From an uncultured bacterium (GTDB lineage: Bacteria > Fidelibacterota > Fidelibacteria > Fidelibacterales > Fidelibacteraceae): DNA of 39,152 nt. The stretch's first letter is position 1; the number at the start of each line of letters is the position of its first letter. The DNA lies in NCBI GenBank assembly GCA_964606395.1, contig CAZSGO010000001.1:14579-53730 (forward strand), read 5' to 3'. The notes below the pieces were generated by a model. It saw only the letters and a list, made by a program, of their open reading frames with translations. It had not been told where the DNA came from and did no database searches. Shown here piece after piece: positions 1-39,152 of this stretch. Made by a program: the position numbers and the translations under genes.

Positions 1-85
1 GAACCCGGGCAACAACAGGATCGTTCCGAAAGAACAAAATGTCGCAACCGGACAATAGCAAAAGCAGTAGTGTAAAAGAAACCAC
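1..85 (-). CDS. Putative lipoprotein, N-terminal fragment only (runs off the left edge)
   Basis: A GTG at 85..83 lies 5 nt after the ppiC-like stop. The hand translation VVSFTLLLLLLSGCDILFFRNDPVVARV has a hydrophobic core followed by the lipobox L-S-G-C. An overlapping ATG frame (87..85) gives a less convincing peptide. Confidence 0.3.
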   Translation of the reverse strand, partial: MVSFTLLLLLLSGCDILFFRNDPVVARV

Positions 86-90
86 ATATT

Positions 91-1776
91 TTATTCTAGA
101 AAAGATGAATTTATCCTCACCGAGTAAGTATTGTTTAACATGGCTTTTTGTTCTTGGCGCTTTTCTTCCATGTGGTGATTTCTGTAATCTGTTTTTAGTC
201 GGTATTCGACAGATTTAAGCTCACGATATGTTTTGGGGATGTATTCCATTCTCTGAATGACAGAATAATGTTCACCAACCTGGAATGGCCCGGCAATTTC
301 ACCATCAAGTAAATTGAATGCAGCAATACTCATTTCTCCATATTGATTCTTTTTTACGGGCGGGATCAACCCGCGATTTTTTTTGCCGATATTTCTAATG
401 GAATACTCTTCTGCAAGGTCCGCCAAACTTTCGCCGTTTTTAGCACGAGAAAGTATCTCTTTGGCAAAAGTCGAGTCCTCCAGCAAAACCTCGCGAACTT
501 GAACGCGTGGTTCATAACTGTATAGTGCATCTTTGAATTCGTTATAAAAGTCTACCAACTCCTGCTTGCTTGGGTTGATCTTTTCAAAGACATAAAGTTT
601 ATCAAAAAGAGCAGATGCTTTTTGTGCAAGAAATACATTTCTTGTTTTAATATAATCTTTGTCTTTATTTAACCCTATATCCAAGGCGGCCCCATAAAGA
701 AGCGAGCCCATATAGTTTTGGTTAACAAAACTGTAGAATGAGCTCATATCCGTAAAACGTGGGGGCATTTGAATATTGGTTAATTTTAAATACTCTTTTA
801 ACCAAGCTTTATTGAGGGGTGTTTTTCCGATATAACCAAGGGTCAGCGTGTCGTCAAAAACGTCAAGAATATCAAAAGTTGTGAACTGTTCAGAATAAAA
901 TACATTTGTAGATAACCGAACATATCTATCGATAAAATCCGCTAAGAGAGAATCTTCATATACAAGAGGGCGGGCGGTTGTAAGCGAATCGAACACGGTT
1001 GTTTCGCGTTTTAAAAATTTAGATTGCCAACGATTATATATAATATCCCGAATATCAATTTGTAAATTTTCATAAGGCTCAACCTGAACCGCACGACGAT
1101 CGTTAAGCTTAATAAAATGAAATCCAAGATCAGTTTCAATCGGTTCTGATATTTGACCGGGTTCTAGCGCATAAGCGGCGTCCTCAAATTTTTCCACAAA
1201 ATATCCCAGCCGCGCCCAGCCAAAATTACCGCCATTATCTTTTTTACTAGGATCGTCAGAGTATAAAACAACCAGATCATCAAAGTTTTCAAACGTCAGA
1301 GTATCTGAAATTTTTTCAACAAGAGCTTCAGCCTCTTTGCGACTGCGGCCATTGAGGTTGTGGGTGTTGTCGAAAGCTATAAGAATATGGCCAACATTCA
1401 ACTCTGATTTCATTTTATCATAAATGGATCTTTTTGCCTTTTCGGTAAGTAGCTTGTCAATGATCAAATGCTGATACGCACCGTTTGCGAGCTCGCGGAT
1501 TTCCCAGCCATGTATTTCCCACATAACATCGCCAGAATCAAAATCCCCTTGATCTTCAAGAAAATAACGCGCCAGATAATTATTGCATATGTTTTTGATC
1601 TGAAGCTCTTTTTCTTCTGGAGTCATGTTGTTAAAAGTTTCCGGCGGGATATATTTATAAAGCTCCTCGACAGATATTTTTTTGCCATTAATGGCGGCAA
1701 TGTCTTTATCGGTCATTATTGTACAGGAAGTGACCAAGAGACCCAGTAAAAACACAAGTAGAACAAAACGTTTCAT
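91..1776 (-). CDS. PpiC/parvulin-type peptidyl-prolyl cis-trans isomerase, SurA/PrsA-like lipoprotein
   Basis: It has a parvulin domain signature (GHILIAF..., NFGWARLGYFVEKFEDAAYALEPGQISEPIETDLGFHFIKL). I placed the start at MKRFVLLVFLLGLLVTSC, which gives a signal peptide plus the lipobox V-T-S-C. The ORF-track start at 1821 adds 15 aa with no support. Confidence 0.85.
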   Translation of the reverse strand: MKRFVLLVFLLGLLVTSCTIMTDKDIAAINGKKISVEELYKYIPPETFNNMTPEEKELQIKNICNNYLARYFLEDQGDFDSGDVMWEIHGWEIRELANGAYQHLIIDKLLTEKAKRSIYDKMKSELNVGHILIAFDNTHNLNGRSRKEAEALVEKISDTLTFENFDDLVVLYSDDPSKKDNGGNFGWARLGYFVEKFEDAAYALEPGQISEPIETDLGFHFIKLNDRRAVQVEPYENLQIDIRDIIYNRWQSKFLKRETTVFDSLTTARPLVYEDSLLADFIDRYVRLSTNVFYSEQFTTFDILDVFDDTLTLGYIGKTPLNKAWLKEYLKLTNIQMPPRFTDMSSFYSFVNQNYMGSLLYGAALDIGLNKDKDYIKTRNVFLAQKASALFDKLYVFEKINPSKQELVDFYNEFKDALYSYEPRVQVREVLLEDSTFAKEILSRAKNGESLADLAEEYSIRNIGKKNRGLIPPVKKNQYGEMSIAAFNLLDGEIAGPFQVGEHYSVIQRMEYIPKTYRELKSVEYRLKTDYRNHHMEEKRQEQKAMLNNTYSVRINSSFLE

Positions 1777-1853
1777 GTATACTCCAATTTTATCAAGAAA
1801 ATTTAACACACAAGCACTCAAAATAAAATGTTTATTTACGGCATAAATACTTA

Positions 1854-4800
1854 CTATGATTTAATTGTTCCCGCTAAAAACGCCGAAAGAAAGCTTAAAT
1901 CGATTTTTGCCGATAAGTGTTTTTTCGATATAAATTCAATACCGATACCGTTTTGATTGAACATATTCAAAAGCCGCCCGGCAGAATTTTGAAGCTGTGA
2001 TAGCGGAATATTCTTTTGAAACCCCACTATTAGAGCATCATCTTTTTTTATCAACGATACAATATTGTAATTTTTCAACCACAGGGCAAGCCGTGCTTCT
2101 GCGAAAAGATTTTGAGCCTCAATTGGCATATCGCCAAAACGGTCCACAATAGACCAGTTGAGATGTTCAAGCTCCTGAAGAACCACGTGGTCTTTTTTGT
2201 TTGAGGAAAGGATCTCGGATATTTTACGGTAGCAGGAAATGCGAACATCTTTATTATTAATATAGTCGTCAGGAAGATAGGCCGCTTGCTCAAGGTGGAT
2301 ATCCGCCACCTCGTTTACATTTGCCGCAATCCCGGAATCTTCCTGTTTTAATATCTCAACTTCTTCTGTAAACAGGCGATTAAAATAGGCGTAACCCAAT
2401 CTATTTATGTGACCGCTTTGCTCAACGCCAAACAGAGAGCCGGCTCCACGGATCTCAAGATCGCGCATGGCGATTTGATATCCCGAACCAAGATCTGTAT
2501 AATATTCCAGAGTTTGAAGCCGCTTCATAGCGATGGGGTTTATGTGTTTCCCGCGCGGAACCACAAGATACGCAAAAGCCTTTTTATATGAACGGCCGAC
2601 CCGACCCCGAATTTGATACAACTGGGAGAGGCCAAAATTATGTGCATTCATTATTATAAGCGTGTTTGCATTGGGGACGTCGATACCGGATTCAATTATT
2701 GTGGTGGATATTAAAACATCAAAACGATGGTGGTGGAAATCAAGCATTGTGTTTTCCAGTTCCTTACCATGCATTTTTCCGTGTGCAGTCCTAACACCAA
2801 AAGAGGGAAACATTTCTTCTATTTTTTCACGCAGAGCGGGTTGTTCTTCAATAACATTGTGAAGAATAAAAACTTGTCCATTTCTTTCTAGCTCTCTTTG
2901 TATTGCCATTTTAATATCTGCGTCGTTCCAATACATGATCTTGGTGGATATGGGCAACCTCTCTTTTGGGGGTGTATCGATCTTGGTTATATCCCTTAGC
3001 CCGACAAGGGAAAGCTGCAGGGTTCTGGGAATAGGGGTGGCCGTTAAGGTTAGAACATCTACAAGACGCTTCATGTTTTGGATCTTTTCTTTATGATTAA
3101 CCCCAAAACGATGTTCCTCGTCAATTATTAATAACCCCAAATCATTAAAAAACAAATTGTTAGATAATAATTTGTGTGTTCCCACTAAAATATCTATTTG
3201 TCCGTTTTTAACTTTTTCAAGGCGTTCTTTTAAAACCCCCGGGCTTACAAAGCGATTTATATAGCTTACATTGATACCAAAGGCATTTAGTCTTTCGTGA
3301 AAGCTTTCATAGTGTTGAAAACAAAGCATGGTGGTTGGAACCAACACGGCAACTTGTTTTCCGGAATATACCGATTTAAAAGCAGCGCGGATCGCCACTT
3401 CTGTTTTCCCAAAACCCACGTCTCCGCAAACAAGCCGGTCCATAATACGCGGACGCTCCATATCCATTTTTATATCTTGAATTGCTCGCAGCTGGTCAGG
3501 TGTTTCATCATAGGGAAAACTTGCTTCAAGCTGGAGAGTATCCGGTGTATCGGGATGAAAAGCGAAGCCGGATAAGTTTTTACGATCTTGATACAAGGCC
3601 AGCAGATCAAATGCCGCTTTCTTTAAATAATTTCTGGTTGTTGCCTTTGCGTTATCCCATCTGGAATTTCCCAATTGATCCAAGTGAACCTTGCTTGGTT
3701 TTTCACCACTATATTTAAAGATCTTGTTCATATATCTAATTGGGACAAAAACACGATCTTTGTTTTTATATTCCACAACCATCGATTCTTGTTTGATCCC
3801 CTTGAACTCAAGAAGTTCAATACCCCGATATAAACCTATGCCATAATCCACGTGAACAACGGCCTCTCCATATTCCAATGAATCCAACGTTTCAATTCTT
3901 GATGAGCTTTCGGGTATAAAGCGCTTGTTGGGGTTTAGGTAGTGTTCTTTGTGAAAAATTTCTTTCCCCGAAAGGAGCGCCAGATTGAGAGGCTTATATT
4001 GAAAACCCACACTCACATTTATGGGATGATATAAAGCACGCTCACCGAGTTTTTCCATAAAGGATTCTTTTAAAAGGTCATGTTCGGTAAAGACTAAAAT
4101 GTGTTGGTACTCACGCAATATATTTTCATAAAAACCCGGAGAATCCGCTTTTTTTGGCGGGTCAATATCCGATATTGAGAAATGCACATCAGCCCCCGGT
4201 TCCGCGGTTTTAAAAGAGACCTGCTTAAAGGGGATATCCTTATCATAAAAGAGTGATCCTTCAGCGGTGTCCGCCCCCCAGATTTTTACTACAACGGTAT
4301 TTTTTGGGAGAATATCCATAATGGTCGAATGAGAAAAAACAGAAAAAGAAGCCGGGCGAACAAAAGCATCCCTGCAGATGTCAAAGGTATTTTGGTCACC
4401 GGGATTATATCGTCTGACAGATTCAATATTATCCCCAAAGAACTCAATTCGAAAAGGGTAAGTTTCACCATAGGCATAGATATCTACAATTCCCCCGCGG
4501 AGGGCAAACTCTCCGCAATACTCGGCCATATCACTGCGCTGATAACCCATTTTAACAAGCCGTTCGGAGAGTGTGGAATAACTAATTTCGCTTCCAACCG
4601 AGAAACGAAGAACATTCTCCCTTAATCCTATCTTGTCGGGAACCTTTTGTTTAAATATTTGATTCGAAGAAATTACAATATCAAGAGAATTATTGTAATG
4701 ATCCTCCAAGAAGCGAGAAATGTGATTTTCAAGAGCCGGGTTTTCACGACCGGAAGGACCCGTGGAAAACAAAGGGATCCAGCTGAGGGCATTGGGTGAA

Positions 4801-5081
4801 AAAAACCCAAGAGCATCTGCATAAAAAGACTCAGCTCTTTGTTCTCTATCAAAAACAACCAAGGGGAAGTAGCCGCTGTCCCGAAGCATTTTTAACCAGA
4901 ACAAAACAAAAGTTGAGTTGCTTGTATTTAACACCAGAGAGTCCCGATGCTTTAACAGAGAGATTGATTTTATGAAATCCGGATCATTGCGAAAGAGGTC
5001 CAAAACCTCTGAGATCTTAGATGTTTCACGTGAAACATTTTTTTTAGAAAGCATCGACATGCTTAATATTACAAAATTCAT
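1854..5081 (-). CDS. mfd: Transcription-repair coupling factor Mfd
   Basis: Superfamily-2 helicase motifs are present: GDVGFGKTEVA (Walker A), DEEHRFGV, TATPIPRTL and RGRVGRS. Length and domain order are typical of Mfd. The exact start is uncertain (M at 5081, 5060 or 5054). Confidence 0.95.
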   Translation of the reverse strand: MNFVILSMSMLSKKNVSRETSKISEVLDLFRNDPDFIKSISLLKHRDSLVLNTSNSTFVLFWLKMLRDSGYFPLVVFDREQRAESFYADALGFFSPNALSWIPLFSTGPSGRENPALENHISRFLEDHYNNSLDIVISSNQIFKQKVPDKIGLRENVLRFSVGSEISYSTLSERLVKMGYQRSDMAEYCGEFALRGGIVDIYAYGETYPFRIEFFGDNIESVRRYNPGDQNTFDICRDAFVRPASFSVFSHSTIMDILPKNTVVVKIWGADTAEGSLFYDKDIPFKQVSFKTAEPGADVHFSISDIDPPKKADSPGFYENILREYQHILVFTEHDLLKESFMEKLGERALYHPINVSVGFQYKPLNLALLSGKEIFHKEHYLNPNKRFIPESSSRIETLDSLEYGEAVVHVDYGIGLYRGIELLEFKGIKQESMVVEYKNKDRVFVPIRYMNKIFKYSGEKPSKVHLDQLGNSRWDNAKATTRNYLKKAAFDLLALYQDRKNLSGFAFHPDTPDTLQLEASFPYDETPDQLRAIQDIKMDMERPRIMDRLVCGDVGFGKTEVAIRAAFKSVYSGKQVAVLVPTTMLCFQHYESFHERLNAFGINVSYINRFVSPGVLKERLEKVKNGQIDILVGTHKLLSNNLFFNDLGLLIIDEEHRFGVNHKEKIQNMKRLVDVLTLTATPIPRTLQLSLVGLRDITKIDTPPKERLPISTKIMYWNDADIKMAIQRELERNGQVFILHNVIEEQPALREKIEEMFPSFGVRTAHGKMHGKELENTMLDFHHHRFDVLISTTIIESGIDVPNANTLIIMNAHNFGLSQLYQIRGRVGRSYKKAFAYLVVPRGKHINPIAMKRLQTLEYYTDLGSGYQIAMRDLEIRGAGSLFGVEQSGHINRLGYAYFNRLFTEEVEILKQEDSGIAANVNEVADIHLEQAAYLPDDYINNKDVRISCYRKISEILSSNKKDHVVLQELEHLNWSIVDRFGDMPIEAQNLFAEARLALWLKNYNIVSLIKKDDALIVGFQKNIPLSQLQNSAGRLLNMFNQNGIGIEFISKKHLSAKIDLSFLSAFLAGTIKS
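5021..5038. promoter_or_regulatory. Perfect 18-bp palindrome ATGTTTCACGTGAAACAT (copy 1), inside the first ~20 codons of mfd
   Basis: Read directly from the sequence. The core GTTTCACGTGAAACAT is repeated exactly at 5131..5146. Confidence 0.5.
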
Positions 5082-5130
5082 TCATCGTAAAAAATGAAAA
5101 TCGTCCGGGAATTATTATATCGACCTGATG

Positions 5131-5146
5131 GTTTCACGTGAAACAT
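5131..5146. promoter_or_regulatory. Palindrome GTTTCACGTGAAAC(AT), copy 2, in the mfd/dapF divergent intergenic region
   Basis: This is a 16-nt exact repeat of copy 1. The palindrome centres are 108 bp apart. It lies about 50 bp upstream of the mfd start and 52-76 bp upstream of the dapF start. Confidence 0.5.
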
Positions 5147-5221
5147 GCAATTTTTGGTATTTGTTATTTGCCCGGCAAATTCCTATATTTTTATTATATG
5201 AACAATTTGGAGAGTCCGTCT

Positions 5222-6007
5222 ATGAGCATTACGTTTTCAAAATATCAAGGTGCGGGAAATGATTTTATTCTTATTGATGATACAAACCATAATTTTCGGG
5301 AAACGGACCATGAATTGATCCGAAACATGTGTGATCGGAATTTTGGAATCGGCGCAGATGGTTTGATGTTGTTACGAAATTCAACAAACAAAGATTTCAC
5401 CATGGTTTTTTTCAATGCCGATGGCTATGAAGGCACCATGTGTGGAAATGGCGGAAGATGTTTGGTGGCTTTCGCCCGGCAATGTGGAAAAATTGACAAA
5501 GATGACAATATACGATTCGATGCTGTGGACGGTGAGCACCATGCTGTTATTAAATCCGAAGGACATGTTTCTTTGAAAATGAAAGATGTCTTCGAGATCA
5601 AAAACAAGGGCAATGGCTTTATGGTTGATACCGGTTCAATACACCATGTTGAGTATGTGGATAACTTGGCGAAAATGGACGTATACGGTCACGGGAGAAC
5701 GATAAGAGAACATAAAATGTATGAACCCGCGGGCTGCAATGTTAACTTTGTAAAAGTGGAGAAGCCAAACATATTGTCAATTAGGACTTATGAGCGCGGT
5801 GTTGAAAATGAAACACTCGCATGCGGAACGGGATCGGTTGCAGCGGCGATAGTTCATTATTCAAGGGGATATGTTTATGATAAATATATTATCAAGGCGA
5901 CAGGCGGAGAGCTGGGCGTTCGTTTTAAAAATGACGGCATAAAATATTACGACATCTGGCTCGATGGACCGGCAACGTTTGTGTTTAAGGGAGAGTGGCC
6001 GCAATGA
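5222..6007 (+). CDS. dapF: Diaminopimelate epimerase
   Basis: Motifs FSKYQGAGNDFILIDD, MCGNGGRC and ACGTGSVAAA contain the two catalytic Cys. GGAG lies upstream of the ATG at 5222. The ORF-track GTG at 5138 and the ATG at 5198 are alternative starts. Confidence 0.93.
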   Translation: MSITFSKYQGAGNDFILIDDTNHNFRETDHELIRNMCDRNFGIGADGLMLLRNSTNKDFTMVFFNADGYEGTMCGNGGRCLVAFARQCGKIDKDDNIRFDAVDGEHHAVIKSEGHVSLKMKDVFEIKNKGNGFMVDTGSIHHVEYVDNLAKMDVYGHGRTIREHKMYEPAGCNVNFVKVEKPNILSIRTYERGVENETLACGTGSVAAAIVHYSRGYVYDKYIIKATGGELGVRFKNDGIKYYDIWLDGPATFVFKGEWPQ

Positions 6008-8979
6008 GTGATTTTAACATAATTGAATACTACAACAAATATAAATACGGCGACAATATTCTACGAAAGTTAATGAAATTCCGCGTAAAAAAAATACTTC
6101 TTATTTCTACGGTTTACGATGCTTTTGTTTTTGAGCGAGACGCTCTTTTGGGGGAACAGGTCATAGGGGAATATATGGAGTTGAATTTATCTTCACCTCC
6201 GGAAATTGACTCCGTTCCTACCGGAGAAGAGGCCCTAAAACAATTAAAAACAAATAAATACGACCTTGTTATTACAACGCTCCACAGTGGCAAAATTAGT
6301 CCGTTTGATGTTCTTAAGGAAGTTAGGGAAACCCAGGAAGATCTGCCGGTTGTGTTATTGTTAACGTCCATGGCGGATATGAACATTGTTGACGAACGCA
6401 AAGATCCGCAATTTGATTTTGACGAAATATTTGTTTGGAAAGGTGATGCAAATTTATTTCTTGCCGTTATTAAAACCGTTGAAGACCAAAAGAACGTAGC
6501 CTATGATACCAAAGTCGGCCTTGTAAGGGTAATTTTACTCGTTGAAGATTCTCCACATTTTTATTCCATGTTTTTGCCGCTTTTATATGAGGAAGTCGTA
6601 AAGCAAACACAGCATTTAATAGTAGAAGAATTAAACGAACGAGAGAAACGACATCGCATGAGAGCACGGCCAAAGGTGCTGTTGGCGAAGAATTATGAAG
6701 AAGCAATTGAGATTTATGAAACCTATAAAAGCAATTTGGTTGCCATATTTTCAGACATGAGGTTTCCAAGAAATGGTAAAGATGATGAAGAGGCGGGGAT
6801 CCATCTTTTACGGGCGCTTCAAAAAAGAGGAAGCGATCTTGCAACTCTAATCTTGTCATCTGAAATTGAGAACGCAGAAAAAGCAGAAAAGGCCAATACG
6901 GCATTTCTCCACAAACACAGTAAACACCTTTTACATCGTTTGCGGAAATTTATTATGGAAAATTTGGGTTTTGGGGATTTTATATTTCGCGATAAAAAGG
7001 GGAATATTCTTGATAAGGCGGGCTATTTAGCTGAATTTGAAGAAAAACTTCAAATCATTCCCGAAGAAAGTGTTATTTATCATGCAGACAACAACCATTT
7101 TTCTGCCTGGTTAATGGCGAGAGGAGAAGTTGAGCTTGCACGGAACATCCGTCGAATGAAAATGAAAGATTTTGAAAATGCCGATGCAATGAGAAAGTAT
7201 TTGGTAAAGAAAGTTCTCGAAGTTCAAAAAGCCAGAAACCGTGGTGAGATCATCCGATTTCACCAATATTCAAAACCGGACGAAAATGAAATCATATTAT
7301 TGTCAGAAGGCTCCTTAGGGGGCAAGGGGCGTGGTCTGGCGTTTTTGAACACTTTATTAACACGCATGGATTCAGATAAATTGTTTGAGGGTGTTCATAT
7401 TGGATTGCCCAATACAGCCGCAATTGGAATTAGTGAATATGACATTTTTATTGAGCAAAACCGCATTGACGCCAAGATACACGAAAATATGGTCGACGAA
7501 GAAATTGATAATATATTTTTAGCGGGAAATCTTTCGGAAAGTCTTAAAAATAAATTAAAACGCCTTCTTGAGCGAGTTGATTATCCGTTGGCGGTTAGAT
7601 CTTCATCTTTGCTGGAAGATAGCTACTCTCAGCCATTCGCGGGTATTTATAGAACATATATGCTGGCAAACAACGACCCTGATCCGGCCATGCGTTTAAA
7701 ACAATTAATGGATGCCATAAAATTGATCTATGCGTCATCTTATAGTGTTGGTACTCAACAATATATTGAGCACATTGGGCACCAAATGGATGAAGAAAAA
7801 ATGGCGGTGATCATTCAGGAAGTTGTTGGAACAAAAAATGAAGATTATTATTACCCCCATATTAGCGGCATTGCCCAATCCTATAATTTTTACCCAATAG
7901 ACAATCAAAAACATACTGACGGGATGTCATCACTAGCGGTTGGACTTGGTAAAATGGTTATTGAAGGAGGAAATGTTTTTCGTTTTTGTCCTAAGCATCC
8001 CAAGGTGTGGTTATTATCCATGGAAGATATGCTGTCGGTTGCACAACGAGAATTTTACGCCCTTGATCTACGAAGCAACCAAATGGGTTTATATGGTCTA
8101 GAATCTTCTACATTGGTGAAACTACCATTATCTAAAGCTGAAGAACATGGGCGCCTCAAACACCTTGCTTCAGTTTTTGACTATCAAAACAATCGATTAT
8201 GGCCCGGATTGAGCAGGAAAGGCCCCAGGATCGTTACCTTTGATAATATTTTAAAGTACGGGCATTATCCTCTGAGTAATATTATTAATAGACTATTGGA
8301 AATAGGCGAAGCCGCACTCGGTATGCCGGTTGAAATTGAATTTGCACTTGATCTGGATCGCAAAAATGAAACAAGCAATTATCCCACATTTTATTTATTG
8401 CAAATAAGACCGCTAGCGGTATCCTATAGCAACACCACGGTAAAACTAAAGGATTTTAAAAAAAGCGATATTATACTTTATACGGAAAAAGGAATGGGGA
8501 ATGGAGAGATTTCAAATCTTCACGATATTATATGGTGTCCGCCCGAATTATTCAGCTCTATAAATACCTTAAACATTCAACAAGAGCTTGATATAATTAA
8601 TAGAAAAATGAAAGAGGAAAATATCAATTATATTTTAATCGGACCGGGTAGATGGGGAAGCCAGGATCGGTTTTTGGGGATACCTATACAATTTGGTCAG
8701 ATAAGCCAATCGAAAGTTATTGTAGAATCCGGTATTAAAGGTTTTGACATACCACCATCACAAGGCACCCATTTTTTCCATAATGTTGTAGCGATGAATA
8801 TTGGCTATTTTTCCGTTCCTTACCAAAGCGAAGAAGATGATTTTATTAATTGGGATTTATTGCGCTCAATGAAAAAAACCGGGAAATGGAAATATTTTAA
8901 ACATATCCACAGTGCAAAACCAATTAAAGTTAAGATGAATGGGAAAACCGGAGAAGCGATCATTTATATTAATAAATAG
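6004..8979 (+). CDS. Pseudo-receiver + response-regulator receiver + PEP/pyruvate-binding (PPDK_N, ATP-grasp) domain protein
   Basis: The first REC-like module lacks the acidic pocket and acceptor Asp (KILLISTVYD, YDLVITTLH). The second retains them (LLVEDS, AIFSDMRFP, LILSS, FLHK). The central region has GGKGRGLAFL and SSSLLEDS, typical of the PPDK_N nucleotide-binding domain. The ATG at 6004 overlaps the dapF stop (ATGA) and is preceded by AAGGGAGAG. Confidence 0.8.
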   Translation: MSDFNIIEYYNKYKYGDNILRKLMKFRVKKILLISTVYDAFVFERDALLGEQVIGEYMELNLSSPPEIDSVPTGEEALKQLKTNKYDLVITTLHSGKISPFDVLKEVRETQEDLPVVLLLTSMADMNIVDERKDPQFDFDEIFVWKGDANLFLAVIKTVEDQKNVAYDTKVGLVRVILLVEDSPHFYSMFLPLLYEEVVKQTQHLIVEELNEREKRHRMRARPKVLLAKNYEEAIEIYETYKSNLVAIFSDMRFPRNGKDDEEAGIHLLRALQKRGSDLATLILSSEIENAEKAEKANTAFLHKHSKHLLHRLRKFIMENLGFGDFIFRDKKGNILDKAGYLAEFEEKLQIIPEESVIYHADNNHFSAWLMARGEVELARNIRRMKMKDFENADAMRKYLVKKVLEVQKARNRGEIIRFHQYSKPDENEIILLSEGSLGGKGRGLAFLNTLLTRMDSDKLFEGVHIGLPNTAAIGISEYDIFIEQNRIDAKIHENMVDEEIDNIFLAGNLSESLKNKLKRLLERVDYPLAVRSSSLLEDSYSQPFAGIYRTYMLANNDPDPAMRLKQLMDAIKLIYASSYSVGTQQYIEHIGHQMDEEKMAVIIQEVVGTKNEDYYYPHISGIAQSYNFYPIDNQKHTDGMSSLAVGLGKMVIEGGNVFRFCPKHPKVWLLSMEDMLSVAQREFYALDLRSNQMGLYGLESSTLVKLPLSKAEEHGRLKHLASVFDYQNNRLWPGLSRKGPRIVTFDNILKYGHYPLSNIINRLLEIGEAALGMPVEIEFALDLDRKNETSNYPTFYLLQIRPLAVSYSNTTVKLKDFKKSDIILYTEKGMGNGEISNLHDIIWCPPELFSSINTLNIQQELDIINRKMKEENINYILIGPGRWGSQDRFLGIPIQFGQISQSKVIVESGIKGFDIPPSQGTHFFHNVVAMNIGYFSVPYQSEEDDFINWDLLRSMKKTGKWKYFKHIHSAKPIKVKMNGKTGEAIIYINK

Positions 8980-9036
8980 AGCAGACCAGAAAGAAGGAAA
9001 TTAGCTGAAATCAGGCTATTTGCGTATTTGTAGAAT

Positions 9037-9065
9037 AAAAAAAGCTTCCGCGGGTGCGGAAGCTT
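9037..9065 (-). terminator. Rho-independent terminator downstream of the RRM protein gene
   Basis: A 10-bp perfect stem, AAGCTTCCGC (9042..9051) pairing with GCGGAAGCTT (9056..9065), closes a GGGT loop. It is followed on the minus strand by a run of T (the A-run at 9037..9043 on plus). It sits between two convergent genes. Confidence 0.7.
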
Positions 9066-9088
9066 TGAACATTATATTTTATTTAATG

Positions 9089-9364
9089 TTACCAGGACTT
9101 ACGTTCTTGACGTGGGCGTTCTGTCCGGGGACGAGCAAGGTTAACTTTGAGGTTACGTCCTTGCATTTCTGAGCCGTTAAGTTCGTCAATTGCTTTTTGT
9201 CCTTCATCATCGTTGTCCATTTCAACAAATCCGAAACCTTTTGAGTTTCCTGTTACGCGGTCTTTGATGATGTTAACACTGGTTACTGCACCAAATGCGC
9301 CGAAAGCGCTTTGAAGATCTTCATCAGTGGTGCCGTAAGGCAGATTTCCTACATAGATATTCAT
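9089..9364 (-). CDS. RRM-type (RNP-1/RNP-2) RNA-binding protein
   Basis: It carries RNP-2 (IYVGNL) and RNP-1 (KGFGFVEM) and has an Arg-rich C-terminal tail. I chose the start at MNIYVGNL because AAGGA lies 6 nt upstream; the ATG at 9370 abuts the SD. Confidence 0.9.
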   Translation of the reverse strand: MNIYVGNLPYGTTDEDLQSAFGAFGAVTSVNIIKDRVTGNSKGFGFVEMDNDDEGQKAIDELNGSEMQGRNLKVNLARPRTERPRQERKSW

Positions 9365-9675
9365 ATCCATTCCTTATCTTTGTGCATAGCGTTCTTTTGC
9401 ACTACCGAATCGCCTACGCACGAAACTAAACGATAGTGTTTCGCCAAATACTGGCCAGGTCTTGTATAGAGGGAGAATTAATCTAAATCTACACAACAAA
9501 TCCTTCATGGAGAACAATGTAAGAGATTGCTTGTGCAAATACAAGAAAATCTTGTTGTATTTAAACATTTAACAATTTAAGAACGTTTAATGACAGAAGG
9601 CAAAAAACATATACTTTTATATGAGAACTAGCCATATCGTTGAGCAGAAGGGGTTTATGGAAGACGATATTTTAT

Positions 9676-11508
9676 TTATTTTGAAAGAAAAATCAACAAT
9701 ACCTGAATATCCGCCGGGGATATCCCCCGAATACGACTTGCTTGCCCAATTGTATCGGGTTTGAATTTTAATAATTTTTCCCGCCCCTCATTGGAAAGAG
9801 AAGTTATATTTGAATAGTTAAAATTTTGTGGGATACGTTTCGCTTCAAGCTGATTCGTTTTCTTTACTTGCTTGAGCTGTCTGTCTATATAACCCTCATA
9901 TCGTGCTTGAACATAAGCCTGGTCTATAGAATCTAAAAGGTAATCTTCAAAATAATATTTTTGTAGAGTGGGCACATCATGTTCTTCAATTTTCTGTTGA
10001 CGAATAAGTAGAGAAAGTGAAGATGTTGTGTCGATACAAATATTAAATGGATTATTGGCGGTGATGCGAGTTTTTTCAAATTTTTTATTGAGAATATACG
10101 TTTCTTTTTTAACACGTTCAAAAATATTGATCAGGGCATTATCTTGAAGGCCAATTTCTTTCGAAGCGTCCAAGAGCCTAAGGTGGGCGTTGTCCCACCG
10201 CAAAAGCAATCGATATTCGGCAAGACTTGTAAACATCCTATAGGGTTCTGAAGTTTCTTTTGAACACAGATCGTCAATAAGTACCCCGATATATGCTTCA
10301 TGTCTTTCAAGAACAAAAGGAGATTTTCCCTCGAGTTTTCTAACCGCATTTACAGAAGCCATAAAGCCCTGGGCGGCCGCTTCTTCATACCCGCTGGTGC
10401 CATTTATTTGTCCTGCAAAATACAAGCCTGAAACAATTTTTGTTTCGAGAGTGCGGTGAATTTGAAAAGAGGGGAAATAATCATATTCAATTGCATACCC
10501 TATCTTAAGAAATTCAGCTTTTTCCAACCCCGGAACAGTGCGAAGCGCCTTTATCTGAATGTCTATCGGCAATGATGAAGAAAAGCCATTTACATACCAC
10601 TGGGACGAACCGTCCCACTCGGGTTCAAGGAATAGTTGATGTTGGGTCTTATCGGAAAAACGAACGATTTTATCTTCAATGCTTGGACAATAACGTGGAC
10701 CCACTCCATCAATTTTTCCCGTGTAAAGGGGTGATCTATCCAGAGCTGATCGGAGTATTTCGTGTGTATGTTCGCTAGTATAGGCCAACCAACAGGGAAT
10801 ATTGGGTGGGTCGAATTCATAAGTCGAGTGTGAGAATGGACGCGGGTCTGTATCGCCTTCTTGTATTTCAAGTTTTGAAAAATCAATTGATCGTTTGCTT
10901 ATCCTAGAAGGGGTGCCCGTTTTAAGGCGACCAACGGTAAAACCCAAATTCCTTAATTGATCAGATAGTCCAATGGAGGGCAATTCACCGTATCGTCCCG
11001 CCGGGATCTGAACATTGCCAATATGGATCTTTCCTCTTAAAAAAGTTCCGTTCGTCAATACGCAGGCTCTTGCCTTTATTAAGGTGTTGTCGTGAAGATA
11101 TACACCACGAAATTCATTTTCTTTTATATCAAGAGCACGGACATCGGACTCGATAATATCAAGATTGTCCTGCGCACCAATAACATCTTGCATATAGCGT
11201 TCATATTTGATTTTATCTGCTTGAGCACGCGGTGACCAAACAGCTCGTCCCTTTGAGCGATTCAAGAGTTTAAATTGAATACCGGTTTTATCAATGGCCT
11301 TTGCCATTTCTCCACCAAGAACATCAAGCTCTCTGACTAGATGCCCTTTTGCCAATCCACCAATGGATGGATTGCAGCTCATACGGGCAATAGCGGATTT
11401 TTCTATCGTTATAAGGGCTGTAACCTTGCCAAGACGTGCGCTTGCCAGAGCCGCTTCTACGCCCGCATGTCCGCCACCGACGACGACGATGTCATAGCTT
11501 TTTTTCAT
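9676..11508 (-). CDS. mnmG: tRNA uridine 5-carboxymethylaminomethyl modification enzyme MnmG (GidA)
   Basis: The FAD-binding N-terminus [23 protein letters not shown] is present, and length and overall sequence are typical of GidA. The start is placed at [10 protein letters not shown]. Confidence 0.95.
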
Positions 11509-11609
11509 TGACGAAATGTACACTTTGCTGAGAAAAGACAAAAGATTAAAGTAAAAAGATTAGAGAAATCGATTAAACAAGAAAACGATAATAAAAACAA
11601 AACTCTAAT

Positions 11610-12971
11610 CTATTTTCCAATGCAGAAATGATCAAAAATATTGTTAAGAACATCTTCTGACGTAGTATGTCCGGTAATATCGTCCAGCGCCGAGATCGCC
11701 TCGCGAATATCAAGCGCAAGAAACTCATTTGAAAGATTGTCAGCCAGGGCAACCATTACCCGATCTATTGAGGCGACAGCGCGTTCAAGTGCGTGCTTGT
11801 GGCGTTGCTTTGTAATGGCAATTGTATTCCCGTCGATATGATAATGCTGTTGCAATATATCCGACATAAGGTGTATAAGTTCATTTATATTATCGCGCTT
11901 AAGGGCGGAGATACAAATGGAATGTTCGGCATTAAGAAGGGGGGTATTTGAACAAAGATCAGATTTGTTATAAACGACAACAATGGGAATATCGGAATAA
12001 GTACTTAAAAAAGTGTTTTCAAAAGTTAGGTCGTCGGTTTCCAAAAGATCAACGACCAACAAGATCAAATCAGCATTAACCAAAACGTTTTTGGCTCTTT
12101 CGGTACCGATTTTTTCTATCGGATCGTCGGTATCCCTTAAGCCTGCAGTGTCAACCAATCTAAATACAACGCCATCGTGAATAAATGATTCTTCGATCGT
12201 GTCTCTAGTAGTTCCGGGAATATGGGAGATAATCGCCCGTTCTTCTTCTAGAAATGCGTTCAAGATAGATGACTTACCCGCATTGGGACGCCCGGCGATG
12301 GGCACAAGCGCTCCTTCGCGAAGGATTTTGCCTCCCGAAAAGGATTCTATAAGTGATAAAATGTGATCTTTTGCCTTGAAGAGCTTCCCGGAAAGTTCAT
12401 TTTTATCGAGCGTTGTTATTTCTTGATCAGAAAAATCAAGCTCCAGTTCGAGGATTGATGCAATATCCGTAAGTTCATTTCGTAATTTTTCTACTTTTTT
12501 AGATAATATTCCCGCCATAGTGCGGGTTGCAAGTTTTTTTCCGCTATCGGAAACCGCATGGATTAGATCTGCAACAGCCTCAGCCTGCAATAGGTCCACT
12601 TTGCCATTTATGAAAGCGCGTCTTGTGAATTCACCAGGCAGGGCCGGGCGAGCACCGAGCCTATAATAGAGCTCCAATATTGCGGGGGCCGCAGCGTAAC
12701 CGCCATGACATGAAATTTCAATTGTATCATCGCCGGTATATGACGCCGGTGATTTAAAATAGGTTACAACGACATCGTCAATGATCTCAGACGTTTCCGG
12801 ATCTCGTACTTTAGTAAAGTGTGCATAACGAACGGTTAGATCTTTAACCACGATGCCTTTTAAAGCGATCTCATATGCTTTTTCTCCCGACAAACGAATG
12901 ACCGCAATGCCTCCAACACCTGGAGGTGTGGAGATAGCAGCTATTGTATCATAATGGTCAAAAACAGACAT
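11610..12971 (-). CDS. mnmE: tRNA modification GTPase MnmE (TrmE)
   Basis: G-domain motifs GRPNAGKSSILN, DTAGLR and NKSDL are present, along with the invariant C-terminal CIGK. Confidence 0.95.
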   Translation of the reverse strand: MSVFDHYDTIAAISTPPGVGGIAVIRLSGEKAYEIALKGIVVKDLTVRYAHFTKVRDPETSEIIDDVVVTYFKSPASYTGDDTIEISCHGGYAAAPAILELYYRLGARPALPGEFTRRAFINGKVDLLQAEAVADLIHAVSDSGKKLATRTMAGILSKKVEKLRNELTDIASILELELDFSDQEITTLDKNELSGKLFKAKDHILSLIESFSGGKILREGALVPIAGRPNAGKSSILNAFLEEERAIISHIPGTTRDTIEESFIHDGVVFRLVDTAGLRDTDDPIEKIGTERAKNVLVNADLILLVVDLLETDDLTFENTFLSTYSDIPIVVVYNKSDLCSNTPLLNAEHSICISALKRDNINELIHLMSDILQQHYHIDGNTIAITKQRHKHALERAVASIDRVMVALADNLSNEFLALDIREAISALDDITGHTTSEDVLNNIFDHFCIGK

Positions 12972-15544
12972 TATTTCACCAAAAGTAATTTTTGTGTCGA
13001 AAGCGGAAAGCCGTCTTGTTTAAGCTGACAAATATAAACGCCGGTAGCCAGGTGGTGCGCATTATAAGTAAAACTATAAGTACCGGAAACAAGTTCTCGC
13101 TGAAGAATTGTTTGGATCAGTTGTCCGCGTATATTGAAAATGCTAATCTCTGTATTGCCCGCTGCTTCCAAAGTAAATTCTAAGGTCGTACTGGGATTAA
13201 AGGGATTTGGAAAAGCGCGAAGCAAAGAATAGGAATCGGGGTGATGAAATAGGGATGTTTCAACAGGTTGCAATGTAAAATAGATCTCGGGGGAAGCTCC
13301 AAGATAACCAAGATCCGGAGCGTTGCCGCTATACTCGGTGGGTGTGTACTTGATCAAATATTTATCATTAAACGTCAGGGTGGTTAGACCCCGGTCAATC
13401 GCGGGAGAGCTCGAAGAAAGAGAATAATCCGCTCCCCAAAGGGGATCAGAACCAAGAATATTGGTTAACTGAATATCGCTATTTTCTTTCGGATCCAAAA
13501 TACCCTCTTGTGCGCCACCTAAAATTGTAGTTGAAATTTCGATGTCTGAATTATTTAGTTCCAACTCAATCTCGTCGGGGTTCCACAAAATAGAATTTAA
13601 GACAAGAGAATGAGCGCTTGTTTCATTAATATAGATCATCCCGGAAGAGTCGGCGTAAGAACGGTTGTCCGCCAGAGTAGATTGAATAAGATATAACCTT
13701 GAGGATCGAAGAGCAATGCCTCCCCCTTTATTGTGGGCAATATTTTGGTCAATCAAGGTGTTGTGTAAGCGAATGTCAGAATTAATAGCATATATACCGC
13801 CACCGTATTGAGAAACCGATGAGGGTTTTTCAAGATGAGCGTTTAAAGAATCTGTAATGGCGACATTCGTTGAAATTCGGTTGTAAAAGCCAATCAATTT
13901 TGTATTGTTTTCGGCATAAATACCACCGCCCGAAGAGGCGAAATTATTTTCAATATTTACATGTGACATCATAGCCGTTGAAGATGATAAAGATAGAGCG
14001 CCACCCAAATATGCTGTGTTGTTTTTGAAATCAATATGATCTAGTGTTATGGTTGAGCCCAGGGCATAAAGGGCACCCCCACTGAAATTTGCCCGGTTGT
14101 TCTCAAAGACGATATTTTCAAGATAACAATCGGAATTTTCACAATAAAGTGCTCCGCCAAGCGTATAATTGTTATAGTAGAATCTACCTCGCCCCTCCTT
14201 AAAACCAATCCCCGAAATTTTCAGAGAATCGATATCTTTTGCTAAAATAATGGGAGCGGTAATTCCACTATCGGGAAATAATATAACCGAATCAACATAA
14301 GAGCTATCGCCACTTAACAAATATTGAGATGAAATAGTTAATGATTTATCGCTGATCTCAACACTGCCGTGATATTGGCCGGGTTTTAATAAAAGGGTAT
14401 CTAAACTTGATGAATAATCTATTGCCGCCTGAAGGCTGGCGAAGGGATCTTCAAGGGTGCCGTTTCCCCATGTATCGTTACCTGCCGTGCTGATCCAAAA
14501 ATGATGCGCATCATTTAAAAGCATGTGGCGAGATGATTCATATGCACCCATGTCGGGTGGCGCCCAATCGGGATTCGGTCGCGGGTTCCCCAATATATCA
14601 ACCCTTGGTATTCCGCTTGTATCTGGATCTGCTGCTGAGATACAGGGAGATGTTTCGAGAAGTGCGGGGTAAGCGATTTCCGAATTGATCTTTGGATCTA
14701 TAGATAGATTACCGGATCCGGGATAATTGCCCGGCACAGCCGAGTAGCGAATATCATATTGCGCGATGTCAACCGGAGGTGAAAATTCAAGAATAGAATT
14801 TGAAATTAGCGTATATGAAGAACTCAGATCCCAAACAGGAGAAGCAAAAGAATTGCCGTAAGATGTAATAAAATTAAATTCTGCCGTAGAAGCGTTCATA
14901 ATATAAGCCGGACCGGAACAGGTGTTGTTGTAAACCGCAAGATTTCTTGCAATTATCGCCGAAGTTTGATCTAAACTAAGCAATGAAGGCGAAAGAGTGT
15001 TTTTCCACGTGGAATTTTCTACAGATAGATTAGAGTTTATTAATTTGATCGCAACGGAATCATCAGATGAAAAGGCGTAATGATCAGTCTTAATATTCAT
15101 TACATCCGAATCTTTTAATATAAGGCGGTTCCGGTTAAAGAATACACCTTGAAAAATAACATCAGTGGAATTTTCGACAATAATCCCGCCGCCGTTGCCC
15201 ACATCGCTTTTGTCCAATAAAAACCCCTTAACCATTGAGCTGTCTGCATGACTAATTCTTAATAAAGGGAGAACATTTGTTGTGTCGTATAAAGCTGCGC
15301 CCGATGAAATATTATATGTTGCGGGATTGCTGATATAACTTTTTGAAAGCAGGGCGACTTTCTTACCTATGATCTCAACGGCGCCAATATTTTGATACGG
15401 ATTTGAAACGAGGACCGTATCGCCGGATAATGCCGTATCAACAGCAGCCTGTATTGTGCTTATGCTATCCGGGACACACCACGTGGCGGCAAAAATATTT
15501 GCAGCCCCAAAAAGTAACACTAGTATGTTGCGGAAGATCTTCAC
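12971..15544 (-). CDS. Secreted right-handed beta-helix repeat protein (PMP-like GGA-I/L/Y + FxxN repeats) with a T9SS C-terminal sorting domain
   Basis: There is a signal peptide (MKIFRNILVLLFGAANIFA). Repeats recur: NNRANFSGGALYA, FKNNTAYLGGALSL, ENNFASSGGGIYA, QNIAHNKGGGIAL. The C-terminus FPNPFNPSTTLEF...GVYICQLKQDG...LLLVK is typical of T9SS type A CTDs. The stop overlaps the mnmE start by 1 nt (TAATG). Confidence 0.85.
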   Translation of the reverse strand: MKIFRNILVLLFGAANIFAATWCVPDSISTIQAAVDTALSGDTVLVSNPYQNIGAVEIIGKKVALLSKSYISNPATYNISSGAALYDTTNVLPLLRISHADSSMVKGFLLDKSDVGNGGGIIVENSTDVIFQGVFFNRNRLILKDSDVMNIKTDHYAFSSDDSVAIKLINSNLSVENSTWKNTLSPSLLSLDQTSAIIARNLAVYNNTCSGPAYIMNASTAEFNFITSYGNSFASPVWDLSSSYTLISNSILEFSPPVDIAQYDIRYSAVPGNYPGSGNLSIDPKINSEIAYPALLETSPCISAADPDTSGIPRVDILGNPRPNPDWAPPDMGAYESSRHMLLNDAHHFWISTAGNDTWGNGTLEDPFASLQAAIDYSSSLDTLLLKPGQYHGSVEISDKSLTISSQYLLSGDSSYVDSVILFPDSGITAPIILAKDIDSLKISGIGFKEGRGRFYYNNYTLGGALYCENSDCYLENIVFENNRANFSGGALYALGSTITLDHIDFKNNTAYLGGALSLSSSTAMMSHVNIENNFASSGGGIYAENNTKLIGFYNRISTNVAITDSLNAHLEKPSSVSQYGGGIYAINSDIRLHNTLIDQNIAHNKGGGIALRSSRLYLIQSTLADNRSYADSSGMIYINETSAHSLVLNSILWNPDEIELELNNSDIEISTTILGGAQEGILDPKENSDIQLTNILGSDPLWGADYSLSSSSPAIDRGLTTLTFNDKYLIKYTPTEYSGNAPDLGYLGASPEIYFTLQPVETSLFHHPDSYSLLRAFPNPFNPSTTLEFTLEAAGNTEISIFNIRGQLIQTILQRELVSGTYSFTYNAHHLATGVYICQLKQDGFPLSTQKLLLVK

Positions 15545-15571
15545 AATAAAACCCCTATTTATATTAAGGTA

Positions 15572-16291
15572 TTAGTTAAGTAAATCAACCTTACCGAAAA
15601 TGGCATTCATTTCTATCGTAACAGTTTTTGCAAAACCACTTTCGGGAACATTGATACGCTTATCATCGATTTTTCCGAATATCGGTCCGCCATGTTTTAT
15701 AATTTTCCAATCGGCAGGAACCACAACACTTACGTTCCCAAAAATACCCGTGACTTCGATATAAATATTATCGTTTGGCTTAGAACCCCTAAGGTCAAGG
15801 TCCAGGTTGCCAAAAACAGCTGTTCCGTGGCCACCGGCCAATGAATCATCCCTGACAATTTCTCGTCGCGAATTAAAAAGTGTATTGATATTAAAAACAT
15901 GATCTGCGTTTGTTGAATAATGATTATCGCTAAAGCTTTCTTCACCGGAACCATTATCATTAGTGCGGTAGCGTTTCCGTGGCCAAACGATCACACCAAC
16001 CATTACCAGCATGGCCGGCCAAATCAGATCGGAAATGTCATAAATATCATGTGAGTGCAGAAGGAATAAAACCCCAAGGAAGATTAGAAAAATACCGCCG
16101 CCCCAAGAACCGCCCGGCGAAAAAACAGTAACCAAACCGATCAAAATAATGATCATGGGCCACCATTCAAGGAAAAGGTCATCGATATTCCACCAGCCAA
16201 GATTATTTCCAAGAGCCACCAAACCAAAAGTAACAAAGACCAAAGCAAGGACAATGCGAAAGATATTGTGCCTATGTGCGCCTTTTGCCAT
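15572..16291 (-). CDS. LiaF-like membrane protein (LiaI/LiaF-type TM region + DUF2154-like beta-rich C-terminal domain)
   Basis: It has about 4 N-terminal TM helices with GNNLGWWNID and WWPMIIILIG. The C-terminal half has repetitive FGN/FGK-beta segments (AVFGNLDLDL, GIFGNVSVVV, AIFGKVDLL). Confidence 0.65.
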   Translation of the reverse strand: MAKGAHRHNIFRIVLALVFVTFGLVALGNNLGWWNIDDLFLEWWPMIIILIGLVTVFSPGGSWGGGIFLIFLGVLFLLHSHDIYDISDLIWPAMLVMVGVIVWPRKRYRTNDNGSGEESFSDNHYSTNADHVFNINTLFNSRREIVRDDSLAGGHGTAVFGNLDLDLRGSKPNDNIYIEVTGIFGNVSVVVPADWKIIKHGGPIFGKIDDKRINVPESGFAKTVTIEMNAIFGKVDLLN

Positions 16292-16871
16292 TTTTCACCT
16301 CACCGGTTTTTTTTATAAAATACTCATGTATTCGTTGATCGGGCGTTAGCTCGGGATGAAAACTCGCCCCAAGATAAAGCTCAGATTCGATCAAAACGGG
16401 CATGTCGTCGCAAGTTGCGAGAACACGAACATCACTTCCAATTTTTTCAATTTGCGGCGCTCTAATGAACACAGCGTGAAACGGGTTGTCGGGATCGAAG
16501 TCAAGCACGAGATCGTCAACGAATGAATCTTTTTGTGAACCGTAAGCATTTCGTGCAACAGTTACATCCATTAATTCAAATTGATGAACCCGTGTATCGT
16601 TATTTCCCTTGCCAAGCAAGATCAATCCGGCACAGGTGCCAAAGACGGGATTTTTTAGCGCAAAGGACAGAATATCTTCAAAGCCGATACGAAACCCCAT
16701 CATCTTAGACATAGTCGTTGATTCACCACCCGGTAAAATCAAACCGTCTATTTGATCAAGTTGTTCCCGATATTTGATTATCTGTGCCTTGGCGCCCGCA
16801 AGCGAAATCGCGTGTGCATGCTTTTCATAAGCACCCTGAATTCCCAGAACACCAATATTCAAATCAGACAT
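16272..16871 (-). CDS. pdxT: Pyridoxal 5'-phosphate synthase, glutaminase subunit PdxT
   Basis: Motifs IGVLGIQGAYEKH, LILPGGESTT, GTCAG (catalytic Cys) and FHPE are present. The gene sits immediately downstream of pdxS. Confidence 0.93.
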   Translation of the reverse strand: MSDLNIGVLGIQGAYEKHAHAISLAGAKAQIIKYREQLDQIDGLILPGGESTTMSKMMGFRIGFEDILSFALKNPVFGTCAGLILLGKGNNDTRVHQFELMDVTVARNAYGSQKDSFVDDLVLDFDPDNPFHAVFIRAPQIEKIGSDVRVLATCDDMPVLIESELYLGASFHPELTPDQRIHEYFIKKTGEVKNGKRRT

Positions 16872-16885
16872 TTACTCTCCGGTGC

Positions 16886-17767
16886 TTACCAGCCGCGTTT
16901 GGCCATTTTTTCGTTTTCTTCCAAGGCAGCAGCGGAAATACCAACCATGGCTTCTTTTAAGCCTTTTGAAACTTCTGCCAAAACAGCAGGATCCATATAG
17001 TGAGTAACGGATTTTACGATAGCTTCAGCGCGTGGTTTGGGATCGTCTGATTTAAAAATACCCGAACCGACAAATACGGCTTCAGCACCCAGTTGCATCA
17101 TAAGAGATGCATCTGCGGGGGTCGCAATACCACCGGCGGCAAAATTGGGAACGGGAAGTTTGCCATTTTGGGCAACCCATTCAACCAGGGCAAAAGGTGC
17201 ACCCAGTATCTTGGCGGCCGTCATTAATTCACTTTCGTTCAGGGTGGTTAAGCGACGGATCTCGGCTGTTACTTCACGCATATGACGAACCGCTTCAACG
17301 ATATCACCGGTTCCGGGTTCACCCTTTGTGCGGATCATTGCCGCACCTTCGCCTATCCGACGAAGAGCTTCTCCAAGATTACGGCATCCGCAGACGAAAG
17401 GAACGTTAAAATCTTTTTTCCAAATATGATTTTCTTCGTCGGCCGGTGTTAAAACCTCAGATTCATCAATAAAGTCTACACCGATCTCCTGGAGGATCTG
17501 TGCTTCGGCAAAGTGGCCGATACGGCATTTTGCCATAACAGGTATAGAGACAGCTTCTTTGATCTTGAGGATCATTTCAGGATTGCTCATGCGGGAAATT
17601 CCACCAAAAGCGCGAATGTCTGCAGGTATTCTTTCCAGTGCCATAACCGCTGCCGCTCCGGCATCTTCGGCTATCTTTGCCTGTTCAACATTCATAACAT
17701 CCATAATAACGCCGCCTTTAAGCATTTCAGCCAAGCCGACCTTTACCTCAAAAGTACCTTTTTTCAT
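16886..17767 (-). CDS. pdxS: Pyridoxal 5'-phosphate synthase, lyase subunit PdxS
   Basis: The sequence is a highly conserved PdxS/SNZ type ([47 protein letters not shown]). Confidence 0.95.
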
Positions 17768-18609
17768 TTCTTTTTATCTCCATTTAAAAATTTTATATAA
17801 GTGACTATTTCCTCAATCAATTTTCCGGGCGTACTGGCGCCGGCTGTAATGCCCAGCGAAGCACAACCCTTAAGCCAGGTGGGGTTGATCTCTTCTTTAC
17901 CGGCCACCATATAGGTGTGATCGTTCAAAGAGCGAGAAACTTCGAATAGGCGTTTAGAGTTTGCTGAAGCGGGGTCGCCTATCACAATAACACAATCGTT
18001 GTTTTTTGCAAGTGAAAGTATTTCAGTTTGATTTCTGCGGGTGGGTTCACATATCGTATTAATGATACGGCAATCGCGCGACCTTGTCAACAAAAGCGGT
18101 AAGATATGTTGAACATTTTCGATCCGCTGAGTACTTTGAATTACAACACCGGTTCTTTGTTTTAATTTACACAGATCGATGTCCTCAGGTGATTCAATAA
18201 TACAGGGGTCTTGCAGGCGAGAGACGATACCTATAACCTCATCATGGTCGCGATCCCCAATAACGATGACTTGTCGGCCCTCTTCTTCCAGCTCTCGAGC
18301 ATGTCTGTGTATTTCACGTACAAGCGGGCACGTTGCATCAATTATATTAATACCCATTTCTTTTGCGGAGCGTATAATATCTATATCTGTTCCGTGGGCC
18401 CGCAATAGCAAGGGCATATTTCCAATTTTATCAAGAGAATCTACAAAAACAAGACCATTTTCTTTCAATTCGTCCATCACCACTTTATTGTGAACAAGAT
18501 CACCAAGGATAGCCACCTTTTCTTGTTTTTCAAGTGAATGGTGGGCAAGCTGGACGGCATTATTCACGCCGCTGCAAAAACCACAATGTTGGGCTACCTC
18601 AATTTTCAT
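17764..18609 (-). CDS. ispH: 4-hydroxy-3-methylbut-2-enyl diphosphate reductase IspH (LytB)
   Basis: Motifs [26 protein letters not shown] and ATCPLV fit IspH. The start is placed at MKIEV. The 47-aa upstream extension in the ORF track overlaps the preceding gene and has no IspH similarity. Confidence 0.93.
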
Positions 18610-19624
18610 TATAGGTCTCTCTAACTTGAGCAAGCATGGCGTTAAGCACTTCGGGGTAGATATTTTCCAGGGGTCGATCGCTGACGATCCCGCTGGCATG
18701 CTTGTGACCGCCCCCGCCAAAACTACGGGCAACGGTATTGGTTGCAACAATTCCTTTTGAACGGAAATTGATACGCGTTGAACCGTCTAAACGTTCCTTG
18801 AACATAATGGCAACCTCTACACCCTCTATCATGCGCATAAAATCGGTTATTCCTTCAGTGTCCATATCACCTGCATCGTTATCTGCAAGCATTTGTCTTG
18901 TAATAATGAACCAAACTATCTTTCCATCTTCAGAAAACTGAATGTTTTTCATGATCGATGAGAACAATTTAACCCCGGAACGAGAGATATTGCCAAAAAG
19001 ATTAATATAAGTGCCATAGACATTAATGTTATATTTCATGAGTTCCGATGTAACCCGGTGTGAGTGTTCGGTTGTATTGCCAAAGCGAAAGTTTCCCGTA
19101 TCACCCGCAATAGCCGTATATAAAGCTGTTGCTATTTTTTGGTCCATGTGTTGGGGGTAACAACATTCAATGAATTCATACATTAGTTTTCCAACAGAAC
19201 AATCTTTATCATTAACGATTTCTTGCAAATAAAGCGGATTGTTTTCTTTTGGATGATGATCAATTGAAACAATGGGACGTTTTGCATCTACAGCATCATG
19301 TCCCAGTTGCCCAACACGTAAAAAGGATCCGGCATCTAAAACAAAAAGCATGTCTATTCGAGATAATAATGATTGATGTAAAGATGGCACATAGCGTTGA
19401 CAAATTTGTTCGGGATCTAAAAACTTAAGACTTTCGGGTGTAGGTGAAATATTAAAGATAAAGACTTCTTTACCCAGTTTTTTTAGAATGTAATAAAGGG
19501 CAAGTTCAGAACCGAGCCCATCTGCATCGGGATTTTGGTGTGTTGTGATTACAAAAGAGGATGCAAATTGAATCCGTTGTTCCAATTCTTTCCATTGTCT
19601 GTTTAAATTACCGTCATTTGCCAT
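18599..19624 (-). CDS. DHH/DHHA1 family phosphoesterase (NrnA-like oligoribonuclease/pAp phosphatase)
   Basis: Motifs HQNPDADGLGS, DHH (SIDHHP) and GGGGHKHASG are present. The start is placed at MANDGNL. The ORF-track start at 19732 would add a hydrophobic 36-aa extension of unclear validity. Confidence 0.85.
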   Translation of the reverse strand: MANDGNLNRQWKELEQRIQFASSFVITTHQNPDADGLGSELALYYILKKLGKEVFIFNISPTPESLKFLDPEQICQRYVPSLHQSLLSRIDMLFVLDAGSFLRVGQLGHDAVDAKRPIVSIDHHPKENNPLYLQEIVNDKDCSVGKLMYEFIECCYPQHMDQKIATALYTAIAGDTGNFRFGNTTEHSHRVTSELMKYNINVYGTYINLFGNISRSGVKLFSSIMKNIQFSEDGKIVWFIITRQMLADNDAGDMDTEGITDFMRMIEGVEVAIMFKERLDGSTRINFRSKGIVATNTVARSFGGGGHKHASGIVSDRPLENIYPEVLNAMLAQVRETYNEN

Positions 19625-19823
19625 TTTCCAAAAACTCCCAAATAGCATGTATTTTACAAAGAAAAGTGCAAAGTACAAAGGCAAAAGCACAAAGAAAAAG
19701 ATACAATATCTTGTTTTGTGATCTGGAGGCATTGTTAAATGGCTAATATGTCAATTTACCGGCTTTAGAAATTAGCAATGAGGTTCACAATAATATAAAA
19801 AGCATAATAATATTAAATCACTT

Positions 19824-19850
19824 AAAAAGGGTTCGAGATATCGAACCCTT
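19824..19850 (-). terminator. Rho-independent terminator downstream of hcp
   Basis: A 10-bp perfect stem, AAGGGTTCGA (19827..19836) pairing with TCGAACCCTT (19841..19850), closes a GATA loop. It runs into a T-tract on the minus strand. Confidence 0.7.
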
Positions 19851-19890
19851 TAGACAGTTTCGGTTTTCAGATTATGGAATTAAGCAGATA

Positions 19891-21534
19891 TTATGCCAGC
19901 ATTTTTTCAATATCTTCATCAACGGTTCCTATGCCACCGATGCCGAAATTTTCAACCAGAACATTAACGACATTGGGCGAAAGGAAAGCTGGCAATGTTG
20001 GGCCGAGATGAATGTTCTTAACACCGAGAGAAAGAAGAGCCAGCAATACAATAACTGCCTTTTGTTCGTACCAGGCAATATTATACGCGATGGGTAATTC
20101 GTTGATATCGTTGAGCTCAAAGACTTCTTTCAGCTTAAGGGCTATTACCGCCAGAGAGTAGGAGTCGTTACATTGTCCCGCATCCAAAACCCGGGGGATT
20201 CCATTTATATCTCCCAGTGGTAATTTGTTGTAACGATATTTTGCGCAACCTGCGGTAAGGATAACCGTGTCCCCGGGAAGCTTGTTGGCGAATTCGGTGT
20301 AGTAGTCGCGACTTTTCATGCGCCCGTCGCAACCCGCCATGACAAGGAATTTGCGGATGGCGCCGGTTTTGACAGCATCAACAACCTTGTCAGCCAAAGC
20401 AATTACCTGGTTATGGGCAAAACCACCAACGATCTCACCGGTTTCAATTTCCGTGGGAGCTGGAAGTTGTTTTGCGTGATCGATGATCACAGAGAAATCT
20501 TTGGGCTCACCGTTCTTGCGGGCCGCTATGTGCTCACACCCCTCGAAACCCGATGCCCCCGTAGTATATATGCGGTCCATATAGGATGATTTTGGAGGAA
20601 CGATACAATTGGTAGTAAAGAGAACCGGTCCGTTAAAGCTTTCGAATTCTTCTTTTTGTTTCCACCAGGCATTACCATAGTTACCAACAAAATGTTCATA
20701 TTTTTTGAAAGCGGGGTAGTAGTTAGCTGGCAACATTTCACTGTGAGTGTAAACATCAACGCCTGTGCCTTCGGTTTGTTTGAGCAGTTCTTCCATGTCT
20801 TTCAGATCATGACCGGAAATCAATATCGCAGGGTTATTGCGAACACCGATATTTACTCGTGTGATCTCGGGATTACCATAAGATTCTGTGTTTGCCTGGT
20901 CCAAAAGTGCCATAACATCCACACCAAACTTGCCACACTGTAGAACCAACGCAACTAATTCTTCAAGCGAATGTTCTTCTTCGGTAGCGGCCAGGCCGCG
21001 ATGAATAAAAGCAAAAACCTCGTCATTCTTATAACCTAAATTGTAAGCATGTTCGGCATAGGCCGCCATACCCTTTAAGCCGTAAGTTAACAATTCTTTC
21101 AGCGAGCGAAGGTCTTCGTTTTTCTCTGTCAAAACACCCACCAATTCACTGTAAGCAAAAATAGTATCGTCGTCGTTGGCCGCCCAGGTTGCACAAGAAG
21201 GTAATACTTCGGGGAGCACAATGCTATTATCCTTGAGTTCGTTTTTAACAAAATCACGAACTTCGAACCCCTCATATATCTTGGCAAGGATCTTTGTTTT
21301 ATCAAAGTTTGCGTTTGTGATCGTTGCAAAAAGCGATTCAAAAGCATATTTGTCTGCTTTAGCAATAATAAGATCATTTTTTCTGCCCAGATCTGCAAGA
21401 ACCGACACGCCCTTAACCACGTCGATCAAAAGGTCCTGAAGATTTGCGACATCGGGTGTCTTACCGCAGACGCCCTGAACAGTACAACCGCTGCCTTTGG
21501 CAGCTTCTTGACATTGAAAACAAAACATACTCAT
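19891..21534 (-). CDS. hcp: Hydroxylamine reductase / hybrid-cluster protein Hcp
   Basis: The N-terminal Cys cluster [16 protein letters not shown] is present and the full length is Hcp-like. The start at MSMFCFQ is preceded by GGAGG (21541..21545 on plus as CCTCC). Confidence 0.95.
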
Positions 21535-21625
21535 AATTATCCTCCGGTGATTGTTGCAGATTTTCTGCATTACTTGTTTTTTCAATTTCCGATGTCAATG
21601 TAGTAAGAAAGCCCTATATTAATCG

Positions 21626-21639
21626 GTAACATATGTTAC
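21626..21639. promoter_or_regulatory. Perfect palindrome GTAAC-ATAT-GTTAC, candidate HcpR operator in the hcp/hcpR divergent region
   Basis: Read directly from the sequence. It lies about 92 bp upstream of the hcp start and about 15 bp upstream of the hcpR start. From memory, it is the GTAAC/GTTAC-type palindrome proposed by comparative genomics for HcpR outside the delta-proteobacteria. Confidence 0.6.
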
Positions 21640-21653
21640 GGGAGGATATGTTT

Positions 21654-22328
21654 ATGACAATTTGTGAACAATTATCTCAAAATATCTTATTCAAAGATGT
21701 TGATTTTCGTGAAATTTGCACAATGCTTGAGGGAATATCTTATAAAAAAACCATTTATAATAATAATGATGTAATAGCAATGGATGGAGATCTGGTGGCG
21801 GGGCAATTTATTATGTTGAATGGGAGCGTCCGGGGCGAAATGACAAATTACACAGGTAAAGTTGTAAAAATTGAAGATATTGAAGGCTGTAAATTGCTTG
21901 CACCTGCTTTTTTGTACGGACCGGATAACCATTATCCTGTAGATATTATTGCCAACAAGAAGACAGAATGTATCTTTATAACCAAGTCATCATTCTCGAT
22001 ATTACTCCAGACAAACCCGACGGTACAAAAAAACTTTCTGGACATTGTTGCAGGAAAAACACAGTTTTTGTCCAATAAAATTAAATTTTTGACCCTACAG
22101 CCCATCAAGGGAAAAATAGCCGATTACTTATTAAAAAGGACAAGAAGTAAATTACTGAATACTATTGACCTTCCCTATTCTCAGGACAAATTGGCAGACC
22201 TGTTCGGCGTAACACGCCCGGCACTTACAAGAGCTCTTCGAGAGCTCGATCAAAGCAAGATTATTTGCGCCAAAGGAAAAAGGGTGTGTATCCTTGACAG
22301 AAAAAAATTAGAAGAATTTATTAATTAA
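21654..22328 (+). CDS. hcpR: Crp/Fnr-family transcriptional regulator, HcpR-like by context
   Basis: It has an N-terminal cNMP-binding-like beta-barrel and a C-terminal HTH (SQDKLADLFGVTRPALTRALRELD), and it is divergent from hcp. The start at MTICEQ lies 8 nt after GGAGG. The ORF-track ATG at 21633 lies inside the palindrome. Confidence 0.85.
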   Translation: MTICEQLSQNILFKDVDFREICTMLEGISYKKTIYNNNDVIAMDGDLVAGQFIMLNGSVRGEMTNYTGKVVKIEDIEGCKLLAPAFLYGPDNHYPVDIIANKKTECIFITKSSFSILLQTNPTVQKNFLDIVAGKTQFLSNKIKFLTLQPIKGKIADYLLKRTRSKLLNTIDLPYSQDKLADLFGVTRPALTRALRELDQSKIICAKGKRVCILDRKKLEEFIN

Positions 22329-22391
22329 GATAAATGCGTGCTTTCGTCCAAATAACGAGCGCCGAAATCTTAGGGATCATCCATTTTGAAT

Positions 22392-22407
22392 TGTGATCAC
22401 GGTCACA
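22392..22407. promoter_or_regulatory. Perfect CRP-type site TGTGA-N6-TCACA upstream of the DUF2851 gene
   Basis: TGTGATCACGGTCACA was read directly from the sequence. Its centre is about 52 bp upstream of the ATG at 22452. Confidence 0.5.
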
Positions 22408-22451
22408 GCTTGAAAATCTAACTTTAATCAGCACGAAAAATGACTTAAATT

Positions 22452-23696
22452 ATGGCCATGGGGACATTATATTGCACATCTTTTATGCCGTATTTGGAAT
22501 TATTTGAACCGCGCTCTATCTACATTTCCGAGCTTAGGTTGCAGCATGCCTGGAAACAGTCTCTTTGGAAACAGTCACGATATGATTTATGCGGAAGGGC
22601 AATAAAAATTTTGAGCCCGGGACGTCACAATCATAGCGATGGCCCCGATTTTTTAGATGCAAAAATTCTGTTAGATGGAAAATTGCTTAACGGAGATATT
22701 GAGGTTCATCATCGCGCATCGGATTGGTATGCCCATAAACATCATTTAGATCCGGCATACAACCACTGTATACTTCATGTTGTTTTCCAGGCTACCGAAA
22801 ATCCCATAGATGCACGCTGTGAAGCTGGAAAATTACTTCCAACATGTCATGTCTCGCTTGAAGAGGTTTGGGACATTGAACCACCCGGCGCTTGCCGTAT
22901 TTTCACACCTGATAAAGATCTATACTTTAAATTATTACAAAAAAACGGATGGGAGCGTGTAAATAAAAAGGTGCGTTATTTTTATGATAATCGTTTGCGT
23001 TTTCCCGGTGATGTAATGTTATACTGGGGGCTGTTCAAAGCTTGCGGATATAGATATAATGAAGAGAACATGATAAAACTGTTTATTCGTTTCCCCTGGT
23101 CTGCTTATTGTGACGAACTGTTGGATAAGCGCGATATCATTCCCATGCTAAATAAACTCGCGGGATTTTCTTTGAAGGACAAAGAGCATATTGATATTCG
23201 TTGGACCCGATCACGTACGCGCCCTGCTCATTTTCCCGAAAAACGGGTAGCTTGGCTTGGAAAGCTAATGACAGTGTATTATAGAACGTCTCTTACGGAT
23301 ATTCTATATGAAACATTTTATCAAAAAGAGACAATAGAAAATCTATATTTTATACTTTTTCAATTGGACGAGGTTGTTTCCCCCGGTATCGGGATCCAGA
23401 GAGAAATGCTAATGAATGCGGTTTTAACTTTAATGGAAGCGATGCGGATAGACAAGGGTGACAAAGAGCCGGTTTTTTCAACCATAAGAAGAGAAATAGA
23501 AAATTGCACAATGCCCCATGCATACGGCGCAGTAAGGCGATTTCACGAGCAACACGGAATAAGCGAAAAAGATAAAAGACAAAGAAACTGGCTGGTCTCA
23601 CAGGGTGTTTTGAATATTAGAGATCTTTATTGTTCACAGGGCATGCAATTAAACTGCCCGATCTGCCTTATGGATGAAGAAACAGCAGGGTGTTGA
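22452..23696 (+). CDS. DUF2851-family protein (function unknown)
   Basis: The segment SPGRHNHSDGPDFLDAKILLDGKLLNGDIEVHHRASDWYAHKHHLDPAYNHCILHVV matches my recollection of the conserved N-terminal core of DUF2851. The length, about 410 aa, is typical. The C-terminus carries a CPIC motif. Confidence 0.75.
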   Translation: MAMGTLYCTSFMPYLELFEPRSIYISELRLQHAWKQSLWKQSRYDLCGRAIKILSPGRHNHSDGPDFLDAKILLDGKLLNGDIEVHHRASDWYAHKHHLDPAYNHCILHVVFQATENPIDARCEAGKLLPTCHVSLEEVWDIEPPGACRIFTPDKDLYFKLLQKNGWERVNKKVRYFYDNRLRFPGDVMLYWGLFKACGYRYNEENMIKLFIRFPWSAYCDELLDKRDIIPMLNKLAGFSLKDKEHIDIRWTRSRTRPAHFPEKRVAWLGKLMTVYYRTSLTDILYETFYQKETIENLYFILFQLDEVVSPGIGIQREMLMNAVLTLMEAMRIDKGDKEPVFSTIRREIENCTMPHAYGAVRRFHEQHGISEKDKRQRNWLVSQGVLNIRDLYCSQGMQLNCPICLMDEETAGC

Positions 23697-23746
23697 AAAT
23701 AAATTTTTCATAGTTTCGTTTATCAATTATTAGTACATTTTACGAT

Positions 23747-24229
23747 ATGAAAGATTTATATACCATTAAAGATTGGTCAACGCTAAAAGAGCGCGTTATT
23801 AGATGTAAAGAAACCGGAGACAAATTGGTTTTTACCAATGGCTGTTTTGATGTTTTACATCCGGGGCATAACGCCCTCTTGGCATTTGTCAGAGATCAGG
23901 GCGGATTGAGTGTTTTAGGGCTTAATAGCGATTCAAGTCTTCGAAAACTAAAAGGACCCGGAAGACCGGTAAATCCCGAAAAAACCCGCGCCAAGAAACT
24001 CCTTGAAACAGGATACATTGATGCAGTTGTGATATATGAAGAAGATACCCCATGGAAACTCATTGACTTTTTGAAGCCTGATGTTCTGATCAAGGGGGGT
24101 GATTATACCCTTGAAACCATTGTTGGAGCACAAGAAGTAGAGGCATGGGGCGGGCTAGTGCTCGTTTTCCCGAGGATTCCGGGATACTCAACAACAACAA
24201 TACTAAACACGAAAATAAAAAAACCGTGA
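23747..24229 (+). CDS. rfaE2: D-glycero-beta-D-manno-heptose 1-phosphate adenylyltransferase (RfaE domain II type cytidylyltransferase)
   Basis: The nucleotidyltransferase motif FTNGCFDVLHPGH is present. The size (160 aa) and C-terminal GYSTT fit stand-alone RfaE domain II. Confidence 0.88.
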   Translation: MKDLYTIKDWSTLKERVIRCKETGDKLVFTNGCFDVLHPGHNALLAFVRDQGGLSVLGLNSDSSLRKLKGPGRPVNPEKTRAKKLLETGYIDAVVIYEEDTPWKLIDFLKPDVLIKGGDYTLETIVGAQEVEAWGGLVLVFPRIPGYSTTTILNTKIKKP

Positions 24230-24258
24230 AACAAATAAAGGATAAAGGTGTTTGGTCT

Positions 24259-25098
24259 ATGATGAATAAAATTACAAAACCTTACATTCTTGTGATCATA
24301 CTAATTCTTATTGGAACGGTAAACACATTGTCTGCCGAAAATATACTTAAGATATTGGCCGGATATGGTAGAGATTCGCTCGCTACGTTTTCAACGCAAA
24401 ATGCTCAAGCGGAAGCAGCTAAAGTATTTAATTTGATCTTGGAGCCGGATGGTAAAGTAACCGCGGAAAAAGCAGAACAATATCTTAGTGGCACAAAATC
24501 TTCCGCAATGAAAGCATATCTTTCCGTGATGTTAGCTGACTATGCTTTTGTAAATAATGCCTATGATAGTGGATTGCGCTATCTCAAACGCGCAGTAGAA
24601 GAATATGACCCCATTAGAAACGACAGCTATTATCGTATGGTCTTAGCTCGAGCACAAAAAAATATTGTTGAATCTCCGGGAACAACAAACGACACAAAAC
24701 CTAGTATTCTTGCTGATTATCACCCGACGGCGATAAAAATGGAACCGATTGTTGAAAAAGTAACTCTTGACACAACACCCAAGCCAATGGGTTCTACCCC
24801 TAATCCGGTTGTTGAAACCAAAGAAGAAGAGATCGCAACGATATCTGAAAAAACGATTAATTTTAGAATACAAGTTGGTGCTTTTTCCGTCAAAGAAAAC
24901 GCAGACAAAAAACAAGATTATTTTAAGGACCACGGTTATCCGGTAGAGATCAACAGGCGAGAGATCACATCCGGCTATTTATATATTGTTCGGATTGGTG
25001 AATTTGAGACATATAATGAAGCCAAGAACGCCTTATCTGAGCTTAAATCAAAACATCCTTCTGAAGATGGGATAGTTATAAAGGTAGCCGGAAAATGA
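24259..25098 (+). CDS. SPOR domain-containing protein with an N-terminal signal/anchor
   Basis: The C-terminal SPOR domain reads FRIQVGAFSVKENADKKQDYFKDHGYPVEINRREITSGYLYIVRIGEFETYNEAKNALSELK. The start is placed at MMNKITKPYILVIILILIGTVNTLSA. The ORF-track start at 24145 overlaps rfaE2. Confidence 0.8.
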   Translation: MMNKITKPYILVIILILIGTVNTLSAENILKILAGYGRDSLATFSTQNAQAEAAKVFNLILEPDGKVTAEKAEQYLSGTKSSAMKAYLSVMLADYAFVNNAYDSGLRYLKRAVEEYDPIRNDSYYRMVLARAQKNIVESPGTTNDTKPSILADYHPTAIKMEPIVEKVTLDTTPKPMGSTPNPVVETKEEEIATISEKTINFRIQVGAFSVKENADKKQDYFKDHGYPVEINRREITSGYLYIVRIGEFETYNEAKNALSELKSKHPSEDGIVIKVAGK

Positions 25099-27446
25099 GA
25101 ATTTTACGCCCATTGGTGATCTTCATACTTTTGTGTTCCGGGATGCTTTTTGCCGTCGTGGGCGACTGGGTCTCTTACGGATCCCAATTAACACTCAAAG
25201 ATTTACATGTTTCCGGTAAATTACTTCGTGCCGCATCACATGGCGGAATAGCTGTTTTTGATACCGAAAGCGAGAGTTTCAGCACCGAATCTAATACCGA
25301 CCAACTTAAGCATATTGATATACTTCGCTATTATGTAAACAGTGATGGAAGCGAATGGTATTCTTATGCTTCCGGTGTAAACGGAATAAGCTATCGTTCT
25401 GTTAGCGGAAATAGCGATTATTTTGATTTTGGATTTACCGATGCATCATCATTTGCCGGGACTACAGGCCAGGTACTTGCTGTTTACATGAACGGTTTGT
25501 CTCCCGAGATCGCTCACTTTGTTAAACACAACAACCGGTATGTGTTTCAGGATACTTACAATCAATTTCCAGGCAACCCGGCAACGATTTATGATATTGA
25601 AATTGCGGGAGACAGCTTGTTTATTGCAACAGACAAAGGGTTAATAAAAGCATGGTTATATAATGCCAACCTCAAGCCCGAAAGTGCATGGAGGGGGGTT
25701 GCTTTAGATAGCTGTATAATACCCCAGTGCCTCGGTGTATTCGGAGATAGTCTTTATATCGTCAATGAAAAAAATGACCTTTACAGTTATTTCAACGGAA
25801 ATGAAAATAAAATTCTTGAGAGCGATGAAGCGGGTCTCGCATTTTTTCCAAAGGGAAACCGGTATTATTATGCAACACAACACACCATATATAACGCCCA
25901 AACGGGTGAAAGCATATATATATCCGAAAATGACCTAAGTGGTTTTTCATTTCAGGGCGATACTCTCTGGGTTGCCGAAGAGAATAAAGGTGTTTTGCGT
26001 ATTCTTGCGAACGGTGCCGGAACAAAACGCTTTATACCCAACACACTTCTATACACGAAATCAAACGCGCTTGCGATCACAGAAGATCAAAAAGTAGCTG
26101 TTTGTGGACTCAATGGTATTTCCATTCTGGACGATAGAAGTTGGCACAACTTGGTGTTTTCACCGCACGAAGAAATTATTCACGATGAAGTATTTTCAGA
26201 CAAATTTTCGGCGGACACAGTAAATATTGCGTATCGCATCGGTGGGGAGACCACGGTATATGATGCAATGATTGCATCAAGCGGCGAACTTTTTTGTTCA
26301 ATTAGCGATGTGACGGCACTTCCTATTGTCGGGCAAAATCAAAACGCTGAAGGTCCGGGCGCTCTACAAAGAATTGATTTGAATGATCTTTATCGGTATA
26401 CCGTGTATGATACAAGCAATCACGTTATTGTGGGAACACAAGAGCTCGGGGGAGACGAAATATATCTCAAAATGAGAGGTATGGCAGAAGATAGGTATGG
26501 CAATATTTGGGCACTGAATGTTCACACTCTGGCGGGTCAAACATTATTAAAGATCTCGCCGATCGGGCAGATAACAAAATACTCGACTGAAGATTCCGAA
26601 AACAAGCTTCAAATTCTTGCCAGAGAAATGGTCTTTGATACATATGGGCGACTTTGGATCGCTAATGAAGCCCGTCAATCAGATATTCCAAGAACAACCG
26701 GTGGTATAACCGTGTATGACCAGAACACGGGTGTCTGGGCGTTGATCACAACCGCGGACGGTTTAATATCAAATGATGTATATTCAATTGACATCGACCC
26801 CATTACCGGGAATATTTGGGTCGCCACGGCTTCCGGAGTGCAAATGATCCGCACGCCCGGTTCCCTTACCGCCGATACCGACTTTAGTATGAATCCTTCT
26901 ATTGACGGTTTAAGTGGCATGGTCCCTATAAAAATTAGAATTGACGCAAAAGGTAATAAGTGGATACTGACCCAAAGTCAAGGTGTTCAGATCTATATGA
27001 CCAACAATCGTTGGTTTGATGATGGCAATGGTTTGAGGGCCGCTAATTCACAGCTTTTAGATGACGTTATATACGATCTCGTTTTTGACGACAAAAACGG
27101 TTATGCCTATTTGTTAACTGCCTCCGGATTAAGTCGGTATGAGATAGCATGGACAGAAGAGCGAACAAGTTTGGAAAACGTGATTGTTTTTCCACAGCCT
27201 TTTCATCCCGGCGTTGATCCCGCACTTGTTATTGATGGCCTTGCAGAACAATGCCAGGTTCGCATTACCACGCTTACAGGCCGGGTTGTACGCGAATTTG
27301 CTACCGATGCAATAGAAAATCTTGAAAAACAGATCGTTTGGGATGGTGTTTTACCAAATGGAAATTACATTCCCCGTGGTGTATATCTGATATTTATCAG
27401 CAATATTGACGGATTAAAAACAACTGTAAAATTTGCCGTAGAATAA
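25095..27446 (+). CDS. Secreted beta-propeller (two-component-regulator-propeller-like repeats) protein with a FlgD-Ig/T9SS-type C-terminal domain
   Basis: There is a signal peptide (MRILRPLVIFILLCSGMLFA). Reg_prop-like repeats recur (GNIWALN, GRLWIANE, GNIWVATASGV, GNKWILTQSQGV). The C-terminus reads VFPQPFHPG...GVYLIFISN...KFAVE. The ATGA overlaps the SPOR gene stop. Confidence 0.8.
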   Translation: MRILRPLVIFILLCSGMLFAVVGDWVSYGSQLTLKDLHVSGKLLRAASHGGIAVFDTESESFSTESNTDQLKHIDILRYYVNSDGSEWYSYASGVNGISYRSVSGNSDYFDFGFTDASSFAGTTGQVLAVYMNGLSPEIAHFVKHNNRYVFQDTYNQFPGNPATIYDIEIAGDSLFIATDKGLIKAWLYNANLKPESAWRGVALDSCIIPQCLGVFGDSLYIVNEKNDLYSYFNGNENKILESDEAGLAFFPKGNRYYYATQHTIYNAQTGESIYISENDLSGFSFQGDTLWVAEENKGVLRILANGAGTKRFIPNTLLYTKSNALAITEDQKVAVCGLNGISILDDRSWHNLVFSPHEEIIHDEVFSDKFSADTVNIAYRIGGETTVYDAMIASSGELFCSISDVTALPIVGQNQNAEGPGALQRIDLNDLYRYTVYDTSNHVIVGTQELGGDEIYLKMRGMAEDRYGNIWALNVHTLAGQTLLKISPIGQITKYSTEDSENKLQILAREMVFDTYGRLWIANEARQSDIPRTTGGITVYDQNTGVWALITTADGLISNDVYSIDIDPITGNIWVATASGVQMIRTPGSLTADTDFSMNPSIDGLSGMVPIKIRIDAKGNKWILTQSQGVQIYMTNNRWFDDGNGLRAANSQLLDDVIYDLVFDDKNGYAYLLTASGLSRYEIAWTEERTSLENVIVFPQPFHPGVDPALVIDGLAEQCQVRITTLTGRVVREFATDAIENLEKQIVWDGVLPNGNYIPRGVYLIFISNIDGLKTTVKFAVE

Positions 27447-27621
27447 TTTATTAAATTAAACGGATAGCCAATTCACGTTATATAAGAAGTTTCTCTGATA
27501 CATTCATGATATTGCTCCCTTTGTTTTATACAAACATTGCATCGGAGAACAAGATTGCCTTTTATATATTCTTTGGCTACATTTATTTGATGAATTGATT
27601 TGAACTCTAAAAAGGACTAGA

Positions 27622-30240
27622 ATGAACTCGAACGCTATAAGAAAACAGTTTATTGACTATTTTGAAAAAACCCTGGGGCATACCGTTGTTCCATCAGCGC
27701 CTGTTATTCCGCAAAATGACCCAACCCTGCTTTTTACCAATGCCGGAATGAATCAGTTTAAACCCTATTTTCTTGGGGAGGCGCAAGCACCCTTCAAGCG
27801 TGCGGTTAATTCGCAAAAATGCATTAGAGTCAGCGGAAAACATAATGACCTTGAAGCTGTTGGGCGTGACCATTATCACCACACATTTTTTGAAATGTTG
27901 GGGAGCTGGAGTTTTGGAGATTATTATAAAAAAGAAGCGATAGAATGGGCATGGACCCTTTTTACCGAGGTATGGGAATTAGACCCCAAAAGATTATATG
28001 CAACAGTCTATACCGAAGATGAAGAGGCATATAAAATATGGCTAAACATACCCAATTTGGACCCCAGCCATCTCTTAAAGTCAGGAGAGAAAGATAATTT
28101 TTGGTCTATGGGCGAGACCGGTCCCTGTGGTCCGTGTTCTGAAATTCATTATTATAGCGGCGATGATGTTGAAAATCAAGATCCGCTTAAGGTCAACGCA
28201 GACGATCCCGAATATATGGAATTATGGAATTTGGTTTTTATTCAATATAACCGCAATGAAAACGGGGAATTATTGGCATTAAGTCAAAAACATATTGATA
28301 CGGGAGCGGGCTTTGAGAGAATTGTTGCAGTAATAAATGGAAAACAGAGTAATTACGACACCGATTTATTTAAGCCCATTATTGAGCAAATAGAAATAAT
28401 ATCCAATATTGCCTATGCCCAGGACGACGATGGTATACCTCATAGGGTTATTGCTGACCACATTCGTATGTTGTCGGTTGCTATCGCAGATGGTGCTATA
28501 CCGGGAAACGAGGGTCGCGCTTATGTCTTAAGAAGAATTTTAAGGAGAGCAGCGCGTTTTGGTCGTGAATTGAATTTAAAAGAACCTTTTTTGTATCGCC
28601 TGGTCCCGGCTGTTGCGCATGTTCTGGGAGATGTTTATCCCGAGATCAAAAATCAGCGTGAGCATATTCAGCGCATTATTAGGGCCGAAGAAGAATCTTT
28701 TGGCAACACACTTGACAAGGGTCTGGATCTTTTTGACCAGATCGCCAAACAAGCAAAAAAAAGCACTGAAAAAACCTTGAGCAGTGAAGATGTTTTTAAG
28801 CTGTATGATACATTTGGATTTCCGGTAGATTTAACACGGCTTCTTGCAGAAGAAAAAAATCTGCTTGTTAACGAAGAAGAAGTTAATGCGCTTATGCAGG
28901 AGCAGCGAGAACGCGCCCGTGCCGCTGGAAAGTTTTCCATTAAAAGTTCGGAAGATCTTGCATGGATCGTTTTAGAAAAAGACAAATTCTCAAAATTCGC
29001 AGGTTATGATAGTTATACTGCTGAATCATTATTGTTAAAATATGCAGTTGATGATTCGCACACCTATTTGGTTTTTGACAATACTCCTTTTTACGCGGAA
29101 GCCGGAGGGCAGGTCGGCGACAAAGGGTTCCTTGTTTTGCATAAACACAGCATGAAAACTGACGCCAGAATAAATGTGGTTGATACGAAAAAGATCGGTG
29201 ACGACATTGTGCACATTGTTGAAGGCTCTGTCCTAGAGGGAAATATAAGGCCTATTACAGCAACGCTGGAGGTTCAAAAAAGCATAAGACGCGACACGGC
29301 CCGCAACCATACTGCTACCCATTTATTGCATGCAGAATTACGATCGGTGTTGGGAGATCATGTCCATCAAGCCGGATCTTATGTTGGTCCGGACCGCCTG
29401 CGTTTTGATTTTACACATTTTGAAAAAGTCACAACCGAACAACAAATTGACATACAGCAACGAATTAATACACGCATTATGCAAAATATTCCGGTCGTTA
29501 CCAGGGTTATGCCCTATACAGAAGCCATTAGGAATGGCGCTCAAGCCCTGTTCGGTGAAAAATATGGTGACGAAGTTCGGGTTGTTAGCATGGAGGAAAC
29601 ATCTAAAGAGCTTTGTGGCGGAACCCATGTTGAAAGAAGTGGCGATATTGGATTGTTTGTTATTGTAAGTGAAAATTCTGTGGCATCAGGTGTCCGTCGA
29701 ATTGAGGCGGTTACGGGAGCAGCGGCATTAGATATTATAAAAATGCAACAAACCATTCTTAATGGTTTGCGGGATATCACCAAGTTACCCGAGAACGTAA
29801 TTCTTGAAAAAGTGATCAATATGAATGCTCAATTGCGCAATCTTGAAAAAGAGAACAGTGAATTGAAAAGCAAATTATTGACATTGGACATTGATTCTTA
29901 TTTTACAAATGAGCGAAATTTTGAGGATAAGTCGTTGTTTGTAAATCGTGTTGAAGTAGAGAATATGGACCAACTTAAAGCCATAGGTGACAAAGTCCGC
30001 GAAAAGATGAAAAGCGGTATTGCGGTGTTTGGTACGGTTATAAATGACACGCCGCAAGTATTATGCGTTGTAACGGATGATCTGGTAAAAGAAGGTATAA
30101 AAGCAGGCAATATCGTCAAATCACTTGGTAAGGCCATGGGAGGTGGCGGTGGCGGGAAACCGCACATGGCAACAGCGGGTGGGAAAGATGTAAACGGATT
30201 GAACCATGTGCTGGAAAATATTGAATCACTTATATTATAA
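27622..30240 (+). CDS. alaS: Alanine--tRNA ligase
   Basis: Class II motifs and the AlaRS N-terminus (FTNAGMNQFKP) are present, as are editing-domain HxxxH motifs (HTATHLLH) and C-terminal GGGGGKPHMA. Length is 872 aa. Confidence 0.97.
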   Translation: MNSNAIRKQFIDYFEKTLGHTVVPSAPVIPQNDPTLLFTNAGMNQFKPYFLGEAQAPFKRAVNSQKCIRVSGKHNDLEAVGRDHYHHTFFEMLGSWSFGDYYKKEAIEWAWTLFTEVWELDPKRLYATVYTEDEEAYKIWLNIPNLDPSHLLKSGEKDNFWSMGETGPCGPCSEIHYYSGDDVENQDPLKVNADDPEYMELWNLVFIQYNRNENGELLALSQKHIDTGAGFERIVAVINGKQSNYDTDLFKPIIEQIEIISNIAYAQDDDGIPHRVIADHIRMLSVAIADGAIPGNEGRAYVLRRILRRAARFGRELNLKEPFLYRLVPAVAHVLGDVYPEIKNQREHIQRIIRAEEESFGNTLDKGLDLFDQIAKQAKKSTEKTLSSEDVFKLYDTFGFPVDLTRLLAEEKNLLVNEEEVNALMQEQRERARAAGKFSIKSSEDLAWIVLEKDKFSKFAGYDSYTAESLLLKYAVDDSHTYLVFDNTPFYAEAGGQVGDKGFLVLHKHSMKTDARINVVDTKKIGDDIVHIVEGSVLEGNIRPITATLEVQKSIRRDTARNHTATHLLHAELRSVLGDHVHQAGSYVGPDRLRFDFTHFEKVTTEQQIDIQQRINTRIMQNIPVVTRVMPYTEAIRNGAQALFGEKYGDEVRVVSMEETSKELCGGTHVERSGDIGLFVIVSENSVASGVRRIEAVTGAAALDIIKMQQTILNGLRDITKLPENVILEKVINMNAQLRNLEKENSELKSKLLTLDIDSYFTNERNFEDKSLFVNRVEVENMDQLKAIGDKVREKMKSGIAVFGTVINDTPQVLCVVTDDLVKEGIKAGNIVKSLGKAMGGGGGGKPHMATAGGKDVNGLNHVLENIESLIL

Positions 30241-30274
30241 TAGCCATTAAATAATTAAAAAAAGAGTTAAAAAA

Positions 30275-30703
30275 ATGAAAAAAATATCCATGTTTATTTT
30301 TGCACTAATTATTGTAGTAACCTTTATTGCTTGTGACAAAACCCCGAGCATTAAAGCGACAGCGAAAGAAAAGATAACTGTTAAATCCGAAGTTGTCGAG
30401 GTCTACTATTTTCATGGAACGCGAAGATGTGTTACGTGTATCGCCGTTGGAGAAGTATCGTCAAATTATATAAAAACGCACTACAGCGATAATCCCAATA
30501 TAAGATTTATTGAAGTTAATATTGACGAAGATGTCCCCGGCGTGAAGGAGTTGGCAAATAAATTCATGGTAAGCGGTTCCGGTTTGTATGTTTACAATAG
30601 CGGTGAAATTGAAAACATAACTGCATTTGCTTTTCAAAATGCCATATCGTCTCCGGAAAAATTAGAGAACAAATTGCTTGAATTGATCAGCAAACACATA
30701 TAG
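30275..30703 (+). CDS. Thioredoxin-fold lipoprotein with a CxxC motif (ArsF-like family by recollection)
   Basis: It has a signal peptide plus the lipobox F-I-A-C. The motif YYFHGTRRCVTCIAVG contains CxxC. It pairs with the downstream DsbD-like membrane protein. Confidence 0.7.
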   Translation: MKKISMFIFALIIVVTFIACDKTPSIKATAKEKITVKSEVVEVYYFHGTRRCVTCIAVGEVSSNYIKTHYSDNPNIRFIEVNIDEDVPGVKELANKFMVSGSGLYVYNSGEIENITAFAFQNAISSPEKLENKLLELISKHI

Positions 30704-30707
30704 AGAT

Positions 30708-31406
30708 ATGGATTTTCTTCAAAGCTGGTTGGACAGCACTAACCTCCCTCTATTTTCGGCATTTATACTTGGCTTAATGACAGCCATAAGCCCATGCCCC
30801 CTTGCAACGAATATTACCGCCATTGCTTTTATTGGGAAAGATATTCAAGACAGAAAAAAAGTATTTTTCAATGGGTTGATCTATACTCTTGGCAGGGCTA
30901 TTAGCTATACCGTGCTTGGATTAATATTGTACTTTACCGCCAGTCAATTTCAAATATCTCGCTTTATTCAGCAATGGGGCGAAAAGTTATTAGGGCCATT
31001 ATTGCTGATCGTTGGTGTTTTAATGCTTGACGTTATAAAGATCAAATTTCCGGGATTGGGGAAATTAAGTCAAAAAATGCAAGAAAAAAGCCAATCCGGA
31101 TTTTGGGGCGTTCTTCTTCTGGGTGTTGTCTTTGCGCTTGCCTTTTGCCCCTATAGCGGCGTTTTGTATTTCGGTATGCTGATACCCATGACCATCTCAA
31201 GCCCTAGCGGGCTTTACTTGCCACTTTTATTTGCTTTGGGTACAGGACTTCCGGTAATAATATTTGCATGGTTCATCGCTTTTACCATTGGTGGCATTGG
31301 CGGTGTTTATGATAAAATAAAATTATTCGAAAAATGGTTTCGCCGTATTGTTGCCGTCATATTTATGGGGGCAGGCCTATATTTTATGGCCATATACTTT
31401 TTATAA
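30708..31406 (+). CDS. DsbD/CcdA-family transmembrane thiol-disulfide electron transfer protein (ArsG-like)
   Basis: It is polytopic (about 6 TM helices). Two membrane-embedded Cys-Pro motifs (AISPCPLATN and FCPYSG) are characteristic of the DsbD transmembrane domain family. Confidence 0.8.
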   Translation: MDFLQSWLDSTNLPLFSAFILGLMTAISPCPLATNITAIAFIGKDIQDRKKVFFNGLIYTLGRAISYTVLGLILYFTASQFQISRFIQQWGEKLLGPLLLIVGVLMLDVIKIKFPGLGKLSQKMQEKSQSGFWGVLLLGVVFALAFCPYSGVLYFGMLIPMTISSPSGLYLPLLFALGTGLPVIIFAWFIAFTIGGIGGVYDKIKLFEKWFRRIVAVIFMGAGLYFMAIYFL

Positions 31407-31419
31407 TACTTCAAATTTC

Positions 31420-31448
31420 TTGACATTGATAATAGTCTCATTTACATT
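31420..31448 (+). promoter_or_regulatory. Sigma70-like promoter TTGACA-N17-TACATT
   Basis: Read directly from the sequence. It lies about 200 nt upstream of the next annotated ORF (31649). Confidence 0.35.
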
Positions 31449-31648
31449 TAATTTAATTGGTGCTTAACAGATAAAATATTTTTTAACACATGCTCACATA
31501 CAACAATTTTTGCATGTGTGGAGATCAAGGATACAATGAATTTTGTAATAATATTTTTTCTCTTTTATTTTTCGACAATAGAAATTCATAATAACACTCA
31601 ACCAAAATAGGGATAACCCGGGTATATCTCAGGGGATTAGATAAGAAA

Positions 31649-31933
31649 ATGATCAACATATTTTTAATTATTATCGGAGCCGGCGGGATTGCCCTATACA
31701 CTATAAGCACGATCTTTATTTATGATTTTCATTATAGAAGGAATGACAAAACTCCGGGCTTTTTATCTGTAAATTTTCATATTATAAAATTTGTGGGTAA
31801 ATATAAAAAAATCACCAAAAGCGAAACCCGTCGTGTTGGCGTGCTTTATTATTTTTGGATCGCTTCCATTTTAATTGTATTGCTTAGTCTGTTGCTTTTG
31901 TTTTTAGCCAATGTTGTAGTCATGTTATATTAA
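31649..31933 (+). CDS. Hypothetical small membrane protein (94 aa)
   Basis: This ORF-track ORF has 2-3 predicted hydrophobic helices and no recognisable family. The region is AT-rich and the SD is weak. Confidence 0.4.
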   Translation: MINIFLIIIGAGGIALYTISTIFIYDFHYRRNDKTPGFLSVNFHIIKFVGKYKKITKSETRRVGVLYYFWIASILIVLLSLLLLFLANVVVMLY

Positions 31934-31949
31934 TTGAAACAGATAGACC

Positions 31950-32120
31950 ATGTCAGAAAGAAAGATCAACTATAAAATGTTTGTAGTAATGGGCGCTTTA
32001 TTATTGGGGCTAGGCGTTCTCTTTATGTTTGCCATTAACACAGTGCTGGGTCTGTCTTTTCTTGCGGTCGGTCTTGGAAATTTGGCGATTGGTCTTTCGG
32101 GGAAACATAAAGAAAAATAG
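31950..32120 (+). CDS. Hypothetical small membrane protein (56 aa, below the ORF-track cutoff)
   Basis: The hand translation is MSERKINYKMFVVMGALLLGLGVLFMFAINTVLGLSFLAVGLGNLAIGLSGKHKEK, with two Gly-rich hydrophobic helices. Confidence 0.35.
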   Translation: MSERKINYKMFVVMGALLLGLGVLFMFAINTVLGLSFLAVGLGNLAIGLSGKHKEK

Positions 32121-32182
32121 ATAATATTTTACAAACAAGCCAACCGTTGGTAATAGAGATATTTTCAGCAGGAAGTAATGAT

Positions 32183-32785
32183 ATGCAGCTTATATTCAAA
32201 TACGTTATTTGTTTGTTATCGGGATATTTGATTGGCTCCGTTCTGTTTGCCGAAATATTGATCAAAATCACACAAGGCCACGATATAAGAAAAATGGGAA
32301 ATACCAATCCCGGGGCTCAAAACATATACCTGCACGTTAGCAAGATATTGGGCGCAATTACCGGACTTCTGGATGCATTCAAATCCCTTATCCCCATGAT
32401 CATAGCTGCCGCTTATTTTGATCTTACTGATTTTGAATTGGGTTTGATCGGCATAGGGGCCATGTTTGGACATATCTATCCATTGTATTTCCGTTTCAAC
32501 GGCGGGAAGGGGGCTGCAGTTATCATGGGAATATTCCTTTTCTTTGCCAGGTGGGAACTGCTGATTGCCTTTATTGTGGTACCAATATTTGTTTACATCA
32601 TTTTTAAAAACAATCAAGGTGTTTGGCTTCCTTTTGCTGTTCTAATGACAACAGCTACCATTGCCATGTTTTTTCCTCACTCGCCCGAGATAAAAATGGT
32701 GATTGTCGCAACGGTCATTCTTGGGTGGACCTACAATATCAGGGCCTTGCCAACAATGGTTAAATTAATTTTACACAGAGAATAA
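32183..32785 (+). CDS. plsY: Glycerol-3-phosphate acyltransferase PlsY
   Basis: Motifs GYLIGSVLFAE, GNTNPGAQN and GHIYPLYFRFNGGKGAA are present. The start at MQLIFKY is preceded by AGGAAG; the ORF-track start is 32147. Confidence 0.9.
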   Translation: MQLIFKYVICLLSGYLIGSVLFAEILIKITQGHDIRKMGNTNPGAQNIYLHVSKILGAITGLLDAFKSLIPMIIAAAYFDLTDFELGLIGIGAMFGHIYPLYFRFNGGKGAAVIMGIFLFFARWELLIAFIVVPIFVYIIFKNNQGVWLPFAVLMTTATIAMFFPHSPEIKMVIVATVILGWTYNIRALPTMVKLILHRE

Positions 32786-32866
32786 AAACCCCGATTACAC
32801 ATTATTGAACGATCTTTAAACAGGCAAACCACTGCCATTTCGCATTTATTGTTGAGCACATATAAA

Positions 32867-32894
32867 TTGACGTTTGAAATCAAACGTCTAAACT
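32867..32894 (+). promoter_or_regulatory. Candidate promoter TTGACG-N16-TAAACT whose spacer is a 20-bp palindrome, GACGTTTGA-AA-TCAAACGTC (32869..32888)
   Basis: Read directly from the sequence, about 40 bp upstream of the MFS transporter start. Confidence 0.3.
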
Positions 32895-32927
32895 CTAAAT
32901 TCAACCCAATAAACCAAAAAAGGTATT

Positions 32928-34148
32928 ATGGAATTAGGTTCGAATGAAAAGGCATTAAACAGATCACTTACATCATACAATTGGTATGTGATCTTAACAA
33001 GAGCATATTTTTGGACGCCCCTTTTTGTCCTTTATTTTTCAACGGTCGTTACATTAAAACAAATATTTCTTTTAGAAGCTATATATTATGCGCTTGTATT
33101 TTTGCTTGAGGTTCCGTCGGGCTATTTCTCGGATTATGTCGGGCGAAAAATAACGCTTATCATTTCTGCGCTTAGTTTTTGTGTCGCTTATGTCCTGTTT
33201 TTTATCGGCGGCTCTTTTGGTGTTTTTGCCGGCGCTCAATTATTTTTGGCTGTCGGTTTTGCCTTTGCATCAGGAACAGATACTTCTCTGCATTATGCCA
33301 TTCTAACGTCACTTAATAAAGAATCGGAATATGGTCATCGGGAAGCCAAACTGGCATCTCAAGGTCTTATTTCAATTGCGCTAGCTGCTGTCATAGGTGG
33401 TCTGTTTGCGTGGTTGAACGAATATCGAATTGCGTACGGACTTTCTTTTGTTTTTGCTGCTTTTTCCTTCATCTTGGTCTTAATGATGAAAGACCCCGAA
33501 AACGAAAACACCCAAAAAGAAGAACCTTCGCACCCATTTCTGCAGATGAAAAACGTGTTTTTGAAACTAAAAGATCCGACTCTAAAATACTTATTTGTTT
33601 TTGCGGTTATCATTACGGTTCTAAACCATATACCATATGAGCTGTATCAAATTTACATTAATAGGATGTTGTTGTCTTTTAATGTCAAAAATATTTCAGG
33701 GGAGCTAAGTCCGTTAATTTTGGGGTTTCACACTGCCTTGAGTATGCTTATTGCATCTGTTTTTGCTCACCGGGCAATAAGGATCGGTAAGCTGGGCGGC
33801 ACCAAGGCAACTCTTCTTTTGGTAATAGGTCTTCAGACTGCCATGATTGCGATCATGGGTATTTCGGGCTCGTTTATCGTCGTCGCTTTGCTGATGCTTC
33901 GAGGTCTCCCCGGTGCTATCTCGGCTCCCATCGCAAGAGCTCAGACAACACATAAATTACCCTCAAATTTAAGAGCCACTTATTATTCAACGCAAAGCTT
34001 GTTGGGACGGCTTTCCTTTGCGCTGGTTTTGGTGATGTTTAATCTGGTCCCTGGGGATGGGTTTCGCAATTCTTTGATTTTGGGCAGCTCGATCGGGGTG
34101 GCGTTTCTTATAATACTTGCCCTGTTGCCTATAAATAAAAAACACTAG
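32928..34148 (+). CDS. MFS transporter
   Basis: It has about 12 predicted TM helices. The loop 2-3 motif is MFS-like (SGYFSDYVGRKITL). Confidence 0.85.
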   Translation: MELGSNEKALNRSLTSYNWYVILTRAYFWTPLFVLYFSTVVTLKQIFLLEAIYYALVFLLEVPSGYFSDYVGRKITLIISALSFCVAYVLFFIGGSFGVFAGAQLFLAVGFAFASGTDTSLHYAILTSLNKESEYGHREAKLASQGLISIALAAVIGGLFAWLNEYRIAYGLSFVFAAFSFILVLMMKDPENENTQKEEPSHPFLQMKNVFLKLKDPTLKYLFVFAVIITVLNHIPYELYQIYINRMLLSFNVKNISGELSPLILGFHTALSMLIASVFAHRAIRIGKLGGTKATLLLVIGLQTAMIAIMGISGSFIVVALLMLRGLPGAISAPIARAQTTHKLPSNLRATYYSTQSLLGRLSFALVLVMFNLVPGDGFRNSLILGSSIGVAFLIILALLPINKKH

Positions 34149-35017
34149 TTTCCATTGGTACCGTAAACCATTCCTCTGCCTTCGCCATTCGCAACGATCA
34201 ATCCGAGAGTTCTTAAAAACAAGAGATCCTTTTTTATGGTGTTCCTGCTTTCGTCCGGAAAGAATAACATAATATCAGAGATCTTAACGGGAGCATTTTT
34301 TGAAACACAATCAAGAAGCGATTGTCGGCGAGGATTTAAATATGGTTCCGATCCGGAGCGCGAAGATGTATCGAACGCTTCCGAGTAATAGTTATTCAAT
34401 AATAATAAAATTGATTCCGGTAGCACAACAAGCGAATCGTTCGAAATAGCACCATCGGGGTTATTTAAGAACGCTATTAGGGGTATTTGACCAACAACGG
34501 GATAATTATTGTTATACAACAACCCATACGCAAGAAAATTTGCGCACAAGGCGTTTCCTGTAACAAATGGCATGAGGTTAATGAAGGCTGACCGGAAAAG
34601 AGAAATGGTGAACAACGGATGGCGATCCTGTCTCTTGAGTGCGTTTTTTGTTTCAAAAAACAGAGAGCTCATGATCTCGTCAATATCCGTTCTGTAGTTG
34701 CCGCGACTTCCCTCGTCGCGCGCGCTATACTTAAATATTTTTCTATGCAGGGATTTGACCGAGGTGTTTGATAGAGAGAAATTATTATTATTTGCATGAA
34801 AATCTTGCAGCCATTCATAAGCGCCCGTAGCAACAAGGGCATCTCTGCTTTCGGGTTCTGAGTGTTGTGTCAACCCCGCGTTTTCTTTTAGTAGCGATTG
34901 TTCCGGAAAAGAAGAATCACCACTATATTGATAAATGCGGTCTATGCATCCGCAAGCCGCAATACACGCGTGTATGCTATCTTCAGAAAATGCCGATATT
35001 TTTAAAATAGTATCCAT
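34145..35017 (-). CDS. Fic-fold protein with a degenerate active-site motif and a C-terminal winged-helix domain
   Basis: The Fic core context reads RHPLFTISLFRSAFINL-MPFVTGNALCAN-FLAYGLL. The canonical HxFx(D/E)GNGRxxR is replaced by MPFVTGNALCAN (34538..34573). The C-terminus ISDIMLFFPDESRNTIKKDLLFLRTLGLIVANGEGRGMVY is wHTH-like. Confidence 0.7.
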   Translation of the reverse strand: MDTILKISAFSEDSIHACIAACGCIDRIYQYSGDSSFPEQSLLKENAGLTQHSEPESRDALVATGAYEWLQDFHANNNNFSLSNTSVKSLHRKIFKYSARDEGSRGNYRTDIDEIMSSLFFETKNALKRQDRHPLFTISLFRSAFINLMPFVTGNALCANFLAYGLLYNNNYPVVGQIPLIAFLNNPDGAISNDSLVVLPESILLLLNNYYSEAFDTSSRSGSEPYLNPRRQSLLDCVSKNAPVKISDIMLFFPDESRNTIKKDLLFLRTLGLIVANGEGRGMVYGTNGN

Positions 35018-35164
35018 AATATATCCAATAATAATATGAATGAATTATGTTGATTTTGCAAGAGATTTGATTAATTCAATAGTCGTGATCCGGGAATATA
35101 TATACCAGAGATCTTCCATTGGATAAAAAATCGAGCGGCGGTTTTAAAAATTGAATCTTGACGA

Positions 35165-35899
35165 TTACATTTCCCCAATGAATAATTCCACTTCCCTGTC
35201 ATTTTCAAGACAAAGAAGTTTGGCTTCTCGCGTAAAAGACAAGGGGGTTACCAGTCGTGTTTTACCCGTTGTTGCGATTTCAATATTTTGACCCTTGGCA
35301 TATAGTAAGCGGTTTAGTTCGGGAAGATGTTCTTGGAATTTATTTTCACAGAAATCTTTATACAAGATATCAAGTTCATCAACTATTCGATCCAGTAGAA
35401 AAGAAAGATCAATTTCTTCGCCACGACATTCTTTAAGGGACACAGCAGGATTGCGTAAATCTTGAAGGTGTGACACATTATTATTAACATTAATGCCGAT
35501 ACCGATAACAATGTTGGTTTTACTGCCCTGGGTTGATGATTCAGCGAGAATACCACAGACTTTGCGATGATTGATATATATATCATTTGGCCACTTGATG
35601 GCGATACCCATTGTGGCACATGATTTGATCCGGCGAACGACAGAAAGGGCGCTTAACAAAACAAAGGGGTATGTTTTTGAAATGTCTTTTTGGTCCTTAA
35701 GGAGAATGGAAAAATACAAGCCACCATTTTGAGATTGCCATTCACGCTTCTTTCGACCACGGCCTGCGGTTTGTTTTCTTGCACAAAACACCGTCCCATG
35801 TTCATAATGATCGGCTTTTTCAAGAAGTTCTTTATTTGTTGAACCGATCTCGTCTACAACATATAAATGAGAACCGATGGTTTGCCTGTGATATTCCAT
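35165..35899 (-). CDS. birA: Biotin--[acetyl-CoA-carboxylase] ligase (group I, no N-terminal HTH)
   Basis: Motifs GRGRKKREWQS and KWPNDI are present. At 244 aa it starts directly with the catalytic domain. Confidence 0.9.
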   Translation of the reverse strand: MEYHRQTIGSHLYVVDEIGSTNKELLEKADHYEHGTVFCARKQTAGRGRKKREWQSQNGGLYFSILLKDQKDISKTYPFVLLSALSVVRRIKSCATMGIAIKWPNDIYINHRKVCGILAESSTQGSKTNIVIGIGINVNNNVSHLQDLRNPAVSLKECRGEEIDLSFLLDRIVDELDILYKDFCENKFQEHLPELNRLLYAKGQNIEIATTGKTRLVTPLSFTREAKLLCLENDREVELFIGEM

Positions 35900-36016
35900 G
35901 TGAGAAATTAAAGATTATGAACACAAGAAACAAGAGACATTATTTGGAAATTTAGCATAAGAAACAAAACAAGAAGCTTTAAAAATTATTCTGATATCGG
36001 TTTTGTTAGACAATAG

Positions 36017-36060
36017 AGAGATCCCGTCATGGATATGCTCCGACGGGAAACGGGATCTCT
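36017..36060. other. Long stem-loop downstream of the ABC operon
   Basis: An 11-bp perfect stem, AGAGATCCCGT pairing with ACGGGATCTCT, encloses a nested alternative pairing CCCGTC/GACGGG. There is no clear T-tract on either strand. Confidence 0.35.
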
Positions 36061-36089
36061 GCGATATATGTTATAACACGGATTATATA

Positions 36090-36905
36090 TTAAACGTCTT
36101 TTGCCCGGTACTTATAGATCATGGTTGCGCCCACATAACAAAGCCCGGCAAACAATAGTCCGAAAAGAATGCGATAATCTCCCATGACAATTGACATGTT
36201 GATCTCTTCAATTTCATCAAGACCTATTGTACCGATCATGCTAACAATTGACTCAAATATGTTGGGCATGCTTATGTTATGGCGGAAGATCGCTTCAATA
36301 ATGGCAAACAGACCTTCAAGTATGCCAAGTCCGGCCAGACCAAGAATAAGAGCATTGTTTTTAAATACTGCAGAAAAGAAAAAGAACATAGACCCAAAAA
36401 CAAGCGCCACTTTAAGATAAGTCAGCCATCCAAGAAATGTGCCGTAGAGTGCTTGTCCCAGATAGAAACCATCAGCAAAGAACACACTGACGATACTGAG
36501 AATAATAGCGAATATTATACCCACACCCAATAAAAGCAGAGAACTTCCAAATATATGCATGAGATATTTAATGGCAGTTACCTTCCATGTACAAACAGGT
36601 TGACTGCGAAAAAACAAGTCAGACCCCAGCTGTTTTTCGCGATTTAGTGAGCTTTGGGCGCTCAGTGCCATAAACAGGGCAAAGACCATGCTAAAAGAGA
36701 ACATGACACCGTACATTCCTATTCGCAATCCTTCGCGGCTGCCGTCAGACCCGTACATAACGATATTCGGACTTTCGATGATCCAAGCAACAAGTGCGGC
36801 GATGAGCGAAAGGAGGGTTAATCCTGCAATAATCCAGACAGGCCACCAATAGGAGGATTTGCGTTTTTGATATTCTGTTAGAAGTAATGTTTTAATCTGA
36901 TTCAT
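36090..36905 (-). CDS. ABC-2-type transporter permease
   Basis: It has about 6 TM helices, follows the ABC ATPase after a 14-nt gap, and contains no other recognisable motif. Confidence 0.75.
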   Translation of the reverse strand: MNQIKTLLLTEYQKRKSSYWWPVWIIAGLTLLSLIAALVAWIIESPNIVMYGSDGSREGLRIGMYGVMFSFSMVFALFMALSAQSSLNREKQLGSDLFFRSQPVCTWKVTAIKYLMHIFGSSLLLLGVGIIFAIILSIVSVFFADGFYLGQALYGTFLGWLTYLKVALVFGSMFFFFSAVFKNNALILGLAGLGILEGLFAIIEAIFRHNISMPNIFESIVSMIGTIGLDEIEEINMSIVMGDYRILFGLLFAGLCYVGATMIYKYRAKDV

Positions 36906-36919
36906 TTTATTATCCTTCC

Positions 36920-37759
36920 TTATTGATTGACAACGGCAACAAAGATATCAGAAACACTGGGAATGGCAGTTGTTGCTCCTGATAGTTTAATATTGCCCTG
37001 GACCAGGCCGCGCACTTTACCCAGCGAGCGGCTTGTTGCTTTGGGGTTAAATGCCATTAGATCTTGCTCGCGATCTGAAGAAACTTCAACGATTGACCAA
37101 TCATTTTTAAGCTTATCAACCGGTTGGTGCAGTTTGATCTTACCGTGATCGATAAATACAACATCTTGCAAGATGTTCTCAACTTCGGCGACTTGGTGAG
37201 TTGAGATGATCACTGTTTTATTGTCATCAAAAAATTCGCCAAGAAGCAGATCATAGAATTCCTTACGAAAAACGATATCAAGTCCCAGTGTCGGTTCATC
37301 CAGCAAAAGAATATCAACATCTTTTGCAAGTGTTAGCATAAGATAAAGTTTAGTTTTCATTCCCTTGGAAAGTGTCTTGACCTTTTGATCGCGGGGGAGT
37401 TCGCTTTTTGCAAAAAGACGTTCCGCTTTATCATAATTCCAAGAGGGGTTTATTCCCGCTGCATAATCTATTGTCTGCTGTACGGTTAGCCTCGGATCCA
37501 ATCCACTAACATCCGGAATAAAAGCTACCCGGGTGTGAAGGTCGTAATTCCATTCTTTGAGAGATTTGCCAAAAAACGCTACATCGCCCTCATAGTGTAA
37601 AAAATCCAAGAGGCACTTAAGAAGCGTTGATTTTCCCGCTCCATTTTTACCCAGGAGACCGACAATGCGTCCACGGGGGATCTGAAGATCTATGTCCTCG
37701 AGCGCGCGGACTTGCTTATAGTCTTTTGTCAGTCCATTGATGTTAATTACATTTTCCAT
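36920..37759 (-). CDS. ABC transporter ATP-binding protein
   Basis: It has Walker A (GLLGKNGAGKST), the signature LSKGMKTKL, Walker B (ILLLDEPT) and the H-loop (ISTHQ). Confidence 0.93.
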   Translation of the reverse strand: MENVININGLTKDYKQVRALEDIDLQIPRGRIVGLLGKNGAGKSTLLKCLLDFLHYEGDVAFFGKSLKEWNYDLHTRVAFIPDVSGLDPRLTVQQTIDYAAGINPSWNYDKAERLFAKSELPRDQKVKTLSKGMKTKLYLMLTLAKDVDILLLDEPTLGLDIVFRKEFYDLLLGEFFDDNKTVIISTHQVAEVENILQDVVFIDHGKIKLHQPVDKLKNDWSIVEVSSDREQDLMAFNPKATSRSLGKVRGLVQGNIKLSGATTAIPSVSDIFVAVVNQ

Positions 37760-37838
37760 AATAATCCTTATTCTCTATTTGTTTAAATTTTATCACAGTT
37801 TCTTTGGTCTGAATATGAAAAGGGGTATCACTTTTTTA

Positions 37839-37892
37839 TCAATTTTTGATCTCGTTCGAAAGTAAAAATAATCTTGGTGTCTTAGAAAACAT
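37839..37892 (-). CDS. Possible 4th mini-ORF, 17 aa (MFSKTPRLFLLSNEIKN)
   Basis: This is a hand translation. It shares the N-terminal MFSK with the upstream mini-ORF using different codons, and AGGA lies 8 nt upstream. It lacks the clear C-terminal family motif. Confidence 0.2.
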   Translation of the reverse strand: MFSKTPRLFLLSNEIKN

Positions 37893-37901
37893 GTGATGAT
37901 C

Positions 37902-37994
37902 CTACTTCACCGATTTGATGATGCGGATCGACATTGCCTGAACATAAGACATTGTCTTGCAATGTTGTTTCATCATTCCGCATTTACTGAACAT
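37902..37994 (-). CDS. Mini-ORF, 30 aa cationic peptide (MFSKCGMMKQHCKTMSYVQAMSIRIIKSVK)
   Basis: This is a hand translation. The SD-like GAAAGGGG lies 5 nt upstream of the ATG. The C-terminal motif YVQAMSIRIIKS is paralogous to the peptide at 38173..38262. Confidence 0.5.
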   Translation of the reverse strand: MFSKCGMMKQHCKTMSYVQAMSIRIIKSVK

Positions 37995-38022
37995 TTTAAC
38001 CCCTTTCACGTTATGGTTCTTA

Positions 38023-38118
38023 TTATTGTGCTCTGACATTGCGAATTGATAGGTGTTCGCGGTAGTTTCTTAAATATTTCATGTTGTCCCTTTCAGTTAT
38101 TGTCTTTACTTGATTCAT
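38023..38118 (-). CDS. Mini-ORF, 31 aa (MNQVKTITERDNMKYLRNYREHLSIRNVRAQ), or 19 aa from the internal ATG at 38082
   Basis: This is a hand translation. The internal ATG is preceded by GAAAGGGA, the same context as the next mini-ORF. The C-terminus YREHLSIRNVRA matches the family motif. Confidence 0.4.
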   Translation of the reverse strand: MNQVKTITERDNMKYLRNYREHLSIRNVRAQ

Positions 38119-38172
38119 TGATCTTGTCTCTTGAATCTTAAACCTTCTCTGTTTCCTTTCAGGCCATCTAGC

Positions 38173-38262
38173 TTAGCGGGCAGCTTTGATGACACCGATT
38201 GACATGGCGCGCACATAGAGTAATGTGCTATTGCGACGGCTGATCAGTGTGTTCTTAAACAT
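38173..38262 (-). CDS. Mini-ORF, 29 aa cationic peptide (MFKNTLISRRNSTLLYVRAMSIGVIKAAR)
   Basis: This is a hand translation. A strong SD, AGGAGA, lies 6 nt upstream of the ATG, and the ORF begins 26 nt after the GntR stop. The C-terminus YVRAMSIGVIKA matches the family motif. Confidence 0.55.
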   Translation of the reverse strand: MFKNTLISRRNSTLLYVRAMSIGVIKAAR

Positions 38263-38288
38263 GGTTTTTCTCCTAAAAATTTGTTTTC

Positions 38289-38657
38289 TTATTTATCGAA
38301 TTTTTCTTCGATTAATGTACATAATTCGTTTTTACTTATATTTAGCATCTTGGCCTGCTTGATCATGTCCGGAACGGTAATGTCTTCAAACTGAATAACA
38401 CCTGATTCTTTTAAAACGGCTTGTGCGGGATCGGTAACAAAATGTCCTTGTCCGCGTCGTTTTTCAAGAAGTCCTTCGTTGACGAGAAGTTGTGTGGCGT
38501 TTAATACTGTCTGAGGGTTTAGGCGATATTCGGCAGACATCTGTCGAACGGAGGGGATAGCTTCTCCGCTTTTCAGCGCACCGGACATGATCGACTCTCT
38601 TACGAGATCGGCCAATTGGAGGTATATAGCTTTTGAACTGTCGAAGTTAATGCTCAT
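38289..38657 (-). CDS. GntR-family transcriptional regulator, YtrA subfamily (short C-terminal domain)
   Basis: The GntR wHTH reads IYLQLADLVRESIMSGALKSGEAIPSVRQMSAEYRLNPQTVLNATQLLVNEGLLEKRRGQGHFV. The total length is only 122 aa. It is the first gene of an operon with an ABC ATPase and an ABC-2 permease. Confidence 0.9.
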   Translation of the reverse strand: MSINFDSSKAIYLQLADLVRESIMSGALKSGEAIPSVRQMSAEYRLNPQTVLNATQLLVNEGLLEKRRGQGHFVTDPAQAVLKESGVIQFEDITVPDMIKQAKMLNISKNELCTLIEEKFDK

Positions 38658-38708
38658 TGTGGTTCTCTTTCTGTTTCAATTCACACCAGTATTCCAGTGT
38701 TCTACATG

Positions 38709-38737
38709 AGTATAACACCAATACACGAAATATGCAA
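38709..38737 (-). promoter_or_regulatory. Candidate sigma70-like promoter of the GntR operon, TTGCAT-N17-TATACT (minus strand)
   Basis: Read directly from the sequence. The -35 element is one of two direct repeats AAATATGCAA (38728..38737 and 38741..38750 on plus). Confidence 0.4.
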
Positions 38738-39099
38738 GAAAAATATGCAATAAAATTCAATTATTTTAAAAAAATATCACAATCTCCTTTATTTATGCGG
38801 ATAAAATAATTACACAATATTTAAAAAATATTGTTAAAAAGTGTGTAAGGGGTGTTGCAGGTGTTCTATTTGAGGGTAAAATGGACATAAAATCCCGGAC
38901 ATGTATTTTAAAAGGTCTGTTATAATGTATTGCTTGTACAAGATATTGTATACTCTTGAAGAATTATACACAATTGACGACAGCCTGTAAAAATATAGAT
39001 AATTAATGACGATCAATCAGTAAAAAATGTTTGCCTTTCAGCAATTTATGCCACATATTACAGGGCTTTGTCTGAATATATGTGTTAAAGGAGAATAAG

Positions 39100-39152
39100 G
39101 TGAAAGAAACATATAATCCAAGTAATAGAAAACGGAAGAACAAACACGGTTT
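39100..39152 (+). CDS. rpmH: 50S ribosomal protein L34, 5' end only (runs off the right edge)
   Basis: A GTG start is preceded by AAAGGAG. The hand translation VKETYNPSNRKRKNKHGF matches the conserved L34 N-terminus (MKRT[FY]QPSxxKRxxxHGF). Confidence 0.85.
   Translation, partial: MKETYNPSNRKRKNKHG

Follow-up and report, generated by a model that had tools for sequence, protein, structure and literature searches.

Repressor/ABC transporter modules of the YtrA type are widespread; they report antibiotic stress in Bacillus and are needed in S. aureus for survival of the producer during PSM production, and for most of them it is not known what they naturally bind and transport (PMC12772383; PMC5080381). 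The PSMs of S. aureus, which are small, leaderless and tandem-encoded (psm-alpha1-4), are both cargo and effector: they bind PmtR and release it from its operator at the pmt promoter (PMC5080381). In B. subtilis YtrA represses its own operon, ytrGABCDEF, which codes for an ABC ATPase with ABC-2-like permeases, for a second ATPase with a MacB/FtsX-type permease and for the small protein YtrG; inducer and substrate of this system are both unknown (PMC12772383; PMC8060467).

Leaderless bacteriocins such as aureocin A70 and garvicin KS consist of three or four tandem paralogous peptides of ~30 aa, whose genes adjoin those for ABC or HlyD-type export. These peptides are hydrophobic or amphipathic and Gly/Trp-rich, and bacteriocin clusters are typically mobile and patchily distributed, with a dedicated, separate immunity gene. 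The thucin A cluster includes GntR, ABC/HlyD and YIP1 genes, and its authors suggest that it was transferred horizontally (PMC9484092).

Here we describe a locus of an FCB-group organism, presumed to be diderm, from the uncultivated marine/sediment phylum Fidelibacterota (Marinimicrobia). In the window, by which we mean the whole stretch of 39,152 nucleotides that was analysed, the gene order is GntR, peptides, ABC ATPase, permease (Table 1). The GntR–ABC spacer (37760..38288, minus strand, 529 bp) houses three mini-genes of one family. It contains no ORF of at least 60 aa, as the first-pass annotation of this DNA had stated; its longest ORFs measure 45-47 aa.

Table 1. Positions of regulatory elements, mini-genes and flanking genes in the window
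Feature	Position	Strand	Remarks
Sigma-70-like operon promoter	38709..38737	-	sole match in the window
Putative YtrA/GntR operator	38697..38719	-	inverted repeat GTGTTATAC-TCAT-GTAGAACAC over the -10 box
YtrA-subfamily GntR repressor gene	38289..38657	-	122 aa; Pfam GntR 1.5e-13
RBS of P1, AGGAG	38274..38270	-	P1 start 26 nt past the GntR stop
P1 ("A1" type)	38173..38262	-	29 aa; MFKNTLISRRNSTLLYVRAMSIGVIKAAR; net charge +6
RBS of P3, AAGGGA	38092..38087	-	
P3 ("B" type)	38023..38082	-	19 aa; MKYLRNYREHLSIRNVRAQ; net charge +4
RBS of P2, AAGGGG	38005..38000	-	
P2 ("A3" type)	37902..37994	-	30 aa; MFSKCGMMKQHCKTMSYVQAMSIRIIKSVK; net charge +6
P4 of the first-pass annotation	37839..37892	-	rejected; no conserved gene
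ABC ATPase gene, PmtA-like	36920..37759	-	279 aa; Pfam ABC_tran 6e-27
Six-helix permease gene, ABC-2/type V exporter-like, lineage-specific	36090..36905	-	271 aa

Repressor, exporter and operon layout

The repressor falls into the YtrA subfamily by its N-terminal winged-helix GntR domain (Pfam, residues 12-74), its very short C-terminal domain of about 50 aa and a length within the about 120-130 aa that delimit the subfamily; an operon with ABC genes and a palindromic putative operator at the promoter are also in agreement with this assignment. Its best NCBIfam model is PmtR (NF047563), matched over the full length with 57.8 bits (E 1.1e-15) against an equivalog cut-off of 200, and its PDB relatives are short GntR proteins of the YtrA type (3tqn, 2du9/2ek5 (Cgl2947), 3neu and 4r1h). 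For the ATPase the best model is PmtA (NF047565; 7e-49, 166.6 bits, below the cut-off of 350), followed by DrrA (5e-36). Both genes are strongly constrained, with dN/dS values of 0.11 for the repressor and 0.06 for the ATPase. A known anti-phage defence system was considered as well and dismissed, the ATPase giving generic P-loop similarity only. The permease sequence has no match in Pfam, NCBIfam or PDB, and its family comprises only 37 clusters in 5.8e9 proteins, all source names given being Marinimicrobia/Fidelibacterota. The nearest, weak structural matches of its AF2 model (pLDDT 77) are NosY, ABCG and ABCA (E 0.011, TM 0.52). Pfam, NCBIfam, PDB and structure comparison together bear out that the spacer is flanked by a short YtrA-type GntR gene and by an ABC ATPase gene with its permease.

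The promoter combines a -35 box TTGCAT (38737..38732) with a -10 box TATACT (38714..38709) over a 17-nt spacer, and TGT ahead of the latter resembles an extended -10 element. An alignment of 10 loci, which belong to type 1 and to the paralogous type 2, shows hardly any variation in it; in locus L025 it reads TTGACA-17-TATACT. The putative operator is flanked by half-site-like repeats TA(T/C)TGGTGT, and its columns are invariant in alignment A5. The motif GGTGTTATACTNNTGTAGAACAC is unique in the window even if three mismatches are permitted, and 12 loci, type-2 loci among them, have a single copy each, upstream of GntR; the motif can be read in L025 too. The GntR protein would bind this palindrome. 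A motif scan of the window revealed no second operator in the operon, and no terminator was found on the coding strand between the GntR and ABC ATPase genes. Due to these negative results and the nearly invariant promoter/operator, we regard the region as a single transcription unit, in which the peptides are most likely co-transcribed with the YtrA-type autorepressor and the PmtA-like ABC-2 exporter from one operator-controlled promoter.

Coding evidence for the mini-genes

The minus-strand reading frames initially proposed for P1, P3 and P2 proved exact, each with a purine-rich RBS. Two starts had been offered for P3: the inner ATG (38082) is supported by homology and by the family RBS CTGAAAGGGA ahead of it, and the in-frame upstream ATG at 38118 is not. 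P3 is a derivative of the A2 type, shortened at the N-terminus, as judged from the RBS CTGAAAGG(G/A)A and the core DNA TCAATTCG that the P3 and A2 genes have in common. In a six-frame scan of the window P1 and P2 were matched by profiles with E 1.8e-16 and 1.4e-19, respectively. P1 has orthologues in five loci (L007, L014, L008, L009 and L016) and appears among the gene calls of ENA assemblies with 29 aa; P3 has orthologues or paralogues in L006, L015, L013 and L010 (two copies each) and L016; the orthologues of P2 amount to 11 distinct sequences, and no other stretch of the spacer is as conserved as P2 (column identity 0.87). Two features pointed out before are real: the C-terminal motif common to the three peptides, and the synonymous differences that distinguish P1 from P2. 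P1 and P2 align with a Smith-Waterman score of 49 versus 16 +/- 3.3 for shuffled sequences, a score that none of 5000 shuffles reached, and the similarity of P2 to P3, marginal from the window alone (p = 0.025), is established via their orthologues.

Third codon positions carry an excess of substitutions in all four ortholog groups; the counts by codon position are 9/10/31 for P1, 9/10/29 for P3 and 93/109/231 for P2 (seven sequences). In-frame dN/dS was 0.14 for P1 (1.2 and 3.1 in shifted frames), 0.14 for P3 (1.2-1.9) and 0.16 for P2 (0.9-1.5; 11 sequences), and ranged across the peptide groups from 0.14 to 0.25 compared to 0.9-3.1 in shifted frames. The N-terminal half is constrained as much as the C-terminal one (0.10-0.16). 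Only the sense frame, out of six, is both stop-free and low in dN/dS; the value of 0.37 in the -1 frame, which has 1.3 stops per sequence, is explained solely by shared wobble positions. A Shine-Dalgarno core precedes 41 of 43 peptide copies but only 8% of all ATGs in the window. Start, stop and length of the peptides are retained across 40% to 54% GC, the protein being conserved and the DNA not.

Reading frames could in principle be mimicked by a structured RNA present in several copies or by repetitive DNA, and two features invite this reading: a 33-nt direct repeat of 76% identity that joins P1 and P2, and a hairpin that can be drawn inside P2 (ATGCGGA/TCCGCAT plus ACATTGC/GCAATGT). However, the hairpin folds with a z-score of just -1.05 and its pairs are broken by synonymous changes without compensation. 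Folding z-scores lie between -1.6 and +0.1 for eight ORFs and at -0.48 for the whole spacer. A scan of the spacer against Rfam gave no match at E up to 1, and RNAalifold on seven loci yielded a covariation term of +0.49 and no support for RNA structure, so that the hallmarks of a structured leader or riboswitch are missing from the spacer and neither structure nor covariation accounts for its conservation. Taken with the codon periodicity, the dN/dS values, the stop-free frames, the RBS placement and the conservation of protein rather than DNA, these results essentially refute a non-coding element. The view that selection acts on peptides and not on a DNA or RNA repeat is thus confirmed by periodicity, dN/dS, frames and folding alike, and on comparative grounds P1, P2 and P3 are real genes under purifying selection.

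Other reading frames of the spacer did not withstand the same analysis. The antisense and overlapping ORFs (the 33-aa ones MCAPCQ... and MRNDETT..., and a plus-strand ORF of 47 aa) lie in frames that contain stops and have dN/dS of ~1. P4, for which the first-pass annotation had itself expressed doubt, has to be abandoned as a fourth member of the family: its frame shifts with 1-nt indels from one close relative to the next, yielding three unrelated peptides (MFSKTPRLFLLSNEIKN, MFLKLTILFLFANVIIRLIW... and MLSKTTKTIFNRERNQRLIRK), and the region is not conserved in distant loci.

Properties, distribution and possible role of the peptides

In agreement with their first description as strongly basic and leaderless, the peptides carry net charges of +4 to +7 and no hydrophobic segment, and a leader or double-glycine motif is absent from all three tandem paralogues. 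They are fairly polar, with GRAVY values from about -1.3 to +0.45. Their maximum 11-residue hydrophobic-moment z of -2 to +1.5 shows that they are not amphipathic, while reference peptides (PSMs, magainin, LL-37 and AurA) reach about +1.3 to +2.6, among them PSM-alpha1, PSM-alpha3 and delta-toxin +1.8 to +2.6. The AF2 model of P2 is one helix comprising residues 4-29 (pLDDT 73). From the specificity of methionine aminopeptidase the N-terminal Met-Phe is expected to be retained, compatible with formyl-Met peptides. The conserved C-terminal core ...AMSIRIIK... lies within 3-4 residues of the stop codon.

Other transport and resistance genes are known to be regulated by nascent peptides in a sequence-specific manner. 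With this precedent, the closeness of the core to the stop codon and the location upstream of transporter genes would suit cis-acting leader or arrest peptides, with stalling at ...AMSIRIIK... controlling the downstream ABC genes. We consider such a role very improbable, since there are 3-4 copies with an RBS each, the N-terminal halves are equally constrained, and 140-200 nt of unstructured, A-rich spacer (column identity 0.59) separate the last peptide from the ABC start. Moreover, an ORF of 82-112 aa intervenes between peptides and ABC gene in type-2 loci, and neither a terminator/antiterminator nor an RBS-sequestering structure is present. Homology of this type-2 ORF82 to the P4 region or to a frameshifted A3 gene was also considered, and was discarded on weak and inconsistent tblastn matches.

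Orthologous and paralogous loci from Fidelibacterota MAGs and metagenomes have 1-4 peptide ORFs at the same place, intact and with low in-frame dN/dS, as the proposal of peptide genes had led to expect. Every locus of the permease family that reaches the spacer encodes 1-4 peptides, and conversely every locus found by peptide-seeded searches is a GntR-ABC-permease operon. The peptides co-occur only with the lineage-specific ABC-2-type permease of 271-276 aa; YtrA operons that are more distant and encode another permease have no peptides, their GntR and ABC genes overlapping, and a profile search found no hidden members there. The peptide family arose with its exporter, inserted exactly at the repressor/ATPase gene overlap of these relatives. 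It amounts to about 7 clusters among 1.84 billion representatives, is unannotated, and the only homologues found are Fidelibacterota peptides of 29-35 aa, likewise unannotated; gene calling on the fetched contigs picked up only some of the copies, none of them with a name. The family-A profile has no matches elsewhere in the 39-kb window, and viral contigs searched with the family gave no matches and no phage association. A comparison of the profile with the operon proteins was not significant, which disposes of the idea that the peptides are derivatives or mimics of these proteins (e.g. VRQMS in the GntR helix-turn-helix). The locus has a core position, flanked by rnpA/rpmH on one side and birA on the other, and this synteny is kept across species down to 56-60% permease identity, and the family is evidently vertically inherited and core-syntenic. 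Our literature search found no earlier description of peptide genes placed between the genes of a YtrA repressor and of its ABC transporter, in line with the first-pass annotation, which did not recognise the arrangement as a described system in this kind of organism.

Since the peptides are products of real genes of an undescribed family that is confined to this operon, they are probably dedicated cargo of the exporter and/or an effector of the YtrA repressor. We infer translation in vivo, peptide export and any effect of the peptides on the repressor. As a working model we propose, tentatively and with somewhat less than even confidence, an autorepressed operon whose peptides are exporter cargo with possible feedback on the repressor: once the repressor leaves the operator, repressor, peptides and exporter would be made together; the peptides would be the dedicated cargo of the co-evolved ABC-2 exporter; and the cytoplasmic peptide pool may act back on the YtrA repressor, as PSMs do on PmtR in S. 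aureus. The type-2 paralogue carries on, on the same strand, with two DUF2807 genes and with OEP (TolC), MFP (MacA) and MacB-type genes, and there the peptides might be passed on to a TolC/MacA/MacB pump, an adjacency that does not prove a shared pathway. The polar, non-amphipathic nature of the peptides, which sets them apart from known Pmt cargo and leaderless bacteriocins, speaks against this model, as do the PmtR and PmtA scores far short of the equivalog cut-offs and a permease without recognisable likeness to PmtB/D.

Alternatively, the peptides could be purely intracellular and never exported, acting as anti- or co-repressors of YtrA or as modulators of the ABC ATPase that tune operon or transporter. 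Between type-1 and type-2 loci the repressor is 87-88% identical, the putative operator identical and the first peptide, by reading of the sequences, about 75-80% identical, compared to 65% for the ATPase and 46% for the permease. That repressor and peptide are better conserved than ATPase and permease would be explained by a partnership of peptide and repressor no less well than by one of peptide and permease. An intracellular role would also suit polar, highly basic peptides without membrane-active character, and for YtrA-type regulators, whose C-terminal domain is deemed too small for classical ligands, no natural effector is known (PMC5080381; PMC12772383). However, peptide and permease families share their phyletic distribution, with a different permease in the peptide-less relatives, and a simple feedback ligand would not call for 3-4 diverged paralogues, each conserved as a separate orthologue group. 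We therefore rate this alternative as rather unlikely, though a serious contender.

The working model of exported peptides with feedback admits an extension that we hold to be unlikely, in which the peptides are endogenous reporter substrates, continuously pumped out, so that their residual cytoplasmic level informs YtrA of exporter load or impairment. The paralogues A1, A2, A3 and B would then tune the response or address two paralogous exporters sharing one operator. If true, the flux sensor would be genetically encoded and would explain how YtrA regulators, poor in effector domains, sense envelope or transport stress. With the candidate ligand or cargo encoded in the operon itself, a segment of about 2.7 kb (38760..36090) is in any case a complete and portable test system, which could reveal what YtrA-type regulators sense and what such ABC-2 exporters move. 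Proteins under 30 aa largely escape annotation, and P1, P2 and P3 provide a clean, comparatively validated example from a barely studied phylum.

Comparison with known systems

The bacteriocin analogy of the first-pass annotation is apt for the arrangement, namely three tandem paralogous, leaderless, cationic peptides directly upstream of ABC genes, and fails for the sequences, which show no features of the aureocin A70 type. A multi-peptide leaderless bacteriocin of the aureocin A70, garvicin KS or thucin type, with the ABC transporter providing secretion and self-immunity, would account for this arrangement and for the Met-Phe start, a formyl-Met N-terminus being likely in both groups of peptides. 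GntR, ABC/HlyD and YIP1 genes can occur in known leaderless clusters (PMC9484092), and TolC, MFP and MacB genes are found at the paralogous locus. In contrast to the hydrophobic or amphipathic members of class IId, the peptides are polar and basic, lack amphipathicity and the Gly/Trp-rich character of AurA, and are under purifying, not diversifying, selection, the B-type copies being merely 18-19 aa long. The cluster is not mobile or patchy but lies at the core position rnpA/rpmH–birA with conserved synteny and vertical divergence, and no separate candidate immunity gene was found at the locus. The known leaderless bacteriocins (aureocin A70, garvicin KS and thucin A) come from Firmicutes, the present peptides from a presumed diderm of the FCB group. 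A bacteriocin is thus improbable, and because the peptides are non-amphipathic, core-syntenic and vertically inherited the same applies to a PSM-like toxin.

The likeness to the PSM/Pmt system, also suggested at the outset, holds for the regulator and the ATPase. As in S. aureus, one operon joins a short autorepressor of the YtrA subfamily to an ABC ATPase and an ABC-2-type permease, with the repressor gene directly upstream, and since PmtR and PmtA are the best curated models, the analogy rests on distant homology besides resemblance. It does not extend to the peptides, which are strongly basic, polar, without the amphipathic-helix signature of PSMs and without sequence similarity to them. 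Their genes lie inside the operon, whereas the psm genes are located elsewhere and controlled by agr. Furthermore, there is one ATPase and one permease instead of two of each, the permease has no recognisable similarity to PmtB/D in Pfam, NCBIfam or PDB, as far as such models exist there, and the host is a presumed diderm of the FCB group.

The best structural match of the permease model, NosY of the NosDFY system, is weak (14% identity) and reflects the general ABC-2 fold only. The succession of permease and beta-rich DUF2807 proteins in type-2 loci loosely recalls the docking of NosD on NosY; unlike in NosDFY systems, no nos genes are nearby.

In modular content the type-2 paralogue matches ytrGABCDEF of B. 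subtilis. The small-protein genes differ: the gene upstream of ytrA encodes one small transmembrane protein, YtrG, without sequence relationship to the present peptides, which are soluble, basic and encoded in tandem between regulator and ATPase. Beyond the ytr operon, the type-2 locus adds DUF2807, TolC-like and MacA-like genes, as would suit a diderm envelope.

Mini-genes in the GntR-ABC spacer

P1, P2 and P3 are real and conserved mini-genes of one family. No ORF in the spacer between the GntR and ABC ATPase genes reaches 60 aa, and our reading of the mini-ORFs P1, P3, P2 and P4 matches that of the first-pass annotation exactly. A 33-nt repeat (76% identity) is common to P1 and P2, and the similarity of their peptides is far above chance, with the observed score reached by 0 of 5000 shuffles. 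Across related loci the mini-ORFs fall into four orthologue groups (A1, A2, A3 and B). The window carries A1, B and A3, while the sets A1-A2-A3, B-A2-A3, B-B-A3 or A1-B-A2-A3 are found in relatives. After the P1 stop comes an RBS-like motif (CCTGAAAGGAAAC) that leads into no ORF; as CTGAAAGG(G/A)A, this motif precedes B-type and most A2-type mini-genes, and this 'orphan' may be the relic of a lost repeat unit.

Several lines of evidence agree that the mini-ORFs are coding. In each of the four groups, third codon positions account for most substitutions (9/10/31, 27/20/61, 93/109/231 and 9/10/29 by position), and dN/dS (Nei-Gojobori) is 0.14-0.25 in frame versus 0.94-3.1 in shifted frames, close to the values of the flanking genes (GntR 0.11, ABC 0.06). 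Among the six frames, the sense frame alone combines a low dN/dS with the absence of stops, and constraint extends over both peptide halves. Of 43 mini-gene copies, 41 have a Shine-Dalgarno core 4-16 nt ahead of the start, compared to 8% of all ATGs in the window. In L025, a relative at 52% GC, the DNA is very different; two ORFs of 30 and 31 aa, ending in ...LRIIxxVR and ...MRIFxxVR, lie there behind the same operator and rank first and fourth of the sub-threshold profile matches among ~3,900 six-frame fragments.

P4, already considered doubtful, did not hold up as a gene: 1-nt indels shift its frame between close relatives, and in more distant loci the region shows no conservation. In the close relatives L007, L006 and L009 (tails) this region contains the motif TATTTTTAATCGCGAACGCGACCA with an internal palindrome (TCGCG-AA-CGCGA), which is kept as DNA and not as a reading frame; the window version is degenerate.

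That the mini-ORF region represents a non-coding element is essentially excluded. An Rfam search with E values allowed up to 1 was negative, RNAalifold gave one hairpin inside A3 with a positive covariation term (+0.49) and pairs broken by synonymous substitutions without compensation, and folding z-scores ranged from -1.6 to +0.1 in eight mini-ORFs, with -0.48 for the spacer as a whole. The non-coding explanation was rejected. A two-stem hairpin inside P2/A3 (ATGCGGA/TCCGCAT and ACATTGC/GCAATGT), present in close relatives, is not significant (z = -1.05) and is disrupted by synonymous changes in loci L008, L010 and L011.

Features of the operon, the mini-gene groups and related loci (window coordinates unless a locus is named)
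Feature	Coordinates	Strand	Details
Direct repeats	38728..38777		two to three copies of AAATATGCAAGAAAAATAT
Promoter	38737..38709	minus	sigma-70-like; -35 TTGCAT, 17-nt spacer, -10 TATACT
GntR gene	38657..38289	minus	YtrA-type, 122 aa
GntR-to-ABC spacer	38288..37760	minus-strand operon	529 bp
Group A1 (P1)	38262..38173	minus	MFKNTLISRRNSTLLYVRAMSIGVIKAAR
Orphan RBS-like motif	~38160..38148	minus
Group B (P3)	38082..38023	minus	shortened, 18-19 aa; MKYLKTYRYHLSIRNVRG
Group A2			MFSNNLIRRHSNSMSYVRAMSIRIIRSAK
Group A3 (P2)	37994..37902	minus	MFSKCGMMKQHCKTMSYVQAMSIRIIKSVK
Two-stem hairpin in P2/A3	37984..37922
P4	37892..37839	minus
Degenerate TATTTTTAATCGCGAACGCGACCA	37868..37844	minus
ABC ATPase gene	37759..36920	minus
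Permease gene	36905..36090	minus	271 aa
ORF downstream of BirA-like gene	34145..35017	minus	290 aa
Type-2 extended locus	L024:8316-18260		also L019, L021, L025
Type-2 ORF after peptide	L019:2384-2632, L021:2351-2629, L024:8881-9129, L017:929-1267		82-112 aa
Distant YtrA operons	L026:4001-5229, L027:4001-5226, L028:4001-5235

Distribution and types of locus

Orthologous loci were obtained by a permease search against GTDB species genomes (8 loci, 89-60% identity), a peptide-pattern search of metagenomes (4 loci) and, for the remainder, exact-protein look-ups. In every locus covering the GntR-to-ABC interval, one to four members of this mini-ORF family occupy the corresponding position. Where given, the phylum labels of the 8 loci are Candidatus Neomarinimicrobiota or Fidelibacterota, with one labelled Fusibacter. 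This label of L010 (CAXXWR010000006.1, a 1.25-Mb contig titled 'uncultured Fusibacter sp.', Firmicutes) is probably wrong; its GntR, ABC and permease share 70-82% identity with the Fidelibacterota proteins, and the peptide array is present.

The peptide family is new, without annotated or characterised homologue, and strictly linked to the repressor-exporter operon. Its profile found only 8 clusters among 5.8 billion proteins, and exhaustive HMMER over 1.84 billion representatives gave 7 genuine clusters, all of 29-35 aa and unnamed; the other two HMMER matches, to repeat proteins, were spurious. No matches occurred on viral contigs. The permease family is just as restricted, with 37 clusters, and every given source name is Marinimicrobia or Fidelibacterota.

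This permease family has two tiers, which define two paralogous types of locus, both found in one MAG (L008 and L021). Type 1, to which the window belongs, has a permease with 60-99% identity to that of the window and birA downstream of it, in the window as a BirA-like gene on the minus strand. The 290-aa ORF further downstream has no Pfam or PADLOC match and is conserved, with its position kept, in the type-1 loci L001, L002, L018 and L023. In type 2 the permease has 44-51% identity to that of the window and is followed by two DUF2807 genes, a TolC-like OEP, a MacA-like MFP, a MacB-type ATPase and two MacB/FtsX permeases, all tightly spaced on the same strand. Here a single A2-like peptide directly follows GntR, and a conserved ORF of 82-112 aa lies between peptide and ABC genes. 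This ORF is hydrophilic (..GVKQCCPFLTRxRFYK..KKIF..EKKRK..MMYYL), without Pfam/NCBIfam match or convincing counterpart in type-1 spacers.

In distant Marinimicrobia YtrA operons (GntR 52-56% identical) the GntR stop overlaps the ABC start, the permease is a different one of 319-332 aa, and no peptides were found anywhere in them. The peptide-bearing spacer is therefore an innovation of the window's lineage, arising together with its permease type. Downstream of the distant operons lies an OEP gene, joined in L027 and L028 by a Yip1-family gene.

Promoter and operator

The operon is headed by one conserved promoter under operator control. The 60 bp upstream of GntR, which include the -35 and -10 boxes, hardly vary between type-1 and type-2 loci, and the inverted repeat GTGTTATAC-N4-GTAGAACAC, which overlaps the -10 box, has no second copy in the window and is present once in each locus. 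Neither a coding-strand terminator nor a second operator was found from GntR to the ABC gene; most simply, repressor, peptides and exporter would be encoded on one autorepressed transcript. Since one operator sequence is common to both types, they probably form one regulon. The direct repeats upstream of the promoter overlap the -35 box and lie in an AT-rich stretch of about 500 bp from the GntR gene to the window end. In near-identical metagenome contigs rnpA and rpmH lie upstream of the operon on the opposite strand, and in L001 and L003 they are found beyond the AT-rich stretch.

Possible roles of the peptides and known systems

The regulator is a short YtrA-type GntR with PmtR as best curated model, and the ATPase is best matched by PmtA, both scoring far under the equivalog cut-offs. 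For the permease no sequence family gave a match; its AF2 model (pLDDT 77) is only weakly closest to NosY, ABCG and ABCA, pointing to the ABC-2/type V exporter fold. The function of the peptides is entirely inferred. Assuming a PmtR/PSM-like logic, they would act as effectors of the YtrA repressor and/or as dedicated cargo of the exporter that co-evolved with them, a model to which we assign slightly less than an even chance. The main rival, a regulatory function confined to the cell interior, is favoured by the far better conservation of GntR, operator and peptide than of the permease between paralogous loci; we consider it clearly less likely than the first model.

The peptides have a net charge of +3 to +7, a GRAVY of ~-1.3 to +0.45 and no hydrophobic segment. 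For A3 the AF2 model is one helix (pLDDT 73); B-type peptides show a beta-like alternation. Since the N-terminal Met-Phe is conserved, the initiator Met is probably retained, as expected from methionine-aminopeptidase specificity. The helical hydrophobic moment is not above that of shuffled sequences (z -2 to +1.5), in contrast to PSMs, delta-toxin, magainin and LL-37 (z +1.8 to +2.6). A bacteriocin role appears improbable, as the peptides lack amphipathicity and are under purifying selection, and the locus is core-syntenic, vertically inherited and without immunity gene. Less probable still is a cis-acting leader or arrest function, against which stand the presence of several mini-ORF copies, the constraint on their N-terminal halves and the long stretch ahead of the ABC gene, which is neither structured nor conserved.

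We found no published account of peptide genes located between the gene of a YtrA repressor and its ABC transporter genes. The finding is solid and unexpected for Fidelibacterota. The general logic of small peptides, GntR repressor and ABC exporter is already known from Pmt/PSM and leaderless-bacteriocin clusters. In S. aureus PmtR represses pmtR-pmtABCD, and the PSM peptides, cargo of Pmt, bind PmtR and free it (PMC5080381). Leaderless-bacteriocin clusters can join tandem peptides with GntR, ABC/HlyD and YIP1 genes, and the thucin A cluster has a YIP1 gene like L027 and L028 (PMC9484092). In B. subtilis, where the ytr operon also encodes the small membrane protein YtrG, the YtrA inducer and the YtrBCDEF substrate are still unknown (PMC12772383). 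With the system described here, what YtrA-type modules sense and transport, a long-open question, could become directly testable. In its architecture the type-2 locus is the diderm equivalent of the B. subtilis ytr operon.
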